Source: a virus (Duplodnaviria; Caudoviricetes). Taken from it: a DNA stretch of 64,000 bases. The notes below the pieces were generated by a model. That model was not told the DNA's origin. It searched no databases and worked only from the letters and a program-made list of their open reading frames with translations. The stretch is from the IMG/VR virus record IMGVR_UViG_2974592265_000001, positions 1 through 64,000 of that record. One strand, written 5' to 3'. The position numbers were made by a program, and so were the translations under genes. Positions 1 to 64,000 of the stretch are shown piece after piece. Numbering within the stretch: the first letter of the stretch is position 1; each line of letters starts with the position of its first letter.

Positions 1-1788
1 TTGAGTGACCAAGGAACGGTATCAGCCCGGTTCAGGATGCAGCTGAACCGGGAGGAGGGCATGAAAGCCCTCGACAAAGTCATCCTGCAGCACGGCTTTG
101 TCGAAGGGGAACCCTTCTCCTTCCTCGACCACGAATTCCAGATCGACATCGTCAACGACACGGCCCAGCGCATCGACGTGCGCAAGTGTTCTCAGGTCGG
201 GCTGACCGAGATGATGGCGCAGAAGACCCTGGCGATCATGGCGGTGCAGAAGAATATCCGCATCATGTTCAGCCAGCCGACCAAGGAAATGGCCGGCAAG
301 TTCTCCAAGGACCGGATTGACGGGGCGATCGCCCAGAGCGATTTCTATGCCGGCCTGGTCAAGGCCGGGTCCGACGCTGCTGGCATGAAAAAGCTCGGCC
401 AGAACATGCTCTACATCATCGGCACCTACGGCGCCAACTCGGCGATCTCGGTCCCGGCCGAGATGATCATCTCCGATGAAATCGACTTCTCCAACGAGGC
501 GGTGCTGGGCAAGCTGAACTCGCGTATCCGTCACGCCAAGACGGTCGACGCCAAGGGTCAGCGCGGCTACCGCTACCGCTTCAGCACACCGACGGTGGAC
601 GGCTTCGGCATCGACGTCGGCTTCCTCGCCGGCGACCAGCGCTACTACATGTGCAAGTGCCGCCACTGCGCGACGTGGGTGGTGCCGGACTACCTGCAGG
701 ACCTGATCCTGCCAGGCTGGGACAAGCCACTGCTGGACTTCAGCAAGGACAACCTGGACGACGAGCGCATTGACGTCGACAGCGCGTGGATCAAGTGCCC
801 GAAGTGCGCCAACGACCTGTGGAGTTCGCTGATCGACCCGACGCGGCGCCAGTGGGTGGCGAAGAAACCGGACAACTTCAACCACAGCTACCAGGTGTAC
901 CCGTGGGACGTGCCGAAGTACAACACGCCGTCGGGGATCATCCGCCAGTACGAGGGCTACCCACTCAAGTCCGACTTCTTCAACTTCGTCATCGGGCTGC
1001 CGTTCTCCGACGCCGAAAACAGCTTCACGGTCACCGACGACCACCGCAAGAAGACCTGCGACCTCGACCTGTGGATCTTCGGCCAGATCATGAAGAACGC
1101 GCGCACGGTAGGCGGCATGGACATCGGCAAGACCTGCCACCTGACCGTCAAGGTCAAGGTGCCGTTCGGCTGGCATGTGGTGTGGATGGAGAAGATCACC
1201 AACACCAAGGCCGATCCCGCGGTGCCCAAGGTGCTGGCGCGCTTCGACTTCTACCGCATGCGCAAGCTGTGCATCGACGCCGGCCCCGACATCACCCTGG
1301 TCAACAATCTGGTCTCGGCCCGCCCGGGTAGAATTCAGGCGGTGGTCTACACCGTGGTGCCAGGCTTCGTGCCGATCCACCTCAAGCCCGACGGCGACAC
1401 GATCAACGCCGACCGGACCAAGACCCTGAGTCTGCTGCTCAGCCAGCACAACTCCGGCGAGGTGCACTACCCGGCCAAGGATGACCTGCGCATCGAGCTG
1501 TTCAAGCATTTGGCCACGACCAAGAAGATCCGTGAGCGCAACGCACTGGGCGACATGGTCGAGAAGTTCATCAAGACCGACAAGCAGGACCACTGGGTGC
1601 ACTCGCTGAACTACTGCAACATCGCCGCCATGTCGCTCGAGCAGTTCGAGGACCACAGCGTGGTCGGGGTGATGCCTGGCACCGCTGGCGTAACGCTGGG
1701 CAGCAAGGCGCCGTCGGTGGTCAACCCGGTGGAAAAGAACAACGTGCTGGCCGGCATGTTCGGATTCCTGCGCCCACGGCAACGATGA
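1..1788 (+). CDS. terL: Terminase large subunit (lambda GpA-like)
   Basis: 595 aa; Walker A-like RKCSQVGLTE, Walker B IISDEID, STPT coupling motif, CxxC Zn motifs, C-terminal nuclease (GMDIG...DHWVHS); first gene of head module; TTG start at base 1 may be truncated. Confidence 0.9.
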   Translation: MSDQGTVSARFRMQLNREEGMKALDKVILQHGFVEGEPFSFLDHEFQIDIVNDTAQRIDVRKCSQVGLTEMMAQKTLAIMAVQKNIRIMFSQPTKEMAGKFSKDRIDGAIAQSDFYAGLVKAGSDAAGMKKLGQNMLYIIGTYGANSAISVPAEMIISDEIDFSNEAVLGKLNSRIRHAKTVDAKGQRGYRYRFSTPTVDGFGIDVGFLAGDQRYYMCKCRHCATWVVPDYLQDLILPGWDKPLLDFSKDNLDDERIDVDSAWIKCPKCANDLWSSLIDPTRRQWVAKKPDNFNHSYQVYPWDVPKYNTPSGIIRQYEGYPLKSDFFNFVIGLPFSDAENSFTVTDDHRKKTCDLDLWIFGQIMKNARTVGGMDIGKTCHLTVKVKVPFGWHVVWMEKITNTKADPAVPKVLARFDFYRMRKLCIDAGPDITLVNNLVSARPGRIQAVVYTVVPGFVPIHLKPDGDTINADRTKTLSLLLSQHNSGEVHYPAKDDLRIELFKHLATTKKIRERNALGDMVEKFIKTDKQDHWVHSLNYCNIAAMSLEQFEDHSVVGVMPGTAGVTLGSKAPSVVNPVEKNNVLAGMFGFLRPRQR

Positions 1789-1793
1789 AACCC

Positions 1794-1805
1794 CGCTAAC
1801 TAGCG
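1794..1805. promoter_or_regulatory. Palindromic motif CGCTA-AC-TAGCG (putative operator), copy 1; degenerate copy CGCTAACTATCG at 1833-1844
   Basis: Same 12-mer recurs in gene-boundary positions at 32610 and 36266. Confidence 0.55.
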
Positions 1806-1856
1806 AGGTATCTGAGACAACCTCAGGTATCTCGCTAACTATCGCTGAAAGAACCC

Positions 1857-1886
1857 TTGTAATTCAGGCCTTTGCCCAACTAAACT
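1857..1886 (+). promoter_or_regulatory. Candidate sigma70-like promoter for portal/head genes
   Basis: TTGTAA-18 nt-TAAACT upstream of portal ATG. Confidence 0.35.
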
Positions 1887-1914
1887 CGCGCCATCTCTAG
1901 GGAAGACGATACGC

Positions 1915-3384
1915 ATGGCTGCGACCAAGACACCAGGCTCGAAAGGATCGAGGTACGCGGCAACGGGTGCCACGGTGATCTTGCCGACCCGAAATCTTGC
2001 CGGTAAAGCCCGCGCCAAACGCCCAGGATCGGACCAGAAGAACGGTTCGACCATCCCCAATCCGTTGAAGACGTTCAACCAGAACGCGATCAACAACATC
2101 AGTTCCCGCACCGACGTCAACGAAATCATCCGCTTGCTCTGCCGTGAAGACGGCATGTTCAGCTCGGCGGCGAACTCGATGGCGGCCATCTCCGTGGGCA
2201 CTGGTTTCAGACTGGCAGGATATGACGCGACCGGTGCCATGAGCATCGAAGTCATGTCCGCTGCCTACAGCCTCATGGATGGGTTCTCGACGCTGCATGA
2301 TTACAGCAAGGGATATAACGATAAGCCAGGGATGCAGTCGCTGTTGTCGAGTCTTCAAACGGATGTCGTCACGACGGGAGGTTGTGGCGTTGAATTGGTG
2401 CTGGACAAGGAGTTCGGCCCCGAGCGGCTGGTGCCTATCGGATATTCCACGATTGCATGGGAAGCTGATGGCCAAGGAGGGCGTTATCCCACACAAGACG
2501 GTGGCGACATCAAGCTGAACATCCCCACCGTCTTCGTCGCTGAACACAACCGTAACCCGGACGAGGCCTACTCCGTCAGCTTGCTGCGGCCAGGCCTGTC
2601 TCAGGTGATGAACTTCAACGGCTTCATCGAAGACATGCACCGGGCGCTCAACCGCACCGGGCACAGTCGCCTGATCGCCAGCATCGTCTCGGAGAAGATC
2701 CAGAAGGCGGCTGACGACGAGACCCGCAACGACCCGGCCAAGATGGGCGCCATGTTCGACCTGGTGCTGCAGCAAGTGCAGGAAGCACTCGCTGGACTGG
2801 AGCCGGAAGACGCGGTGGTGACCTACGACAGCGTCGTCTACGACGTCAAGGACACCGGCGGCAACAAGGCCGACTACGCACCGATGATCGCCACCCTGGC
2901 CAACATGCTCGGGGCTTCCCTGAAGACCCCAGCCTCGGTCAGTGGCATGCGCGCATCGGGTGGCCAAGGCCTGTCCAACGCCGAGACGCTGATCTACCTG
3001 CAGGTCGTGCAAGGCACGCGCTCGCCGGTGGAAGAAGCGATGTCCCGCGCGCTGACCCTGGCCTGCCGCCTGCAAGGCGTCGACGGCTACGTGGCCTTCG
3101 AGTTCAACCCGATCAACCTGCGCCCCGACATCGAGCTGGAGGCCTACTTCGGTACGCGCCAGAAGCGGGTGTTGGAGCTGCTGAGCTGGGGCGTGATCAA
3201 CGAGGCCCACGCTTGCTGGGAACTCGGCATGCGCCCACAAGGCCTCAACGCCATTCTGGCCGGCACCCGTTTCTACGCCAAGGATGCTTCGGCGGAGCCT
3301 TCGGTCGAACCTGACCGGACCACTTCGACGGGCGCGGCACTCAACCCAGGCACGCCGGCGAAGTCCGGCGGCGCTGATCAATAA
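1915..3384 (+). CDS. Portal protein
   Basis: 489 aa directly after terL and before head protease; typical size and position. Confidence 0.8.
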   Translation: MAATKTPGSKGSRYAATGATVILPTRNLAGKARAKRPGSDQKNGSTIPNPLKTFNQNAINNISSRTDVNEIIRLLCREDGMFSSAANSMAAISVGTGFRLAGYDATGAMSIEVMSAAYSLMDGFSTLHDYSKGYNDKPGMQSLLSSLQTDVVTTGGCGVELVLDKEFGPERLVPIGYSTIAWEADGQGGRYPTQDGGDIKLNIPTVFVAEHNRNPDEAYSVSLLRPGLSQVMNFNGFIEDMHRALNRTGHSRLIASIVSEKIQKAADDETRNDPAKMGAMFDLVLQQVQEALAGLEPEDAVVTYDSVVYDVKDTGGNKADYAPMIATLANMLGASLKTPASVSGMRASGGQGLSNAETLIYLQVVQGTRSPVEEAMSRALTLACRLQGVDGYVAFEFNPINLRPDIELEAYFGTRQKRVLELLSWGVINEAHACWELGMRPQGLNAILAGTRFYAKDASAEPSVEPDRTTSTGAALNPGTPAKSGGADQ

Positions 3385-3394
3385 GGAGCCTGGC

Positions 3395-4882
3395 ATGGCC
3401 GTTGAACTCTGGCTGGGCACGGAAGCGTCCTTCAACAAACACAGCAGCTACGAGCTGAAGTACAACTTCGACAAAGAGGCGTACTCCAACTCGCCGTATG
3501 ACGACGACGGCTACGAAATCGACAAAGATTTTGGTGTAAGTAAGTCGCGTAAAGGCCTGTATCTGCTGGAAAAGGTCGGCGACATTCCGGTACTGAAAGT
3601 ACACGGTTCGCTGGTCGCCTCGTACCGCCGCTACCACCAGTGGTTCCCGGGCGAAGTGACCAGCTACGAGGCGATCAACGACGCCTTCGCGATCCTGGCT
3701 GAACAGGGCTACACCGACGTCGTGCTGGATCACAACAGCGGCGGCGGGCAGGTCAGCGGGCTGAACACCGTGACCGAGAACATGGAGCGACTGCAGGCCG
3801 GTGGCATGACCATCAAGGCCCACACCGACTCCGCGTCGTTCTCGGCCAGCTACTGGATCATGTCCAGCGCCAACCAGGTGACCGCCAGCAAGATGGCGGA
3901 GGTCGGCTCGATCGGCGTGATCGCGGTGGTCCGCACCTACGCCAACACGGAAGAGAACTTCGGCATCAAGTTCACCGTGCTGAAGGAAGGTGAGTTCAAG
4001 GCCGTGGGCAACCCCTACGAAGAGCTGAGCGAAGCGGACAAGAAGTACCTGCAGGAGAACCTGCGGGAGACCAACGCCTTCTTCCTCAATCACATTTCCG
4101 CGCAGCGCGCCCTGAGTCTCGACGACTACAAGGTGTGGGCTGACGGTAAAACCTTTTTCGCAGCGAAGGCCGTGAAAAATGGGCTGGTCGACAGGCTTTC
4201 AACGCTGGATGACCTTATTGGTAGCGGCGCGTCCGCAAAAACTACTGGCGACAGAAGGAAGTTCGAGATGAAGATCTCTGCTGAAAAACTCGCTCAGATC
4301 GAAGCGGGCGCGGCTCCAGCAAGCGTGCTCACCAAGGCTGAGCTGGCGCATTACGAAAAACAAGTGGCCGATCTGAAGGAGGCTACCGACAAGGAAGCCG
4401 CCGCACAGAAAGAGCTCGACGACGCCCAGGCGGAGAAGGACGCTCAGGACGCGCTGGACAAGGAAGCCGCTGACAAGCTCGAAGCCGAAGGCGAAAAGCC
4501 GCAGGCTACCGGCTTCGACGTCAAGGCCATGACCGACGCCCTGAAGGAAAACGGCAAGCTGGAAGCTCAGGTGGAAGCCCTGAACGAACGCCTGGCCAAA
4601 GCCGAAACCGCCCTGACTGAAGCCAAAGAGCAAACCGACAGCATGATCATCGTGGCGCAACACGCCGTGAAGAAGCTGCAGGTTGCCACCGGCAGCGCTC
4701 AGGTTGAGAAGTCCTCCGCCTCCGAAATCCTCGGTCAGTTCAACGACCTGCAGGGCAAGATGGCCAAGATGTTCAAGACCGAGCAGCAGTCCTCCGACAC
4801 CCCTGTCAAGGAAGTAGCTTCTTCCCCGGTGGCGGCGAACGTCCGTCAAAAAGTAACCCAACTCAACACTCAAAAGCGCTAA
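3395..4882 (+). CDS. Head maturation protease (S49/SppA-like) fused to scaffold-like coiled coil
   Basis: DHNSGGGQVSG, SASFSASYWIMS and GSIGV S49 motifs; acidic/Ala-rich coiled-coil C-terminal half; AAGGAG RBS before ATG 3395. Confidence 0.85.
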   Translation: MAVELWLGTEASFNKHSSYELKYNFDKEAYSNSPYDDDGYEIDKDFGVSKSRKGLYLLEKVGDIPVLKVHGSLVASYRRYHQWFPGEVTSYEAINDAFAILAEQGYTDVVLDHNSGGGQVSGLNTVTENMERLQAGGMTIKAHTDSASFSASYWIMSSANQVTASKMAEVGSIGVIAVVRTYANTEENFGIKFTVLKEGEFKAVGNPYEELSEADKKYLQENLRETNAFFLNHISAQRALSLDDYKVWADGKTFFAAKAVKNGLVDRLSTLDDLIGSGASAKTTGDRRKFEMKISAEKLAQIEAGAAPASVLTKAELAHYEKQVADLKEATDKEAAAQKELDDAQAEKDAQDALDKEAADKLEAEGEKPQATGFDVKAMTDALKENGKLEAQVEALNERLAKAETALTEAKEQTDSMIIVAQHAVKKLQVATGSAQVEKSSASEILGQFNDLQGKMAKMFKTEQQSSDTPVKEVASSPVAANVRQKVTQLNTQKR

Positions 4883-4894
4883 GGAGAATCAGTC

Positions 4895-5353
4895 ATGGCT
4901 GACTTCAAGTTTAACGTCCTCACTGTTCTGCCTGAGCGGCTGAACGTCGTCACCGCCAAGTTGGGTTCGGCTGCAGCTCAGCTGTACACCGACAAGGATA
5001 AAGGCAAGCCGATGAAGATGGGCGCACTGTCCAACTTCGTCCTGTGCGCTGACGGTGACGAGCTGGGTGGTTTCCTCGACAACGTCGACGGCGGCCCGCC
5101 AGCCAACGGCTTCCCAGTCGGCGGTGTGCAGCGCCCTGACACCGGCTTCCGTGTCGAAGCTGTGGTCGCGGCTGGCGTAGCCACCCCACTGGTGTTCGGT
5201 GACCTGGTGGTTGCTGGCGCTCAGATTGCTCTGGGCACCAAAGGCCTGCCTCAGGTCAAGAAAGGCACCCCGGCCATCTTCAAGTACCAGGTGATTCAGG
5301 TGCGCACCACTGGCGCCGCCGGCACCAACGTCCTTCTGGAACGCGTGGGTTAA
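4895..5353 (+). CDS. Head decoration/cement protein
   Basis: 152 aa Gly/Val-rich beta protein between protease and capsid; AAGGAG RBS. Confidence 0.65.
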   Translation: MADFKFNVLTVLPERLNVVTAKLGSAAAQLYTDKDKGKPMKMGALSNFVLCADGDELGGFLDNVDGGPPANGFPVGGVQRPDTGFRVEAVVAAGVATPLVFGDLVVAGAQIALGTKGLPQVKKGTPAIFKYQVIQVRTTGAAGTNVLLERVG

Positions 5354-5385
5354 TTGCCCGCCCACTTTTTCAAGGAATAGAAATC

Positions 5386-6564
5386 ATGCAATGCAAACTG
5401 AAATATGTTGCCAACGTCGATGGTCACCAGGTCGCTAAGGAACTGGACGCCAACGTCGAGCTGTACGCACAAGCCGCCGCTGCAGGTCTGGACCTGCGCC
5501 AGCACCTGCGCAACCTGGCTTCCGACTGGGACCCGACCATGGGTGACCCGATCGACCAGATGATGACCAACGCCGGCATGATGGACGGTGCCAACCGCAT
5601 CGGCCCAGCGCTGACCATGGCGCAGATGGCAGGCATGACCCAGGCTGACGGCTTCCGTCGTCCGGACGGTTCCGACGGCTCCCTCGGCGCACGCCTGCTG
5701 TACCCGCAGCTGATCCTCGAGACCATGAACGCCAACACCTTGCGTGATGACGGTTCGGACATCCTGTCGATCTGGGAAAGCTTCATCGCCACCAGCCGTA
5801 ACCTGAACGGCCAGATGGCGCAGCAGCCGATCATCGACACTTCGGCACCGGAAGGCAGCCGCAGCGGTCGTATGGTGCAGATGGCACTGCCGGAAACCAT
5901 GGTTTCCATCACCACTGGCCAAAAATCGTTCAAGATCCCAACCAACTCGATTGGTCTGATGATCGCCAACGAAGCCATGGCTGCCACCACCATCGACATC
6001 GTTCGTATCGTGATGGAAGCCCAGTCGCGCGGTGACAAGATCCGTCGCGTCGGCGAGCAGCTGAAGTCCATGGTACTGGGTGATGCCGACCTCGACATGA
6101 CCGCGCTGCCGATCCTCAAGGCTGGCGACTTCGACGCCCTGATCACCACCAATGGCAACATCACCAAGAAGGCCTACATCAAGTGGCTGTTCAGCATGCG
6201 CAACACTGCGAACATCTCGCAGGTGTTGACCGACATCGACACTGCCCTGGCAGTTGACGATGGCCTGGCACCGAAGCACGTCGGCACCGACAACTCGAAG
6301 ATTGCCACCCCATGGGCCGGCATGAACCTGGGTCTGACCCAGCCGCGCATCACGCCGTTCGAACCGGACATGTTCGGTGCCGGTCTGCTGGTGGGCTTCG
6401 ACCCTCGCTACGCGATCCAGCGCATGGTGAACATCTCCGCTGCCTACGACGGCATCGAAGAGTTCGTGATGCGTAAGGCCACCGGTTTCCGTGTGGACTA
6501 TGGCGAGATGGCAACCCGTCTGTACGACGAGGCCTGGTCGGTTCTCAGCCTCGAAGCAGCCTAA
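5386..6564 (+). CDS. Major capsid protein
   Basis: 392 aa, strongly biased codons, position in head module, followed by strong terminator. Confidence 0.8.
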   Translation: MQCKLKYVANVDGHQVAKELDANVELYAQAAAAGLDLRQHLRNLASDWDPTMGDPIDQMMTNAGMMDGANRIGPALTMAQMAGMTQADGFRRPDGSDGSLGARLLYPQLILETMNANTLRDDGSDILSIWESFIATSRNLNGQMAQQPIIDTSAPEGSRSGRMVQMALPETMVSITTGQKSFKIPTNSIGLMIANEAMAATTIDIVRIVMEAQSRGDKIRRVGEQLKSMVLGDADLDMTALPILKAGDFDALITTNGNITKKAYIKWLFSMRNTANISQVLTDIDTALAVDDGLAPKHVGTDNSKIATPWAGMNLGLTQPRITPFEPDMFGAGLLVGFDPRYAIQRMVNISAAYDGIEEFVMRKATGFRVDYGEMATRLYDEAWSVLSLEAA

Positions 6565-6574
6565 GGGCTAAGGG

Positions 6575-6600
6575 AAGGGCCGCTTCGGCGGCCCTTTTCT
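6575..6600 (+). terminator. Rho-independent terminator after capsid gene
   Basis: AAGGGCCGC-TTCG-GCGGCCCTT followed by TTCT; UUCG tetraloop. Confidence 0.85.
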
Positions 6601-6630
6601 CCATCTTGAATTCGTTGGAGCGACACGAAC

Positions 6631-7170
6631 ATGGCACTGAAAAAAGCTGATACCACCGCCGCAGAAGTCAAAGAGCCGACCGCTGAAGAGCTGGAAGCCA
6701 AACGCTTGGCCGAGGAGCAGAAAGCCCTCGACGAGCAGAAGACTGCTGACGAAGAAAAGGCCAAGGCCGCGCAGGACGAAGCGGACAAAGCCGCCGAAAC
6801 CGAACGTCTGGCAGCCGAACAAAAAATCCTCGACGAGCAGAAAGCCGCTGACGAAGCCGCTGAAGCTGAGCGCGTGGCACAAGAAGCCAGCGACAAGGAA
6901 GTTGCACGCCTGGCACGCCTGCAGGAAGAGGCTGATCGCCAAGCCGAATCCGACAAGGAACGCCTGCAGCAGGAAGCCGAAGTGGCGCGCGCTGCTGGCA
7001 AGACCCCGCTGGAGCGCAAGCTGGTGCTGGTGGAAAGCCTGACCCATTCCAACCTCAAGCAGCCTTCGACCGATACCTGGATCGACGGCAAGGGCCAAGC
7101 CCACCTGCTGCACGACGGCTGGCTGCGCAACCAGATCGGCGCCAAGCTGATGAAGATCGTCGAGGAGTAA
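6631..7170 (+). CDS. Hypothetical virion-associated protein, long E/A/K coiled coil with small C-terminal domain
   Basis: 179 aa ORF, phage-like codon use, GGAG RBS. Confidence 0.6.
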   Translation: MALKKADTTAAEVKEPTAEELEAKRLAEEQKALDEQKTADEEKAKAAQDEADKAAETERLAAEQKILDEQKAADEAAEAERVAQEASDKEVARLARLQEEADRQAESDKERLQQEAEVARAAGKTPLERKLVLVESLTHSNLKQPSTDTWIDGKGQAHLLHDGWLRNQIGAKLMKIVEE

Positions 7171-7173
7171 GGC

Positions 7174-7659
7174 ATGCCGTACTTCGACCTGACCAGTACC
7201 GCACAGATCCTCGCTGTCCTGACCGTGGATGACACGGACATCGACGCCGAGAAGATCGAGGCACAAGGCTTGGACGACGACCTCGGCGCCCAGCTGGACA
7301 AAGCGCTGCCTGGCGTCTGGGAAGGGATCGCTGACGGCACTGGCACAGGCGCGAGCACATCGCGCCTGCGCAAGCTGAAGTTGGTGGCGAAGTACTTCTG
7401 CGCCGGGACCGTCGCCAGAATGGCGCAGGTGTTCATCCTCAAGAAGGACACCGACGGCTCCAACGAGGGTCAGCGCAGCGACAAGGATGGCTGGCTGTGG
7501 ATGTCAGATCGCCTGATGGAAACAGCCAACGATCACCTGCGGGATCTGCTCAAGGATCTCGACCTGGTGCCGGCCACTGCCATGCCGTACACGATGTTTG
7601 CGCGGGTCATCCCCGAGCGCGACCCAATCACCGAACCTAGGGCGGCAGCCACCGAATGA
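7174..7659 (+). CDS. Putative head-tail adaptor
   Basis: 161 aa helical protein; synteny after capsid. Confidence 0.5.
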   Translation: MPYFDLTSTAQILAVLTVDDTDIDAEKIEAQGLDDDLGAQLDKALPGVWEGIADGTGTGASTSRLRKLKLVAKYFCAGTVARMAQVFILKKDTDGSNEGQRSDKDGWLWMSDRLMETANDHLRDLLKDLDLVPATAMPYTMFARVIPERDPITEPRAAATE

Positions 7660-8567
7660 AGCTGAGAAAGATCGCCGGGAAATACATCACCGAGAAAATG
7701 GAAGCGTGGGACCCGGTCACGGAAACGTGGCTGCCCGACGCTTTCCTCGGCCGTGTCGACCTGACCGATCGCTTCTTGAGCAACTTCAACAAGCCGACCC
7801 GCCGTCGCATGATGTTCACCGTACCCGAAGTGGTGTTCCCCGACAGCCTCACGGTACGTCACCCGGGCACGCACGACGTGTACATCCTCGGCACCACTCG
7901 CCGGGATGCCAGAAGCGGCGAGCAGTACAACGCTTTGACCATCCTGCAGCTGGTGACCGATCTGCCAGGCGGAACTTCCGGCTTGGCAACCATTACCCGC
8001 AAGGTCGTACAGGGGCCACCGGACAACCCGGGCTGGCTCGTCGATACGGTCTTCGCCAAGAGTTTTATCGACACCGAATTCCTCAGCAGTTCTGAGGAAG
8101 AGGGCACCACGGACCTGCGCATCGAGCGCTACAACGCCTACCTGCCACTGAACATCCAGCCGCAGGAGTGGGACTTCATCACCCTCCACGGAGTGAAGTA
8201 CCGGGTGCTCGACACCTTCGCTGACTCCGGCTTCTTTGCCCTGCGCATTGACCACGAGGCGGACTTTCGCAGCGACTTCGTGTTGACCGTCGGTGGCAAG
8301 CGCACCATGAACGCCGCCACCCATGAGTACGAAGGCGGGGAGACCAACTATAACGTTACCGGCGTCATGGAGAAGTCCGTCGACGCTGCACTGTGGGCCA
8401 CCGACACCAGCAACTACCGCACCGTGTACTTCGAAACCGAGCACCTGCCGTTCGGGATCAACCTGCGCGGCAAGGACGTCTGGCTCTCGCTGAACGGCGT
8501 GAAGAAGCAGGTCAAGACGGTTGAAACCCAGCCTGGCAGCCGGCAGTACACACTGAGGGTGGTGTGA
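7656..8567 (+). CDS. Putative head-closure/neck structural protein
   Basis: 303 aa, ATGA overlap, beta-rich, position in neck module. Confidence 0.45.
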   Translation: MKLRKIAGKYITEKMEAWDPVTETWLPDAFLGRVDLTDRFLSNFNKPTRRRMMFTVPEVVFPDSLTVRHPGTHDVYILGTTRRDARSGEQYNALTILQLVTDLPGGTSGLATITRKVVQGPPDNPGWLVDTVFAKSFIDTEFLSSSEEEGTTDLRIERYNAYLPLNIQPQEWDFITLHGVKYRVLDTFADSGFFALRIDHEADFRSDFVLTVGGKRTMNAATHEYEGGETNYNVTGVMEKSVDAALWATDTSNYRTVYFETEHLPFGINLRGKDVWLSLNGVKKQVKTVETQPGSRQYTLRVV

Positions 8568-9076
8568 TGGCAGGCAAGTTCAAGACCCTGACCGACAACT
8601 TTGCGCTGGACATCTCGGCGATGTTCAGCCGGGCGATCCGCCGAGCGCTGATCGGCGGGCTGGTGGTGGCCGTGCAGACAACCAAGCATGACTCGTCCAA
8701 CGCCGCGGCGCACTGGCTGATCGCGGCCAAGGGCAAGTCCCGACCAGGCTCGAGGGTCTGGGGCAAGCTGCGCGACCTACGCGGTACGTCCAGCCGCCCC
8801 GCCACGCCACCGGTGGGTAAGCGCCGTAGCTACGGCGCCAATGAGATCGCCACAGTCAAGTTTGTGCGCGAGCGGGAGATGCGCGAGGTAGTGGAAAAGC
8901 TGGTCGCCGGTCGTAGCCCGGAGACGATCTTCTACTTCTACAACGCCATCGCTACCGGCACTGACTATGAGCACAACGCCGAGATCGAGGCCGCTGGGAT
9001 GGCTGCTACACAAGAGGTGGCCCGCCAGTTCAACAACGCCATCCAATCAGGCCAGGTAAGGAAGCGCTACCGATGA
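8564..9076 (+). CDS. Putative neck/tail completion protein
   Basis: 170 aa basic protein, translationally coupled, synteny. Confidence 0.45.
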   Translation: MMAGKFKTLTDNFALDISAMFSRAIRRALIGGLVVAVQTTKHDSSNAAAHWLIAAKGKSRPGSRVWGKLRDLRGTSSRPATPPVGKRRSYGANEIATVKFVREREMREVVEKLVAGRSPETIFYFYNAIATGTDYEHNAEIEAAGMAATQEVARQFNNAIQSGQVRKRYR

Positions 9077-9525
9077 CCGACTTTATGCTGGAATCGCTGA
9101 CCGATCTGGACGTGCGATTCCGTGACTACCTGGCCACCAAGGTGACGCCGGACATGATCTTCGGCTACGACTTCACCGAAGGGCTGGACGTCAGCGTCAA
9201 CGACGTCGGCGTGCTCCTCGAGCAGGATGCCGACTTCTGGCTGTTCGAGCTGAACATCGACGACACCGGCCGCGCCGGCGTGTCCCAGGTGGCAGCGCGC
9301 CGGGTCCTGGCCAGCTTGGACATTACCTTGTTTACCAAAGCCCCTCGGGACAAGGTAAAGTACGGCCGCAAGGTCGAAGCAGTAGCAGACTGGTTTCAGG
9401 ACCAGACTATCAGCGGAATCCGGTTCCGCACGTTTGCGCCTGTTCCGCCTACCCCGTTGCATGGCTTCACCGCCTACGGTGGTGTGACAAACATGGTGTT
9501 TGAAATTTACGTTCAAAGGAGTTGA
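9073..9525 (+). CDS. Putative tail terminator protein
   Basis: 150 aa acidic protein immediately before tail tube. Confidence 0.5.
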   Translation: MTDFMLESLTDLDVRFRDYLATKVTPDMIFGYDFTEGLDVSVNDVGVLLEQDADFWLFELNIDDTGRAGVSQVAARRVLASLDITLFTKAPRDKVKYGRKVEAVADWFQDQTISGIRFRTFAPVPPTPLHGFTAYGGVTNMVFEIYVQRS

Positions 9526-9530
9526 CGGCT

Positions 9531-10580
9531 ATGCCAACTGTAAGAAGTTTCAACGACTCGTCCTCGGTTGCACTGGCATACGCCATCAGCAACAAGGACA
9601 GCAAAGCGGATTTCGTCGGCGGCACACGCGTAGCGATGAAGCTGCTGCCATTCACCACCGAAGGCTTCGCCATGCAGAAGGAGACTAAAACCTCCACTGC
9701 CATTCGCGGCGACCGTCGCACCACCGGCTCGAAGAACACCAAGGGCAGCGCCAACGGCGCGGTCACCGTGGAGTTCGGGGCCAACGCGTTCATCCTCGAC
9801 CTGCTGCAGCTGGCGCTGCTTGGCACCTGGAAGGACGTCGACAACACCGACCCTCTGCAGGGCAAGTTCATCACCGACGGTGAGCTGAAGCAGTACATGG
9901 TCGTCGAGAAGACCGTGCGCCAAGGTCCGACCGCAACTGACCGCCTCGATCACGAATGGTACTTCGGCACCATCATGAACGACGTCACCCTGAACTTCGG
10001 TGACGGTGAGCTGATCACGCTGGCGTGCTCCACCATGTCGGCCAACGCTGACTACGGCAACGCACTGGCCGGTGTTGACGGGCTCGGCGGCTCGGCGGCG
10101 CTCAGCAAGGCTGTACCGCCAAACTACGAGATCGCCGACAGCTCGAACAACCTGGCCAACATCGAGATCCGCGACGAGAACGATGACCTGCTGGAAGTGA
10201 CCTGGAGCGACTTCTCGCTGCAGATCCAGAACAACGCGCGTGAGCAGTCTGGCCTCGGCCACCAGTTCGCTGCGGGTATCGGCGTGGGCAAGGTAGCAGT
10301 GACCGCCTCTGGCGAGATCTACTACTTCGACCAGACCATCCTCGACACGCACATGAACAACAAGCGCGTGAAGTTGAAGACCACCGTCTCCACGGCGGAA
10401 GGCACCTTCACCATCGAGCTGCCGAACCTGATGGCGCAGGCACCAACCAACAATGCCGAAGGCGAGAACGCTGACTACAAGTCGGCGATGACCCTGACCG
10501 CTGAAGCTGGCGTGCTGGACATCGGCACCAACCTGGCTGTCCCATGCGTACTGGCGATCACTTACGTCCCAACCCCGTGA
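9531..10580 (+). CDS. Major tail (tube) protein
   Basis: 349 aa from ATG 9531 (AAAGGAG RBS); Thr/Gly-rich; followed by terminator and chaperone. Confidence 0.8.
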   Translation: MPTVRSFNDSSSVALAYAISNKDSKADFVGGTRVAMKLLPFTTEGFAMQKETKTSTAIRGDRRTTGSKNTKGSANGAVTVEFGANAFILDLLQLALLGTWKDVDNTDPLQGKFITDGELKQYMVVEKTVRQGPTATDRLDHEWYFGTIMNDVTLNFGDGELITLACSTMSANADYGNALAGVDGLGGSAALSKAVPPNYEIADSSNNLANIEIRDENDDLLEVTWSDFSLQIQNNAREQSGLGHQFAAGIGVGKVAVTASGEIYYFDQTILDTHMNNKRVKLKTTVSTAEGTFTIELPNLMAQAPTNNAEGENADYKSAMTLTAEAGVLDIGTNLAVPCVLAITYVPTP

Positions 10581-10596
10581 TAACTCGCTAGTGACC

Positions 10597-10637
10597 GAGG
10601 GCACCACTCTTGATAGAGTGGTGCCCTCTTTGTTTTT
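10597..10637 (+). terminator. Rho-independent terminator after tail tube gene
   Basis: GAGGGCACCACTCT-TGAT-AGAGTGGTGCCCTC perfect 14-bp stem then TTTGTTTTT. Confidence 0.85.
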
Positions 10638-10661
10638 AATGACCCATCAAGGACGACCACC

Positions 10662-11081
10662 ATGCTTGATCTAGCCAAAATTGCTGTTGACCCTAAGCTC
10701 TCGCAAGAGGGTGTCTGGGCCGAGTTCTGGGGCGGCCGATTTTTGCTTGCCCGCCGTGGCCCAGCGTACCAAGCCCGCCTCGGCGAGCTGTACCTGGAAA
10801 AGAAGGACCTGATCAAGTCCGACACCAAGGAAGGCACCGAGGCGCTGATGGAGATCTACCAGCGTTCGTTCGCTGACACCGTCCTGCTCAACTGGGAAGG
10901 CGTGTCGGATGAAGGCGTGGAGATCGAATTCAGCCCAGAGGCTGCCTTCAAGGTGCTCAGCGATCCACGCCTGGCAGAGCTGACCACGTTCCTCGAACAG
11001 TTCAGCCTGAACCACAGCAACTACCGCGAAGCCGCCGAGGCCGAGGTAGCCGACAACGTAAAGAGTACTGCCGTTTCCTGA
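10662..11081 (+). CDS. Tail assembly chaperone (gpG-like)
   Basis: 139 aa between tail tube and tape measure. Confidence 0.8.
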   Translation: MLDLAKIAVDPKLSQEGVWAEFWGGRFLLARRGPAYQARLGELYLEKKDLIKSDTKEGTEALMEIYQRSFADTVLLNWEGVSDEGVEIEFSPEAAFKVLSDPRLAELTTFLEQFSLNHSNYREAAEAEVADNVKSTAVS

Positions 11082-11458
11082 TTACCTACGGGGAAAAGGG
11101 GCTCAGAGCGTTTCAGGCACTGGAAAAACGGTTCGGCAAAAAGCATCCCAAGCTGGAAACTTTTGTCGAGCCGCCAGGGCCGTTCAGGTGGCTGCCTACC
11201 GCATTTTTCAAACTGCACCGCCGCAGGCAGCTTGGCCAACACGGATACCAGCCTCTGGCCTATCAGGAAATGGCAGACTACGGGGAGCGCGTGCTGAAAT
11301 TGCACGAGTCTCAGATGCCTTTGTATTACTTGACAATGGAACAAACCGACAACGCCATACTGTATGATCACTTCAAGAAGTCCGAAGTGCCCGATGACAA
11401 GGACGCTGAGGACAAAACGAAGGGACGAAGGAAGCCCAGCGCCGGGCGAAAGGGATGA
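11060..11458 (+). CDS. Tail assembly chaperone -1 frameshift extension (gpT-like)
   Basis: -1 frame open from the end of gpG to 11458: KEYCRFLITYGEKG...WLPTAFFKLHRRRQLGQHGYQPLAYQEMADY; no own early start. Confidence 0.75.
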   Translation, partial: KEYCRFLITYGEKGLRAFQALEKRFGKKHPKLETFVEPPGPFRWLPTAFFKLHRRRQLGQHGYQPLAYQEMADYGERVLKLHESQMPLYYLTMEQTDNAILYDHFKKSEVPDDKDAEDKTKGRRKPSAGRKG

Positions 11459-11461
11459 CAA

Positions 11462-14400
11462 ATGGCTCAGTTTGACGTGGATTTTACCGGCTCCATGCGC
11501 CAGCTGGGCGAGTTCAACCTTCGCCTGAGTAACCTCGGCACGCAGCTCGACAGTATGGAGAAAGCCTTCGGCACCACCGGATCGGTGTCGAAGGAGGTCT
11601 TTACCAAAATGGCCGCCGCCGTCAAGCAGGTTACCGAGTCGGTAGCGAAGACCGGGGCGAGCACTGAAGACCTTGGCAAGAAGCTGGCAGACGCGGAAGC
11701 TCACGTCGCCTCGATGTTCCAGAAGATGGCTGCGGAGAACGCCCGCGCCACGCTCGCTGCCAAGGCCTATAACGGTGAGATGGGTGCCCTGCGCACCATG
11801 CTCAACGACACCGCGTCGAAGAACACCTACTCGAACTGGCAACAGAAGACCCTGCAGCTGACCAACAAGCTGACAGGCGAGAACGTGTTCCTGCGCGAAG
11901 CCATCGCCAAGATGAGCACCGAGGTCGGCAAGGACAACGCCAACCTCAAGGTCAACCTGCGCCACAAGCAGGACATGGCCACGGTGCAGCAACGGCTGCG
12001 CAACAGCGGCGACGGCCTGGTACTGACGCTGGCCAGCCTGACCGGCGAACAAGGCCGCTCCAACGTGATGACGCAGGCGCACATCGCTGCGCGCAAGTCG
12101 CAGATCACCGAAGAGTTCCGCCTGGACGCACAGCTGAAGACGCTGCAGCGCACGCTGGCCAGCCTGAACGGTGGGCAGCAGGAGCAGATCGCCAAGATCC
12201 AGCAGCTGATCGCGGCACGTAAAGCCGAGATCACCGAGACCTTGCGTGAGGACACTCAGCTCAAGCAGCTGACCCGCACGCTGAAGAGCCTTGAAGGCGG
12301 TCGTCAGGAAGAAATCCAGACGGTGCGGGCGCAGATCGCCGCGCGCAAGAAAGCCATCACCGAGTCCATCACCGAGAAGAAGGTCGTCGACGAGTTGTCG
12401 GCTGCCATCAAGCGAGAAGAGAACCAACTGACCCGCCTGCAGGTGCAGGCGTCGATGATGTCCAGCTCACACGGGCAGCGGATCACCCAACTCAAGCAGC
12501 AGATCGTCGAGCAGGAGCGGCTGAACCGAGTCCTGTCCATGACCACTGCCGAGCTGCTGGGCTTCACCGGTGCCCAGACCCGCGCCAACCTCGCGATGAC
12601 TGCAGGCTCCCAGTCGGCGGCGATGATGCGTGCCGGCCTGCAGGGCATGCAGACCAGCATCGGCATGTACACCAGCAGCACGATCCTCGCGGCCACAGCC
12701 ACCTACGCCATCGCCGCTGCACTGCGTAGCGCTGTCGTCACCGGCGCCGAGTTCAGCGCCACCATGTCCCGTACCGACGCGATCATGTCGACGTCGAACG
12801 CTTCGTGGATGCAGGACTCCGGCAAGAGCTTCAAGGCCATGGAAGCCCAGGTGCGGGCGCTGGGCCAAAGCACGATCTTCACCGCCTCGGAAGTGGCGGC
12901 CGGTCTCTCCGAACTGGGCATGGCTGGCCTGTCGGCCGGTGACGCAATCGTCGCCCTGAAGCCGGCGCTGGCCCTGGCCAACATCGCCAACGTCAGCATG
13001 GCCCGCTCGGCGGACATCGCCACCAACGTCATGATGACCTTCGGCATGAGTGCTAAGGACCTCGGCAACGTCGTCGACATCATGGCCACCGCGGTCAACA
13101 ACTCCAACACCGACATCGAGCAGCTGGCCAACTCGCTTAGCTACGCCGGCCCTGCTGCGCAGACGGCGGGTATCTCGTTCAAGGACACCACCGCTGCCAT
13201 CGAAGCCTTGGCCAACTCCGGCATCAAAGGTTCTCGCTCTGGCTCGGCGCTGCGCCGCTTGTTCGTCAGCCTGCTGAACCCGACCAAGAAAGGTTCCGAG
13301 GTCATCCGCAAGTACGGCCTCGACATCCTCGACGCCGAGGGCAACACCCGAGGTCTGGTAGACATCGTCGGCCAGCTGAACACCAAGCTCAAAGACCTGC
13401 CCGGCGGCGAACGCTTGGCAGCGATCCAGAACTTGGTGGGCGTGTACGCCACGTCCCCGGTGGCAGCGTTGGTCGACCAGTCCGACAACCTGGCGCGGTT
13501 CCGGCGCCAGCTGGACGACACCGCAGGCGCTGCGGAGAAGATGGAGAAGAAGATCTCCGACAACCTCAAGTTCGACTGGAAGTCGGTGGTCTCCAGCTTC
13601 GAAGAGGTCCAGCTGCAGGCGTTCGACGCGGTAGAGATGCGGCTGCGGGAAGCCTCCGCAGCGATGTCCAAGTACCTCATCGAGCTGACGCACCCGGTGC
13701 GCCGACCAGGTGAGTCCTACGAGGACACCCTGAAGCGCCAGAAGGACGCGGTGGACGCGCTGGCTGAGGCTCAACGCAACCTGCAGAAGGCCAAGGAGTC
13801 CGGCGCCAGCGTCGGCACCGTCGCCGGGCTGCAAGGCGTCGTCAACGCGCAGAACCTGACGGTCAACGAAGGCAGCATCACCAGCCTCGACCGTATCCTG
13901 CAGCGGGCTGAGACCGCCGCTGAAGCGATCGGCAAGATGGTCGCGGGGATCCTGCTGTTCAAACTGGCCTCGGGCAACGTGGCCGGCGCCTTCGCCGAGG
14001 ACGCCAAACGCCTGGCAGAACGGATGTCGGTGGTCGGCAAGCGCACGGCCGAGACTGCTGCGGCCATGCGCACTGTGGCCCCAAGCGCATTGCATGCCTC
14101 CAACGCCATGGTCCTGCAGAACCGTGCGGCGACCGCCGCTGCCATGGGCATGAACTCCCTTGCCGTCACCACCAGCGCCGCCGCCGCCGCGTTGTCCAGG
14201 TTCGCCGCCGTCGCCGCGGGGGCCATGCGCTTCCTCGGCTGGGCCGGACTGATCTGGGGTATCGGCTCGGCGATCGCCTCGGTGTGGAACAGCGACACCG
14301 ACAAGGACATTCTGGCGCAGAAGGACAGCCTAGACGGCGTCAAGGACAGCTACGACGCCCTCAAGGGTTCTGTCGAAGCCTACGCCCTGGCCAAGACGCG

Positions 14401-16831
14401 CGCTGCACTGAACATGCAGGTCGAGGCTGACCAGGAGTCGCTGGCCAAGGTCGTCGAACGCCAGAAGAAAATGGAGGAGGCGCTGCAGGCCTCCAAGTCG
14501 GCAGGCCTGCCGAGCAAGAGCATTGAGGACGAAATCGCCAGCCTCGCGCGTATGTACGATGATTACGCGCGCAAGATCACCAACGCCCGTGGTGAGCTGG
14601 ACAAGATGGGCACCACGCAGGTCGACGTGGCCCGCGCTGTGGATGTACAGACCGCCGCCAACGCCGCCGCCATCAAGAAGGCCGAGGAGCTGGCCGCTGC
14701 ACAGAAGAAGGTTCTGGAGAACTCCCGCTCCGGCCTCAACGACCTTAAGGGTGAGAGCTTCGTTGCCAAGCTGACCCGTGAGCTGAAGGAAGCCCGTGAC
14801 GCCGCACAGGAAGCCTCCAAGAGCGTGCTGGACGTCAAGGCACGCCTGGTAGATCTGCGTGAAGCCGAGGCGATGGCTGACGAGACTCGGGTTACTGCCG
14901 GCGCCGAAACAGCATACGCCGAAGGCCTGAGCAACGCCGGCAAGCTGATGGTGGCCGAGCAGAACCTGATCGAAAAGCGCAAGGAGATGGCTGAGCTCAT
15001 CACGCGCAACGAGGAGGCCAACAAGAAGTACACCATCGCCGTGCAACTGGGGGATGCTGCCGCACAGCGCGCCGCTGACCAAGCCCGCCCGGGCCAGGGG
15101 GTGTACCGCGAACTGGCCGCTGCACTGGATGAAGCCGCCGCCTCGTTCTACAAGCTGCGCGCTGCATCCACGGCCGGGATTGACCTGAGTTCGGCGCAGG
15201 AGGCGCTGGCTGACTTCTACCGCACCGACGAAGAACGCCTGACCAAGATGCGTGGTGACCTGCAGCGCAACCTCGGCGGCAAGGACACCATGACCTACCC
15301 AACCAAAGAGTTGGAGCAGGAGAGTGAGACCGCCCGCCTCAAGGAGGAACTGAAACTTCGTCAGGGCATCAAGTCGATTGAAACCAGCCTGGCTGCCCAG
15401 GCTAAGCGGGACAACAAGCCGCACCGCACCCGCAAGGAAGGCAAGACCGACCTTGAGAAGGAACTGGAAGCAGCGCAGAAGGCCTTCGACCAGCTGCAGA
15501 AGAAATCTGACCCGCTGTCAGCCTCGCTGGACAACCTGGCCGAGAAGACCAAGCAGCTCGACCTGCTGGTGGCGCACGGCAATATCACCGCCGATGACCG
15601 CTACAAGGCGCTGGTGCAGCTGCGTACCGCCCACCATGCAGTGACCCTCGAACAGGACAAGAACTACCAGTCGGCGAAGAAGCTGGAAGAGACCTACGGC
15701 ACCTCGCCGTTCACCTCGACCATCACCGACCTCGCGGAAATGAAGCGCCTGCTGGACGCCGGCACCATCTCGCTGGGCCGCTACACGCAGATGACCCAGA
15801 ACTACGCGGTCGAGCACAAGAAGAAGATTCTGGAAGGCCTGCCGACCACGGCCGACCTCAACGTGCAAAGCGGCAGCTCGGGGCTGAACCCGTTCGGCGA
15901 AGCGCTGAACACCATCAGCGAAGTCGATCAAGGCCGCACGGCGTACTCGCAGCGTGGCAAAGACCTGCGCATCGGTTTCGATACCGCGCTGCTAAATCAG
16001 GACGACGGCCTGCGCCGCCAGATCGAAGCACAGATCGCCAAAGAGGAGTCCGCCAAAGAACACGAAGCGGCGATGACGGAGATCGTGCAGAAGGACCTCA
16101 AGGAGCGTCTGGAACTGCAGGACTCCTACAAGCGGGACAGCGACACCCTGGCCAGCGCACAGGCTGAGTACGCCAAGCAGTCTGGCCTGATGATCGCCGG
16201 TTCCATGGCCGGCAGCCTGAGCGAGATCTTCGGGCAGTTCGCTGCAGTGGGTGATGACTCAACCGCCGCGCAGAAGGCAGCGTTTGTGGCGCAGAAGGCG
16301 CTGGCGGTTGCGCAGATCCTGCTGTACACCGAGGTCGCGGCTATGCGGGCCAACGCCGAACTGCCGGTGTTTATGGGCATGACCATGTCCACGCTGATCC
16401 GCGCTCAGGGCTACGCCTCGGCAGGCCTGGTAGCCGGTCTGGCAGTGGCATCCCTGGCAACCGGTTCGTCGAGTGGCAGCGGGGGTGGCGGCGCCACCAT
16501 GTACGACACCGGCGGCTACATCCCGTACAACCGCACCGGCATCGTCGGTGAGTACGGCCCAGAGCTGGTCAGCGGCCCGACCCACGTCACAGGCCGAGGC
16601 AACAGCGCTGCCAAACTCAATAGAGACAGTGGTGGCGGCGGTGACATGAACATCACACTGGCGCCGGTGTTCCAGATGTCTGGCGGCACCAGCGAGGAAG
16701 GGGGCAGCTCGAAGGACCCGAACTTCCTGTCCAAGATGTTTGGCACGCTGTTCATGAAATACATCAACGACGCGCTGCGAACTGGCGGCATACTGGACAC
16801 CTGGTACAGAAACAAGAAGAGCGGAGGCTAG
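11462..16831 (+). CDS. Tail tape measure protein
   Basis: 1789 aa Ala-rich helical; TP901-type core (LGQSTIFTASEVA...NTDIEQLANSLSYAGPAA); lambda-like C-terminal YDTGGY...GEYGPE. Confidence 0.92.
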   Translation: MAQFDVDFTGSMRQLGEFNLRLSNLGTQLDSMEKAFGTTGSVSKEVFTKMAAAVKQVTESVAKTGASTEDLGKKLADAEAHVASMFQKMAAENARATLAAKAYNGEMGALRTMLNDTASKNTYSNWQQKTLQLTNKLTGENVFLREAIAKMSTEVGKDNANLKVNLRHKQDMATVQQRLRNSGDGLVLTLASLTGEQGRSNVMTQAHIAARKSQITEEFRLDAQLKTLQRTLASLNGGQQEQIAKIQQLIAARKAEITETLREDTQLKQLTRTLKSLEGGRQEEIQTVRAQIAARKKAITESITEKKVVDELSAAIKREENQLTRLQVQASMMSSSHGQRITQLKQQIVEQERLNRVLSMTTAELLGFTGAQTRANLAMTAGSQSAAMMRAGLQGMQTSIGMYTSSTILAATATYAIAAALRSAVVTGAEFSATMSRTDAIMSTSNASWMQDSGKSFKAMEAQVRALGQSTIFTASEVAAGLSELGMAGLSAGDAIVALKPALALANIANVSMARSADIATNVMMTFGMSAKDLGNVVDIMATAVNNSNTDIEQLANSLSYAGPAAQTAGISFKDTTAAIEALANSGIKGSRSGSALRRLFVSLLNPTKKGSEVIRKYGLDILDAEGNTRGLVDIVGQLNTKLKDLPGGERLAAIQNLVGVYATSPVAALVDQSDNLARFRRQLDDTAGAAEKMEKKISDNLKFDWKSVVSSFEEVQLQAFDAVEMRLREASAAMSKYLIELTHPVRRPGESYEDTLKRQKDAVDALAEAQRNLQKAKESGASVGTVAGLQGVVNAQNLTVNEGSITSLDRILQRAETAAEAIGKMVAGILLFKLASGNVAGAFAEDAKRLAERMSVVGKRTAETAAAMRTVAPSALHASNAMVLQNRAATAAAMGMNSLAVTTSAAAAALSRFAAVAAGAMRFLGWAGLIWGIGSAIASVWNSDTDKDILAQKDSLDGVKDSYDALKGSVEAYALAKTRAALNMQVEADQESLAKVVERQKKMEEALQASKSAGLPSKSIEDEIASLARMYDDYARKITNARGELDKMGTTQVDVARAVDVQTAANAAAIKKAEELAAAQKKVLENSRSGLNDLKGESFVAKLTRELKEARDAAQEASKSVLDVKARLVDLREAEAMADETRVTAGAETAYAEGLSNAGKLMVAEQNLIEKRKEMAELITRNEEANKKYTIAVQLGDAAAQRAADQARPGQGVYRELAAALDEAAASFYKLRAASTAGIDLSSAQEALADFYRTDEERLTKMRGDLQRNLGGKDTMTYPTKELEQESETARLKEELKLRQGIKSIETSLAAQAKRDNKPHRTRKEGKTDLEKELEAAQKAFDQLQKKSDPLSASLDNLAEKTKQLDLLVAHGNITADDRYKALVQLRTAHHAVTLEQDKNYQSAKKLEETYGTSPFTSTITDLAEMKRLLDAGTISLGRYTQMTQNYAVEHKKKILEGLPTTADLNVQSGSSGLNPFGEALNTISEVDQGRTAYSQRGKDLRIGFDTALLNQDDGLRRQIEAQIAKEESAKEHEAAMTEIVQKDLKERLELQDSYKRDSDTLASAQAEYAKQSGLMIAGSMAGSLSEIFGQFAAVGDDSTAAQKAAFVAQKALAVAQILLYTEVAAMRANAELPVFMGMTMSTLIRAQGYASAGLVAGLAVASLATGSSSGSGGGGATMYDTGGYIPYNRTGIVGEYGPELVSGPTHVTGRGNSAAKLNRDSGGGGDMNITLAPVFQMSGGTSEEGGSSKDPNFLSKMFGTLFMKYINDALRTGGILDTWYRNKKSGG

Positions 16832-16832
16832 G

Positions 16833-17201
16833 ATGCCGGCTGTAATATTTCCCCTTGCAGAGTGGGACGACATGGGGGCTCCGGACTGGGGCCTTTCCGA
16901 CGGCGCACAGGTCAACGTCGAGGAGTCCAAGCTGGGCGACGGGTACGTCTTCCGCCAAGCCAAGGGCCTCAACCACAAACGCAGTGGCTGGTCGCCGAGC
17001 TGGACAAACCTCGACCCGGTACTGGCTCAGGTGGTTTACGACTGGCTTGATGCCAGGCGTAAGCTGGTCCCGGTGCGCTGGTTGCACCCGGTGCGGAATG
17101 TGTACTTTCAGGTGACGGTCGAAGACGTCACGCTCACATGGGACGTATGGAACAACGCCACACTGTCCATCACGTTCGAGCAGGACTTCAACCCGGTTTA
17201 A
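16833..17201 (+). CDS. Distal tail protein (lambda gpM-like)
   Basis: 122 aa; LGDGYVFRQAKGLN motif; C-terminal TFEQDF; after TMP. Confidence 0.8.
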   Translation: MPAVIFPLAEWDDMGAPDWGLSDGAQVNVEESKLGDGYVFRQAKGLNHKRSGWSPSWTNLDPVLAQVVYDWLDARRKLVPVRWLHPVRNVYFQVTVEDVTLTWDVWNNATLSITFEQDFNPV

Positions 17202-17209
17202 GGACGACC

Positions 17210-17935
17210 ATGACCAACATCATCGCAACGGATGCGCAGAACCTCAGCCAGCGAGGCGTGGTCGAGCTGTTCATCATCGACGCCACCAAGGTCGGCCAGG
17301 GCATGCTGCGGTTCACCTCGGCCGTGCATGACCCGGACACCCAGCTGCCACTGGAGCTGGTGATGTTCGACGGCCATGAGTACCGCCAGCTGCCGATCGC
17401 TGCCGAAGGCTTCGAATGGAACGGCACCGGTACAGCGCCGCGGCCGACCCTGACCTTCACCGCACTGGACTTGATCCTGCTGCAGGAGATGGTCAACGCC
17501 AACGACCTGGTGGGCTGCCCGGTGCAGCGCATCAAGACCTTGCGCAAGTACCTCGACGACGGCAGCAACCCCAACCCCGAGGCGCACTACCCGATTGACT
17601 ACTACGAGATCGAACGCAAGAACAAGCAGCTGCGCCAGACGTTGATCTACGACCTGTCGAACAAGCTCGACCAGCAGGGCAAGATGATTCCGGCCAGGCA
17701 GGTGATCCGCGATACCTGCCAGCACCGCTATCGCTATTACTCCGCTGGCCAGTTCCGGTACGACGGGGTCACCTGCCCGTATGCAGGGTCCAATTACTTC
17801 CTGCAATCTGGTGAAGTGACAGGCGATCCGAGCAAGGATCAGTGCGGGAAAAGGATCTCCGACTGCAGCCTTCGCTTTGGGGAAGATGCAACGCTACCAA
17901 TGTTTGCTTTCCCGGGCGTGGGACGAATATCATGA
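17210..17935 (+). CDS. Minor tail protein L
   Basis: VELFIIDAT...PRPTLT, C-terminal 4 Cys (C..C...DQCGKRISDC..RFG, FPG); AAGGA RBS before ATG 17210. Confidence 0.88.
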   Translation: MTNIIATDAQNLSQRGVVELFIIDATKVGQGMLRFTSAVHDPDTQLPLELVMFDGHEYRQLPIAAEGFEWNGTGTAPRPTLTFTALDLILLQEMVNANDLVGCPVQRIKTLRKYLDDGSNPNPEAHYPIDYYEIERKNKQLRQTLIYDLSNKLDQQGKMIPARQVIRDTCQHRYRYYSAGQFRYDGVTCPYAGSNYFLQSGEVTGDPSKDQCGKRISDCSLRFGEDATLPMFAFPGVGRIS

Positions 17936-17956
17936 TGCCACTCAAGGAGTGTCAGC

Positions 17957-18694
17957 ATGCTGCAGCTTTACACGGAATTTACGGAGCAGATCCGGGCGCA
18001 GGCTATCGCGGCGTTCCCTAATGAAACGGCCTGGGTCATCACCCAGGCCGGTTGCCGTCAGGTCGACAACGTCGCCGACGACCCTGCCAACTACTTCGAC
18101 ATCGCCCCTGCTGACGTCATCAAGGCACAAGCCGAAGGCCTGCTGGCCATCGTCCACAGCCACGTCAACGGCAAACACTACCCTTCCGAAATGGACATGC
18201 GCTACCAGGTGGCGACCAATGTCCCGTGGGGCTTGCTGACCACCGACGGTGTCGGCGCGTCCAAGCTGTGCTGGTGGGGTGGCAACACCGCTGAACAAAC
18301 CGACGACCTTGAGCACCGCCCCTTCCGCCACGGCGCCTCGGATTGCTACGCCTTGGTCCGCGACTTCTACCGGGTCAAGCTGGGGATCCAGCTGCCGGAC
18401 ATCCCGCGCGAATGGCGCTGGTGGGAAACCCAGAATCTCCTCGAGGAAAGCATCGCCAAGTGCGGCTTCAGCGTGGTCAAGGGTGATCCTCGCCCGCACG
18501 ATGTCTGGCTGGCCAGCTTCAGCAGTCGCAACAACACGCTGAACCACTGTGGCGTGCTGATCGACAACGACCTCACCCATCACCACCCCGGCGCCAACGA
18601 CCCGGTCAGCGAGATGAAGAAGGCAGCTGTGATGCCGATCTATCGCTACCTGCCCTACATCCGCATGTGGGTTCGTCATAAGGACATGCAATGA
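17957..18694 (+). CDS. Tail tip assembly protein K (JAB + NlpC/P60)
   Basis: HSH...SEMD JAB motif; DCYALVRDFY...NHCG NlpC/P60 motif. Confidence 0.88.
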   Translation: MLQLYTEFTEQIRAQAIAAFPNETAWVITQAGCRQVDNVADDPANYFDIAPADVIKAQAEGLLAIVHSHVNGKHYPSEMDMRYQVATNVPWGLLTTDGVGASKLCWWGGNTAEQTDDLEHRPFRHGASDCYALVRDFYRVKLGIQLPDIPREWRWWETQNLLEESIAKCGFSVVKGDPRPHDVWLASFSSRNNTLNHCGVLIDNDLTHHHPGANDPVSEMKKAAVMPIYRYLPYIRMWVRHKDMQ

Positions 18695-19272
18695 AGACTT
18701 TCTATCTCCATGGCTGGGCCGCTGAGCGGTACGGGGCCAGCTTTGAGCTGGACGTAGGTTCGCCCGCCGAAGCTATCAAGGCACTGGCCAGCCAGCTGCC
18801 TGGCTTCCAGAAGATGATCGAGGAGCATGACTGGCACGTCGTCCGGGGTCCGCTGGATCAGCAGCAATCCGACGACGTCGAGTCCGTGCGCCTGCGTCTG
18901 GGTTCGGAGACCGAGATCCACCTGCTGCCGGCCATGGCTGGTGCAGGCGGTGGCGGCGGGTTTATGGGTGGGCTGATGACTGTGGTCGGCGTGGCCCTGA
19001 TGATCGCTGCGACGTTCTTCTCCGGTGGTACAGCCGGCGCCCTGTTCGGCGCCGGTCTCGGCATGACCGTCGGCGGTGTGATCAGCCTGACCACCAAGAT
19101 GCCAGGCGCTGACCCGGTGACCGAGTCCGCGGACAACCGCGCCTCGTTCCTGTTTGCTGGACCCAAGAACTCATCCACCCAGGGGGTGGCTATTCCGCGT
19201 GGTTACGGGCGCCAGAGAGTTGGCAGCATTGTGATTAGTGTCGGCCTTTACGCTGAGGAGACTGCCACTTGA
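18691..19272 (+). CDS. Tail assembly protein I
   Basis: Ubiquitin-like N-terminus, Gly-rich hydrophobic middle, QGVAIPRGYG..VGS C-terminus. Confidence 0.88.
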   Translation: MKTFYLHGWAAERYGASFELDVGSPAEAIKALASQLPGFQKMIEEHDWHVVRGPLDQQQSDDVESVRLRLGSETEIHLLPAMAGAGGGGGFMGGLMTVVGVALMIAATFFSGGTAGALFGAGLGMTVGGVISLTTKMPGADPVTESADNRASFLFAGPKNSSTQGVAIPRGYGRQRVGSIVISVGLYAEETAT

Positions 19273-22200
19273 AACACTTCAAGGAAGACGCTGTAACCAT
19301 CAAGGGATCGGGTGGCGGTAGTTCGAAGAAAAAGCAACACACACCGGTAGAGCAGCCCAACACATTGCGGGCCAAAGTGCGTGGCCGCATCCTTGACCTG
19401 ATTGCCTACGGCCCGATCAAGGGGCTGGTCAACGGGCTGAAGTCCGTGTACCTCGACGACACCCCGGTGGAGAACGAGGACGGCAGCACGAACTTCCAGG
19501 GCATCACGCTGACCACGCGCAACGGCACCCCGGATCAGGACTACATCCCGGGCTTCCGTACCGTCGAGAACACCATCGAGGTCAACGCCGAGGTCAAGCT
19601 GGCGACCCCGGTGATCCGCTCGCTGACCAACAACGACGCCGACGCAGTGGCGGTCACCGTGCAGCTGGCAGGCTTGGTGCAGCAGCTAGACAACGGCGAC
19701 TCGGTTGGCTACAACGTGCCGATCCTGATCGAGGTGCGCAAGGACGGCGGCGGCTGGGAACAGGCCGTGTCCTACACCATCAACGGCAAGACCACCTCGC
19801 CGTACCCGAAGACGTTCCGCATCGACCTCAAGCACTACGGTCCCGGCGACTTTGACATCCGGGTTCGCCGCGTCACGCAGGAAAGTACCTCCAGCAAGCT
19901 GCAGGACAAGCTGACCTGGACCCTGATCACCGAGATCATCGACCGCCGCTTCAGCTACCCGAACATGGCGCTGGTGGGTATCGACGTCGACTCGGAGCTG
20001 TTCGGCTCGCAGATGCCGGCCCGCTCCTACGACATGTACCTGTCCGAGACCCAGGTCCCTAGCAACTGGGACCCAGAGACCCGGGTGTACACCGGGATCT
20101 GGGACGGTACGTTCAAAGAGGCCTACCACGACAACCCGGCGTGGGCTTACTACGACTTGGCCACGCACCCGATTATCGGCGCCGGGCTGGAGAGCGTCGA
20201 CAAGTGGGAGCTGTACCGGATCGCACAGTACTGTGATGCGCTGGTGCCGGACGGCTACGGCGACATGGAGCCGCGCTTCACCATCAACACCGTGTTCTCC
20301 GCGCAGGAAGACGCCATCACCGCGCTGAACACGCTGGCCAACGTCTTCCGTGGCATGACCTACTGGGGCAACAACACGGTCATCCCGGTGGCTGACATGC
20401 CGGAAGACCCGGTCCTCACCGTAGGGCCTGGCAGCGTGCTGGAAGGTGACTTCACCTACGCCGGCACCAGCATCCGCGAGCGTCACTCCGTTGCGGTGGT
20501 GATGTGGAACGATCCGGACGACGCCGGCAAACCAGTGCCAGAGGTCTACGAAGATCCGATCAGTATCGCTGAGTATGGTTGGAGAGAGACCCGCGTCACC
20601 GCGGTGGGCTGCAACAGCCGAGGCCAGGCACGCCGAATGGCGATGTGGATCTTGGACTCGGAACGTCACGAAACCCAGACGATGTCCTACACCGGCACCA
20701 GTGAACATGCGTTCCTGCGGCCGGGGAACATCATTGAGGTGGCTGACCCGTTCGTCCAAGGGGCTCGGATGTCTGGGCGCCTGCTGGAAGTGGCGGCCAA
20801 TCAGGTCCGCCTGGACAAGGCACCGACCGAGGCGATCGCCCAGATCGGAGGCACTTGGTATCTGTCGGTGATGCTGCCGGACCTGTCGCTGTCGCGGCAT
20901 GAAGTCAGCAGCGTGGACGGTGACGTGATCCACCTGGTGGATCCGCTGGCCACCCTACCACTGGTAGGCGCCATCTGGGGCATGTACAGCGCCGGCCTGC
21001 AGCTGCCGTACTACCGCGTGGTCAGCAACCGTGAAGACCAAGCGACCGGCATGTACCAGATCACCGCCACGGAATACGACCCGAACAAGTACAGCCGCGT
21101 GGAGCTGGGCCTGAACATCCCTGAGCGCCCAATCAGCCTGCTGCCAACCGGACTGATCCCGTCGCCGAGCAATCTGGAGTTCCAGGTCTACACCTACTTC
21201 GCTGGCAGCTCGCGCCACCAAGGCCTGCTGATCAGCTGGGAGCCGCCGCGCGACGTGCGGGTAGAGACCTTTGTGCTCGATGTGAAGGACCCTTCTCAGG
21301 CCGGCTTCCGCACCGTGTACGCAGGGCCTGGCGTTTCCTTCGATCTGACCGATGCCGAAGCGGGCAATTGGACGATCCGTGTGCGCGCCGTGGCGTCCAC
21401 CGGCAAGCTGTCCAACTGGACCTCGCGCAACGTGCAGATCAGCCAGCTGCTGCTGCCGTCGCCACCTGACTCGGTGACTGTCGAAGTCGCCACCTTCAGC
21501 ATCACGCTGACCCCACGCAGTGCCTACCCGGAAGCCATCTGGGAATTCTGGCGCAGCACCGTGGCACTGTCCGCCGAGAACATCGAGACCAACGCCCAAC
21601 AGCTGCCGACCGGTAATTACCTGGTCGATGCCAACCTCAAGCCGGACACGCAGTACTACTACTACGTGCGCGGCACCAACCAGTACGGCAAGTCGACGTG
21701 GTTCGGCGTGCAGGGCAAGACCCTGAACAACTTCGACGACATCCTCGACGCAGTACTGGAGGACGTCACCAACGGCGAACTGTTCGAGCTGATCAACTCG
21801 CAGATCGACACCAAGGCCACCCAGATCGCCATCGACGAGGCCAACGCCATCGTCAACCAAGCGATGATCGGGGTGAACGAACAGCTGACCCTGGTCAACA
21901 CCAACATCACCGCCATTGAAGGCGAGATCACTGATCTGCGCTCCGATGTGGACGGCCAGCTGGAGGTGGTCAACGACACACTGACCGACCTGCAGGGCCA
22001 GATCGACAACGCCATTGACGCGCTGGAATACCTCAACACCAACGCTTACGTGGCGGGTAACTTCGTCAAGGTCGGCAGCAGTCTGTACCAGGCCAAGATC
22101 GACGTTCCGGCTGACCCTACCAACGCCAAAGCGCCACCGAACGGCACCTACTGGCGTGATGCCGGGTCGGTGATCTCGTCGGCGGACGGACTAGCTGCAC

Positions 22201-25200
22201 GGGTCACCGTCAACGAGGCCAGCATCACCTCCATCAACGGCACGCTGACCGCACAGGCCACGACGATCACCGGCATTCAGTCCACGCTGAACGGCAAGGC
22301 TGACGCTTCGGCGCTGACCTCGCTGACCACGCGCGTGACTGCTGCTGAAGGGCTGATCACCAGCCAAGGCAGTGCGATCACCTCGCTGACCAGCACGGTG
22401 GCAGGCAAGGCGGACTCTTCCGCACTGAACGCACTGACCACCCGCGTCACCGCTGCCGAGGGCACCATCACCTCGCAAGGCAGCGCGCTCACCAGCCTGA
22501 CCAGCACGGTGAACAATAAGGCAGACGCTTCGGCGGTCAACGCGCTGACCACCCGCGTCACCGCGGCGGAAGGCACGATCGTATCCCAGAGCGGCGCCAT
22601 TACTGACCTGACCAGCGCAGTGGGCACCAAGGCAGATGCTTCGGCGCTGAGCGCGCTGACCACCAGGGTGAGCACGGCCGAAGGCACCCTTACCAGCCAG
22701 GGCAGCTCGATTACCTCGCTGAGCAACACGCTGAACACCCTGAGCGGTTCCGGCACCAACCTGCTGGTCGACACCTACAGCTGGTTGTCCAGTCTGGTCC
22801 TGCCAGACATGGAAACCAGTTTGGTTACCGTCGCAGGCGTGGCCATCGCCGGATCTGCCTCTGGCTTCGGCATCCGTGCCACGTCGTCCAGCAACAACAC
22901 GGCGCAGGAGTTCATGCTGGTCCCGTTCAACAGCGCGGCGGGCTGGAACCTCCCGCTGGAGGCTGGTAACTACCTGCTGTCCTTCTACGCCTCGTCGGCC
23001 ACCGCGGCGACCGTGCGCATGGCGCTGTACGACGGCGTCCTGCGCTACAGCCTAAGCCAGGCACTGACGACGACCCGCACCCGCTACACCCTGCTGATCA
23101 CCATTCCGGCGGCGACCAAGGCGGGCTTCACCGTCTACCCGAACATGCTCGGCTCGGCCAGCATCAACATCCTGTTCGACTCGTTCATGATCGAGAAGCA
23201 GGCAGGTAACGGCGTCGTGGGCTCCCCATTCGTGGCCGGCCCAAGCGCGCAGGCAGTGGCGGCTAACAGCGCCGCCCTGACCGGGCTGACCACTCGCGTC
23301 ACCGCTGCAGAAGGCACGATCACCAGCCAGGCGGGGTCCTTGGTCTCGCTGAACAGCACGATCAACGCCCTCGGCGGCACCGGCACCAACCTGGTGCCAG
23401 CGGAGTACTCCTCGTTCAGCTCTACCCTACCGCCCATCTACAAAGGTCCGGCAATCACGGTCGCTTCCGAGACTGACGCCACCTCGTACTCGGGTTCCGC
23501 GCTGAAGATCACTTCGGCAGCGACCGGCTCCAACTACCTCTACCTGGCCGACGCGATCGACGACTTCAACATGCGTCTGGTGCCAGGCGGCAAGTACATC
23601 GTCTCGTTCACTGCCCGGGCCGACGTGGCCAAGCTCATGCGGGTACGGGTACGCGCGCCGAACTCCGGGGGCTCGCCAATCGAGACCACGCTGAGCGACG
23701 TGTCCGTCACCACCACGGCAACCCGCTTCAGCTTCCTGGCCACCATGCCGGCCGCCGTTGTGGATCGTGGCGTGCTGGTTTTCTACCCGACTCAGCCAGT
23801 GGCTGCAGGTACGACGTACCTCACCGACATCATGGTGGAGAAGCAGGTCGGCAACTCGGTCAACCCTAGCGAGTTTGTGCCGGGCAACTCGGCACGCGCT
23901 GACATCGTCTCGGCGACCGCGATCAGCTCGATGGACACCCGGGTGACCTCGGCTGAAGGCACGATCACCAGCCACACCGGTTCGATCACTACGCTGACCA
24001 ACAGCATCGCAGGCAAGGCGGACGCCTCGGCGCTGAGTCTCCTGTCGGGCACCGTCACCACCCAAGGCAACACCATCGACAGCCACAGCGGACAGCTGAC
24101 CTCGCTGGGTAACATCGCATACGGCTTGAGCACCGAAAACCTGATCTCTGACCCGACGTTCTTCGCCGGGGCTCCGGTGATCGTGAACTCCGGCACCGTG
24201 GCCACCGTGGTGCAGCGTACCGACGGCGGTGTTCCGGCCGGCGGCCCAACCATGCGCCTGGGCAAGCTGGCTGTACCGACGATTGCCGGTAACAACTACA
24301 TCCGCTTCAACCCGCTGGAGAGTCGCAAGGACGCTACCACCCGCCTGTCTGTGATCGGCGGTGAGGTCTACTACTTCTCCATCGACGTGTACAAGGCAGG
24401 CTCCGGCGGCCGACAGATGGGCCTGTGGGCGCAGCCTTACGGCGCGGCCAGCGAGATCATCGACCACGACTGGATGGTAGCCAGCCCGGTCAGCATCTCC
24501 ACCACGGACAACGCCTGGGTCACCCTGAACGGCATGGTCACCATCCCGGCCGGGGCCAACTCGATCAACCTGAACCTGCGGGTCAGCAACGGCAACGCGG
24601 TCACCATCTACTTCGCCAACCCGAAGCTGTACAAGCGCAGCGCTGAGCAGTCGGCCACCTCCACCGCCATCACTGCGCTGGACTCCCGCGTAGGGGTCAC
24701 CGAAGGCACACTGACCAGCCAAGGCGCGGCGATCACCTCGCTGACCAACACGGTCAACGTCGTCGGCGGCACCGGCAGCAACCTGGTGCCGGTCGAGTAC
24801 TGCACGTTCAAGCAGGAAGGCCTGCCACCGATGGCCACGCGCGTGAGCACCAGCCTGTCGCTGCTGCTGAACACCAAGGCGTACAACGGCTGGTCGCTGA
24901 TGGTCACCGACACGCTGACCGCCGCCGGCTACTTCAGCCTGTTCGCCCACATCGACGACATGAACCTGCGGATGAAGCCGCTGCAGAAGTACATCGTGTC
25001 GTTCTGGGGGATGGCGGACGAAGTCCGCACCATCAACATCCGCCTTCGCTTCGTCAACGCCGCCGGCACCCACGTCGAAGGCGTGGTCGGCAGCGTCACC
25101 CTGAACCCGACTTGGCAGCGCGTCAGCACGGTCATCACCGCGCCGTCGACCGTGGTGGACGAGGCTGAGATCCTGTTCTACACCAACCCGGTCAGCGTGC

Positions 25201-26786
25201 CGTCGTCGTCGCACTTCGACGGATTCATGGTCGAGGAACAGGTCGGCCCGTCCACGCAGCCGTCGTCCTTCGTGCCAGGCTCGGCGACTACCGCCCTGAC
25301 AGCCACCGCCGCCGCGATCACCTCGCTGACCACCCGGGTGACCTCTGCTGAGGGCACGATCACCAGCCAGGCAGGCGCAGTCACCGCGATTCAGGCCTCC
25401 TTGGCGGCAGGCGGAGGCGCGGGTAGCAACCTGGTGCCGGACACCTACAGCTGGCCGACCAGCACCACGCTGCCAGCCGTGGTCACCAGTAGCACCGCGC
25501 CAACCCTGACGCTGATCGGGGTAGCCGTGGCCGCTGCTCAGTCCGGGTTTGGCTTCAAGACCACTTCCGGTTCCACCGCCACCACGCTGTGGTACTTGCT
25601 GTGCCCTAGCAATGGGGCATCCGGCTACAACATGGCGCTGGAGCCTGGCAACTACATGGTGTCGTACTACGCCTCGGCACCCGGCGCAGCGCGGATGCAG
25701 GTGCGTCTGTACGACGGCGCTGCAGGACCTATCAGCGGCGTGCAGATCCTGACCACCACACGCACCCGTTACACCGCGATCCTGAACGTACCGGCGACGA
25801 TGAAAGCCGGCCTGATGATTTACCCGAACGCCGCGGGGATCAACGGCACTCAGGTCACCGTCGACTCGGTCATGGTCGAGAAGATGAACAGTGGCGCCAC
25901 CACAGCTGCCCCGTCGCCGTTCGTAGCAGGCCCTGCAGCGGAGCGCGTCACTGCGCAGGCCTCAGCCATCTCCTCGATGGACACTCGGGTGACTTCGGCG
26001 GAAGGCACGATCACGTCGCAGTCCAGCTCGATCACCAGCCTGACCTCGCGCGTCGGCACCGCTGAGGCCAACATCACCACCACCGCGACCACGCTGGCCA
26101 GCACCAACGGCACGCTGACCTCGATGTGGGCGATGAAGATCAACACCAACGTCAACGGCAAGAACTTCATTGCCGGGATGGGGGCGGGCATCACCACGGT
26201 CGGCGGTATCACCCAGTCGGAGATCTTGTTCCAGGCTGACCGCTTCGCCCTGCTGAACACCAGCACCAACGGCATCCAGATGCCGTTCTTCATCGAGAGT
26301 GGGATCACTTACATCACCTCGGCGATGATCAAGAACGCCTCGATCATGGCGGCGCAGATCGCCAGTGCGCAGATCAACACGGGCCACATCGGCACCGCAC
26401 AGATCATCACAGCACACATCGCAGACGCGCAGATCACCAACGCCAAAATCGGCAGCCTGGCAGTGGACACGCTGAAGATCGCCGGCAACGCCGTAACGGT
26501 GCCAGTAGCCTCGTACACCACGACGCCGTCGGTGACGGTGGTGATCACGATCGACGCCAACTACCCGATCATGGTGATCGGCTCGCTGACCCAGGCGAAC
26601 TTCTCTACCATCTCGCTAAAGCGCAACGGTGTGCAGCTGTGGTCTGAGGTGCCGGTGGCCGGCACGGTCTGCTGCCGAGGGATCGTGGACAGCCCGGGCG
26701 CCGGTACACATACTTACGTCCTGGCCTCGACCCACAGCGGTAACGTGAACGGGTCCTCACTCATTCTACTGGCGTGCAAAAAATGA
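19269..26786 (+). CDS. Tail tip/central fibre host-specificity protein J (2505 aa) with FN3, coiled-coil repeats and five carbohydrate-binding-like beta domains
   Basis: GPIKGLVNG...DNPAW...EPRFT gpJ core; FN3 repeats; TRVTAAEG repeats; C-terminal FQADRFA motif; TTG start overlapping the upstream TGA. Confidence 0.92.
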   Translation: MKHFKEDAVTIKGSGGGSSKKKQHTPVEQPNTLRAKVRGRILDLIAYGPIKGLVNGLKSVYLDDTPVENEDGSTNFQGITLTTRNGTPDQDYIPGFRTVENTIEVNAEVKLATPVIRSLTNNDADAVAVTVQLAGLVQQLDNGDSVGYNVPILIEVRKDGGGWEQAVSYTINGKTTSPYPKTFRIDLKHYGPGDFDIRVRRVTQESTSSKLQDKLTWTLITEIIDRRFSYPNMALVGIDVDSELFGSQMPARSYDMYLSETQVPSNWDPETRVYTGIWDGTFKEAYHDNPAWAYYDLATHPIIGAGLESVDKWELYRIAQYCDALVPDGYGDMEPRFTINTVFSAQEDAITALNTLANVFRGMTYWGNNTVIPVADMPEDPVLTVGPGSVLEGDFTYAGTSIRERHSVAVVMWNDPDDAGKPVPEVYEDPISIAEYGWRETRVTAVGCNSRGQARRMAMWILDSERHETQTMSYTGTSEHAFLRPGNIIEVADPFVQGARMSGRLLEVAANQVRLDKAPTEAIAQIGGTWYLSVMLPDLSLSRHEVSSVDGDVIHLVDPLATLPLVGAIWGMYSAGLQLPYYRVVSNREDQATGMYQITATEYDPNKYSRVELGLNIPERPISLLPTGLIPSPSNLEFQVYTYFAGSSRHQGLLISWEPPRDVRVETFVLDVKDPSQAGFRTVYAGPGVSFDLTDAEAGNWTIRVRAVASTGKLSNWTSRNVQISQLLLPSPPDSVTVEVATFSITLTPRSAYPEAIWEFWRSTVALSAENIETNAQQLPTGNYLVDANLKPDTQYYYYVRGTNQYGKSTWFGVQGKTLNNFDDILDAVLEDVTNGELFELINSQIDTKATQIAIDEANAIVNQAMIGVNEQLTLVNTNITAIEGEITDLRSDVDGQLEVVNDTLTDLQGQIDNAIDALEYLNTNAYVAGNFVKVGSSLYQAKIDVPADPTNAKAPPNGTYWRDAGSVISSADGLAARVTVNEASITSINGTLTAQATTITGIQSTLNGKADASALTSLTTRVTAAEGLITSQGSAITSLTSTVAGKADSSALNALTTRVTAAEGTITSQGSALTSLTSTVNNKADASAVNALTTRVTAAEGTIVSQSGAITDLTSAVGTKADASALSALTTRVSTAEGTLTSQGSSITSLSNTLNTLSGSGTNLLVDTYSWLSSLVLPDMETSLVTVAGVAIAGSASGFGIRATSSSNNTAQEFMLVPFNSAAGWNLPLEAGNYLLSFYASSATAATVRMALYDGVLRYSLSQALTTTRTRYTLLITIPAATKAGFTVYPNMLGSASINILFDSFMIEKQAGNGVVGSPFVAGPSAQAVAANSAALTGLTTRVTAAEGTITSQAGSLVSLNSTINALGGTGTNLVPAEYSSFSSTLPPIYKGPAITVASETDATSYSGSALKITSAATGSNYLYLADAIDDFNMRLVPGGKYIVSFTARADVAKLMRVRVRAPNSGGSPIETTLSDVSVTTTATRFSFLATMPAAVVDRGVLVFYPTQPVAAGTTYLTDIMVEKQVGNSVNPSEFVPGNSARADIVSATAISSMDTRVTSAEGTITSHTGSITTLTNSIAGKADASALSLLSGTVTTQGNTIDSHSGQLTSLGNIAYGLSTENLISDPTFFAGAPVIVNSGTVATVVQRTDGGVPAGGPTMRLGKLAVPTIAGNNYIRFNPLESRKDATTRLSVIGGEVYYFSIDVYKAGSGGRQMGLWAQPYGAASEIIDHDWMVASPVSISTTDNAWVTLNGMVTIPAGANSINLNLRVSNGNAVTIYFANPKLYKRSAEQSATSTAITALDSRVGVTEGTLTSQGAAITSLTNTVNVVGGTGSNLVPVEYCTFKQEGLPPMATRVSTSLSLLLNTKAYNGWSLMVTDTLTAAGYFSLFAHIDDMNLRMKPLQKYIVSFWGMADEVRTINIRLRFVNAAGTHVEGVVGSVTLNPTWQRVSTVITAPSTVVDEAEILFYTNPVSVPSSSHFDGFMVEEQVGPSTQPSSFVPGSATTALTATAAAITSLTTRVTSAEGTITSQAGAVTAIQASLAAGGGAGSNLVPDTYSWPTSTTLPAVVTSSTAPTLTLIGVAVAAAQSGFGFKTTSGSTATTLWYLLCPSNGASGYNMALEPGNYMVSYYASAPGAARMQVRLYDGAAGPISGVQILTTTRTRYTAILNVPATMKAGLMIYPNAAGINGTQVTVDSVMVEKMNSGATTAAPSPFVAGPAAERVTAQASAISSMDTRVTSAEGTITSQSSSITSLTSRVGTAEANITTTATTLASTNGTLTSMWAMKINTNVNGKNFIAGMGAGITTVGGITQSEILFQADRFALLNTSTNGIQMPFFIESGITYITSAMIKNASIMAAQIASAQINTGHIGTAQIITAHIADAQITNAKIGSLAVDTLKIAGNAVTVPVASYTTTPSVTVVITIDANYPIMVIGSLTQANFSTISLKRNGVQLWSEVPVAGTVCCRGIVDSPGAGTHTYVLASTHSGNVNGSSLILLACKK
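22267..22710 (+). repeat. Four tandem ~111-bp (37-aa) coiled-coil repeats in gpJ
   Basis: ...KAD(A/S)SALxxLTTRVTAAEGxIxSQGSAIxxLT recurs with 111-nt period. Confidence 0.85.
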
Positions 26787-27115
26787 CTAGTGTTGTGCAC
26801 TTCTTTGTAACGGATGACCAAGACGTGGTCATCCAGGTGGGTTCATCTCAAGAGACGTTGCTTGAGGTGAACGCCGTGCCTGGCACCATCCACTTCGGCG
26901 ATGCCCCTCACGGGACGTTCAAATACATCAACGGGGAGTTTGTGCATTACGAGAGGGAGCTGGCCTACGACGCAGCGCGTCAGAAGGAGTACCCGCAGGT
27001 GACAGCCCAGTTGGATGCGTTGTGGCATGCAATGGACCGGGGGGAGCTGCCCAAGGTCGCCGGGTTCTACGACGAGATCAAGGAAGTGAAGGACAAATAT
27101 GTCAAGCCTGAATAG
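26783..27115 (+). CDS. Tail fibre-associated/assembly protein
   Basis: ATGA overlap with gpJ; C-terminal RQKEYP...QLDALWH...VKDKY motif typical of proteins following fibres. Confidence 0.55.
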   Translation: MTSVVHFFVTDDQDVVIQVGSSQETLLEVNAVPGTIHFGDAPHGTFKYINGEFVHYERELAYDAARQKEYPQVTAQLDALWHAMDRGELPKVAGFYDEIKEVKDKYVKPE

Positions 27116-27183
27116 TCAGGCTTGAGTAAGATAGCGACTCATTACATGAACCAGCAGTACACACCATTGGTAGCGGAAAAAGG

Positions 27184-27408
27184 ATGACCGACATGAGCTT
27201 TGTTGCCGTCAATTACACCAACGCATTCGACCTGATCAATGCCAAACCCTTCGCCAGCTTCGAGGAGGCGGATGCCGCTGCACGAGAAGCGCTGCTTGAT
27301 GCGCCCAAGGCCACCATCAAGGTGCTGGAGATCAAGCAGGTCTACACCGCGACCGTCACGGTCAGCTCCGCCAACCCTGAGCCCGTAGAGCCTGCTCCGC
27401 AGGAATAA
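27184..27408 (+). CDS. Hypothetical protein
   Basis: 74 aa, phage codon use, AAAAGG upstream. Confidence 0.55.
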   Translation: MTDMSFVAVNYTNAFDLINAKPFASFEEADAAAREALLDAPKATIKVLEIKQVYTATVTVSSANPEPVEPAPQE

Positions 27409-27507
27409 TCAGCGACGACCCTGCCGATGGAAGCCACCCCAGTCACCTTGTGACTGAGGTGGCAAACGGCTATCCTTCGGCCACACGTTATAGGGAAATA
27501 ACAGCTG

Positions 27508-27903
27508 ATGACTACTGATCCAGCTTCGCATACAGGGTGGCTGACGGTCTCTGCAGTCTACGTGTGGGCCATTATCGAACAGCTACACCCTGGCTCAGCG
27601 ATGGGTGCCTCCTTCGGCTGCGTGTTCTTCGTCTTACTGCCTGATCCAGTTGTATCCTCTTGGTTACTAAAACTTATCCGAAAAATAGGACTCACAGTTG
27701 TGTCCTGGGGGTTCGGCTACGCCGTGGGGATTGCGTTCTCCAACGGCAGTTCAATGCTCGCTGCACTGATCGGTGCCGCGGTTGCTTCGGGGGTTCTTGG
27801 CGCGCTCAACTTGATGGTCAAGAACGATGGCGACCTGCCGCAATGGATGTCGTCTCTGATTAACGCAATTCTACGGTTGAAGCGAGGCGGCGATGAGCAA
27901 TGA
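27508..27903 (+). CDS. Putative holin (multi-TM)
   Basis: 131 aa with 3-4 hydrophobic segments; first gene of lysis cassette. Confidence 0.7.
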   Translation: MTTDPASHTGWLTVSAVYVWAIIEQLHPGSAMGASFGCVFFVLLPDPVVSSWLLKLIRKIGLTVVSWGFGYAVGIAFSNGSSMLAALIGAAVASGVLGALNLMVKNDGDLPQWMSSLINAILRLKRGGDEQ

Positions 27904-28210
27904 TCCTATGTATGGGGAAGTGCTTCTAAGCATTCGCATAGCGCTGCACATGGTCACGTTCTTTTCAGTGATCTGCTACAGCAGCGAACACCGCACACGT
28001 CCGTTCTCCAGCGTGCTGGCCTTGCTCTTGGCCGGCACATCACTGGCCTTGGCCATGCAGGGGTACACCGGCTTCGCAGCGATCGCAGCGAACTCGGAAA
28101 TCTGGCTGGTGCTGTTCGTTGGTGTAGTGACCATCCTTGTTGTCGCCAACGGCGGCAACGTCGCAAAAGTTCTCCACAACACTCGAAAGAGGCTCCCCTA
28201 TGGACGCTAA
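27893..28210 (+). CDS. Second putative holin/antiholin (3 TM)
   Basis: 105 aa, three hydrophobic helices, ANGGNVAK and basic C-terminus; precedes endolysin. Confidence 0.7.
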   Translation: MSNDPMYGEVLLSIRIALHMVTFFSVICYSSEHRTRPFSSVLALLLAGTSLALAMQGYTGFAAIAANSEIWLVLFVGVVTILVVANGGNVAKVLHNTRKRLPYGR

Positions 28211-28742
28211 GACTCTGGCCGCCGCCACGGGTATTCCGTTGGCGCGCGCACAGAAGTGGGAAGGACCCATCAGCGAAGCCATCACCTACGCCGACATCAC
28301 GTTGGCCAGGTCGATCGCCTCGTTCCTCGCCCAGACCGGGCATGAAAGCATGAGCTTCACCCGCACCAAGGAGATGGGTGACGACAAGTACCTCAGCCAG
28401 TACGACACCGGTAAGAAGGCCGAGCGCCTGGGCAACACGCCGGAGGCCGATGGCGACGGACAGCTGTACGCCGGCCGTGGGCTGATTCAGGTCACTGGCA
28501 AGAGTAACTACCGCCAGTGCAGCCTCGACCTGTTCGGGGATGAGCGCCTGGTGGATCATCCTCAGCTCCTCGAGGAGCCACGCTACGCAGCCCTGTCGGC
28601 GGCGTGGTACTGGAAGAAGAAGAAGCTGAACAGCCTGTCCAACGACATCATGGCGCAGACCCAGCGAATCAACGGCGGCCTGAACGGCATCGAAGATCGC
28701 AAGAAGCGCATGAGCCTGGCGCTCAAAGCGTTGGCTGCATGA
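28200..28742 (+). CDS. Endolysin, glycoside hydrolase family 19
   Basis: FLAQTGHES, GRGLIQVTGKSNY, SAAWYW, INGGLNG GH19 motifs. Confidence 0.93.
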   Translation: MDAKTLAAATGIPLARAQKWEGPISEAITYADITLARSIASFLAQTGHESMSFTRTKEMGDDKYLSQYDTGKKAERLGNTPEADGDGQLYAGRGLIQVTGKSNYRQCSLDLFGDERLVDHPQLLEEPRYAALSAAWYWKKKKLNSLSNDIMAQTQRINGGLNGIEDRKKRMSLALKALAA

Positions 28743-29278
28743 TGTTCGACCTACGCGCCGTGATCATCGCTGCCCTGTCCGCTCTGGTGATCGGGGCAGG
28801 TGTCGGCGCGTGGGTCGCTTGGGGCGTTCGCGCGACCCAGGCTGACCTCGACCTGCTTGGGCTGCGCAACACCTATGACACCGCCACCGCCGCGGCCAAG
28901 GATGAATCCCGCAGCGCGGAGCAGGCCTTGCAGCGGCAGATCGACGACCTGAGCGAGAAGGCCCGCGATGACCGCCACGAGATTGATACTGATGTCGCTG
29001 TTGCTGGCGACACTACTGACGGCCTGCTGCACGCAGCCGCCAACCTACGTTACAGCGCCTCCGCCTGTGATCCCGGCGTTGCCCGCCGAGGCCAGGCAGC
29101 CACCAAGGCCGCCCTTCTGTACTCCGAGCTGCTTGAAGAAACTCAGCGATTGGCAAAGGGATTGGCAGAAGAAGCTGAGCGAACCCGAGCTGCAGGCGCC
29201 ACTTGTGAAGTCGCCTACGACGGGGTGAAGCAAAAATATGGGGAGTTGTGGCATGAAAGGACCGGTAGTGACCGGTAG
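28739..29278 (+). CDS. Rz: i-spanin (Rz-like)
   Basis: N-terminal TM then coiled coil; C-terminal AGATCEVAYD; after endolysin. Confidence 0.85.
   Translation: MMFDLRAVIIAALSALVIGAGVGAWVAWGVRATQADLDLLGLRNTYDTATAAAKDESRSAEQALQRQIDDLSEKARDDRHEIDTDVAVAGDTTDGLLHAAANLRYSASACDPGVARRGQAATKAALLYSELLEETQRLAKGLAEEAERTRAAGATCEVAYDGVKQKYGELWHERTGSDR
28992..29228 (+). CDS. Rz1: o-spanin lipoprotein (Rz1-like) embedded in Rz
   Basis: MSLLLATLLTA-C lipobox, Pro-rich mature region, alternative frame fully inside Rz. Confidence 0.82.
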   Translation: MSLLLATLLTACCTQPPTYVTAPPPVIPALPAEARQPPRPPFCTPSCLKKLSDWQRDWQKKLSEPELQAPLVKSPTTG

Positions 29279-29286
29279 GTGAAGGG

Positions 29287-29302
29287 TGTTCCACGTGGAA
29301 CA
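29287..29302. promoter_or_regulatory. parS: Perfect parS (ParB-binding centromere) palindrome TGTTCCACGTGGAACA
   Basis: 16-bp perfect palindrome matching the chromosomal parS consensus in its Pseudomonas-type form; intergenic. Confidence 0.85.
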
Positions 29303-29317
29303 TTTGCAGAGTTAGAG

Positions 29318-29346
29318 GAGGGCAGCGATCGCTGCCCTCGTTGTTT
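29318..29346. terminator. Probable bidirectional terminator between convergent arms
   Basis: GAGGGCAGCGATCGCTGCCCTC 22-bp perfect palindrome followed by GTTGTTT. Confidence 0.7.
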
Positions 29347-29622
29347 CTAGGCGTGGGTCCAGCTGAATTTTCCGATCAAGGTGTCACCCTTGAGCGTCTT
29401 GTACTCCATCAGCCCTTCGCGATCAGACAGGTGTCGAGTGCGGCAGGCGATGACCACGGTGTCCTTGAGGAAGAACAGCGAGGTGCCCACTTCCGTGGTG
29501 CCGGTGGTGCCGGCTGGCACCTTGATGTACATCCAGGTGGATACCGGCGCCAGACTGCCTGGAGGGTTCCAGTGGGTGGCCTCTTCAACGTGGCCGCAGC
29601 AAGGGCAGCGTTCCGGGGTCAT
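29347..29622 (-). CDS. Hypothetical protein
   Basis: 91 aa, N-terminal CPCC, coupled to upstream ORF. Confidence 0.55.
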   Translation of the reverse strand: MTPERCPCCGHVEEATHWNPPGSLAPVSTWMYIKVPAGTTGTTEVGTSLFFLKDTVVIACRTRHLSDREGLMEYKTLKGDTLIGKFSWTHA

Positions 29623-29858
29623 GCTGGCTCCTCGATGCTGAGCACTTCAAACTGCAACTCCACGTCGTAAGCATGGTGCCGGGTCGTCAGCTCGCCGCGG
29701 TGGCCAGGCATGTCGAACACGTAGCCTTCGACCGGCCCGCCACACACCTTGGCCTCCACTTCCTTTTCATTTCCACCGGGGGTGATGAACGTGGCCTTGG
29801 CTGGGAGGATCTTGCCGTCTGCTTCGGTGAACAGCTTGGTGATTCGGATGCGCCACAT
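29619..29858 (-). CDS. Hypothetical protein
   Basis: 79 aa, phage codon use, AGGA RBS. Confidence 0.55.
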   Translation of the reverse strand: MWRIRITKLFTEADGKILPAKATFITPGGNEKEVEAKVCGGPVEGYVFDMPGHRGELTTRHHAYDVELQFEVLSIEEPA

Positions 29859-29860
29859 GG

Positions 29861-30316
29861 TCAGTCCTCACATTTTACGTGGTAGATGGTCTCGGTGCGG
29901 TACTGGGCAGCTTTCAGCTGCAGCTCGGTCAGGATCTGGTCGCGAGTTTTAACCGTACCGTCTGGGTTGGTGTTGAAGGGGTTTATCGTCTGCGAAACCA
30001 CCTTGGTGCGAGTGCACATCTTGCCGCATTTTCCGCAGAGCGCCTTGGCCTTTACTGTCAGCTTGACCTCCTGAAAGATCATCCTGTTCGTGTACATAAG
30101 TTTCTCCGGGGTCGTAATGGATACCGTGCACATCTGGCTATGCTCGATGAAGAGCTGCCCGTCGCCGGGCACCTCCACAAGAACGGGGCCGGTCTTGCCG
30201 TTGATGAACCCCGACCATTTCAAATCACCGCCGTCCTCCGTGGTGAAGTGAATGTCGCACAGCCCAGTCAGCGAGCCCACCTGATAGTAGGCTCTCGTAA
30301 TCACCAGTCGGTGCAT
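29861..30316 (-). CDS. Hypothetical Zn-ribbon protein
   Basis: CGKC, QTINPFN..DGTVKT motif seen in phage proteins. Confidence 0.55.
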   Translation of the reverse strand: MHRLVITRAYYQVGSLTGLCDIHFTTEDGGDLKWSGFINGKTGPVLVEVPGDGQLFIEHSQMCTVSITTPEKLMYTNRMIFQEVKLTVKAKALCGKCGKMCTRTKVVSQTINPFNTNPDGTVKTRDQILTELQLKAAQYRTETIYHVKCED

Positions 30317-30317
30317 A

Positions 30318-32585
30318 TCACTCCCCCACGTTGACGATGTTTTCCGCCAGCGCCTGGTCGGTCTCGCGGTGGGTGATCAGCAGCACCTGCTTGGCGCTTC
30401 CAGCGATCATCGCCGCCAGACTTGCAGCGTTGTGTTCACGGCAGTCGGCAGTGGGCTCGTCGAAGATCAGCAGGCTGTCCTTGCCGTACAGGGCACGGGC
30501 CAGACCTACACGCAGCGAGACACCGATCATGGCTTTCTGCGCGCCGGAAGCCGACGCTGTAGGAGCGGAAATGCCTTCTTCCATGTAGTAGAAGTCACCC
30601 TCGTCGTTGCTGATCTGCGTGATCAGGTCCTTCGAAGCGGTGCGCACCAACTTGCTGCCCACACCCATGACGGTGTCCCAGACTTCCTTCAGGTACTGCT
30701 GACGACGGTCACGCAGGAACTGCACCAGGCGCTGGTACTTCTTGGCCAGGGCAACGTGTTCCACGGCAGCGGTGGCGTTCTTCTGCAGCTGCTCCAGCTT
30801 CTCGTTGGCCGCGTCCAGCAGCGAGGTGGCGTGCTTGACTTCCTGCTTGGCCAGGGTAACCGCCGATTCCAACACCTGCTTGCGTTCCTTCCACTCGCTG
30901 TGGGCGGCCTGGTAGGCGGTCTCAGCGGCTTCAGCAGCTTTGACGTCCGCTTCTGTCGGCGGCTCCGGCAACGCCTCCAGCTCGTCGTTCAGGGCCTGCA
31001 GAGTGGCCTTGGTCTCGTCCACCGTCACGCCGGCAGCTGCCAGCGCAGCGTGCTCGCGGTCGTAGGTGGAGTTGGCTTCGGTGATGCCCTTCAGCTTGGC
31101 CTGCATCTCGGCGTAGCTGGTGCGGGACTCACTCAGCTGTCCTGCCACACCGCTGAGCTCGTCTTCAATGATGCCCAGGGCGCGGGCAGGCTTGACGGCT
31201 TCTTTGGCTGCCTTGTCAGCGTTGATCGCATTGTCCAGCTTGACGATGGACGCCTCGTAGCGTGCCAGGGTGTCGGCGCGACCTTTACGGTCTTCCTTCA
31301 TCGCGGCGATGTCGGTCTGCAGCTGCGCCACCGAAGCCTTACGGCCCTCCCAGTAGGTACGGGCTTCCTCCGCTTCAGCTTTCAGCTTCTCAGGGTCGTG
31401 GTCTTCCTTTGCCCGTAGGCAAGTCGGGCACACGGCACCGTCGGACAGCATCAGCAGGTTGTCGTAGCTGCCCTTGGCCTTGCCAACTTCTTCCAGGCGT
31501 GCGGCGAGGTCGTCCTGCGAGGTCTGGATCGTTCGGTCCAGCAGGGCGATCTCAATTTCAGAGTCATCAGGCTCGAAGTCCTTCCAGTTGGCGTTGTGCT
31601 CGACTTGGCAGGTGTCCAGTGCCAGATCAGCCTCATCGGCGGCCAGCTGCAGACGTTTGGCCACGGCCAGCTCGTCGTTCAGAGCCTTCTCGGTGGCGGC
31701 CAGGGTGGTGCCGGAGGTCTTCATGCCTTCCATGTCGGCGAGGATCGCGGCGCCGTCCTGTTTGACCAGACCCATTGTGCGAGCCGCTGCCTCGTCGGCA
31801 CGGCTGTTGGCGTGTTTGACGTTGTTCTCGGCCACGGTGATGCGGTTGGACAGGCTGACCACGACGGCGATCTTCTCGCGCAGGGCGAAGGCTGCAGCAG
31901 GTTTCTCCAGATCGAACTCACCCTGGGACTCGCTGTTGGAAACCGCCGTGGCCAAACCAGACCCTGCCTGCAGGCTGGCGTCGGCGGCTGCCTTGGCCAT
32001 TTCACGGGCTTCTTCCATGGCTTCGTCCGAGACGAGGAGGGCGTCCGCCTTGCCGGTGCTGATGGTGGACTGACGCTGTGCTTCGGCCTGGACCTTGTCG
32101 ATCAGATCGACGCCGGCGAACTCTTCAACCTTGCGGTTCAGCGCGGCGGCGCCGAACTCGAGGATGGCGGCCGAGCTGTGCTGCTTGGACTGCACGAACA
32201 GGTCCCAGTCCTTGGCCGACAGGCCCAGCAGGGATTCCATCTCGGCGGTGACCGGGGTGCTGCCATTGGCCACCAGGTCGACGCTGCCGTCAGCGTTGGT
32301 GCGGGTCAGCTTGGCGGTCTTGTCGGTGCGCACGCAGCTGTAGATCTCGTCAGCGTGCAGCTGGAAGGTCAGGGTCACCTTCCAGGTCTTCTGGCCCCAC
32401 GTCGGGATGTTTTCCTTCTTGCCCGGTACGACGGTGGGGCCGAACAGGGCCACCTGAATGGCCTGCAGCAGGGTGGACTTGCCTTTGGCGTTGTCCCCGG
32501 CCACGACGTTCAGGCCCTGGGTGAATTCCGCGGTGAAGCTGCCGAGCTTTTTGAAGTTCTCGGTGACGCAAGTTAACAGACGCAT
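30318..32585 (-). CDS. sbcC: SbcC/Rad50-like recombination ATPase
   Basis: Walker A GDNAKGKST, coiled coil with CPTC zinc hook, ASGAQK signature, LLIFDEP Walker B, LITH. Confidence 0.92.
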   Translation of the reverse strand: MRLLTCVTENFKKLGSFTAEFTQGLNVVAGDNAKGKSTLLQAIQVALFGPTVVPGKKENIPTWGQKTWKVTLTFQLHADEIYSCVRTDKTAKLTRTNADGSVDLVANGSTPVTAEMESLLGLSAKDWDLFVQSKQHSSAAILEFGAAALNRKVEEFAGVDLIDKVQAEAQRQSTISTGKADALLVSDEAMEEAREMAKAAADASLQAGSGLATAVSNSESQGEFDLEKPAAAFALREKIAVVVSLSNRITVAENNVKHANSRADEAAARTMGLVKQDGAAILADMEGMKTSGTTLAATEKALNDELAVAKRLQLAADEADLALDTCQVEHNANWKDFEPDDSEIEIALLDRTIQTSQDDLAARLEEVGKAKGSYDNLLMLSDGAVCPTCLRAKEDHDPEKLKAEAEEARTYWEGRKASVAQLQTDIAAMKEDRKGRADTLARYEASIVKLDNAINADKAAKEAVKPARALGIIEDELSGVAGQLSESRTSYAEMQAKLKGITEANSTYDREHAALAAAGVTVDETKATLQALNDELEALPEPPTEADVKAAEAAETAYQAAHSEWKERKQVLESAVTLAKQEVKHATSLLDAANEKLEQLQKNATAAVEHVALAKKYQRLVQFLRDRRQQYLKEVWDTVMGVGSKLVRTASKDLITQISNDEGDFYYMEEGISAPTASASGAQKAMIGVSLRVGLARALYGKDSLLIFDEPTADCREHNAASLAAMIAGSAKQVLLITHRETDQALAENIVNVGE

Positions 32586-32609
32586 GGCGCCTCCTATGTA
32601 GGGATAAGT

Positions 32610-32621
32610 CGCTAGTTAGCG
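32610..32621. promoter_or_regulatory. Palindromic motif CGCTA-GT-TAGCG (putative operator)
   Basis: TCGCTAGTTAGCGA just upstream of sbcC RBS (AGGAGG). Confidence 0.55.
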
Positions 32622-32774
32622 AGAATACACGTTAAAGATGATGGCTGCGATGGCAATGGAAAGCGGGTGAGGGCGCAGGTTGATCTTCGCGGGGCTCTGC
32701 CAGAGCAGGAACGACAGATCGACGGGTTCCCGGTAGGTTGCCCTACCGGTGAACTGCAACGTGCTGTGACTCAC
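32616..32774 (-). CDS. Small hypothetical protein (52 aa), not in ORF track
   Basis: GTG start overlapping mazG TGA; MSHSTLQFTGRATYREPVDLSFLLWQSPAKINLRPHPLSIAIAAIIFNVYSR. Confidence 0.4.
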   Translation of the reverse strand: MSHSTLQFTGRATYREPVDLSFLLWQSPAKINLRPHPLSIAIAAIIFNVYSR

Positions 32775-33115
32775 AGCTTGCTCGCCGCTTCAATAAACTC
32801 CTTGAAGTCGTCGCCCTGGTGGTGCGACCAGCTGAGCTTCTTCAGCATGGCCAGGTTCACCGCCTTGTCGTGCGCCGGCTCGCTGTACAGCTCCGGGATG
32901 TCCCGGCCGATCATAGTGATAGCAGCCTCGACGTCGGTCAGTTCATCGTGTAGGTACTGTCGGTTGGTACGGATGTCGAGGCTGTCCGGGTTGAAGCTGT
33001 CGTAACCGTGCCGCAGGATCTTGCCGATGATCTGAATGGCCTCGCCCATCTCTTCAGCGAGGATAGCCAGGCGTTCCGCTTGGGCCGGGGTCAGTTCGTT
33101 AAAGTGTGTAGGCAT
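32771..33115 (-). CDS. mazG: MazG-like nucleotide pyrophosphohydrolase
   Basis: LAEEMGEAIQIIGKILRHG...LHDELTDV (ExxE...ExxD). Confidence 0.75.
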   Translation of the reverse strand: MPTHFNELTPAQAERLAILAEEMGEAIQIIGKILRHGYDSFNPDSLDIRTNRQYLHDELTDVEAAITMIGRDIPELYSEPAHDKAVNLAMLKKLSWSHHQGDDFKEFIEAASKL

Positions 33116-33450
33116 GGCTCGTACTCCTTGTCGGCGTCGTAGATGTTGGACGGCTGCACATACTCGTTCAGCTGCCCTTCCTTGACGTTGTAGCTCTTGG
33201 CCGGGCCGAGGTTGCACTGCTCGGTCTTGAAAGCGTAGTGGATCTGGCAGCCGGCAATGGTCAGGCTACCCAGCTCTACGTACCAGTTAGTCGACCTGGC
33301 GTTAGTCTTGACTCCAAGCGCCTGCTGTGAGTCCAGTACCGCATGCACGGTGCCGAACGCGGCCTTGTACGACCCACCGTCCGGGGCAATGAACCAGTCA
33401 TTGGTGGTGATCAGGGCCTTGCAGCCAATGGTCAGGTTCTTCGGGATCAT
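33091..33450 (-). CDS. Hypothetical protein
   Basis: 119 aa, ATGA overlap with sbcD; TTNDWFIAPDG motif. Confidence 0.6.
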   Translation of the reverse strand: MIPKNLTIGCKALITTNDWFIAPDGGSYKAAFGTVHAVLDSQQALGVKTNARSTNWYVELGSLTIAGCQIHYAFKTEQCNLGPAKSYNVKEGQLNEYVQPSNIYDADKEYEPCLHTLTN

Positions 33451-34520
33451 GCGGTCACCTTCGATACCAGTTCAGCGAACAGCGGCGCCAGGTCGGTGCC
33501 TTCCAGATCCCGTGCGATGCGGGTCTTCAGATCTTCGGCAACCACGCCCTCGATCTCAGTGTCCACGTCCTGCAGCGAGTCCTTGATCTCGACCTTGTTG
33601 CGCACGGCGAACATCTCGGTGTAGTAGCCTTCCTCGCCCTCGGGCTTGTAGTAGCTGGCCTTCCACACGTCACGGACAAACTCACTGACCTCGACAGCGT
33701 TGGCCACAGCCTCTGCGCCGGTGACGTCGACGAACTGGATGCCGGTGAGGTCGGGGATCTCGCTGCCCAGCTTGATCTCGCGGTAGTGATCCTTGACCGA
33801 CCAGATCAGCTCTTTGGTCAGCTCGGCGGTGTCCAGCTCCAGGTGGTAGACGAACTTGTCGCCGATGTCGTGGAAGCTGGTGGGGTGGGTGTTGCCCAGC
33901 ACCACGACCTGGCCGCCGAGGTCGGTGGAGCCGTTGTGTTCATGGCCGATGAAAATGTAGTCGAAGGCCTCGATCAGCTCCTTGGCCAGATCCCGCCGTA
34001 GGTTCAGCGTGTTGTCTGTGGTGGCCAGGTCGAAGTCGTAGTTGCAGTGCAGGAACAGGTAGCTGGCTAGGCCGTCGCGGTTCTCGGCGGCGTGCGCTGC
34101 AGCGTCCCGCATCGCCTGCTCGAAGATTTCTTGGCTGGCGTGGTGCGGGACCATGTAGATCGACTCGAAACAGTCGAAGTACGGGTCGGTCAGATTCGGC
34201 ACCGCGCAGATCGGTACGCCCTGCTCCTTGAGCAGACGCAGCGAGGACATGGTGCCTTCGCGGTTGGTCTCGTCGTGGTTGCCGGCCAGCGTCATCCAGC
34301 ACAGGCTGGCCACGCTGTGACCTTGGGCGATGATCTCTTCGCGGTTGAACGACTTGTCGAACAGGTCGCCGACGCAGAATTTCGGGTGCGGGCCAGTGCT
34401 GACAATGGCCATGGCTTGGTGAAACAGCGACAGCTTCAGGGCTTCCGAAGACTCGCGGGTGGTGTGTGCTTGCCGTGACGTGCCCAGGTGTGGATCGGTA
34501 AAGATCGTGAGGTTCTTCAT
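33447..34520 (-). CDS. sbcD: SbcD/Mre11-like metallophosphoesterase nuclease
   Basis: TDPHLG, GDLFD, LAGNHD, FIGHEH motifs. Confidence 0.9.
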   Translation of the reverse strand: MKNLTIFTDPHLGTSRQAHTTRESSEALKLSLFHQAMAIVSTGPHPKFCVGDLFDKSFNREEIIAQGHSVASLCWMTLAGNHDETNREGTMSSLRLLKEQGVPICAVPNLTDPYFDCFESIYMVPHHASQEIFEQAMRDAAAHAAENRDGLASYLFLHCNYDFDLATTDNTLNLRRDLAKELIEAFDYIFIGHEHNGSTDLGGQVVVLGNTHPTSFHDIGDKFVYHLELDTAELTKELIWSVKDHYREIKLGSEIPDLTGIQFVDVTGAEAVANAVEVSEFVRDVWKASYYKPEGEEGYYTEMFAVRNKVEIKDSLQDVDTEIEGVVAEDLKTRIARDLEGTDLAPLFAELVSKVTA

Positions 34521-34633
34521 TGCTGCCAGTCCTTTAAACAGTGGTACGCATAGGAGATCACCGGGATCAGGGTGAAGATGATGATCCCTTCGAGGATGAA
34601 CAGAGCGAGTTGCTTTTTGAATTTCTTGGTCAT
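34517..34633 (-). CDS. Small single-pass membrane protein (38 aa), not in ORF track
   Basis: MTKKFKKQLALFILEGIIIFTLIPVISYAYHCLKDWQQ; TGA overlaps sbcD ATG. Confidence 0.5.
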   Translation of the reverse strand: MTKKFKKQLALFILEGIIIFTLIPVISYAYHCLKDWQQ

Positions 34634-34647
34634 GGGTCCGTCCATTA

Positions 34648-34670
34648 GAAGGGCAGCTGAGCTGCCCTTC
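34648..34670. terminator. GC-rich hairpin, possible terminator/attenuator
   Basis: GAAGGGCAGC-TGA-GCTGCCCTTC; weak U tract. Confidence 0.5.
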
Positions 34671-34682
34671 GTTCCACGTTAA

Positions 34683-35069
34683 TTACTTGGCAGCACGCGG
34701 TGCCCGAGGGCGACGTGGCGGCTTGGCCGGGGTGTCAGCTGGGATGAACTCACCTTCCTGCGGCGCGGGCGCCGGAGCCGGTACTGGCTTATCCGCCGGC
34801 ACCGCCGCGATGATGAAGTCCAGGCGGATGTTGACGATGCCACCCTGCAGACCTTCACCGACCACGGTCCACAGATCCAGTTCCCCTTTCTTCGGCGCCA
34901 GGCGGGGCTGCTGCACACCGCTGTACAGGTACGCCAGCGGGGTCAGCTGCTCGGTGGTGCCGGCCTCGCCTTCCTTGTTCCGCGATGCCCAGTCGTAGCG
35001 GGTCACGATAATCATGAACTGACCGATGTCGATGTTCATGTGGTTGTTGGTGTTCAGTGGCTTCTTCAT
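34683..35069 (-). CDS. Hypothetical protein with Pro/Arg-rich tail
   Basis: 128 aa from MKKPLNTNN; AAGG upstream. Confidence 0.55.
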   Translation of the reverse strand: MKKPLNTNNHMNIDIGQFMIIVTRYDWASRNKEGEAGTTEQLTPLAYLYSGVQQPRLAPKKGELDLWTVVGEGLQGGIVNIRLDFIIAAVPADKPVPAPAPAPQEGEFIPADTPAKPPRRPRAPRAAK

Positions 35070-35092
35070 TCCGTTGATACCTTGTAGGTGGG

Positions 35093-36241
35093 TTAGAGGG
35101 GTTGGTGCCAGCACTTGGCGGTGGCAATGTTGGGGATGCCGTCCGGCGTGAAGCCGAAGTGCGACAGGGTCAGCAGGCGGCCGATGTTCTGGCCAGCCAC
35201 CAGTGCCTCCCACTCGGCGTGCTTCTCTTCGGCGTTGCCGTGGGCAGTGGCCTTGGCGGTGCGTACCCCGCCTGGCGTGTTCACCTCGTAGATGAACTTC
35301 GGCACCTGGTAGGTGATGCCCTTGACGACCTGCTGTTCAGCCAGTTCCCAGCCCACAACCTTCACTTCGAAGTCGGTGAAGTCCTTCACCTTGGTCAGGT
35401 ACTTGGTGCGCTTGCCGTCGCGGTAACCTTCACGGCCCCAGCGCAGGATGCTGCCTTCATAGCCTTCAGCGACCCAGCGGCGGTGCAGGGCCATGACTTC
35501 GGCCATGCTGCGAACCCGAACGGTCTCGACCAGATGAATCCGGTGGTCAAGGTCGACGACCTGGCTGAACGCATGCTGCAGGTCAGCGAAGCGCTCTTCG
35601 AACGGCTTGTCGCTGACCGAGTCGTAGATGTAGTAGCTGAGGTTCAGCGACTCTTCGCGCGGCTTGGTGATCAGGCTGCCGATCGCTTGCAGCGTCATGC
35701 CGTGGACGTACAGCTCACCGTCGAGGTGGATGTCAGCGAACGCCGGCTGCGCATCCAGAGCGTCCTGAATGTGCTGGACGTTGTGCGCCTTGCCGCCACG
35801 GCTGTAGATGATGTCGTCTTCGAGGCAGCGGTGACCGTCGAACTTACGCTGCAGGAATGCGTTGTCCCAGTCGACCTCGTCCATGTTGACGTCTTGCATC
35901 TTCTCCGCAAGCATCGGCTTCTTCTTGCCCAGGCCGTTGGTGACCGGAGCTGCAGCGTCGGCAATGTCTTCGACGTAGCCCAGGCGGATCTGCTTGCTGA
36001 CCCGGGAGGCTGCTTCCAGCACCGCTTGTTCGTAGTCGGTGGTCGCGTTGGCGCGGCCGGCGTTCTTGCCCTTCACCGAGGTGATCTTCTCTGTTACCGC
36101 CCCGCCATCGGACTTGGCGAAGGTGATCACCAGGCGGGCGCTGTCATCTGGAAGGCCTTGGGCGTCGACCTGCCACCAGCCGATGGTCTTGCCGAGGTTT
36201 TTATACAGGCGTTTGGAGGAGAGGAGTACGGTGTTTGTCAT
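35093..36241 (-). CDS. ATP-dependent DNA ligase with N-terminal WGR-like domain
   Basis: QRKFDGHRC (KxDG), LDGELY, EGSILR, TKVK. Confidence 0.9.
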   Translation of the reverse strand: MTNTVLLSSKRLYKNLGKTIGWWQVDAQGLPDDSARLVITFAKSDGGAVTEKITSVKGKNAGRANATTDYEQAVLEAASRVSKQIRLGYVEDIADAAAPVTNGLGKKKPMLAEKMQDVNMDEVDWDNAFLQRKFDGHRCLEDDIIYSRGGKAHNVQHIQDALDAQPAFADIHLDGELYVHGMTLQAIGSLITKPREESLNLSYYIYDSVSDKPFEERFADLQHAFSQVVDLDHRIHLVETVRVRSMAEVMALHRRWVAEGYEGSILRWGREGYRDGKRTKYLTKVKDFTDFEVKVVGWELAEQQVVKGITYQVPKFIYEVNTPGGVRTAKATAHGNAEEKHAEWEALVAGQNIGRLLTLSHFGFTPDGIPNIATAKCWHQPL

Positions 36242-36259
36242 GGTTCAGTCCTTAAATAG

Positions 36260-36283
36260 AAACCCCGCTAGTTAGCGGGATTT
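36260..36283. promoter_or_regulatory. Palindromic motif CCCGCTA-GT-TAGCGGG within extended hairpin
   Basis: Core CGCTAGTTAGCG at 36266-36277, overlaps resolvase stop, upstream of ligase RBS. Confidence 0.55.
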
Positions 36284-36793
36284 GTGCAGTGTATCCCCTT
36301 TGCAGGGGATCTGGAAATAGTCCGCAAGGAGGTCAGCCACGCGCTGCCGCTGCAGCTTGTTGATCACCCCCACATTCGGCCAGGTGGCCAGTAGGTAACG
36401 CTTGTCTATCCGCACGGTGTCGTGCACCGCAATGCCATCCCACAGCTGGATCACCCCGTTCTGTGCATCCCAGAACAGGATGTAGTAGGGGATCTCCAGC
36501 AGAAACCGGAACCTTGCGATGGCCCCACGCTGCGAAGGACGAACCGCATCCTTCGGCATCGTGATGTTTTTCTCGCTGGCTTTCACCTCGAGGAAACACA
36601 GCCTCTGGTCTCCCAGCAGGTTGCTACAACCTGCTGGAAGCCCGAGAAGGTAATCGCTTGGCTGCTCGGCAATGAGGGACCCTGCGGCCCCCGTGTCGGC
36701 GAGGCGGTGGTAGCTGACCAGCCGCTGCTCAAAGAGCAACTTCATGACCAGCTGCACCTCCTTCTCGAACACCTTACCGATGGAGGCCGCCAC
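36272..36793 (-). CDS. Holliday junction resolvase, RecU-like PD-(D/E)XK
   Basis: GKVFEKEV, QPSDY...FLEVK, SQ motif. Confidence 0.75.
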   Translation of the reverse strand: MAASIGKVFEKEVQLVMKLLFEQRLVSYHRLADTGAAGSLIAEQPSDYLLGLPAGCSNLLGDQRLCFLEVKASEKNITMPKDAVRPSQRGAIARFRFLLEIPYYILFWDAQNGVIQLWDGIAVHDTVRIDKRYLLATWPNVGVINKLQRQRVADLLADYFQIPCKGDTLHKSR

Positions 36794-37395
36794 TAGAAGT
36801 TGCCTTCCAGTTCGGTCACCAGCTCCAACAACTTCATTTCGAAGTCGAACAGCGAGCCGTCGTTGACGATGGTGTGGGTGACGAAGGCGGGGTTGACCCC
36901 TTTCTCGCTGGCATGGCCCTCGACTCCGACCGTCTGCTGCTCAAGGCCCGGCCGGACAATCTGCAGGACCACGCCGTGTTGGTCCCGCACCCAGTGGGCT
37001 TCGGAGTTGAAGCGGACGTCGCTGAGGACCATACCTTGCACTGTGTCAGTGCCGTTGACCTTGGCGTTGGAGAACTCCCCTAACTCCGTCTTCCAAGGGC
37101 AGCCAGCCTCCACCCACTTCCACTTGCGATCCACCAGGTTGACCCAGACGTTGTCGTGCAGCGCACGACCCCACTCGGTGCCCAGCGTCTGCATCATCAC
37201 CCGGTACGACACCCCGGTTTCAGGGCAGATGCCGGAGCGATCGCCGTGGTGGAAGTGATCGCCGAAGACCGACTTCAGCATGGTCTTCAACGGCTCAGCG
37301 AAGGCGTATTTGTACAGGCTCATGTGCCTGACCAGATAATCCGCTGCGTGGTCTTTACCGGACCTGGCCAGTCCGGTCACGCCGATCAGCTTCAT
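36793..37395 (-). CDS. Deoxynucleoside monophosphate kinase
   Basis: IGVTGLARSGKD P-loop, AFAEPLK, RVMMQTLGTEWGR, SDVRFNSE, HASE. Confidence 0.9.
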   Translation of the reverse strand: MKLIGVTGLARSGKDHAADYLVRHMSLYKYAFAEPLKTMLKSVFGDHFHHGDRSGICPETGVSYRVMMQTLGTEWGRALHDNVWVNLVDRKWKWVEAGCPWKTELGEFSNAKVNGTDTVQGMVLSDVRFNSEAHWVRDQHGVVLQIVRPGLEQQTVGVEGHASEKGVNPAFVTHTIVNDGSLFDFEMKLLELVTELEGNF

Positions 37396-38138
37396 ATTGC
37401 CATCGCCAGGCGCAGGCACAGCGCTTCACGCAGCTCGGTGGAGAAGAGCATGTCGCACTTGTCACTGAGCAGCCACTTGCAGTAGGACTGGTCGAGGTTC
37501 TTGACCTTGCTGCCCTTGTCTTTGCCGAAGCCGATCTTCATTTCCAGCGTGCCGTCGTCGCCCTTCATCCAGACCATCAGCTCGTCCAGGCTGTCGACCT
37601 TGGCCCAGCTGTACAGCGGCTTGATGCACTTCAGCGTGGCGTCCACGTCCACCGAGGCGTCGTGGGCACCGTTCATGGGCTCGCCCATCAAGTGCTCGTA
37701 GAAGTTGACCAGCTTGGCGCTCGGCCACTTGTGCTCGGTCTTCAGCTTGCGGGCAGCCTTCATCAGGTCGATCGACTTCGGCGCGCGGAAGCCGACACGG
37801 GCTGCAATGCGGTTGTCGAAGCTGCCGCTGTTGTAGCCGATCACGGCGTCCAGTTGCATCTCGTTGACCGTGTCCATCTGCTCGCCCAGGTACTTTTCCC
37901 ACGGCAGCTCATCGAGCAGCTGATGGGCGTAGTAGCCGTGGACCTTGGAGGCCTCCGGGTGGATCTCTTTGCCCGGGTTCAACAGCATCAGATCCTTATC
38001 GTGAATGTCGTAGCTGCCGTCCTGATGCAAGGTCACGATCCACAGGGCTGACTGCAGGACGCCGCAAGTGCCGGCGTCCACCCCAGTGGTTTCATAGTCG
38101 TGCGCTAGTGCTCTGACACTCTGTCCGTTGAAGCTCAT
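37392..38138 (-). CDS. DEDDh 3'-5' exonuclease (DnaQ/ExoX-like)
   Basis: HDYETTG, YNSGSFD, AHDASVDV; C-terminal FGKDKG...SYCKWLL domain. Confidence 0.88.
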   Translation of the reverse strand: MSFNGQSVRALAHDYETTGVDAGTCGVLQSALWIVTLHQDGSYDIHDKDLMLLNPGKEIHPEASKVHGYYAHQLLDELPWEKYLGEQMDTVNEMQLDAVIGYNSGSFDNRIAARVGFRAPKSIDLMKAARKLKTEHKWPSAKLVNFYEHLMGEPMNGAHDASVDVDATLKCIKPLYSWAKVDSLDELMVWMKGDDGTLEMKIGFGKDKGSKVKNLDQSYCKWLLSDKCDMLFSTELREALCLRLAMAI

Positions 38139-38566
38139 ACGTCCTTTCCTTTTTCAGTGGTGAAGAAGTCTTTGTGAATGGCGGGCCACATCTTGCGGAA
38201 CGCCTCAATCCGCCGGGCCATGAGTGATTCGTTGTGCTTGGCATCCCGCAGCTGCTTACGCAGATCACTGGTGTCGAGGAGGGCTCCCCGCATCCGCTGG
38301 TTTTCAGTTAGCAAGCGGGTGTTGTCAGCAAGGATCTGCTCGATGTCCACAGGCGGTGGGTTACGGTGCGGAGGCGCTTGGGGCGCCGGTGGCCGTGTCC
38401 AGTTTGGGTTTGGTGCAGGGTTCTGGTTGGCTGCGAGACCGAGACGACGTCGGCATTCCGCCAACGTCTCGTTCTCACGCTGCCAAGGCGGACCATCAGC
38501 AGGCATTCCCAGCAGCCTGTTGATGATCCGGCCTACCAGCCCCGCCTTAGTCGGCGATGTTGTCAC
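38135..38566 (-). CDS. Hypothetical Pro-rich/coiled-coil protein
   Basis: 143 aa, coupled between polymerase and exonuclease. Confidence 0.5.
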   Translation of the reverse strand: MTTSPTKAGLVGRIINRLLGMPADGPPWQRENETLAECRRRLGLAANQNPAPNPNWTRPPAPQAPPHRNPPPVDIEQILADNTRLLTENQRMRGALLDTSDLRKQLRDAKHNESLMARRIEAFRKMWPAIHKDFFTTEKGKDV

Positions 38567-41500
38567 TCACTACCTCCTCGTCTTCATCCAGTTCAACGTA
38601 GGTTGGCTTACGGATCGGATCGAACGGCTCCAGCAGATCCTTCTCCCAGATGTTGATCCCTTCAGTAAGGGCGCGATCCACGAAGGCAGCGACGTTCTCC
38701 TGGCTGATGTTGCGGCCGAGTTCGTGCACTTTACCCCAGTCGCAGCCGATGGAAAACTCCGGTACTTGGCGGACTTTGTGGCCAGGTGGGGTGGATTCTT
38801 CCATGTAGCGGCCGACTTCTTGGCAGTAGTCGTAGACATCGTCCTTGTGGACCCAGGACACCACTTCGTCGTAGATCGGAGCAAAGAAGACCATGCGCAG
38901 CCGGTCCATGATCCCGCTCTCGGCGATTCGGGTCAGCACGATGCGCAGCATCTGCGCGGCTGAGCCCTGAATCGTGGCGTTGGTGCCCTGGCGGTGCTGA
39001 CGGGCTACCCGACCGCTGTCGTTGCTGAACAGATCCGGAGTGGCGTGACGCTTGGTGCCGAAGGCCGTCAGCGTGAAACCGTTCTGGGTCATGAACTGCG
39101 CCGTCTCGGCTTGCCATGGACGAATGCGGGTGTACAGGTCGAAGGTGCCGTCCAGCAACTTCTTGGCTTCCTCGACCGGGACGATCAGGTTGCGCGACAA
39201 GGTGCCGGCACCGGCGCCGTATGCCATACCGAAGTTTACGGTCTTGGCCTTGCCCCGGATGGCCACGGTGATCTTGTTCAGCTTGTGGTTCTCGTCGTCC
39301 TTCGCTTCGATGAAGTCCTCGTAGGTCATCTTGGCGATGCCGGAACCGGTCATGCTGTGCAAGTCTTTTTCGTTGGCCGGGTCGTACACCGACATCATCA
39401 CCGGGTCGTTAGCGAGGTTCGCCATCAGGCGGATCTCTTGACCGTTGAAGTCGATGGCCACGCAGACGTGATCCGGGGTCGGCGGGATGTAGATCGACCG
39501 CATCACCTTGCCTTCGCCACGCTTGGCCACCTGCAGGATGTTCGGCGCGCTGCCGGTAGGCCTGGTGGTGTCGGTGCCAGCGTCGGTGATGGAAGGGTGA
39601 ACCTTGCCATCGCGGTGACGCCACATCGGGTACTTATCGTGGTACAGGCTGCACCTGGTGTTGGCGGACTTCACTCGGCGCAGGATAACCAGCGCGTCAC
39701 GCTGCCAGCATTCCTGCAGCACGTCGTTCGCCAGCGCCGTCAGGATGGCCTGCTCGTCAGTCGACGGGCCTGCTTCCTGAATGCCGACCGCCAGGCGGCC
39801 CTTGCCGATGTTCTTGCCGCGCAGCTTGACCGGGATGCCGATCTTGCAATACAACAGTTGCTGCATCTGCACAGGGCTGCCCACGTTCAGCGGATCGCCG
39901 AAGGTGACGATACGCGGCTCGACCTTGGCCAGCTTCTGCACCAGGGCGCCCAACTCGTCAAACGCCTTCTCGGCGACGAACAGCTTGTGGGTGCAGGTGT
40001 CTTCAGCTGACTCCGACTCGTCTGCCGCGCGGCGCAGGTCGCCCATCTTCAGGCAGCCCGCTGCAACGGCCGTGGCGATCGCCTTGATCAGCTCACGCTG
40101 ATCGTCGGTGACCTTCCACTCGTCTTCGAAGCCAGCCACGCCGACCTCGTAGTACCACTCGGTGATCGCCTTCTGCGTCAACTTCTCCAGCGGTGGCAGG
40201 TCGAGGTTGAGCAGGGCTGGCGCCAACTGGTTCGCTGTGAAGGCGAAGTCCGGCATCACCGACTCCTCGCGGAACGGCGTGTACTGGCAGGCTGCTTCCA
40301 GCTTCTTGCGCCACTCAGCGACCTTCGAGTTGGCGACGTCGACGTTGCCTTCAGCCTTCTTCTTGGCACCGCGGAAGATGTAATCCTTCTCGGCGTCAAT
40401 CAGCGACTTGCAGCCTGGCGTGATGTTGCCGGTGACGTTCTTCTCCAGAATGGCACGCAGTTCCAGCATACCCTCCTCGATGGTCTTCAGGTCCTGAGCG
40501 TGGATGCGTTTCTGGCACGCCCAGTTCATGTCGACACCGGCCACGTAGGAGCGCTGTAGCACCTCGGTCGGCCGTACTGCCCAGCGCCGGTAGAAGTCCC
40601 ACTGCCCGTCCAGCTTCAGCAGCAGCTCCAGCAAGTCGTGCAGGTGGCCGGTCACCAGGCTGTCGTCGGTGCCGTAGGTGAAGACTTCGTCAGCGGTCAG
40701 CTCACACATCATGCTGACGCCTTCACCGCCGTTACCGGCCGCCAGGGTGTCTTGGAACGAGGTCTGCTCGTAGCCCAGGTAATTCAGCGACAACGCCTTC
40801 AGGCCGGCTTCCATGTTCTCGTCGTAGAAGCGCTGCATGATCCGGGTGTCTTCGATTTCCTTGAGCCAGACACCGAGGTTGGTCTGGGTCACGACGCCTT
40901 CGAACAGGGCGTTGTGAGCGATCCGCCGGGTGTATTTCCCAGCGAATTCAAGGATCTCAAGGATCACGTCCTTATTGACGTTATTCGAGTCACGGTGGTC
41001 GACCGGGATGTAGATCACGTTCTCCAAGTGGCGACCGAACTGGAACGAGGCACCGGCCAGTTCCTGGCTTAGCATGTCGACGAAATTGCTGCCCGAAGTC
41101 GAGGCAATGCGGAAGTCACGAATCGGGTTCTTGTCGGAGGATTCATAGTCGAACGCGGTTTTGTCGCCCGCCTTGATCTCTTCGAAGATCTGCTCCTTGA
41201 GCTTGTCCCAGTTGGTCGAGTCAACGATCATCGGCACCGGCATCAGGTGACTGTACTCCGCCTCCCACATGTCCTCGCAACCGATCTCCTTCAGGCAGTT
41301 GTACAGCGCCGTCGGGTCCGGTACACGCTTGTGGATCTTCGGCTTGGTCAGCTTCTTCAGCCGGGGTTTCCAGCACAGCTCCGGCTTCAGGTTGGCCAGC
41401 TTCCAGCCCATCCGCCAGTCACCGAAGTTCTCGCGCAGCTTGATCAGGATCTTGTCGCCGGACTCCGCAATGGTCTCATCGAGGAGGTCGGTGTTGCCCT

Positions 41501-42212
41501 TGGCGACGATCTCAGCCAGTTCGTCCAGGCCGTCGGCGCCGTAGGCCTCCAGCAGCTTGAGGATCTTCGCCGGACCCATCCCCTTGACGCCGGGGTAGTT
41601 GTCCGAGGTGTCGCCCATGATCGACTTGGCGAAGCTGGTCAGCCGGTAGGGCAGGCCAGCCAGCTCCATCCCTTCCGGGTAGACGCCGTCTTCGCCGTTC
41701 AAGCCGGCGTGGTGGGCGACGTTCTTCAGGGTGACGATGGTGTCCTGGTTGACCAGTACCAGCAAGTCGGCATCGACCGTGCTGACATCCTTCGGGCCGG
41801 GGACTGTGTTGCAGATCCAGCCGATGAGGTCATCCGCCTCGACGTTCTCCACAAACATCTGGGTGGCACCGAGGGCTGCGAAGAACTTGCGTGCCCACAC
41901 CGACAGCTCTTTGTACTGAGCAATTTCTATCGGGCTTTTGTTTTTGTCCTCCTTGGCTGCCTGGCCTTTGTAGGCCGGGTAGATACCGAGGCGGTAGGCT
42001 TTGCCGGCGTCGTGTGCCACCAGCATTTCACGCGGGGAACCGCCCTTCTCAAGGATAGGGCGGATGTAGCGGGTCAGAAAGTCCGCCGCGCCGGCTTGCC
42101 AATCTGCAAACCGGCGATCGAGTTTCGTGCAGTGCAACGTTTTATCAGACACGCCGTAATAGGCGTGTTTGATACAAGCACGGAAGTCGATGATCTGAAG
42201 TGGATTCGTCAT
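38547..42212 (-). CDS. polA: Family A DNA polymerase with 5'-3' (FEN-like) and 3'-5' exonuclease domains
   Basis: VEADDLIG, VDADLL, GDTSDNYPGVKGMG (FEN/H3TH); FDYES, HNALFE, YGTDD (Exo I-III); IDFNGQEIR, AKTVNFGMAYG, IYDEVV (motifs A/B/C). Confidence 0.95.
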   Translation of the reverse strand: MTNPLQIIDFRACIKHAYYGVSDKTLHCTKLDRRFADWQAGAADFLTRYIRPILEKGGSPREMLVAHDAGKAYRLGIYPAYKGQAAKEDKNKSPIEIAQYKELSVWARKFFAALGATQMFVENVEADDLIGWICNTVPGPKDVSTVDADLLVLVNQDTIVTLKNVAHHAGLNGEDGVYPEGMELAGLPYRLTSFAKSIMGDTSDNYPGVKGMGPAKILKLLEAYGADGLDELAEIVAKGNTDLLDETIAESGDKILIKLRENFGDWRMGWKLANLKPELCWKPRLKKLTKPKIHKRVPDPTALYNCLKEIGCEDMWEAEYSHLMPVPMIVDSTNWDKLKEQIFEEIKAGDKTAFDYESSDKNPIRDFRIASTSGSNFVDMLSQELAGASFQFGRHLENVIYIPVDHRDSNNVNKDVILEILEFAGKYTRRIAHNALFEGVVTQTNLGVWLKEIEDTRIMQRFYDENMEAGLKALSLNYLGYEQTSFQDTLAAGNGGEGVSMMCELTADEVFTYGTDDSLVTGHLHDLLELLLKLDGQWDFYRRWAVRPTEVLQRSYVAGVDMNWACQKRIHAQDLKTIEEGMLELRAILEKNVTGNITPGCKSLIDAEKDYIFRGAKKKAEGNVDVANSKVAEWRKKLEAACQYTPFREESVMPDFAFTANQLAPALLNLDLPPLEKLTQKAITEWYYEVGVAGFEDEWKVTDDQRELIKAIATAVAAGCLKMGDLRRAADESESAEDTCTHKLFVAEKAFDELGALVQKLAKVEPRIVTFGDPLNVGSPVQMQQLLYCKIGIPVKLRGKNIGKGRLAVGIQEAGPSTDEQAILTALANDVLQECWQRDALVILRRVKSANTRCSLYHDKYPMWRHRDGKVHPSITDAGTDTTRPTGSAPNILQVAKRGEGKVMRSIYIPPTPDHVCVAIDFNGQEIRLMANLANDPVMMSVYDPANEKDLHSMTGSGIAKMTYEDFIEAKDDENHKLNKITVAIRGKAKTVNFGMAYGAGAGTLSRNLIVPVEEAKKLLDGTFDLYTRIRPWQAETAQFMTQNGFTLTAFGTKRHATPDLFSNDSGRVARQHRQGTNATIQGSAAQMLRIVLTRIAESGIMDRLRMVFFAPIYDEVVSWVHKDDVYDYCQEVGRYMEESTPPGHKVRQVPEFSIGCDWGKVHELGRNISQENVAAFVDRALTEGINIWEKDLLEPFDPIRKPTYVELDEDEEVVSDNIAD

Positions 42213-42235
42213 TGATACTCCCTGTTTGATTCAGA

Positions 42236-42514
42236 TCAAACCAGCAAGGCGTGGACCGCGTAAGTCCCACCGTTGAGCAGGACTGTGCCGATGAAGCTGC
42301 CCAGGTGCTCGATGTCCAGCTCCTCGCCGGTCACAGTGAGGTAGACGTTGGCGGTCCAGGTCGGTTTGTCCATGTCAGCCATCGTCCACAGCTGCACCAC
42401 GCCTGACACTTGGTCAGGCTGGAAGTGCACAGACGCGCCGCCCAGGCCACCAGGAATTTCCAGCACGTTCATGCCCAACTCCAATGGAAACTTCAATACC
42501 TTTTTCATGCCCAT
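42236..42514 (-). CDS. Conserved hypothetical phage protein
   Basis: 92 aa; QLW...TG...FIGT...VH pattern common in phage small proteins. Confidence 0.6.
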   Translation of the reverse strand: MGMKKVLKFPLELGMNVLEIPGGLGGASVHFQPDQVSGVVQLWTMADMDKPTWTANVYLTVTGEELDIEHLGSFIGTVLLNGGTYAVHALLV

Positions 42515-43092
42515 ACCTCCGGATATTTAGAGAAAACCACCTGCAGACATTCTGCCTGATAGATGGCGTCAGCGAGTGCATCGTGTAGAACAGTGCTGCG
42601 ATGTGGCATAACCAGCCCACGGCCTTCAGCGAAGTCGACCAGGGTGCGCTGATCACGCACCTTGCGGAACTCGTAAGGGATGGCCACGCCCTCACGTTTG
42701 AACGCCTCTTCCAGCCAGACGCTGTCACGGTCACCGCGGATGTAGATCTCGCCGGTGAAGTTTGATTTGCTGCCCACCATTGGCAGGTCGGCCTGCAGCC
42801 ACTGCCTGAAGCTGCGCAGGGCGTTGCCCAGGCTCAGCCCGTCCTTGCCTTCGAGGATCGCCTGCTGCGCTTCCTTGGTCTGTTCCAGCCACCAGTAGAA
42901 GGTCGAAGGGTCGATCGGCGTCTGCTTTTCCAGGTTGACGGCGACGTAGAACTCATTCGCGGAGCCAGGCAGCGCGGTGCCGTCTTTGGAGAAGCGCACG
43001 GCGCCGATCGCTGCGATCGGCGCTTGCGTCCCCAGGCCGGCGGTTTCCAGATCAATGGAGACCGGGTATTCAGCGAGGGATTCGTAGTACAT
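42505..43092 (-). CDS. DEDD 3'-5' exonuclease (Rv2179c-like exoribonuclease family)
   Basis: SIDLETAG, RDQRT, HDALADAIYQA. Confidence 0.8.
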   Translation of the reverse strand: MYYESLAEYPVSIDLETAGLGTQAPIAAIGAVRFSKDGTALPGSANEFYVAVNLEKQTPIDPSTFYWWLEQTKEAQQAILEGKDGLSLGNALRSFRQWLQADLPMVGSKSNFTGEIYIRGDRDSVWLEEAFKREGVAIPYEFRKVRDQRTLVDFAEGRGLVMPHRSTVLHDALADAIYQAECLQVVFSKYPEVWA

Positions 43093-43094
43093 GG

Positions 43095-43790
43095 TCAGCC
43101 CTTTGAGAATGCAGCCCAGGACACTGGGAAGAGGGGTTCAATGATTGCGTCCCACTGATGACCCAGCAGTTGGATCTCATACTGGGCATGCGCGTCTACC
43201 CGCTGCTTGGTGGCTCGAGCCCAGGCATACAGGCTGCCGGTCACGTAGTAGCTGGTCAGCATGGACTGAGGCAGTACCATACGGGCCTGCTCCGGTGCCA
43301 CACCGTCGGCGACCATCTCGCTGTACAGCTGCTCAGCTTTTGCGATGAAGACCCCGTAACGATCCGACCAGAACTGCGTCTTGGGATGCGTGCCGCCGCT
43401 GCCCTGCTTTATGCTCTTGTCCGGCCGGCTGCGCCACATCTCTGGCACGTAGAACTCAGGGGTGTCGTCCACGTACCGGCGAGACACCTCGTTGTAGGTG
43501 AACCCAACCATGTGCTTGAAGCGTTGTCGGGCCACGAAGATCGGCACCGTCTCGCGTAGCTGAATGATCGGGTGGGATGCCGGTGTCCAGTGTCCGTGGC
43601 TGGCCAGGTATTTGATCAGCTTGACGTCCTCCTCTCGGAGGTACTTACCGGTGGGCTGCACTACGTTGCCTGGTAGCAGCTCTACGTTACCGTCTGCGTC
43701 TGCAAATTCGCTGGTTTTATCAAACGACACGCGGGCAGCGTTGACTACCGTGAGGTCACTGCCCATGTGATCAATTAATTCAGCCTTCAT
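43095..43790 (-). CDS. thyX: FAD-dependent thymidylate synthase
   Basis: SDLTVVNAARVSF, GHWTP, VARQRFKH...NEVSRRY, PEQARMVLPQS, HAQYEI. Confidence 0.95.
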   Translation of the reverse strand: MKAELIDHMGSDLTVVNAARVSFDKTSEFADADGNVELLPGNVVQPTGKYLREEDVKLIKYLASHGHWTPASHPIIQLRETVPIFVARQRFKHMVGFTYNEVSRRYVDDTPEFYVPEMWRSRPDKSIKQGSGGTHPKTQFWSDRYGVFIAKAEQLYSEMVADGVAPEQARMVLPQSMLTSYYVTGSLYAWARATKQRVDAHAQYEIQLLGHQWDAIIEPLFPVSWAAFSKG

Positions 43791-44107
43791 TTCTTTGCTC
43801 CCTTGGTCTTGACCAGTACCGCACGCTTGCCGTTCATGTTGACGCTGCCGTCATCGTTCCAGATCGGAATCCCGCCGACGGCGACCATGGCTGCGTTCAT
43901 CTCCTCTCGACTCAGTCGGCGCCCAGGCTGATCTGAGCGGTCATTGCAGCAGAGGATCAGCGTGTCGTGCGGGCCGTTGTTGCTGGGCCAGCGGATGCCG
44001 TTGATCTCGCCGTCGTCGTAAGCCTGCTGACACTTGAAGTGCGCCTTCAGCGCCTCCTTGAAGTGAGTCTTGCCGGTCGCTGCCGGCGCTGCAAAAACAA
44101 TGTTCAT
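43787..44107 (-). CDS. Small P-loop-containing hypothetical protein
   Basis: 106 aa, N-terminal IVFAAPAATGKT. Confidence 0.55.
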   Translation of the reverse strand: MNIVFAAPAATGKTHFKEALKAHFKCQQAYDDGEINGIRWPSNNGPHDTLILCCNDRSDQPGRRLSREEMNAAMVAVGGIPIWNDDGSVNMNGKRAVLVKTKGAKK

Positions 44108-44119
44108 GTCCTGCCCCTA

Positions 44120-44147
44120 ATGAAAGCTCCCGCCGTGAGGCGGGAGC
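44120..44147 (-). terminator. Rho-independent terminator
   Basis: GCTCCCGCC-TCAC-GGCGGGAGC then TTTCATT on - strand. Confidence 0.7.
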
Positions 44148-44154
44148 AAGGTGG

Positions 44155-44370
44155 TTACTGTTCCGTGCGCAGTTCGGCTTTCGGAGTCCAGCCCGTGTCC
44201 TTCTTCACCATGCAGCCCACGCCCATGGCGTACTTCACGGTGCGGTCGGTCTGGTAGCCGTACCACTGGCACTGGCCGTAGTTGATCGCTGCGTTGATCG
44301 CCAGGCCTACGACTACAACGGCTGCTACGCCGACGGCGGTGCCCACGGCTGCCACTGTGGAGGCCTTCAT
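44155..44370 (-). CDS. Small membrane-anchored protein
   Basis: 71 aa, N-terminal TM, two Cys; ATGA-coupled to terB-like gene. Confidence 0.6.
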   Translation of the reverse strand: MKASTVAAVGTAVGVAAVVVVGLAINAAINYGQCQWYGYQTDRTVKYAMGVGCMVKKDTGWTPKAELRTEQ

Positions 44371-44807
44371 TCTTCGATACCGAAGGTCGACAGGCGTACG
44401 TTCATCCAGCCAGCTACTTCCTTCAGGATGACCAGCTCAGCCGGCTCGATCTCGCCGTCAGCGCGCGCCGTGGCTACCATGTTGCCGATGACTTCTTCGG
44501 CGTCTGACGAGTTGTTGGCCACGTCCAGCAGCTCACGCTTGATGTACATCTTGCCGAGGTAGAAGTCGGCCTTCAGCTGCTCGGAGAAGCGTTGGATCGC
44601 CGCGTTGATTTCCTGGCCGAAGTGGGTCAGCGCCGGGTTGGAGCGGACCAGGGCGTCGAGCTTCTTCAGCTCGCTGTCTTCAATGACGCCGTCGGAGGCG
44701 GCCATCAGCAGGTTGCCGCCGACGATGGCTTCCATCAGGTCTTTGTTTTCGACCTTCTTCATTGCCACGCTGCCTTTGCCAAACATTTTTCCAAGAGTCT
44801 TGAACAT
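44367..44807 (-). CDS. terB: TerB-family (tellurite resistance-like) protein
   Basis: Duplicated AASDGVIEDSE / ARADGEIEPAE metal motifs, NKDLMEAIV N-terminus. Confidence 0.85.
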   Translation of the reverse strand: MFKTLGKMFGKGSVAMKKVENKDLMEAIVGGNLLMAASDGVIEDSELKKLDALVRSNPALTHFGQEINAAIQRFSEQLKADFYLGKMYIKRELLDVANNSSDAEEVIGNMVATARADGEIEPAELVILKEVAGWMNVRLSTFGIEE

Positions 44808-44852
44808 GAGGTGATCCCTTATTGCTTGAGTGATTAACGGAAGTGCGGAGGG

Positions 44853-45473
44853 TTATTCGCCGGCCGGCTTGTCAGCGCGTTCCTGGGCAGCCTTGTCGCT
44901 GTAGCCGTGCTTGTAGCGCTTGCCCAACAGCTTGACCACGTTGGCGAACAACGCCTCGCCAGTGTGGGTCTGAATGCCGTTCAGCAGGCCGACGGTGTAG
45001 AAGGCTGCATCGCCAGCTTCTTCACGGACGTTGTGGCCGTCCAGAGGAGCGCCAAGTACGTGGGCCACGATCTGCTCGAGCATTTCAGCGGCTTCACCAG
45101 CCAGGCCGATTGCCATGTGCAGCAGGTGCAGTTTGTCGGCGTCCAGCGCGTCGAAAGCGGCGGCCAGGCCCTGGCTGCTCGGCAGCGTGGTGTAGACCAC
45201 TTCCGGCAGGGTGTTGATGTCCTTGTTGTAGATCACGGCCTTCTTCAGGCGGTCCAGCTCGTTGCCCTTGTCGATGATCTTGTTGGACAGCTGCAGCAGG
45301 TTCAGGAACCCAGAGAAGGACAGCGTGGCTTTGATGTCCGCGCCTGGCTTGGCCAGCTCGGCAACCATCACGTCGAACTCTTTATCCACCAGCATCTGGC
45401 GTTTTTCAGGGTCGATGTCGTTCAGCAGCGGGTGGTTAACGTCGATCAGCGTGGTAGCAGGAGACAGGTTCAT
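44853..45473 (-). CDS. mazG: MazG-like NTP pyrophosphohydrolase (second)
   Basis: LHMAIGLAGEAAE...EEAGDAAFY...NVVKLLGKRY..GYSDKAAQERADK. Confidence 0.8.
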   Translation of the reverse strand: MNLSPATTLIDVNHPLLNDIDPEKRQMLVDKEFDVMVAELAKPGADIKATLSFSGFLNLLQLSNKIIDKGNELDRLKKAVIYNKDINTLPEVVYTTLPSSQGLAAAFDALDADKLHLLHMAIGLAGEAAEMLEQIVAHVLGAPLDGHNVREEAGDAAFYTVGLLNGIQTHTGEALFANVVKLLGKRYKHGYSDKAAQERADKPAGE

Positions 45474-45499
45474 TGGTAGTCCTTGGGAAATTTTGGGAA

Positions 45500-45530
45500 T
45501 AAAAAGCCCGGCTGGTTTCCCGGCCGGGCT
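45500..45530 (-). terminator. Rho-independent terminator
   Basis: AGCCCGGCCGG-GAAA-CCAGCCGGGCT then TTTTA on - strand. Confidence 0.8.
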
Positions 45531-45547
45531 GAAGTCACATCACAGGC

Positions 45548-46477
45548 TTACAGACGGCCTACAGCGGAGAAGTTCCACGGACGGAATGCCTTCTCGCCGG
45601 AGCCTACTTTCTTGCCGACTTTGCACTGCAGGATCAGTTCGCCTGGGGCGCACAGGTGCTTACGCACGCCGACAGCGATGGCACCGGCCAGACGATCTTT
45701 CGACGCAGGCGGGATGGACAGCGAAACCATGTGCTCGTCGTACTCGTCTTCACGATTCTTGAGTTGCGCCATTGCTTCGATGTATTCCTTGATGTCCAGC
45801 GGCTCGTCAGGAGTGCCGTAACCTTCTTCCAGCCAGGTGTCACGGATTTCCTGAGCGCTGCTACCGTCGGACAGGGTCAGGCCCTGCTTGTCGTAGCTGT
45901 AGTACAGCTCAGCGCCGTCACCAGCGAACTGGCGGACGATGTAGATGTTGCGGGTGCTGAGGATGTTGACGTTGATGGTGTCGGTCAGGTTGACCTCTTC
46001 GCTGCCCAGCTGGAAGGTGCCTTCAGCCAGTTTGACGCGGTCGAACGACATGCCGGTGAGGTTCAGACCTTCGAAGCCTTGCTCGGCCATCTCTTGGGAG
46101 AACTTCTGTGCAGCGTTGGCTTGACGCTCGGTGTTGCTGACCTGTACCGCACCGCCTTCAGGTTTCACCGCCACTTGATTGGTGGCGCGCTCTTCCGGCT
46201 GTACTTCAGCGGCGGCGGCCGGTTTGGCTGCTGCTTCGGCGACAGGTTCTGCTTCGGCTGCAGGCTGCTCAGTGGCCGACGCTTCGGCAGCGGTCTGAAC
46301 GTCTTCGGCTTCCGCTTGTTGCTGGGTTTCAACCACCGGTTCTTCCTGAACCTGCGCCTGAGTCTCGACCGCGGCGGTCTCGACTTCTTTGACGGTTTCC
46401 TTGACTGCTTCAGCGGCGGTAGCGGCTGCAGTTTTGGTGGTGTCTTCGGTTGGTGCTGCTGCGCGTTTCAGAGCCAT
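45548..46477 (-). CDS. Putative single-stranded DNA-binding/recombination protein with long acidic low-complexity N-terminus
   Basis: 309 aa, highly biased codons, own promoter and terminator, located in replication module; function inferred from context only. Confidence 0.4.
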   Translation of the reverse strand: MALKRAAAPTEDTTKTAAATAAEAVKETVKEVETAAVETQAQVQEEPVVETQQQAEAEDVQTAAEASATEQPAAEAEPVAEAAAKPAAAAEVQPEERATNQVAVKPEGGAVQVSNTERQANAAQKFSQEMAEQGFEGLNLTGMSFDRVKLAEGTFQLGSEEVNLTDTINVNILSTRNIYIVRQFAGDGAELYYSYDKQGLTLSDGSSAQEIRDTWLEEGYGTPDEPLDIKEYIEAMAQLKNREDEYDEHMVSLSIPPASKDRLAGAIAVGVRKHLCAPGELILQCKVGKKVGSGEKAFRPWNFSAVGRL

Positions 46478-46564
46478 GATCAGTATCTCATTCAGTAGGA
46501 TTTTAGTTTCGGTTCATCGTCGTTTTCATCGGCAACTAGCGAGGAATCCGCTAGCGCAGGCTGA

Positions 46565-46594
46565 TTTATACAGAGCCTGCACACCCTCTGTCAA
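46565..46594 (-). promoter_or_regulatory. Sigma70-like promoter
   Basis: TTGACA-18 nt-TATAAA on - strand, overlapping helicase stop; CGCTAGCG and CAACTAGCG motifs just downstream. Confidence 0.65.
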
Positions 46595-48282
46595 CCGAGC
46601 AGTTCAAAGAGCAGATCGTGCTTGTCTTTGATCGCCCGGTTATTGCTTTCTTCATTGGCCAACAGCGCCTTGAAGTTCTTGTCGGACAGCGTGCCTCGCA
46701 CTCTCATGAAGTACACGTTGACCACGTTGACCTGGCCGTTTCGGTCAGCACGGGCAATCGCTTGCTTGGCCGCCTTGGGCGAGGTCGGACACTCATAGAA
46801 GATGATGTAGCTGGCCACCTGCAGGTTCAGCCCGGCGCCGCCGGACACCCACTGGATCACGATGACCTCGCACTCGTCATCCTTCTGGAACTTCTCCACC
46901 TGGGCCTGGCGGTCAGCGATGCCGCCGTAGACCACCGCCACCTTGCGGTGAGCGAATTGCATGGCCAGCTGCTCGATGGCTTGGCGGTAGAAGGCGAAGA
47001 TGATCAGCTTGCGTTTCGGCCCGGGGTTGATCGAGTCCACCAGCTGCCCGGTGGCCTTGGACAACTCGTCACACTCGGTGAGGGTGGGGTCGAACTTGGT
47101 CGGGCAGCTGATCAGCTGCAGGGCCATGTGCCGTAGGGCGCTGGCGTTGTCCGGTGCCAGCACCAGGTCGCCGAGAACCGCGAAGCGATCCTTTATTACC
47201 TGCCGGTACAGCTTCAGGTGGCGTCCGGACAGCTTGACCGGCACCTCACTGATCACCGGCTCCGGCATCGGGATCACGTCGCGCTTCTGCACCCGCCTGG
47301 CGTTCTTCCACAGCGAGTCGTAGATCTTCTCCGTGTCGAAGTAGCCGACGATCTGCTTGATCTTCTTCGACTTGCCGTTGGGCAGCGGGATCTCGAACTC
47401 CTCGTGCTCACAGTGCTGCCGCAGGAACGAGGCCTTGTTCAGGTAGGCTTCCGGGTTGATCAGGCGGATCAGGCCGTAGGCGTTGTGCAGCTTGGTCGGG
47501 ATCGGCGTGCCGGTCATCACGTAGATGGCCACGTCGTCCTTCAGCCGCATGCTCATCTCGGCCACCGACTCGGACAGGATCGACTCCAGCCCGCACAGTG
47601 CATCGCCTTCGTCGAAGAACAACACGTTGTAGCCGTGTTCCTTGAGCAGCATCTGCTTGGGGTTCTTGGCGGTGCCGTTCTTCACGTTAATCTGCCGACC
47701 GTCCCGGGTGTACGGCTGCGCCTTGGGGAAGCGGGGGTCGCCCTTGTTGTCCCCTTCCTCAATGAAGTAGCTGGTAGCGAACTCTAAATTCGTACCTAAC
47801 TCATTGATATTCCTGATTTTCCAGTGATTATTCCCGATTTTCTTGCGGGGGTTTTTGTCGTTGTACAGGCGGTAGATGTCGTAGGACAGTACCAGAATGT
47901 CCGGCCAGCCCTCGACGTTCCAGACCTGTTCCTTTTTGCGCTTCTGCGTGGCGGTGCAGTCCATGTGTTCGATCTTGAGCTTCTGCCCGATACCGGGGAA
48001 GAAGATCTCGAACTCCTCCATGAACTGAGGGATCAGGCCAGGCAGTGTGGTGAACACCACCTTGTTGCCCATGGCAGCCATCATGATGGCGTGGACCTGG
48101 GCCGGGTACGTCTTGCCTGTACCGGGCTCAGAAAAATCCCCGTAACGGTCGTTCCAGGGATACACCTTGATCGTGTCGAGTTGATGCGGCATCGGCCAGT
48201 TCGGCAGAGGGATCTCTGAGAACCAGTCGGGGTGGTTGCCCACCCCTACCGTGAGCATCAAGTCGTGAAGACTTACACCCAT
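46591..48282 (-). CDS. SNF2/SF2-like DNA helicase
   Basis: SEPGTGKT, FFDEGD, MTGTP, GGAGLNLQ..IIFYE, QAIARADRNGQ. Confidence 0.9.
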   Translation of the reverse strand: MGVSLHDLMLTVGVGNHPDWFSEIPLPNWPMPHQLDTIKVYPWNDRYGDFSEPGTGKTYPAQVHAIMMAAMGNKVVFTTLPGLIPQFMEEFEIFFPGIGQKLKIEHMDCTATQKRKKEQVWNVEGWPDILVLSYDIYRLYNDKNPRKKIGNNHWKIRNINELGTNLEFATSYFIEEGDNKGDPRFPKAQPYTRDGRQINVKNGTAKNPKQMLLKEHGYNVLFFDEGDALCGLESILSESVAEMSMRLKDDVAIYVMTGTPIPTKLHNAYGLIRLINPEAYLNKASFLRQHCEHEEFEIPLPNGKSKKIKQIVGYFDTEKIYDSLWKNARRVQKRDVIPMPEPVISEVPVKLSGRHLKLYRQVIKDRFAVLGDLVLAPDNASALRHMALQLISCPTKFDPTLTECDELSKATGQLVDSINPGPKRKLIIFAFYRQAIEQLAMQFAHRKVAVVYGGIADRQAQVEKFQKDDECEVIVIQWVSGGAGLNLQVASYIIFYECPTSPKAAKQAIARADRNGQVNVVNVYFMRVRGTLSDKNFKALLANEESNNRAIKDKHDLLFELLG

Positions 48283-48509
48283 TAGAAAACCCTCTGTGAC
48301 CTGCTTCGTTGGATCTTCTCGTGATCGTCGCGGCAGTCCACATCGCAGAAGCGCTGTGGATCCGGCAACGGTTCGCTGCAGTTGTGGCAGGACCCGACGT
48401 AGGCCAGTCGTGGGACTGGCTTTTCACGGGCGATCCGCAGCTGCTCCTCGAGGAGACGTTCCTGTTCAACAACCGCCCGGTCGACCGGGTCTGCGTAATT
48501 TTCCGTCAT
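48282..48509 (-). CDS. TraR/DksA-type C4 zinc finger protein
   Basis: N-terminal ADPVDRA (DxxDxA), CHNC...FCDVDC. Confidence 0.75.
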   Translation of the reverse strand: MTENYADPVDRAVVEQERLLEEQLRIAREKPVPRLAYVGSCHNCSEPLPDPQRFCDVDCRDDHEKIQRSRSQRVF

Positions 48510-51394
48510 TCTGCTGGCTCCGATTCCCTGGCAAAGTTGTTGAGCGAAGTACCCTTCTCAGTCAGGCGCTTGGCGTTGATCACGTAGACTTCGATCTCGT
48601 TGTTGTTCGGGTGCGGCTCGATGCGCTCGAAGTACACCTCACCCTCAATCAGCTGAGTCAGCTGCTGGAACTGGCGGATCACCGGCACCTCGCCAACCAT
48701 CCGTGAGTAGGCATGGTAACGCGGTAGGCAGGACTGCAGGACCAGGTACAGCGAGTCGCCCTGGCGCCAGTAGTGCTTGCCGGCCTCCAGACGCAGGCGG
48801 TCTTCGAAGGTGTCGTCCGCCATGATGTTCATCGACCCGAGAACGCGGTCGACTTCCGAGGCTGACTTGCCACGTTCCACTTCGGTCACACGACCGCCGA
48901 GGTAGGTGATCAGCTCCGATTCCAGCCAGCGGATGTCCTCGACACCGTCGACGCCGAACTCGGTCATGGTGTGGATCAGCATGTGCAGCCCGGTCAGGCA
49001 GCACTGCATGCCCCAGCGAGGGCGGTCCTCCATCCCGGCGTGGATCTGCTCCGCCTTGCTGTGGAAGATCTTCAGCAGCGCGGTAGGGGAGGTCCCCAGT
49101 GCCACGGTGACCAGTGCCCGGGCCATCCGCAACAGGGCCTGCTTGTTCTGCACGCAGACCCGGTAGTTGTCGCGGTAGACCTTGTTCTGCAGCGACTTGG
49201 CCTGCAGGCGGACTTCCACCGAGCGGCTGCGCAGGGCAGGAGCGGTGGCGGACTGCTCACTGGTGTACACCAACGGCGCCGAAACACGGTCCTCGCTGAC
49301 AGCCAGCTCCCGGTCAGCGCCGATACGGCCACGCTGAATAGGGGCATGACTCCACGCTGCCTTGAGGATGCCGAGGATGGCACCGTAGCGGGTGTTGCCC
49401 AGCTGCACCGGGTTCACTTCTTCGATCAGCCGAGGCACCGTGGTGCTGCTGCTCACGTACTTGGTCAGCGGGAACAGCGTGCCGACCTCGACGTTCTGCA
49501 GTTCGGCCTTGGTGTAGTCGATGCCGTTGATCATCGCCATCAGCATGGCCAGGCAGGACTTGCCAGCGCCGGCGTTGCCGAAGATGTTCATCAGCGGAAA
49601 CTGAGGTTCCTCGAACTGGATGTGTTCACGGAAGTGGCACGAGACAAACCAGCCCAGCATCTGGGCCACGGCCACCGGTTCATTCACTTTGCACAGCGCT
49701 TTCATCACCGTGGCGAGCTGTTCATCGTCCTGCAGCGGGTTGCTGCCGTTGATCAACGCAGGCGACTGCCGCGCATTGCCGTTGAAGCGGTACGGGCTGC
49801 GCCCACCCAGGTTGGTGATGGCGTTGCCAGCTTCGACGTAGTGCGCGACCGTGCCCTTCTCGCCGCGGTCCAGCACGATTCCGCAGACGTTCGCACGAAT
49901 CATCTTGTCTAACTCCTTGTCCTCGGTCTTGTCCCGTGCAAACTTCAGCAGGGCCACCAGTATTTTTTGAATTTCCCCGTCGCCGGCATACACCGCTGCG
50001 TCCCGGCCTTTAACGCCGGAGATCAGGTCACGCTTGGAACTCCAGGCGCGCTCCGACAACGACACCTCACTGGCCACGTCGCAACCGTCCACGATCAGTT
50101 TCCCGACCAGTTCCTTGCGCTCGGTGTTGCGCCAGCTGGTGAAGCCTTTGTCAGTGGTGTAGGGCTCCAACTCGAACACTTCCAGCGTCGGCCAGAAGGT
50201 GAAGTTGGTCAGCTGCCGGCTGCTGTCCTCACCGACCAAGAAGTACCCGGCCGGGTCCCAGCGGATGCGGACCTGCGTGTTGAAGTTGCTGACGTTCTCT
50301 TGGGTCGTCTCGCCGCTGGCCACATCCGAACGGCAGATAGGGCACTGACGGCATGGAGTGCCGATCGCTGCGATCAGGGCGCCAGGCGCAAACTTGATCG
50401 AGCCGCTGAAGGTCCGGTGCAGCTGGCCTTGAACATGCTTGAGGCGTTCGGTTTCCGAAGGCCGGCTGCTCGACTCCACGTTCTTCACGAACGGGCGCAC
50501 CAGCAGCTCCATGTACTCCTTCTCTTCCGACTTCTCGTAGCGGGCAGCGATGTAGGCTGCCAGCTGCATTGCCGTCTGGTTCCAGTTGGAGCCTTCAGCG
50601 TGGCCTTCGGTGATCAGCTTCTCGATGCAGCCAGGGATGCCGTCCCACTCACGCATGGCTTCCTTGGGCACCACGCAGGCGGCGCTCATGGCTTTGACCT
50701 TGCGCTGCGCCGTGGTCTTGGCAGCCTTCAGCAGTTGTTCAGCCTTGGCGTAGGTGACGTTCTTGCCTGGCTGCGGCTGGGCCAGAACAGGGCGCGGTGC
50801 AGCGACGATGGAGTGGTATTCCTCGCTGTTCATGTGCGCCAGTTCGTTGACCGTGGTGCCGACCTTGTAGGTGCCGCTGCCGGGGCGTGGAATGCCTTCA
50901 CAGCGCCACATCCGGCCACGGCCACAGGAGTACACCGACTCATCCAGGCTGCACGGAGACTCCAGGTGCGCGCCCTTCATGATGGTCAGCATGATCTCCC
51001 GATAGATCATCGGCAGGAACTTTGTCGGCTTTTTAACGCCAAACACTTGCGCCGGGATGGTGATGTGCACACCCTTCCCGCCGGACAGCCAGCAGTGAAT
51101 GAACTCCTCCGGGATGTCCAGCTTGTTCATCAGGTAGTCGAGGACCGCGTTGACGTCAGCCAGCACCTGGTCGATGTCGTCGGCGTCGTCAAAGTCCAGG
51201 TACATCGGACCCATGTAATGCACAGTCTCGACGGCGTTAAGGCCGTTTTCAGAGACTTCTTCGGGGTTTTGGTCAACCATCAGGACGGTTCTGAACGCAG
51301 GCGACTTCGGAAGCTCAGCTGATTGCAGCTGCTCTTCTGTGTACATCCGCCATGGTTCCTTCTTGTCCGGTCTGAACTGAAGGAAGTAATACAT
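48506..51394 (-). CDS. Primase-helicase (AEP primase + C-terminal P-loop)
   Basis: YLDFD, SGGKGVH AEP motifs; Cys cluster; FGNAGAGKS P-loop. Confidence 0.85.
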   Translation of the reverse strand: MYYFLQFRPDKKEPWRMYTEEQLQSAELPKSPAFRTVLMVDQNPEEVSENGLNAVETVHYMGPMYLDFDDADDIDQVLADVNAVLDYLMNKLDIPEEFIHCWLSGGKGVHITIPAQVFGVKKPTKFLPMIYREIMLTIMKGAHLESPCSLDESVYSCGRGRMWRCEGIPRPGSGTYKVGTTVNELAHMNSEEYHSIVAAPRPVLAQPQPGKNVTYAKAEQLLKAAKTTAQRKVKAMSAACVVPKEAMREWDGIPGCIEKLITEGHAEGSNWNQTAMQLAAYIAARYEKSEEKEYMELLVRPFVKNVESSSRPSETERLKHVQGQLHRTFSGSIKFAPGALIAAIGTPCRQCPICRSDVASGETTQENVSNFNTQVRIRWDPAGYFLVGEDSSRQLTNFTFWPTLEVFELEPYTTDKGFTSWRNTERKELVGKLIVDGCDVASEVSLSERAWSSKRDLISGVKGRDAAVYAGDGEIQKILVALLKFARDKTEDKELDKMIRANVCGIVLDRGEKGTVAHYVEAGNAITNLGGRSPYRFNGNARQSPALINGSNPLQDDEQLATVMKALCKVNEPVAVAQMLGWFVSCHFREHIQFEEPQFPLMNIFGNAGAGKSCLAMLMAMINGIDYTKAELQNVEVGTLFPLTKYVSSSTTVPRLIEEVNPVQLGNTRYGAILGILKAAWSHAPIQRGRIGADRELAVSEDRVSAPLVYTSEQSATAPALRSRSVEVRLQAKSLQNKVYRDNYRVCVQNKQALLRMARALVTVALGTSPTALLKIFHSKAEQIHAGMEDRPRWGMQCCLTGLHMLIHTMTEFGVDGVEDIRWLESELITYLGGRVTEVERGKSASEVDRVLGSMNIMADDTFEDRLRLEAGKHYWRQGDSLYLVLQSCLPRYHAYSRMVGEVPVIRQFQQLTQLIEGEVYFERIEPHPNNNEIEVYVINAKRLTEKGTSLNNFARESEPAE

Positions 51395-51398
51395 GGCG

Positions 51399-51647
51399 TC
51401 AATCCTTTGTCATACGGGCCTGGGAGAGACGCTTAACGAGGGTTTTGCCGTCCTTGTTGAACGCGGTGAAGTCAACGTCCAGCTCAAGGTCACGGCGGCT
51501 GAGGGCTTTTTTGAACAGGGTGATGTTGTAGACCTGCTCGTCCATCTCGACGGCGCCCCCAATTTCGGCGGAGTTGTAGAAATCAGCCAGCTTGTTGTAG
51601 TCGATCGGGGTACGGGTAGGCCCGACCTCTTCTTTGACGACCTTCAT
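51399..51647 (-). CDS. Small hypothetical protein
   Basis: 82 aa, AGGAG RBS, phage codon use. Confidence 0.6.
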   Translation of the reverse strand: MKVVKEEVGPTRTPIDYNKLADFYNSAEIGGAVEMDEQVYNITLFKKALSRRDLELDVDFTAFNKDGKTLVKRLSQARMTKD

Positions 51648-51675
51648 GTGAGGCTCCTATTGGCACGGGTAGGAT

Positions 51676-53004
51676 TCAAGCCTTGAACCCCACCTTGTTG
51701 ATAAGCAATTCCTGTTGTGGCCGGCTGAACGCCACGTACAAAAGCCGCTGCCTTTCACTGCGGATTGGATTCTCCAGCAGATCTTTGACATCGACCATTA
51801 CACGCTTAAAGGTGCTGCCCTGGCTGCGATGGACCGTGATGCAGTAGCAATACTTGAGGTCGGCAAACAGGTCAGTGAACTTGTGCAGCTGCCGCCAGTG
51901 ATAGCTCGCGTTGCCCCCGGTTTTGGCGGCTTCGAGGGCTTTGGTTTTGATCTTCTGGCAGTGAGCTTCGAACCGCTCATACTCGTCTTCGTGCAGCACA
52001 TGAGCGAAGACTTGCTTCACATCAGCATACACAGGATTCAGCGTGACCAGCCACGTCTTCCACGACGTGCTGCTATATTCGTCGAACATCTTGCTTTCGC
52101 TAACCGCGCCAACCAGCGACTCTTCGTCCGTGGACAGGATGGTGTCGCCGTCACGGCTGATCGGTTTGGCAGTCACCAGGCGCTCACCCAGCTCAAAGCG
52201 GGCGGCGTTAGGGCCGTAGATTTTGGCGCGAATGGCGTTGTTGATGTCATCCACACGGAAGTTGCGCCACGCCAGGACACGGACATCCTCGAGGTCCGTG
52301 GTCAGGTCGAACTGATCCACCACCGTCTTCAGGAAGTGGGCAGCTTTGACCACCGTGACGTTGTTCTCCGGCACGAAGTCGAAGTGGAAGGTCTCCTTGT
52401 TCTTGATCGCGGCTCGCAGTGGTGCGGTGATCAGCTGGATGCCGTTCGGTGTTCCGTCCGGGTTGTTCTTCTGCCGCTCCGCCTGGGTCAGCTCGACCGT
52501 CGGGAACAGGCCGAACGCCTTGGAGGTGGTCTCCTTCACCGGCGGCAGCTGCATGTCATCGCCCATCATCAGGCAGAACACTTGCTGAGCCTCCAGCTCC
52601 GGCAGGAAGTAGTCGAACAGGAAGTACTCGCCCAGCATCGACATCTCGTCGCAGACCAGGACGTGGTACTCGCCGATCACGCTGTCCCGCACCTGCACCG
52701 CACGCTTCTTCTCGTCGGTGGGCATCATGGACAGGCCGAGGGCGCTGTGGGCGGTCTTGAAGCCGACCTTGTCCATCGGCAGCCCCGCTGCCCGCGCGGC
52801 CTTCTCCAGCTGCTTGACGGCTTTGTTGGTGGGCGCCACGAAGATGGCCTTGACCCCGCCCTCGATCAGGATGCTGGCCAACTCCATGACACAAAAAGTT
52901 TTACCGGTGCCGCCTTCGCCAATGATGGTGAAGCCAGGCTTGCCTTCTTCGTAGGCATCGAGCGCCCCGTTGACGCCGATGACCTGGCCGCTGTTCAGTC
53001 CCAT
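51676..53004 (-). CDS. Dda/RecD-like SF1B helicase
   Basis: GEGGTGKT, APTNKA, CDEMSM, GDDMQLPPV, ITVHRSQGSTF, LYVAFSRP; start ATG 53004 (or GTG 53013). Confidence 0.92.
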   Translation of the reverse strand: MGLNSGQVIGVNGALDAYEEGKPGFTIIGEGGTGKTFCVMELASILIEGGVKAIFVAPTNKAVKQLEKAARAAGLPMDKVGFKTAHSALGLSMMPTDEKKRAVQVRDSVIGEYHVLVCDEMSMLGEYFLFDYFLPELEAQQVFCLMMGDDMQLPPVKETTSKAFGLFPTVELTQAERQKNNPDGTPNGIQLITAPLRAAIKNKETFHFDFVPENNVTVVKAAHFLKTVVDQFDLTTDLEDVRVLAWRNFRVDDINNAIRAKIYGPNAARFELGERLVTAKPISRDGDTILSTDEESLVGAVSESKMFDEYSSTSWKTWLVTLNPVYADVKQVFAHVLHEDEYERFEAHCQKIKTKALEAAKTGGNASYHWRQLHKFTDLFADLKYCYCITVHRSQGSTFKRVMVDVKDLLENPIRSERQRLLYVAFSRPQQELLINKVGFKA

Positions 53005-53014
53005 ACCCGTCACC

Positions 53015-53046
53015 TTATAAATTTATATGTTTATATGCTTATAGGA
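53015..53046. repeat. AT-rich tandem array of four TTATA-containing 8-mers
   Basis: TTATAAAT TTATATGT TTATATGC TTATAGGA. Confidence 0.75.
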
Positions 53047-53076
53047 TGGGCACGATAAAGAACCGTGCCCTCCCGG

Positions 53077-53400
53077 TCAAGATCTCGGCGAGAAAATATC
53101 TACGACGGATCCGCTTGACACGTCGGCGGCGGGTCTATCCCGCATGTGCCGCTGAGTATGGAAGAACAGCACGACGTCCTTCGACGCTTCTTCCAGGTCG
53201 CCGGTAGCCAGGAACCCTTTGACGAACTCCACGTAAGGGTCGCGCAGCTGTTCAGCGGTGAAGGCCTTGATGCCTTCCGGCCGCAGGAACTGATCCAGCG
53301 CTTCCACGTAATAGTCGATCCACTGACGCTGCTGCGCCGTGGTGCCGGTGTCGCCCTTCTGTTTGACGATCATCAGTAGTTCAGTTTTTATGCGTTCCAC
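53077..53400 (-). CDS. Hypothetical protein
   Basis: 107 aa, GTG start with AAGGAG RBS. Confidence 0.55.
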   Translation of the reverse strand: MERIKTELLMIVKQKGDTGTTAQQRQWIDYYVEALDQFLRPEGIKAFTAEQLRDPYVEFVKGFLATGDLEEASKDVVLFFHTQRHMRDRPAADVSSGSVVDIFSPRS

Positions 53401-53436
53401 ACTTTCTCCTTCTGGGCCAACGGCCAGTGTTACGGG

Positions 53437-54240
53437 TTAATCCGGGATGCCGGTCATCAGCATGGTGCGAGCCCGGCTGACCAGCCGTGGGTCGGCCACC
53501 TGCTTGACGTTGCGTACCTTGCTGGTGAACTCCTCCGGTAGGAAGTCGACCGCCTCGGGGAACTGATCCTGCAGCTGTTTCAGCGTGCGGATCGAGGCGA
53601 GGATCTTGGTCAGATCGTCGTGCATCTCACCCGCTGCCTTCAGTACTGCGAGGAACGAGGCCATCAGGCGATCGACCTGCAGCGACAGCTGGTAGGCGGC
53701 CTTGGAGTAGGGCAGGCGAGGGTCGTTCTTGTCCGTCATCACCACGTCGGGGTGGAAGATGTGACCCAGGCCACGGATGCTTGGCAGGTCGGCGTGGCTG
53801 GTCTTCCAGCTGTAGTGGAAGTCGTAACCGCCGGTGTACACGCTGGTGAAGTTGAGGAACCCGCCCCACTCAGCGCTGACCGCGCGGCGGACTTCGTCCC
53901 ACTTATCCTTGTCAGCTTCGCGCTCTTTCTGCTTGCTGGCGTAGCCGACGGCGATCTTGCCCAGCTCGGTGTTCTCGGTAGTGTTGTGCTTGTCACCGAC
54001 CTTGTTGGTGACCAGGTAGACCACTCCCTTCATGCCGCTGAAGATCTGCTCCTGAATCAACTCAGCCCAGCGTGCCTGGGGCACCTCCGGGATCTTCAGC
54101 TCGATGTGTTTGGCGAACAGCTGGCGCCACAGCTTGTCCAGCGCCTTGGCCGCCTTGGCTGTCGGCGCTGCCTGGCGTTTGGCGGCGTGGCGAATCATTT
54201 CGGCGATCAGGTGCTTTTTGACTTCGTTGGTGATGTTCAT
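53437..54240 (-). CDS. Nmad5-like (nucleotide-modification-associated domain 5) protein
   Basis: 267 aa from MNITNEVKKHLI; C-terminal LASIRTLKQLQDQFPEAVDFLP characteristic of Nmad5. Confidence 0.7.
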   Translation of the reverse strand: MNITNEVKKHLIAEMIRHAAKRQAAPTAKAAKALDKLWRQLFAKHIELKIPEVPQARWAELIQEQIFSGMKGVVYLVTNKVGDKHNTTENTELGKIAVGYASKQKEREADKDKWDEVRRAVSAEWGGFLNFTSVYTGGYDFHYSWKTSHADLPSIRGLGHIFHPDVVMTDKNDPRLPYSKAAYQLSLQVDRLMASFLAVLKAAGEMHDDLTKILASIRTLKQLQDQFPEAVDFLPEEFTSKVRNVKQVADPRLVSRARTMLMTGIPD

Positions 54241-54617
54241 TGCTGCCCCTTGTAGGCGGTGTTGAAGTGGTGGGTGAGGACCTTGTACAGGTTGACCGTC
54301 TGTGTGACCCCTAGTTTTCGGCACAGCTGGACCCGTTCCTCGTCGGTCCAGATCGCCATCAGTACCGACTCCTGCGGCACCTCCCACATCGCGCCGGGGG
54401 TGTACAGCATGGCGAAGTTCAGAGTCTTGCCGACGTTGCTGCGCTGCGGCCGGGTGACCTCGCTGTACATCAGGCCCAGGGTGATGGCGGTGGTGATGGT
54501 GTGGATGTCCAGCAGTGCGCTGGTCGGCTGCAGCGGCAAGTCACCGTGCTTCTCGTAGTGCTCCAGCACCCGCTGCTCGATGGCAGCGAAGTCCGTGGTA
54601 ATTTTCTTCTCGGTCAC
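54237..54617 (-). CDS. Stand-alone PolA motif A/O-helix ('fingers') mini-protein
   Basis: 126 aa; GTG with AGGAG RBS; DFAAIEQRVLEHY...DIHTITT...EVTRPQRSNVGKTLNFAMLY. Confidence 0.75.
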   Translation of the reverse strand: MTEKKITTDFAAIEQRVLEHYEKHGDLPLQPTSALLDIHTITTAITLGLMYSEVTRPQRSNVGKTLNFAMLYTPGAMWEVPQESVLMAIWTDEERVQLCRKLGVTQTVNLYKVLTHHFNTAYKGQQ

Positions 54618-55018
54618 TTCAGGTACTCCTTTCGCACACGGCGCAACACCGTGGCATGGCTTAGGCCTGGCCAGCCGTACAGCCTGGCCTTGCCGTCTTC
54701 GGTAAATTGAATCCACTCGGTCCAGGTGTACGGATCAGCCAGGCTGATTGAGCGGTCCACCCTTCGGGTCAGTTTCAGTCGGGTGTCTTCACCGACGCCG
54801 GCCGCCAGCAGGTCGAACATCCCCCGCTGCGCCGACTCAGTGAGCGACATGGACGGGAAGCGCTCGTCCTTGGCGAACTCGATCAGGGTGGAATAGGGGA
54901 TGGACCGCTCCTTTTCCCAGCGGTTTATGAATGTTTCCAGCGCCTTACGCTTCCATCTTGATGTTGCTTCAAGCAGCGTCTGCCCGGGTCTCGCCGGCCA
55001 GGTAGGCTGCAATATCAT
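54614..55018 (-). CDS. Hypothetical protein (start uncertain)
   Basis: Open frame ending in TGA overlapping next GTG. Confidence 0.45.
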   Translation of the reverse strand: MILQPTWPARPGQTLLEATSRWKRKALETFINRWEKERSIPYSTLIEFAKDERFPSMSLTESAQRGMFDLLAAGVGEDTRLKLTRRVDRSISLADPYTWTEWIQFTEDGKARLYGWPGLSHATVLRRVRKEYLK

Positions 55019-55568
55019 GCTCACGTCCACGTTCCTGCTCCTCGGTCCTTTTCGGGACAAACACCCAGGCCTGTACAAAGGCCCCTTCGTTCATGGTCAT
55101 CACTTCAGGGTTACTGTCGAGGATGACGATGTCCGACACCGCCTTGGCGATTTCCACCGCCCGTTCACGGGCATCGGCCATCAGCAGCTTGTTGCGCAGC
55201 ATCCGCTCGTTGAGCTTGGTGATCTTTGCCAGCGGGAACGTCTGGCCGATGTCCTGCATCAGCTGCAGCTCTTCTTCGGTCCAGCTGCCCCGAGGCTTTT
55301 CCAGGTTGGTGATGAAGCGCAGCAGCCGGGCTCGCCAGTGCTGCGGCTCGACCTGGGCAAACTTCATCAGCACCAGGCACTGGCTGACGCTCAGCTCGCC
55401 GGGCTTGCTGACCGGCACCACGCGGTAGACACCGCGTTTCTCCGGCACCGCGCGGCACTCGGCGTAGGACGTGGCCTGCTCCTCGTCGCTGAACTTGGGG
55501 CCAGGCGCCCAGTAGCCTGGCTTGCGCCACTGTATTTGGTGGGTCCAGGGTTTGAACGCTCGGGTCAT
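54969..55568 (-). CDS. Hypothetical protein
   Basis: 199 aa, ATGA coupling. Confidence 0.6.
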   Translation of the reverse strand: MTRAFKPWTHQIQWRKPGYWAPGPKFSDEEQATSYAECRAVPEKRGVYRVVPVSKPGELSVSQCLVLMKFAQVEPQHWRARLLRFITNLEKPRGSWTEEELQLMQDIGQTFPLAKITKLNERMLRNKLLMADARERAVEIAKAVSDIVILDSNPEVMTMNEGAFVQAWVFVPKRTEEQERGREHDIAAYLAGETRADAA

Positions 55569-55960
55569 TGTGGCGCTCCGAACTGGAGCAGCAGGCGGTC
55601 AAGCAGCGAGTTCAGGTCGATGTTCGGCGAGATCGACTCGGCCGCGCCGACCGCCTGAACATGCTGCAGGGCCAGCATCAGGCTGCGCAGAGGGCCTGCG
55701 TGTTCTTCCTGCATGCCGGACGGCGTCTTCTGCCCGAGCAGCGCGGTGGCCTTGTCGCGGTCCATCCAGATGACCAGACCAAACTTCTCCGGCCGCATAC
55801 CACCGCGCAGCACCGACGCGCTGTCGATGGTCATCTCGGTGGTGAAGGTCATCTCGTTGTAACCCTTGCGGGTGCGGTAGTCGCTGAGGCACTGGTCCAG
55901 CGGCTGCAGGACGGTGCCTTCGTGATCCATCAGGACCAAATTTTGTAAGCTGATTCCCAT
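55565..55960 (-). CDS. Hypothetical protein
   Basis: 131 aa, GAGG RBS. Confidence 0.55.
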   Translation of the reverse strand: MGISLQNLVLMDHEGTVLQPLDQCLSDYRTRKGYNEMTFTTEMTIDSASVLRGGMRPEKFGLVIWMDRDKATALLGQKTPSGMQEEHAGPLRSLMLALQHVQAVGAAESISPNIDLNSLLDRLLLQFGAPQ

Positions 55961-55968
55961 GAGAGACC

Positions 55969-56403
55969 TCAGATGACCAGGAGTGGGTGGGTGGTGGCTT
56001 CGTCAAAGCCCTGCTTGACCAGGTGGTCGATGGCCAGCTCGCAGGCGTCTTCATCGCTGATCGGCGTGGAGCGCAGCATCACGACGTAGACGTACACGTC
56101 CTTCATGCCTTCTTGCGGTGGGGTCGGATCAGCGAACTTGACCACCTTGGTCAGCGTGCGGTTGCCCACTTCCTGCAGGATGTAGCACTTGTGCGGGCTA
56201 CCGCTGAACTGCAGGCGGTAGACGTCCTCGAAGCCCGTGGCCGCTGCCACCCTCTTCCAGTCCTCACCAGCCTCGTCGGAAGGGTGAGCGTGCATCAGGT
56301 CACCATCGTCGTCCTTCCAGACGGTGCGATAGTCCCGGCCGCTACCACGGGAAACCCGCAGGCCCTCGGCGAGGAGGGCTTCAATTTGCGTTAAAGTCAG
56401 CAT
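55969..56403 (-). CDS. Hypothetical protein
   Basis: 144 aa from MLTLTQIEALL. Confidence 0.55.
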   Translation of the reverse strand: MLTLTQIEALLAEGLRVSRGSGRDYRTVWKDDDGDLMHAHPSDEAGEDWKRVAAATGFEDVYRLQFSGSPHKCYILQEVGNRTLTKVVKFADPTPPQEGMKDVYVYVVMLRSTPISDEDACELAIDHLVKQGFDEATTHPLLVI

Positions 56404-56944
56404 CGGTAAGTCCCGCCTTAAAGTCTGCAGCCAGTTGGTCGATAGGGTTCTGTACACCGCCTTGGGCCGTTGGTAGGCCGCGGGTGGCAATCATCTCGCG
56501 GATCAGGTGGGACTGGCCGACGTTGCCGAGGGCAGAAAGCACATTGTGTAGGGCGTGCTTGTCGACCACGCAGATGGTCTGGAAGTAGCCGTGCTTCTTC
56601 AGGCCGTTGAAGAGCGCCAGCACCTGTCGGTCCAGCATCTCTTCCTTTTTCTCGATTCGCTCGATCAGCTGATCCATCAGGACCACGTTGGGCAGCTGTT
56701 GCTCGCGGCCTTCGACCGGCAGGTACTTACGCAGGGCGTCGACCTGTTCTGGAACCAGCTCGTCACCGTTGCTCAGTCGTTGGATCAACCGGTCAGCCAG
56801 TACCCCGGAAACACCGTTCTTGTCGGCTTCCCGTCTCGACTGCAGCTCGGTACAGAGCATGATGACGTCACCCGCCCCGATGGGCTGACAGTCGGCAGCT
56901 TGCAGTACCAGGGCTTGGATGTTCTTGTCACTGAGTAGATGCAT
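56381..56944 (-). CDS. Hypothetical protein
   Basis: 187 aa, AAGGAG RBS. Confidence 0.55.
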   Translation of the reverse strand: MHLLSDKNIQALVLQAADCQPIGAGDVIMLCTELQSRREADKNGVSGVLADRLIQRLSNGDELVPEQVDALRKYLPVEGREQQLPNVVLMDQLIERIEKKEEMLDRQVLALFNGLKKHGYFQTICVVDKHALHNVLSALGNVGQSHLIREMIATRGLPTAQGGVQNPIDQLAADFKAGLTDADFNAN

Positions 56945-57524
56945 GGATGACTCCTTGTTTCACTTCACACCGGCAGCGGCTCATGTACTTCTTGACCGCC
57001 ACGTTGGCTGATTCGCTGACCGGCCGCTTACGCAGCTTGCAGGTGCAGCTGGTTTCGAAGAGGTCCCGCAGGATCTCGTTCTTGGTTTGAGGGATGGCGA
57101 AGGCTCGCATCTCGCCGTACACCTCAGCCTCCCGGCCTCGTAACTTGGGAGTCGGACCGAACCAGCCCCTGACCCCGTCAATTCCAAAGCCATGGACGAA
57201 GGTCATGTGCTCCGCTGGGATCGGTCGGCCCGACTCCAGGATCTTCCAGCCCTTCGGAGGGTCCGGCACCAGAAGGCCGTGAGGGATACCACCGCCGCGC
57301 AGGGTGCGGTAGCGGGCTCGCTCGCTGTTCCTGTCCCGTTCGCTGCCCCACACGACCCACTCCCACACCGGGCGGCCATTGCTGACCATGTTCCGGCCGA
57401 AGGACTGCTGATGCTGGCGGACCATGAGGACGCCCTTCACGTACTTCTCGTCACCGGCCTTCAGCTTGCGAGGCGGCGAGCCCCGGCGGAAGGTGTAGGT
57501 GATGCTGTCAATTCTCGGTTGCAT
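56928..57524 (-). CDS. Hypothetical basic protein
   Basis: 198 aa, GGAG RBS, C-terminal CxC...CxC. Confidence 0.55.
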   Translation of the reverse strand: MQPRIDSITYTFRRGSPPRKLKAGDEKYVKGVLMVRQHQQSFGRNMVSNGRPVWEWVVWGSERDRNSERARYRTLRGGGIPHGLLVPDPPKGWKILESGRPIPAEHMTFVHGFGIDGVRGWFGPTPKLRGREAEVYGEMRAFAIPQTKNEILRDLFETSCTCKLRKRPVSESANVAVKKYMSRCRCEVKQGVIHASTQ

Positions 57525-57780
57525 CTATTTTCTCCCTCATGGGGGCCAGGTGGCTGATGTTGAAATCCAGTTGATGCAGGTCAGCCTTTATGCACTCCGC
57601 CTTTTCCTTGAGTACACGCTTGGCGCCTTGCAACGCCACGGCATGGAACTCAGGGCGCACGGAGCCCATGACCTGGACACTCATCTGGCCGTCCAGCTGC
57701 ACCGTCCAATACAGCTGGCACAGTTGCGCCCACTCATAGAGGAGCTCTTGGATCTTGGTGTGCTGCTCGAAACTAATCAT
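57508..57780 (-). CDS. Hypothetical protein
   Basis: 90 aa from MISFEQH, AAGGAG RBS. Confidence 0.5.
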   Translation of the reverse strand: MISFEQHTKIQELLYEWAQLCQLYWTVQLDGQMSVQVMGSVRPEFHAVALQGAKRVLKEKAECIKADLHQLDFNISHLAPMREKIDATEN

Positions 57781-57997
57781 CCGCGGGCTCCTTGGGCTTG
57801 CCACATTCAGCGCAGAAGACATGGCCGGTGCCAGAGTGGCCCAGCCATGTAGGGTGCAGGCAGAACGCTTGGATCAGCTGCTCCGCCGCCTTGTACACGT
57901 AGGGGTTCAAGTCCATGGTGCCGTCGCCCTGGCGCTTTAGTTTGAAACCCGCTGCCACACAGATGCGCTTGACCTGATCGTTATTCAGCCGTGACAT
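57773..57997 (-). CDS. Hypothetical protein with C-terminal CxxC
   Basis: GFKLKRQGDGTMDLNPYVYKAA motif recurrent in phage small ORFs. Confidence 0.6.
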   Translation of the reverse strand: MSRLNNDQVKRICVAAGFKLKRQGDGTMDLNPYVYKAAEQLIQAFCLHPTWLGHSGTGHVFCAECGKPKEPADD

Positions 57998-58322
57998 CGG
58001 CGGCCTCCTTCACTGGCAAGGTGCGGATGAAGCGACCAGCCACGGTGACGTCGCGCTTCTTCAGTTTCGACGTCACCCGGTACTTGTCAGCGCGCTCGTC
58101 GTACATGACGACACGGCCCTTGTCCTGCTCCAGGCCGATCGACCAGCTGACCACCTGGCCGACTTCAATGTCCGGCACCGGCAGGCCGCCGTTGCGCAGG
58201 GCGATGTCGATGGCCTTGTTCAGGTTCTTCGCTGACAGGCTGAACGTCTCAGGCGGCAGCTTCATCAGGATGGCCAGCTGGGCTTCCGTGAGGACCTGGC
58301 CCTTGAAGATCATTTCGTGCAT
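57981..58322 (-). CDS. Hypothetical protein (C-terminal SH3-like)
   Basis: 113 aa from MHEMIFKGQ, GGAGG RBS. Confidence 0.55.
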   Translation of the reverse strand: MHEMIFKGQVLTEAQLAILMKLPPETFSLSAKNLNKAIDIALRNGGLPVPDIEVGQVVSWSIGLEQDKGRVVMYDERADKYRVTSKLKKRDVTVAGRFIRTLPVKEAADVTAE

Positions 58323-58948
58323 GGCGCCTCCAGAGGTGCTGGGATGCACTCGGTGCAAGCGATCTCGATCGGCTGCCCTTCGTGATCCTTGTCGGTGGTG
58401 GTCAGGACCCGGCTGTCTTCACAGGCCAGGCAGTGGTTGGAGGAGGGGAGGACGACCGGGATATGCACGCCGTCCAGCTTGTCCGTGGTCAGAGCAGCGG
58501 ACTTGGTGAATTCTGCCTGAAGTACCTGATGGGTCTCAGAGAGCTTTTCCATGTCGACACCCTTGATCCCGGCTGCCTTGGCGACCTGAATCTGCGCCCC
58601 GACCAGGGCATCAAGGAACATGTAGGCACCGGCCTTCTTGTAGACCAGATGGTGCAGCGCTGCCAGGGCCAGCTTCTTCACGTCACGGGAGGTCAGCCTG
58701 ACCACCGAGTCCGTGGTCAGCGGATGCCGGCTGTTCGGGTGCAGCAGTACCGCCTTGATGTCGAAGCCGGTGCCGAGTTCGCTGATCGCCAGCGGCGCCT
58801 GGAACCCTTTGGCGTGGCCGGCTGCGGTGTGCAGGGCGAACTTCAGTTTCGCCCCGAGAATTTCTTGCTCCCACTCATAAAAGAGGGGCGCGTCTACCAG
58901 GCCCGCTAGGGTGCGGACCTGCACTGTACCTTTGGCTTTCATACCCAC
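58310..58948 (-). CDS. Hypothetical protein with C-terminal CxxC...CxxC
   Basis: 212 aa, AAGGAG RBS. Confidence 0.55.
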   Translation of the reverse strand: MGMKAKGTVQVRTLAGLVDAPLFYEWEQEILGAKLKFALHTAAGHAKGFQAPLAISELGTGFDIKAVLLHPNSRHPLTTDSVVRLTSRDVKKLALAALHHLVYKKAGAYMFLDALVGAQIQVAKAAGIKGVDMEKLSETHQVLQAEFTKSAALTTDKLDGVHIPVVLPSSNHCLACEDSRVLTTTDKDHEGQPIEIACTECIPAPLEAPCTK

Positions 58949-59376
58949 TCCTTGCTATCCATCCAGCGATTTATGTCGTACTTCATGCTCGGCAGCACCT
59001 TGGGGTCGTCGAGCGCTTCCGCCATCCACTTCCCGACAAAGGCATCCTCCGGGGTGGCGACGGCGGTCTTGTGTCGTAGGCCGACGATCTCGGCCTTGGT
59101 CACGCGGCTGCGATTGATCTTGCGGTTGTCGATGACGCCCTGCCAGCTCTCACGGACGTCCATGGCTTCATCCAGGTCGTTGGCCCGGCCGAATTCCTTG
59201 GTGCCGTTGGCGCGGGTCAGCTGCACCCCGAGCAGCTCGTCGATCTCGACGTTGCACACCGCTGACTGGCCGTGCCACCAGTCAGCGTGCTTCTTGGCTT
59301 GGTCGATGGTCTCGAAGCGTTCGTCGAGGCCAGGCAGGTTGCCGTTGGTGTTGTTGGCGATTACTCGAAATTGCAT
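58939..59376 (-). CDS. Hypothetical protein
   Basis: 145 aa; C-terminal WMAEALDDPKV..MKYDINRW. Confidence 0.55.
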   Translation of the reverse strand: MQFRVIANNTNGNLPGLDERFETIDQAKKHADWWHGQSAVCNVEIDELLGVQLTRANGTKEFGRANDLDEAMDVRESWQGVIDNRKINRSRVTKAEIVGLRHKTAVATPEDAFVGKWMAEALDDPKVLPSMKYDINRWMDSKEWV

Positions 59377-59834
59377 GCGTCCCCATCCTTGATTGCTACG
59401 TTGAGTTCTTCGCTGTGGAACACGAGGCCAGCGACGTCGAGCTGGGCGCCGTCACTGGTCAGGCTGGTGGAAACTTCCACCAAGGTGTCCATCAGCGCGC
59501 TGCGAGCGGCCTCGGCGTCCATCCCCTCGATGTTCACCTTGCCCCGCAGGATCAGGTGGTACTCAAGGTGCTTGTCGCCACCCTCCGGCTGGCAGACCGG
59601 CGCTGCCACCGCTTTCCATGGCAGGCCGTGGCCCGGGTTACCGTGTTCCAGGCAGTCGCTGCTGACGCAGTTGCCTTCCGGGTCGACCTGAATCGGGCCG
59701 CAGCCCTCACACAGGGCTGACGCTGCCAGCCCCTTGTCCCAGTCTTCTTGGGTGGTCAACCCCTTGAGGTCGTTGTTTTCAGCGGCGAACGCACCGAACA
59801 TCTGTTCGCTACACGCCTTGCAAAAGTCTGCCAT
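59361..59834 (-). CDS. Hypothetical Cys-rich protein
   Basis: MADFCKACS...NDLKGL...LCEGCGPIQVDPEGNC Zn-binding pattern. Confidence 0.6.
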   Translation of the reverse strand: MADFCKACSEQMFGAFAAENNDLKGLTTQEDWDKGLAASALCEGCGPIQVDPEGNCVSSDCLEHGNPGHGLPWKAVAAPVCQPEGGDKHLEYHLILRGKVNIEGMDAEAARSALMDTLVEVSTSLTSDGAQLDVAGLVFHSEELNVAIKDGDACNFE

Positions 59835-62800
59835 TTACGCGGTCTCCGCCATGTCACGCTCAAGTGCCCAGCGTGGGATGTTTGCTGATACCAGTGCCCG
59901 GGCCAGACCCGGCGGCACTGAGTTGCCGACCATGCGAACTTGTGCATGCTTCGGAAGTTTTTTGCCCATCACCACCTCGTGCTGGTAGTCAGCCGGGAAA
60001 CCCTGGCAGCGGTACAGCTCGTGCGGTTCCAGCATTCGCATGCCGATGTCGACGATCTGGTACTCCTGACCCTTGAAGGTCACCAGACCGAAGCGCGCCT
60101 TGCTGGTGATGGTGTCCAGCGGCTCGTCGCAGCTGACTGCGCCGCCGGTGCCGTAGAACTTGATCAGGAAGGCCTGCACCGCGGCGTAGTGGTTGCCTTG
60201 GGCACCGATGGTGTCCAGTGGGCGGTCCAGGGACTGGCCGTGCTGGCAGGTACCTTTCAGTTTCACCAAGCTGCTGGCGACCAGTGCCGACTTGCCTCCG
60301 CCGCCGGCGGTGATCACCCCCAGTGGTTCATCGGCGGCGTGGCCGACGCTGTTGCCGAAGTCGCGCTGGATGTGGGCAGCGTGGATCGCCTCGTCCAGAT
60401 CGTGCTCGACCTCTGTGGGAGCGAGCGTGGCTTCCATCACCGCGTTGTGATCCGTGGCGGTGATGGTCGGCAGCGGCTTGTCCAGGGTCTGGCCTACAAC
60501 CCCGGTGTAGTGCTTGAGCAGCGCTGCCACTTGGATGTGGCGGGCCTTGCTGACCACGGTGGACAGCGGCTGATCCAGCGACTGTGAGGTGTCCTTGGTG
60601 CTGGTGTGGTCGATGGTGGCGACGAAGCTGGCCTGTACCGGCTCCAGTTGCGCTTGCAGGACACCCAGTGCATGAGGTGCTCCAGCAGGTCGGGCGGCAC
60701 CACCACCGGCTGTGATGGTCGGCAGCGGGGCGTTGCAGCTGGTGCCGCCGGACTCACCGCGGAACTTCATGATGGCAGCGGCGGACTGCAGCTCGGCTTC
60801 CACCAGGGCGAAGCGGGTGGCGCCGGCCATCACGGTGTCCAGCGGGGCGTTGGCCGACTGGCCGATGCTGTTCTGGTTGAACTTGCTCAGCGAGACGGCG
60901 GCCAGGCCGGTGCCGTGCTTGCTGGTCAGCGTAGCAATCGGATCGTCCAGTGACTGGCCACGGAAGTCGCTGCCGCCGTGGTTGGTCTTCACCAGAAACG
61001 CCTCGTCCCCGGCGCCGATCACGAACTTCTCGATGCCCTTGAAGATCCGCGCCATGGTCTTGTCAGCCAGCGGCTTCTTGCGGTCGAAGATCGACGGGCA
61101 AGCCAGGCTGAAGTCGAGGTTGTCACCGGCGGTCTTCCACGGCTGCAGCTTGCCCGGGTTGGCCTTCAGGAACTTCTTGTCAGCGTGGGTCGGCTCCGGC
61201 CAGATGATGGGCAGCCCGTCCTTGCGGGCCATCAGGAAGAAGCGGTTGCGGGTGGTGGGGTCGCCGTAGTCACAGGCGTTCAGGCCCTTTTCCTTCCACT
61301 CGACGGTGTAGCCAGCAGCGCGCAGCTGCTTGACGAACTGCTTGAAGGTCTGGCCGGCGCGCTTCTTGTCCGGCACCAGCGCCTGCTCCCAGTAAGGAAC
61401 GTACTCACCGGGCTCGCTGACCACCTCGTTCATCACCGGGTCTCCGTTCTTGTCCTTCTTCACCGGATCCGCGACCAGCTTGATGACCCGCTTGGTGGTC
61501 TTGCAGCGCTTGGCAATCAGCGGACCCCAGGTCAGGAATTCCTTCACGTTCTCCATGAAGACCATGGCCATGTCCGCCTGGCCGACCCACTTCTTGACGA
61601 TCCAGGCCAAGCCGCGAATCGCCTTCTTCACCGGCTTGCCACCCTTGGCCACCGAAAAGTGGGTGCAGTTATGGACGACGATGCCTTCCACGACATAGCT
61701 CTCGTCGTCTTCAACGGAGAGGTTGAACACCTGGACAGGTTCGTCCAGTTCGGTTACTTCTTTGACCGCTCCCCATTCCATACCCTCGTCACGCCACGAC
61801 TGTTGGTGTGCCGCGTCAACCTCGTTGCGCCACCGAACTGACCAGATAGGCTGACAAGTGACATCACGGCCTTCAATCTGGTTAACGGCGCGTGGCTTGG
61901 CCTTGTACACCAGAACGCTTTTGCCCAGTGAACTGGCCAACGCCTTGATGCCGAAGATCAGCTTCTTGCCCACGCTGTCCGCCTGCCATAGCCCGTCACG
62001 GAAGTACCCGTCGGCTTCCATGTACCCGTCGAGGAATCGCTGACGGCATGTTTCGTCCAGACCCAGTAGCCAGGCTGGGACTGCCTTGTTCTCGGCGCGG
62101 TGGCCGACATTGTCGCGTAGCCACTCGACCAGACCTTTGTGATTGGTGGACAGCTGAGTTGCAGTGCGTGTGTTGCGGCGGTGCCAGGCCAGCTCGTTGT
62201 ACCCACAGCGTCCGCCGCTCACCGGGCACCAGTGACGCAGCTTTGACACCAGTCCGTCTGCCTTGTCGTTGTGAGTGGTAAGGACCAGTTCAGCGCGCTC
62301 ATTGCCGAGGCGGCTCCAGCCGTTCCCTGCGTAGTAGCCTGCTAGCCATAACAACTCGTGGCTAATTTCCATACCCCGACCACCCACCTGAGGAATGCTC
62401 AAGTTGCTGGTGCTGAAGTCTGTTGGCGTGGCCCAGTAGTCGTTCCGGGTCAGCTGTCCGGCGGTTATCCACTCTGACGTCTCCGCCTTCTTGCCGCGGC
62501 GAACGTAGAATGGGTGCTCACTGCTGACCTGCAAGCCTGGGTGGCCATAACCGCGGATCTGCAGCAACGGCTTCACCGCGGTCATCACCTTGGTGACTTT
62601 CTTCCAGCGGTTGTTGTGGGTCCACACCAGCTGGCCTACAGCGACGTTGTCGATGGCTTGGTAGCCCTCACTGGTCAGCACCAGGGTGCTCGCAGGGAAG
62701 CAGTCCGGACTGAACCAGCCCATCAGGGCGGGCTGGCCGTTCAATGCTTCGGGGATGTTGATGTCCCACACCGACTCGTTGTAGTGCTTGGTGGTGGGGT

Positions 62801-62999
62801 GGTTCTGCTCGTGCATCATCAGCGCTTCAGCGTTGTGATTGACGGCGATGTCAGGGGAGAAGCCGAGGCCTTGGGCGATACCGGTAGAGGCACCGCCGCC
62901 ACCGGCGAAGTTGTCGGCGACCAGGCCGCCGAGCCAGCGGTAGTTGGCAGGCATGGGGTACGAGTTGATGTCACGCATCAAGAAATCCTTAGGCGCCAC
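59835..62999 (-). CDS. DNA (cytosine-5) methyltransferase containing an intein
   Basis: FAGGGG (I), SPD[intein]C (IV), MENVKEF (VI), TTRNRF (VIII), QGFP and VGNSVPP (IX-X). Confidence 0.93.
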   Translation of the reverse strand: MAPKDFLMRDINSYPMPANYRWLGGLVADNFAGGGGASTGIAQGLGFSPDIAVNHNAEALMMHEQNHPTTKHYNESVWDINIPEALNGQPALMGWFSPDCFPASTLVLTSEGYQAIDNVAVGQLVWTHNNRWKKVTKVMTAVKPLLQIRGYGHPGLQVSSEHPFYVRRGKKAETSEWITAGQLTRNDYWATPTDFSTSNLSIPQVGGRGMEISHELLWLAGYYAGNGWSRLGNERAELVLTTHNDKADGLVSKLRHWCPVSGGRCGYNELAWHRRNTRTATQLSTNHKGLVEWLRDNVGHRAENKAVPAWLLGLDETCRQRFLDGYMEADGYFRDGLWQADSVGKKLIFGIKALASSLGKSVLVYKAKPRAVNQIEGRDVTCQPIWSVRWRNEVDAAHQQSWRDEGMEWGAVKEVTELDEPVQVFNLSVEDDESYVVEGIVVHNCTHFSVAKGGKPVKKAIRGLAWIVKKWVGQADMAMVFMENVKEFLTWGPLIAKRCKTTKRVIKLVADPVKKDKNGDPVMNEVVSEPGEYVPYWEQALVPDKKRAGQTFKQFVKQLRAAGYTVEWKEKGLNACDYGDPTTRNRFFLMARKDGLPIIWPEPTHADKKFLKANPGKLQPWKTAGDNLDFSLACPSIFDRKKPLADKTMARIFKGIEKFVIGAGDEAFLVKTNHGGSDFRGQSLDDPIATLTSKHGTGLAAVSLSKFNQNSIGQSANAPLDTVMAGATRFALVEAELQSAAAIMKFRGESGGTSCNAPLPTITAGGGAARPAGAPHALGVLQAQLEPVQASFVATIDHTSTKDTSQSLDQPLSTVVSKARHIQVAALLKHYTGVVGQTLDKPLPTITATDHNAVMEATLAPTEVEHDLDEAIHAAHIQRDFGNSVGHAADEPLGVITAGGGGKSALVASSLVKLKGTCQHGQSLDRPLDTIGAQGNHYAAVQAFLIKFYGTGGAVSCDEPLDTITSKARFGLVTFKGQEYQIVDIGMRMLEPHELYRCQGFPADYQHEVVMGKKLPKHAQVRMVGNSVPPGLARALVSANIPRWALERDMAETA
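61668..62702 (-). mobile_element. Intein (345 aa) with LAGLIDADG homing endonuclease
   Basis: Starts CFPASTLV (block A), ends VFNLSVEDDESYVVEGIVVHN followed by C; LAGYYAGNG and FLDGYMEADG blocks; codon use differs from the flanking gene. Confidence 0.93.
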
Positions 63000-63020
63000 G
63001 GGGCGTCCTTGTCGTGTGGG

Positions 63021-63494
63021 TTACAGGCCGGACTCTTTGAGCCAGACAATTACTACTTCACGGATTACTTCTTCACTACATGGGTACTCAAGCAGTATTT
63101 CCACCAGCATGTCAGCCAACGACCCTCTGGCTGTACTCTCCAGCCGATCCAGCCAGGCTGCCCCGTCGAAGTCGTCAGGTGCCTGGCGGTGCATCTGGGC
63201 CACAAACTCCAGCGCCTTCATGGCCGCCGGGTAGAACAAACCGATCTCACCTACGTCGACCCGGAAGACCTCGCCTTCTGGCAGACGGTCTTCCATCTCG
63301 TTGCACGCTGACAGAGCCGTAATCAGGATCACTTTGTCGATGTCATCGACCTTGCATTGGTTATGGATCACGCTGCACCTCATTGTTTCAGGCACGCAGA
63401 TACCTCGCCAAGTGGCGAAGTATCCTATGCGAGGGATTTGATTGCTAGGGATTATTTCTAGGTCAATCGTCTTCGGGGTCTTGCCCGTCGTCAA
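63021..63494 (-). CDS. Hypothetical protein
   Basis: 157 aa, lower-GC codon use. Confidence 0.45.
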   Translation of the reverse strand: MTTGKTPKTIDLEIIPSNQIPRIGYFATWRGICVPETMRCSVIHNQCKVDDIDKVILITALSACNEMEDRLPEGEVFRVDVGEIGLFYPAAMKALEFVAQMHRQAPDDFDGAAWLDRLESTARGSLADMLVEILLEYPCSEEVIREVVIVWLKESGL

Positions 63495-63678
63495 TCATGC
63501 TGAAGAAGCCGCACTTGTTGCCGTTGACGTCGCGCACCGGGGTGTTGCCTTCGGGGAAGTCCCCGTCCTCGATGCGCTTGGCCACTTCCCGCAGGATGCG
63601 GGCAATTTCGGTGGCAGGCTCGTCGGCAAAGGCCGCGTTGTTGTTGCTGTCGATGCTGAAGTGAATGCTGACGGTCAT
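63463..63678 (-). CDS. Hypothetical protein
   Basis: NAAFAD...EIARILREVAKRIEDG...VRDVNGNKCG motif common in phage early ORFs; GGAG RBS. Confidence 0.65.
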   Translation of the reverse strand: MTVSIHFSIDSNNNAAFADEPATEIARILREVAKRIEDGDFPEGNTPVRDVNGNKCGFFSMIDDGQDPEDD

Positions 63679-63730
63679 AGCCGACTCCAAGGTATTTTGT
63701 CTTCACGCGGGGGCGCTGCAGGTCCCGAGC

Positions 63731-63982
63731 TCAATTGCTACTCGCTCGGTATTCATCACAGGCTTCCATCAGTTTTTCAAAGGCCTTGTACACGTTGCCG
63801 TCGTACACCTGGGCCGGGTGAACGGTGATGCCGGAGGTCCGGCTTATCCACACCACCATGGACATCTCGCCCGACTCAGCGTGCTTGACGTAGGCGCTGA
63901 CCACGGTGGACGGATCGAACATGCAGCCATCACCCAGCCGCACCAGCGGCGTCTTGACTACCGAGGCGGGTTGGCTGCCCAT
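63731..63982 (-). CDS. Hypothetical protein
   Basis: 83 aa ORF at window edge; start may lie outside. Confidence 0.45.
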   Translation of the reverse strand: MGSQPASVVKTPLVRLGDGCMFDPSTVVSAYVKHAESGEMSMVVWISRTSGITVHPAQVYDGNVYKAFEKLMEACDEYRASSN

Positions 63983-64000
63983 CCGGCTCTTCGGAGTGGT

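Follow-up and report, generated by a model that had tools for sequence, protein, structure and literature searches.

A virulent phage that borrows the ParB protein of its host through a host-type parS site is already known from the Bacillus phages phi29 and Nf. The genome of phi29 carries five parS sites, and the host protein Spo0J helps to segregate the phage genome into the prespore (PMC2731898), which confirms the precedent of host Spo0J/parS use that had been named in an earlier note on the DNA described here. A host centromere on a phage has so far been demonstrated only for phi29 and spore entrapment.

In Pseudomonas aeruginosa, parS has the sequence TGTTCCACGTGGAACM and is present at four sites. 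The region around them that ParB covers by spreading exceeds 20 kb, and in vivo the protein does not bind sites with two mismatches (PMC5098823). In the same species, hundreds of single GTTCCAC half-sites are ParB targets in vivo as well (PMC10419367), and ParB is reported to repress the promoters adjoining parS3 and parS4 (PMC5521831). The chromosomal parS sites of Pseudomonas share TGTTCCACGTGGAACA, which corresponds to a transition at positions 5/12 of the general consensus (Pillet et al., PMC5450999). For the protein ParBc1 of B. cenocepacia, symmetric changes abolish binding except at positions 1/16 and 5/12, and 49% of the binding is left on a half-parS (PMC5450999).

The window analysed here is the whole stretch of 64,000 nucleotides, namely bases 1–64000 of an 88,403-bp IMG/VR virus record which is complete (100%) according to CheckV. 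It contains TGTTCCACGTGGAACA as a perfect 16-bp palindrome at positions 29287–29302, in an intergenic location where the two gene arms of the phage converge. The features of this region, with positions given in the window, are as follows.

27893–28210, plus strand: probable holin; the match to Phage_holin_3_7 is weak and under the Pfam cut-off, and the same weak match is found in relatives
28200–28742, plus strand: endolysin, Glyco_hydro_19 (GH19), by profile match
28742–29278, plus strand: spanin (DUF2514), last gene of the rightward arm, by profile match and homologues
29279–29314, no strand: parS-holding segment of about 35 bp from the spanin stop to the terminator, present in the alignment only in element-bearing lineages
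29287–29302, no strand: Pseudomonas-type chromosomal parS, single copy; the 16-mer is that of P. aeruginosa parS2/parS3 (PMC5098823)
29318–29349, plus strand: intrinsic terminator closing the rightward late/lysis operon, with a 9-bp G+C-rich stem, a GATC loop and a T-rich tail
29347–29622, minus strand: conserved hypothetical protein of 91 aa, last gene of the leftward arm, 40% identical to PMBT3 gp034
30318–32585, minus strand: SbcC/Rad50-like ATPase of 755 aa in the leftward replication/recombination arm, by profile match and homologues

The palindrome starts 8 bp 3' of the spanin stop, and the stem of the terminator itself (29318–29339) begins 15 bp further on. The spanin ends at 29278 and the minus-strand gene at 29347, leaving a gap of 68 bp between the convergent arms. 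The coordinates and the perfect symmetry of the palindrome are thus borne out on the sequence, and the 68-bp gap between lysis and replication genes and the 15-bp distance to the terminator, both claimed in the earlier note, match the ORF ends and the position of the stem. The stop of the 91-aa protein gene sits just right of the terminator, and the minus strand to the right of the junction carries three small ORFs and the 755-aa ATPase. On the other side, a plus-strand ORF of 2505 aa (19269–26786) lies just 5' of the lysis cassette; it probably encodes a tail or host-recognition protein, and its counterpart in a relative has GpJ-type tail-tip domains.

All 16 positions of the palindrome fit the chromosomal-type parS pattern TGTTNCACGTGNAACA, to which the complete 88,403-bp record holds a single match when up to one mismatch is allowed. 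Positions 5/12 are CC/GG as in Pseudomonas, the host genus indicated by the relatives of the phage. For comparison, Pseudomonas genomes were gathered via a 16S primer pattern. Five Pseudomonas genomes have three to five parS sites each, the perfect one included in every case, and their chromosomal variants differ at positions 1/16 or 3/14 only and never at the centre. The assignment of the palindrome to the Pseudomonas type of parS agrees with the published descriptions (PMC5098823, PMC5450999) and with the perfect site in all five genomes. By its sequence, the perfect site on the phage genuinely matches a host-type centromere.

The nearest cultured relative of the phage is Pseudomonas phage PMBT3, which has P. 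grimontii as its host and an SbcC-like protein 58% identical to that of the record, and the second one is Pseudomonas phage UAntarctica, with 48% identity in the same protein. Judged by its relatives and its G+C content, the probable host genus of the record is Pseudomonas. PMBT3 is a virulent siphovirus without lysogeny genes, and in this phage group a function has yet to be assigned to about 70% of the genes (PMC8421299). As an IMG/VR query the SbcC-like protein gave no usable relatives, and the distant Vibrio phage relatives SHOU24 and 51E28.4 are without a parS of any N5/N12 type.

Profile searches in all six frames of the complete record detected, at E≤1, no ParB_N (PF02195), HTH_ParB (PF17762) or TIGR00180 (parB), and likewise no AAA_31 of the ParA type (PF13614) and no tyrosine integrase (PF00589). 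The absence of parA, parB and integrase that had been reported for the window hence extends to the complete 88.4-kb record, and the part beyond the window, where a phage parB was still to be sought, also yields none at this threshold. Since they have no partition protein of their own, such phages would most likely dock host ParB, as phi29 does. We therefore propose, with moderate confidence, that the chromosomal ParB of the host docks on the 16-mer, which would act in cis.

The earlier note had put the chance expectation of a 16-base match at 1.5e-5; the arithmetic is right for one window, but it ignores the approximately 250,000 windows scanned. Perfect palindromes of 16 nt are in excess in the record, with eight present against about 2.3 expected. 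Six further ones are located at window positions 5892, 8822, 14498 and 47104 and, beyond the window, at 72099 and 87885, and three of these have GATC or GCGC-type centres. The number of GTTCCAC half-sites in the record (19 against 15 expected) is not unusual. The parS match on the phage is not due to chance, because the 16-mer, or a version of it with one central change, is found at the same junction in five other diverged lineages.

Junctions from the spanin stop to the terminator were gathered from about 20 related lineages, using the terminator core as a marker, spanin homologues together with their contigs, and a profile search of IMG/VR. The core, GGGCAGCGATCGCTGCCC (18 nt, window 29320–29337), is common to the relatives. 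It is conserved better than the neighbouring proteins (L124/L129 and L125–L128 compared), is specific to this phage group within IMG/VR and occurs twice, in separate places, in one 87.4-kb relative. A metagenome scan for the core led mostly to contigs of this same set, and its remaining matches were unrelated. The parS element is present at the same junction in six of the approximately 20 lineages, window included, with one or two copies in each and eight copies in total; for the relatives that carry it, whose contigs come from metagenomes or read archives, the analysis covers a few kb each. The six carriers, with the identity of their spanin to that of the window, are listed here.

Window: spanin as reference; one perfect copy
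L247/L248: spanin 82%; one TGTTCCATGTGGAACA (TG form)
L249–251: spanin 70%; one copy in the TG form, TGTTCCATGTGGAACA
L372: spanin 65%; one TG form; the terminator loop differs
L128: spanin 66%; two inverted copies, with CA and TG centres
L373: spanin 68%; two perfect copies 9 bp apart; the terminator stem differs

In the alignment the element is a block of 32 columns after the stop codon, which is missing in L252, L374, L623 and L127. In these four and in L624 and L126 the terminator lies within a few bases of the stop, while PMBT3, L376, L621/L124, L622, L634 and L636 have no element and one to five extra genes at the junction. Altogether about 14 related lineages are without the element at this place, both cultured relatives among them, and the full genomes of PMBT3, UAntarctica, G405, G406 and G407 contain zero parS-like sites at up to two mismatches. 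The element is dispensable, because about 14 related lineages live without it. Conservation of the site and its position in related phages, proposed earlier as a check, is thereby upheld in part: the same junction has kept the element in five other lineages, but the absence from about 14 lineages and a central mismatch in four of the six carriers count on the other side and go part of the way towards what the earlier note named as refuting its reading.

The point just past the spanin stop (29279) is a mosaic junction, with extra plus-strand genes in PMBT3-like lineages. Between spanin and terminator, one to five inserted genes of unknown function are found in PMBT3 (L002:7274–10560), L376, L621, L622, L634 and L636.

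A tree of endolysin and spanin places five element-bearing lineages on one side of a well-supported split (97/92). The sixth, L372, falls among element-less lineages, and therefore at least two losses, or a transfer, must have occurred. The state of the centre has switched between CG and TG at least twice (window versus L247 and L373 versus L249). Gene tables of the relatives reveal no gene near the junction, ParB-type or other, that co-occurs with the element.

The arms TGTTCCA and TGGAACA are identical in all eight copies of the element, and variation is confined to the central two positions, where only CG, TG and CA are observed. The central CG, conserved in this parS family, is present in the window and in both copies of L373, and it is replaced by TG or CA in L247, L249, L372 and L128 (four of the six carriers). 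The spanins flanking the element differ by 18–35%; as the arms stay invariant while these proteins diverge, the arms appear to be under purifying selection. The terminator stem next to the element, in the same alignment, has compensatory double changes at two of its pairs. The arms of the element have no compensatory or wobble change, so that recognition of the sequence fits better than a purely structural role. Taken over six lineages, this pattern is suggestive of sequence-specific recognition of the arms, and selection on the site in a sub-group of the relatives is supported by the alignment.

The core of the perfect site is the hexamer CACGTG, which occurs only twice in the 88-kb record against about 28 expected, one of the two being the parS core. 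CACGTG has zero occurrences in PMBT3, UAntarctica and three IMG/VR relatives (G405–G407), and a reversed control hexamer occurs 13–22 times in four of those five genomes. Other rare 6-bp palindromes (observed/expected) are ATCGAT (0/27), GGGCCC (0/26), GGTACC (1/45), AAGCTT (1/30) and CGTACG (1/30), and there is no avoidance of ACGT in the record. PMBT3 is also devoid of GTGCAC. The avoidance of palindromes points to a long history of contact with many type II restriction systems. A C-to-T transition on either strand is the smallest change by which CACGTG is lost while 15 of 16 bases and one intact half-site are kept, and we infer that the central change in the relatives may reflect restriction avoidance. 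The TG form should keep at least ParB binding at the level of a half-site. Perfect sites have survived in the window and in L373 despite the purge of CACGTG, which would mean that an intact 16-mer brings enough benefit to outweigh a cost.

IMG/VR has at least 120 matches to the 16-mer with its CG centre and at least 120 to the TG form, against three to a reversed control palindrome; forms with an A/G centre (loci L377–L494) also have at least 120, and these raw counts are not comparable, because the A/G-centre forms encode V-P-[GS]-G-T in coding DNA. The peptide, V-P-[SG]-G-T from GTTCCA[AG]GTGGAACA, is found in several conserved viral genes. An argument from enrichment in IMG/VR was therefore dropped in its raw-count form, the A/G-centre forms being inflated by the coding peptide, and what carries weight is the non-coding surroundings in which the C and T forms are found, which we regard as suggestive. 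In a family of viral contigs of 4.5–7.6 kb, the 16-mer is flanked by a terminator-like hairpin on one side and a ribosome-binding site on the other. It has the CG form in L034, L037, L092, L112, L118, L119 and others and the TG form in L259, L260, L263, L267, L276, L278, L288, L300 and others, so that its centre toggles between the two states just as it does among the Pseudomonas phages. In the IMG/VR contig L333, which has four TG-form sites, no ParB was found among the ORFs scanned.

Among Pseudomonas genomes, the TG form is present in 18 of 401 against 1 for the control (17 of 400 published genomes, the 18th being the unpublished G378), a count that is inflated by descent because at least five of them share one orthologous trpB/trpA junction. 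In at least five Pseudomonas species (L615–L618, G092), the TGTTCCATGTGGAACA at this junction overlaps with the stop codon of trpB and comes before the start of trpA; where the chromosome is complete, the distance between its first base and this TGTTCCATGTGGAACA does not exceed some tens of kb. No perfect version of the 16-mer was found at the trpB/trpA junction in 91 genomes. The chromosomal TGTTCCATGTGGAACA may bind ParB weakly, or it may serve as an RNA element between trpB and trpA.

The element lies 8 bp past the last stop codon, with the terminator 15 bp further on. This location raises the possibility that the palindrome works at the level of RNA (or in the form of a DNA cruciform), adding a hairpin to the 3' UTR of the late/lysis transcript that helps termination or protects the mRNA end, in which case the identity with parS would be coincidental. 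A hairpin fold is predicted for the element in every lineage, the two copies in L128 and L373 can pair as a stem of 16–20 bp, the CA and TG centres of L128 are exactly complementary, and all observed variation is inside the would-be loop. However, the hairpin is weak (−9.7 kcal/mol, with 7 of 200 shuffled sequences folding equally well), and positions 7 and 10 of the would-be loop are invariant. The predicted hairpin is followed by UUUG and has seven of its eight pairs invariant and none compensatory, against two compensatory pairs in the true terminator; across the eight copies there are zero compensatory or G-U changes in the arms, although the adjoining terminator does co-vary. Moreover, from a structural role one would expect neither that three copies match the host-specific parS at 16 of 16 positions nor that CACGTG is retained in genomes that purge it. 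We therefore consider such a role unlikely. For the position of the element, the hairpin is all the same a live rival to the conjecture of the earlier note that ParB loading would be least disturbed at this junction.

The invariant arms and the free centre would equally be expected if the element were an operator for another DNA-binding protein, either a phage regulator or a host transcription factor, that reads TGTTCCA-N2-TGGAACA with an unimportant centre. TG is the commonest form in the relatives, it is present in many unrelated IMG/VR contigs in non-coding contexts, and the large share of genes without assigned function in this group (about 70%, PMC8421299) would leave room for such a regulator. 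However, no candidate protein was found, and in the gene tables of the relatives none of the genes around the junction goes together with the element. The centre shows only CG transitions rather than free variation, and the exact match to the parS of the host genus in three copies would be a coincidence, which makes an operator of this kind quite improbable in our view. That the element is a functionless scrap of recombination, inherited at a mosaic junction, is very improbable: the junction is a recombination hot spot, with one to five genes inserted there in PMBT3-like lineages, and the element has been lost repeatedly on the tree, but 14 arm columns are unchanged in six lineages whose flanking proteins differ by 18–35%, the copy number shifts while the sequence stays, and CACGTG is kept despite its genome-wide purge.

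If the element is a docking site for host ParB, as we favour, ParB dimers of the host would recognise the palindrome after infection. On a perfect site ParB would load as CTP-dependent clamps, and the centre-mutated sites of the relatives would probably bind it more weakly through one intact half-site. In effect, the phage DNA would become an additional, small centromere. With phi29 as a guide, the ParA/ParB system of the host would most likely be used to position or partition unpackaged genomes, and the setting for this may be slow or arrested infections such as the carrier state or pseudolysogeny. Alternatively, bound ParB might serve as a roadblock, an insulator or a local silencer between the convergent arms, or the many replicating phage copies might titrate ParB from the host origin. 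SMC loading, which the earlier note brings up, would be a further conceivable consequence. Against docking speak the absence of the element from about 14 lineages, the single site, far fewer than the five of phi29, and the central mismatch in four of the six carriers, at a place where symmetric changes abolish binding of ParBc1 and where the chromosomal sites of the five Pseudomonas genomes show no variants.

A wider proposal, which we put forward only tentatively and think rather doubtful as a whole, is that a clade of virulent Pseudomonas siphoviruses rides on the ParABS system of the host by means of an orphan centromere, so that both daughter cells inherit unpackaged genomes in carrier-state or arrested infections, and that the site is caught in a tug-of-war with restriction avoidance. 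Under the purge of CACGTG, a lineage would retain the centromere intact, give up one base at its centre or part with the site altogether; the C-to-T change at the centre would remove CACGTG and spare 15 of the 16 bases.

Surveys from 2025 describe thousands of lytic phage genomes in isolate assemblies and offer no mechanism (PMC12768965; bioRxiv 2024.12.31.630880). For the question of how strictly lytic phages persist in dividing bacteria, a host centromere carried by the phage is a simple and testable mechanism and, if true, it would be a concrete cis-acting one for the persistence of 'lytic' phages in bacterial isolates. The phage group represents a natural experiment, having relatives with two sites, one perfect site, one degraded site or no site, and cultured relatives with non-pathogenic hosts exist (PMBT3, UAntarctica). 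The opposition between centromere perfection and the avoidance of restriction sites also gives a new angle on the often imperfect parS sites carried by phages.

Compared with known elements, the palindrome resembles the tandem hairpins at intrinsic terminators in being short, placed right before a strong terminator and transcribed into the 3' end of an operon; it differs from them in that its arms are invariant and not co-varying and its sequence is the host parS. The ParABS cassettes of the plasmid-prophages P1/N15 and the ParB/KorB-type sites of phages are likewise palindromic centromeres or operators on a phage, but those elements encode a cognate ParB (and ParA), and no such gene was detected here. 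The 16-mer is identical to parS2/parS3 among the P. aeruginosa sites parS1–4. Unlike the chromosomal parS sites of Pseudomonas, however, it is located on a virus, neither near a replication origin nor beside parAB, and the TG and CA centres of its phage relatives are not seen among the chromosomal sites of the five genomes examined.

The closest likeness is to the Bacillus phages phi29 and Nf, which are also of lytic type, have no ParB of their own and carry a host-type centromere. As in phi29, neither a ParB or ParA of its own nor lysogeny genes are found in the present phage. The several sites of phi29 have no counterpart, its five standing against one here and none to two in the relatives. 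Unlike those of phi29, the present site, a putative ParB target, is located where convergent operons end beside a terminator. The presumed host is Gram-negative and does not form spores, hence the biological purpose must differ from that in phi29. A literature search found no description of an orphan host-type parS in phages of Gram-negative bacteria. Relative to phi29 and Nf, the novelty lies in the group of hosts, in a lone site where two arms converge, in the graded series among the relatives from two sites through one and a degraded one to none, and in the apparent conflict with restriction avoidance.

What the first reader, a model, noticed from the sequence alone, without database searches (positions are those of the whole stretch)
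54237..54617. 126-aa stand-alone DNA polymerase A 'fingers' mini-protein (motif A + O-helix, no palm motif C)
Seen: DFAAIEQRVLEHY-x15-DIHTITTAITLGLMYSEVTRPQRSNVGKTLNFAMLY, with its own AGGAG RBS and an ATGA overlap with the Nmad5 gene. Established: bacterial Pol I reads DYSQIELRIMAHL-x14-DIHRATAAEVFG...VTSEQRRSAKAINFGLIY. The motif A Asp, steric-gate Glu, His, and O-helix Arg/Lys/Phe/Tyr all have counterparts here, but no HDE motif C follows. By eye it resembles cellular Pol I more than this phage's own polymerase (DFNGQEIR...DLHSMTG...AKTVNFGMAYG). Inference: an intact ORF that keeps dNTP-binding residues suggests a selected function rather than debris, such as a dNTP or signal-nucleotide sponge, a decoy for defence systems that sense phage polymerases, or an inhibitor/partner of host Pol I.
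Basis: partly seen in the sequence, partly recalled or inferred. Interest (0 to 1): 0.82.

Follow-up and report, generated by a model that had tools for sequence, protein, structure and literature searches.

The report
Stand-alone polymerase fingers protein in phage
A group of Pseudomonas-type phages keeps a small, intact gene that is only the nucleotide-binding "fingers" piece of a family A DNA polymerase; it cannot copy DNA and has been reused for a job that is still unknown and apparently undescribed.

Summary
It is homologous to the motif A to O-helix part of family A polymerases (hhalign 99.4%, E 1.5e-21; Klenow 376-444, E 1.4e-6).

It is not debris:
- 26 close homologs are 119-129 aa long.
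- About 20 more clusters reach down to ~30% identity, all in one clade of 82-89 kb PMBT3-like phages, at the same place in the replication module.
- GC3 is 0.89 and dN/dS is ~0.44, like its neighbours.

The fingers-side dNTP ligands (His, Arg, Lys, Tyr, one aromatic) are invariant or nearly so. Thumb, motif C and exonuclease are absent. The phage has its own complete PolA, from which the mini-protein does not derive (4.4 bits against 45-56 for foreign PolAs).

The gene sits in a variable slot and is missing from two clade genomes, so it is an accessory gene. It also occurs without the Nmad5-like neighbour, and the neighbour occurs without it.

Best reading: an exapted, non-catalytic module that binds triphosphates. 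The biological role (replication accessory or counter-defence) is untested. I found no published description. The scan also noted this same stretch once more, in another window.

The parts
54237..54617 (-). 126-aa mini-protein: PolA motif A strand plus fingers helices (about L to O2), with a family-specific ~20-aa insert after the O helix
   Evidence: ORF and sequence; PF00476 27.5 bits; Klenow 376-444 E 1.4e-6; hhalign 99.4%; homologs; GC by codon position 0.57/0.38/0.89
54626..54630 (-). AGGAG ribosome-binding site, 8 nt before the GTG start
   Evidence: read from the sequence
54237..54240 (-). ATGA stop/start overlap between the mini-protein gene and the downstream 267-aa gene
   Evidence: read from the sequence
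53437..54240 (-). 267-aa Nmad5-like neighbour: frequent but not obligate partner gene, no PolA homology
   Evidence: Pfam Nmad5 24.7 bits, below the cut-off of 27; phrog_15487 E 9e-58; 37 homologs; AF2 pLDDT 86; hhalign against PolA prob 0.1%
54614..55030 (-). Conserved upstream gene of unknown function; probable true start is GTG at 55030 with a GAGGAG RBS; its stop overlaps the mini-protein start (GTGA)
   Evidence: conservation in all related loci; conserved GAGGAG-N7-GTG
38547..42212 (-). The phage's own complete PolA (5'-3' exo, 3'-5' exo, pol with motifs A, B and C); not the source of the mini-protein
   Evidence: Pfam 181.6 bits on profile 12-380 of 381; invariant D921, E926, R986, K990, F994, Y998, D1115 and nearly invariant (>=90%) H1114 in A4; 4.4 bits to the mini-protein profile

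Best explanation
The gene encodes an exapted, non-catalytic copy of the mobile fingers subdomain of a family A DNA polymerase. It spans the motif A strand through about helix O2 and has been made self-sufficient by a ~20-residue hydrophobic insert after the O helix. SHOWN: homology to PolA; absence of thumb, motif C and exonuclease, so it cannot polymerise; descent from a PolA lineage other than the phage's own; purifying selection; a fixed position in the replication gene cluster of one clade of 82-89 kb lytic phages; dispensability, since two clade genomes lack it. INFERRED: the surface-exposed residues that in PolA only serve to hold the incoming Mg-dNTP stay invariant or nearly so while the rest of the protein drifts to ~30% identity. 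These are H734, R754, K758, Y766 and the aromatic at 762, and in most members also D705 and E710. The protein therefore most likely still binds a nucleoside triphosphate (or pyrophosphate, or a phosphate-rich ligand) without turning it over. It would act as an accessory nucleotide-binding factor made together with the replication genes. Whether that serves replication and nucleotide supply or counter-defence is open.
For: Homology and register. The structural second look is in register: model 33-76 matches Pol I 727-767 (rmsd 2.9 A, 30% identity, Z 3.3), and model 31-126 matches KlenTaq 630-706. The C-terminal hairpin is collinear with the PolA O1/O2 region in P0094.
Selection: 26 homologs of 119-129 aa with 31 invariant columns. 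About 20 further 50%-identity clusters of 88-155 aa match the full profile length, whereas full PolAs match only columns 5-78. In the wide alignment D37, A44, V54, R59, K64 and Y72 are invariant, H39 is 25/26, position 68 is always F or Y, and D9 and E14 are each kept in 20 of 26. The D37-to-Y72 segment is the most conserved. Median dN/dS is 0.44, against 0.40-0.53 for neighbours and 0.24 for the helicase. GC3 is 0.89.
Same synteny in all long contexts. No copy in 185,579 prokaryote species genomes.
Roles of E710 and Y766 in forming the dNTP pocket: PMC3715850. From memory, not checked here: R754, K758 and H734 contact the triphosphate in PolA ternary complexes, and a synthetic 50-residue Klenow peptide (about residues 728-777, Mullen et al. 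1989, J Biol Chem) was reported to bind dNTPs on its own. That stretch is the invariant core of this protein.
Against: No binding was measured. The same residues are the most conserved in PolA generally, so part of their conservation could reflect fold or another anionic partner such as DNA backbone or an acidic protein. The AF2 model is only moderate (pLDDT 73.6), and whole-model fold searches give no significant PolA match (Foldseek E about 1; best VIA Z 3.4). The Maxrubnervirus-type members carry a one-residue insertion between the Arg and Lys of the O helix. Bulk dNTP sequestration by a 14-kDa protein would need very high expression. Two related phages do without the gene.
Confidence: 0.45

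Rival explanations
1. It is a replisome or DNA adaptor. The domain has lost nucleotide binding and is kept as a helical module that binds DNA (template or primer end) or another replication protein (phage PolA, RecD-like helicase, primase-helicase, host Pol I) and modulates replication.
For: It always lies among replication genes. Two relatives (P0067, P0069) carry an N-terminal extra domain with weak HTH signals: HTH_38 E 0.005 and atlas neighbours at 0.79-0.81, which would suit a DNA-tethered role. In PolA, Y766 and the O/O1 region also contact the template (PMC3715850).
Against: Net charge is about -1, so it is not basic. The ~20-aa insert sits exactly at the O/O1 junction that forms the template pre-insertion site, while the triphosphate ligands are the invariant ones.
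Confidence: 0.2
2. It is a counter-defence decoy. The protein mimics the surface of a polymerase fingers domain that a host immune sensor recognises, or otherwise neutralises a defence, and its residues are kept to preserve the mimicry.
For: It sits in a variable slot between two conserved genes. That slot holds the mini-protein alone, the mini-protein plus a 144-aa membrane protein, the membrane protein alone, or nothing. This is typical of accessory or host-interaction genes. It is dispensable in two clade genomes.
Against: It resembles foreign Pol I-type enzymes, not the phage's own PolA, so it would be a poor decoy for sensors of this phage's polymerase. There are no PADLOC or known anti-defence matches. 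It is retained across the clade down to ~30% identity, more like a near-core gene.
Confidence: 0.1
3. It is a trans-acting subunit. The mini-protein supplies a dNTP-binding fingers element to another enzyme, either the translationally coupled Nmad5-like protein or the AEP-type primase-helicase, and forms a composite nucleotidyl-transferring or nucleotide-modifying enzyme.
For: Stop/start overlap or direct adjacency with the Nmad5-like gene in the window, PMBT3 and four distant loci. Motif A Asp and Glu are kept in most members.
Against: The Nmad5-like protein has no PolA homology (hhalign prob 0.1%) and no palm-like fold match. The mini-protein occurs without the Nmad5-like gene (L005, L004). 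The Nmad5-like gene occurs without the mini-protein (UAntarctica, L022, KPP25). The same primase is present in the genomes that lack the mini-protein.
Confidence: 0.1
4. It is a non-functional remnant of a captured polA fragment, or an ORF kept only to couple translation of the downstream gene.
For: It is only a fragment of an enzyme and scores below Pfam's gathering threshold.
Against: Constant length, residue-specific conservation, dN/dS well under 1, host-like codon usage, a family-specific conserved insert and C-terminus, and persistence down to ~30% identity.
Confidence: 0.03

Closest known systems
Fingers subdomain of family A DNA polymerases (E. coli Pol I Klenow residues ~700-800; Bst, Taq)
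   Same: Homologous sequence in the same order: motif A DxxxxE, the D-I-H motif and the O-helix R..K...F...Y. The C-terminal helical hairpin is collinear with O1/O2. All fingers-side dNTP ligands are kept.
   Different: It is a free-standing 126-aa protein with no thumb, no palm motif C, no exonuclease and no helices P/Q. It carries a ~20-aa conserved insert after the O helix. This clade also has one extra residue between the O-helix Arg and Lys. It is below the Pfam threshold.
Split PolA genes of some T7-like cyanophages (exo and pol domains in two genes; Czernecki et al. 2023, PMC10201439)
   Same: Parts of a PolA are encoded as separate genes in a phage.
   Different: In those phages the two halves are complementary and rebuild one enzyme. 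Here the phage already has a complete, unrelated-lineage PolA, and no gene encodes the missing palm and thumb. That survey discarded all PolA sequences under 350 aa, so a family like this one would not have been seen.
Synthetic 50-residue Klenow peptide (about residues 728-777) reported to bind dNTPs and DNA (Mullen, Shenbagamurthi and Mildvan 1989; recalled from memory, not held in the library)
   Same: It covers the same stretch that is the invariant core of the mini-protein (residues 35-85). It is a precedent that this stretch can bind nucleotide outside the polymerase.
   Different: It is an artificial peptide, not a natural gene product, and gives no biological role.
Phage nucleotide-binding 'sponge' proteins (Tad1, Tad2, Acb2)
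   Same: They offer only a possible functional analogy: small, non-enzymatic phage proteins that bind nucleotides.
   Different: No sequence or fold relation was found. Those proteins bind cyclic or ADPR-derived signals, not triphosphates. There is no evidence here for a defence link.
phrog_30466 (122-position PHROG annotated 'DNA polymerase') and short viral PolA-domain clusters in the ESM Atlas (91, 113 and 140 aa)
   Same: These are short phage proteins with PolA similarity. Half of the wide family hits phrog_30466, best E 7.5e-8. Atlas scores are 0.89-0.90.
   Different: The window's own protein does not reach phrog_30466 at E 0.01. The scores are no better than those to full-length PolA families. 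Membership and completeness of those clusters were not examined.

Membership tests
Family A DNA polymerase (PF00476 / TIGR00593), as an enzyme | Score above the curated family threshold | tested here: not met
   PF00476 27.5 bits against a cut-off of 34.3. TIGR00593 24.4 bits against a cut-off of 600.
Family A DNA polymerase (PF00476 / TIGR00593), as an enzyme | Motif A (DxxxxE: metal-ligand Asp and steric-gate Glu) | tested here: met
   D9 and E14 align to D705 and E710. Each is kept in 20 of 26 members of the wide family.
Family A DNA polymerase (PF00476 / TIGR00593), as an enzyme | Motif B / O helix (R, K, F, Y) | tested here: met
   R59, K64, F68 and Y72 align to R754, K758, F762 and Y766. 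R, K and Y are invariant and position 68 is always F or Y.
Family A DNA polymerase (PF00476 / TIGR00593), as an enzyme | Motif C (HDE, second catalytic Asp) and the palm sheet | tested here: not met
   The protein ends ~55 residues after the O helix. The match covers only profile positions 155-222 of 381. There is no HDE in the sequence. The downstream gene has no PolA homology.
Family A DNA polymerase (PF00476 / TIGR00593), as an enzyme | Thumb subdomain and 3'-5' exonuclease or vestigial exo domain | tested here: not met
   At 126 aa the match begins at residue 5. No upstream ORF matched PolA at E <= 1.
PolA fingers subdomain, as a homologous domain | Significant profile-profile homology in the correct register | tested here: met
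   hhalign 99.4%, E 1.5e-21, columns 5-78. PDB profile search gives Klenow E 1.4e-6. 937 library hits at E <= 0.001; of the 150 listed, apart from the short family members, two 236-237-aa fused forms, PolA fragments and one 2166-aa repeat protein (P0086), all are full-length PolAs.
PolA fingers subdomain, as a homologous domain | Same three-dimensional fold | tested here: inconclusive
   The AF2 model is all-helical with pLDDT 73.6. Nearly all top Foldseek hits are PolA but at E about 1. VIA Z is 2.3-3.4, in register, for example rmsd 2.9 A over 40 residues to Pol I 727-767.
Nmad5 (PF18757), for the neighbouring 267-aa gene | Score above the Pfam gathering threshold | tested here: not met
   24.7 bits against a cut-off of 27. 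7 of 37 homologs carry a precomputed PF18757 hit, so it is a distant relative at best.

The most novel reading that the evidence does not exclude
A polymerase fingers domain has been domesticated by a phage lineage into a free-standing, non-enzymatic nucleotide-triphosphate binder. It would protect the infection by capturing a triphosphate-bearing signal or substrate that a host defence makes or destroys, or by regulating the phage replisome according to dNTP supply. This would be the first natural case of a replicative-polymerase substrate-binding subdomain reused as a ligand-binding protein.
Probability: 0.15. Interest if true: 0.85.

Novelty: new variant of a known kind. Interest (0 to 1): 0.6.

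Why it matters
Polymerase subdomains are usually thought of as inseparable parts of one enzyme. Here the mobile, dNTP-selecting part has lived on its own under selection across a whole phage clade. If it binds nucleotides, it offers three things: a minimal natural model of the first step of dNTP recognition, a possible new class of phage accessory or counter-defence protein, and a compact nucleotide-binding scaffold. It also exposes an annotation problem. Surveys of PolA discard short sequences, and the neighbouring, unrelated gene is the one labelled 'DNA polymerase' in PMBT3, in the RefSeq records of KPP25 and phiR18, in CRPAP1904 and in PHROGs. The cultured phage PMBT3 carries a homolog, so the function can be tested directly.

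Tried and rejected
Partner binding and transcription are therefore untested.
- Whole-model fold searches gave no significant hit. Foldseek against PDB had a best E of 0.84, though nearly all top rows are PolA. In the unbiased VIA search the top rows were unrelated small helical domains at Z <= 4.3, with Klenow at rank 39, Z 2.8.
- The Nmad5-like model has no informative fold match; only helical-hairpin look-alikes appear at Z <= 5.6. It has no PDB sequence match either.
- Idea rejected: the mini-protein plus the downstream gene form a split PolA. hhalign of the downstream family against PolA gives prob 0.1%.
- Idea rejected: it is a recent duplicate of the phage's own PolA.
- Idea rejected: the extra N-terminal domain of the fused forms equals the extra 144-aa gene of PMBT3. 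There is no similarity, and that gene is a membrane protein.
- The short PolA-like hits outside the family (P0110, P0149, P0161, P0098, P0128, P0189) look like truncated or frameshifted pieces of ordinary PolAs, or the C-terminal halves of split ones. They are not further mini-protein families.
- The 8-fold match of a 2166-aa protein (P0086) to columns 70-101 is a weak resemblance to a Myb/SANT-like first helix at 2.5-8.5 bits per repeat, and I treat it as chance.
- The Iyer et al. 2013 paper that defined Nmad5 is not held in the library. The 1989 Klenow-peptide paper was not found.
- A pattern search with the wide alignment A3 failed because it has no conserved stretch.
- There are no promoter- or terminator-like sites around the gene beyond chance.
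- PADLOC gave no hit for the mini-protein, and NCBIfam gave only weak, far-below-cut-off DNA polymerase I hits.

Full report
WHAT IS THERE

The window is 64 kb of an 88,403-bp IMG/VR virus record. It is related to the lytic siphovirus Pseudomonas phage PMBT3 (Maxrubnervirus, 87 kb, 60% GC).

On the minus strand, 54617-54237 is an open frame of 126 codons. It starts with GTG, preceded by AGGAG (54630-54626) at 8 nt. The GTG overlaps the TGA of the upstream gene, and its own TGA overlaps the ATG of the downstream 267-aa gene (ATGA). GC by codon position is 0.57/0.38/0.89, the same pattern as the phage's polymerase and helicase. No promoter- or terminator-like site flanks it beyond chance. It is an internal gene of a long minus-strand operon.

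HOMOLOGY

- Pfam DNA_pol_A matches residues 6-75 to profile positions 155-222 of 381 at 27.5 bits (E 2e-6, cut-off 34.3). NCBIfam Pol I models give the same stretch.
- A profile of 26 homologs hits the Klenow fragment at E 1.4e-6. The alignment puts D9/E14 on D705/E710 (motif A), D37/H39 on D732/H734, and R59/K64/F68/Y72 on R754/K758/F762/Y766 (O helix).
- Profile-profile comparison with an alignment of 17 full PolAs gives 99.4% probability, E 1.5e-21, over columns 5-78.
- The last 50 residues do not align in that comparison. In one PolA (P0094), however, columns 98-126 match the segment directly after the O helix (LAxxLGITxxEAxxLYxxY..F, the O1/O2 hairpin).
- The structural second look aligns model residues 31-126 to KlenTaq 630-706, and 33-76 to Pol I 727-767 (rmsd 2.9 A, 30% identity). 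The Z values are low, 2.3-3.4.

I read the protein as the motif A strand plus helices L to about O2, that is the mobile fingers subdomain. It carries a family-specific insert of about 20 residues (PGAMWEVPxExxLMAIWTD) between O and O1. Thumb, motif C, helices P/Q and the exonuclease are absent, so it cannot be a polymerase.

The AF2 model is an all-helical domain of moderate confidence (pLDDT 73.6, pTM 0.61). Whole-model fold searches are not significant.

NOT A COPY OF THE RESIDENT POLYMERASE

[quoted passage not shown] The mini-protein profile scores that protein 4.4 bits, the best foreign PolAs 45-56 bits and Klenow 31 bits. BLASTP against it finds only a 13-residue match.

IT IS SELECTED

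- The word-indexed search found 26 proteins of 119-129 aa at 51-100% identity, mostly on 84-89 kb contigs. They share 31 invariant columns.
- The exhaustive profile search of 1.8 billion representatives found 937 hits.
- About 20 further clusters of 88-155 aa, plus two 236-237-aa forms with an extra N-terminal domain, match the whole profile length. Nearly all the other listed hits are full-length PolAs or PolA pieces that match only columns 5-78.
- In the wide alignment (identity to the window protein 25-54%, mean column identity 21%), D37, A44, V54, R59, K64 and Y72 are invariant. H39 is 25/26, T55 and Q58 are 24/26, position 68 is always F or Y, and P81 is 24/26.
- D9 and E14 are each kept in 20 of 26. 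The rest are substitutions or short N-termini.
- The D37-Y72 segment is clearly the most conserved part.
- Pairwise NG86 dN/dS among seven clade members has a median of 0.44, like the neighbouring genes (0.40-0.53) and above the helicase (0.24). dS is 0.5-1.3 and is depressed by strong GC3 bias, so these ratios are upper-side estimates.
- None of 185,579 prokaryote species genomes holds a family member.

GENOMIC CONTEXT

Every context long enough to judge is the same gene order:

1. C5 methyltransferase
2. several small ORFs
3. a conserved ~138-aa ORF
4. the mini-protein
5. an Nmad5-like protein of 258-272 aa
6. a ~105-aa protein
7. a RecD-like helicase
8. a ~82-aa protein
9. a ~960-aa primase-helicase
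10. an SNF2 helicase

The slot itself varies:

- The window and three relatives have the mini-protein alone.
- PMBT3 and two others have a 144-aa membrane protein plus the mini-protein.
- One 83.7-kb genome (96% complete) has only the membrane protein.
- Phage UAntarctica (81 kb, same synteny) has neither. A whole-record profile search confirms that both of these genomes lack the mini-protein.
- Conversely, L005 (the fused HTH-like form) and L004 have the mini-protein but no Nmad5-like gene.
- Kochitakasuvirus phages such as KPP25 have a distant Nmad5-like gene but no mini-protein.

So the mini-protein is near-universal in the clade (14 of 16 contexts), is dispensable, and is not an obligate partner of the Nmad5-like protein. 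That protein has no detectable PolA homology and no informative fold match.

HOW IT MOST LIKELY WORKS

Shown: it is a non-catalytic, selected, stand-alone fingers domain expressed from the replication operon.

Inferred: R754, K758 and H734 in PolA are exposed residues whose known job is to hold the triphosphate of the incoming dNTP (my knowledge of PolA ternary complexes). Y766 and E710 shape the nucleotide pocket (PMC3715850). Their invariance in a family that has otherwise drifted to ~30% identity argues that an anionic, nucleotide-like ligand is still bound.

The insert lies at the O/O1 junction, which in PolA forms the template pre-insertion site. Its conserved hydrophobic residues (W78, L86, I89, W/Y/F90) probably build a new core in place of the palm contact. 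This is inference.

A synthetic Klenow peptide covering the same core was reported long ago to bind dNTPs (recalled from memory, not verified here).

I therefore favour a non-enzymatic triphosphate or nucleotide binder at about 45%. The rivals are a DNA or replisome adaptor (20%), a defence decoy (10%) and a trans-acting subunit of another enzyme (10%). A dead remnant is essentially excluded (3%). What the binding is for cannot be decided with these tools. The variable-slot location and the dispensability lean towards an accessory or host-interaction role rather than a core replication role.

COMPARISON WITH WHAT IS KNOWN, AND NOVELTY

It is homologous to PolA but fails the membership test for the enzyme: there is no motif C, no thumb, and the score is sub-threshold. 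The known split PolAs of T7-like cyanophages are complementary halves of one enzyme (PMC10201439). Here nothing complements the fragment, and a full PolA is present. That survey removed all sequences under 350 aa. The PMBT3 paper does not mention the gene or any polymerase, and GenBank calls the homolog hypothetical. I found no description of a natural stand-alone fingers protein.

I class it as a new variant of a known kind. Interest is 0.6: it is a clear, conserved and testable oddity whose function is still unknown.

LIMITS

No expression data, no binding data and no complex prediction could be obtained. Structural support is weak, and the functional reading rests on conservation patterns.

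Noticed in passing
window 53437-54240 (-); PMBT3 MG596799 56886-57689; KPP25 NC_024123 42001-42762: The Nmad5-like neighbour is annotated 'DNA polymerase A' in PMBT3 and 'DNA polymerase' in the RefSeq records of PMBT3, KPP25 and phiR18, in the CRPAP1904 record and in phrog_15487. It has no PolA homology (hhalign prob 0.1%) and no polymerase-like fold match. This looks like a propagated mislabel, perhaps shifted by one gene from the real PolA-like mini-protein next door.
   Followed up: partly
window 54969-55078 (-): The 199-aa ORF (54969-55568) and the next ORF overlap. Both frames are conserved in all relatives. A conserved GAGGAG-N7-GTG suggests that the downstream gene really starts at GTG 55030 (138 aa), which gives a conserved ~62-nt out-of-frame overlap rather than a frameshift site.
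   Followed up: partly
L003 5534-5968 (PMBT3), L009 ~3560-3989, L012 ~3550-3974, L022 ~2570-3000: A ~144-aa membrane protein with a strongly conserved C-terminal tail (LLYAIAHTARFARRHKKLFDKHVKDPxAHK) comes and goes in the same slot as the mini-protein. It has no family match in Pfam or PHROGs.
   Followed up: partly
L005 5001-5711 (P0067) and P0069: Two relatives fuse a ~125-aa N-terminal domain with weak helix-turn-helix signals to the mini-domain. In L005 the Nmad5-like gene is absent, and the fused gene is followed directly by the ~105-aa protein and the helicase.
   Followed up: partly
PHROG phrog_30466; ESM Atlas clusters of 91, 113 and 140 aa: Other short phage protein families labelled DNA polymerase / PolA-domain exist; one Atlas cluster has 424 members, 90% viral. 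They may be further stand-alone PolA pieces or just fragments. This was not examined.
   Followed up: no
P0086 (2166 aa, from the representative library): Eight repeats of 'NWTxEExxDLLxIWGxEEnQ' (Myb/SANT-like first helix) weakly match columns 70-101 of the mini-protein family, which is the family-specific insert. This is probably chance.
   Followed up: partly
window 48506-51394 (-) and PMBT3 51965-54856: The 962-aa protein matches a PHROG primase family (phrog_16345, E 1e-60) and shows primase-like (DxD, GGKGVH) and Walker A (GNAGAGKS) motifs by eye. Its PMBT3 homolog is annotated 'RNA polymerase-binding transcription factor', which is probably another mislabel.
   Followed up: no
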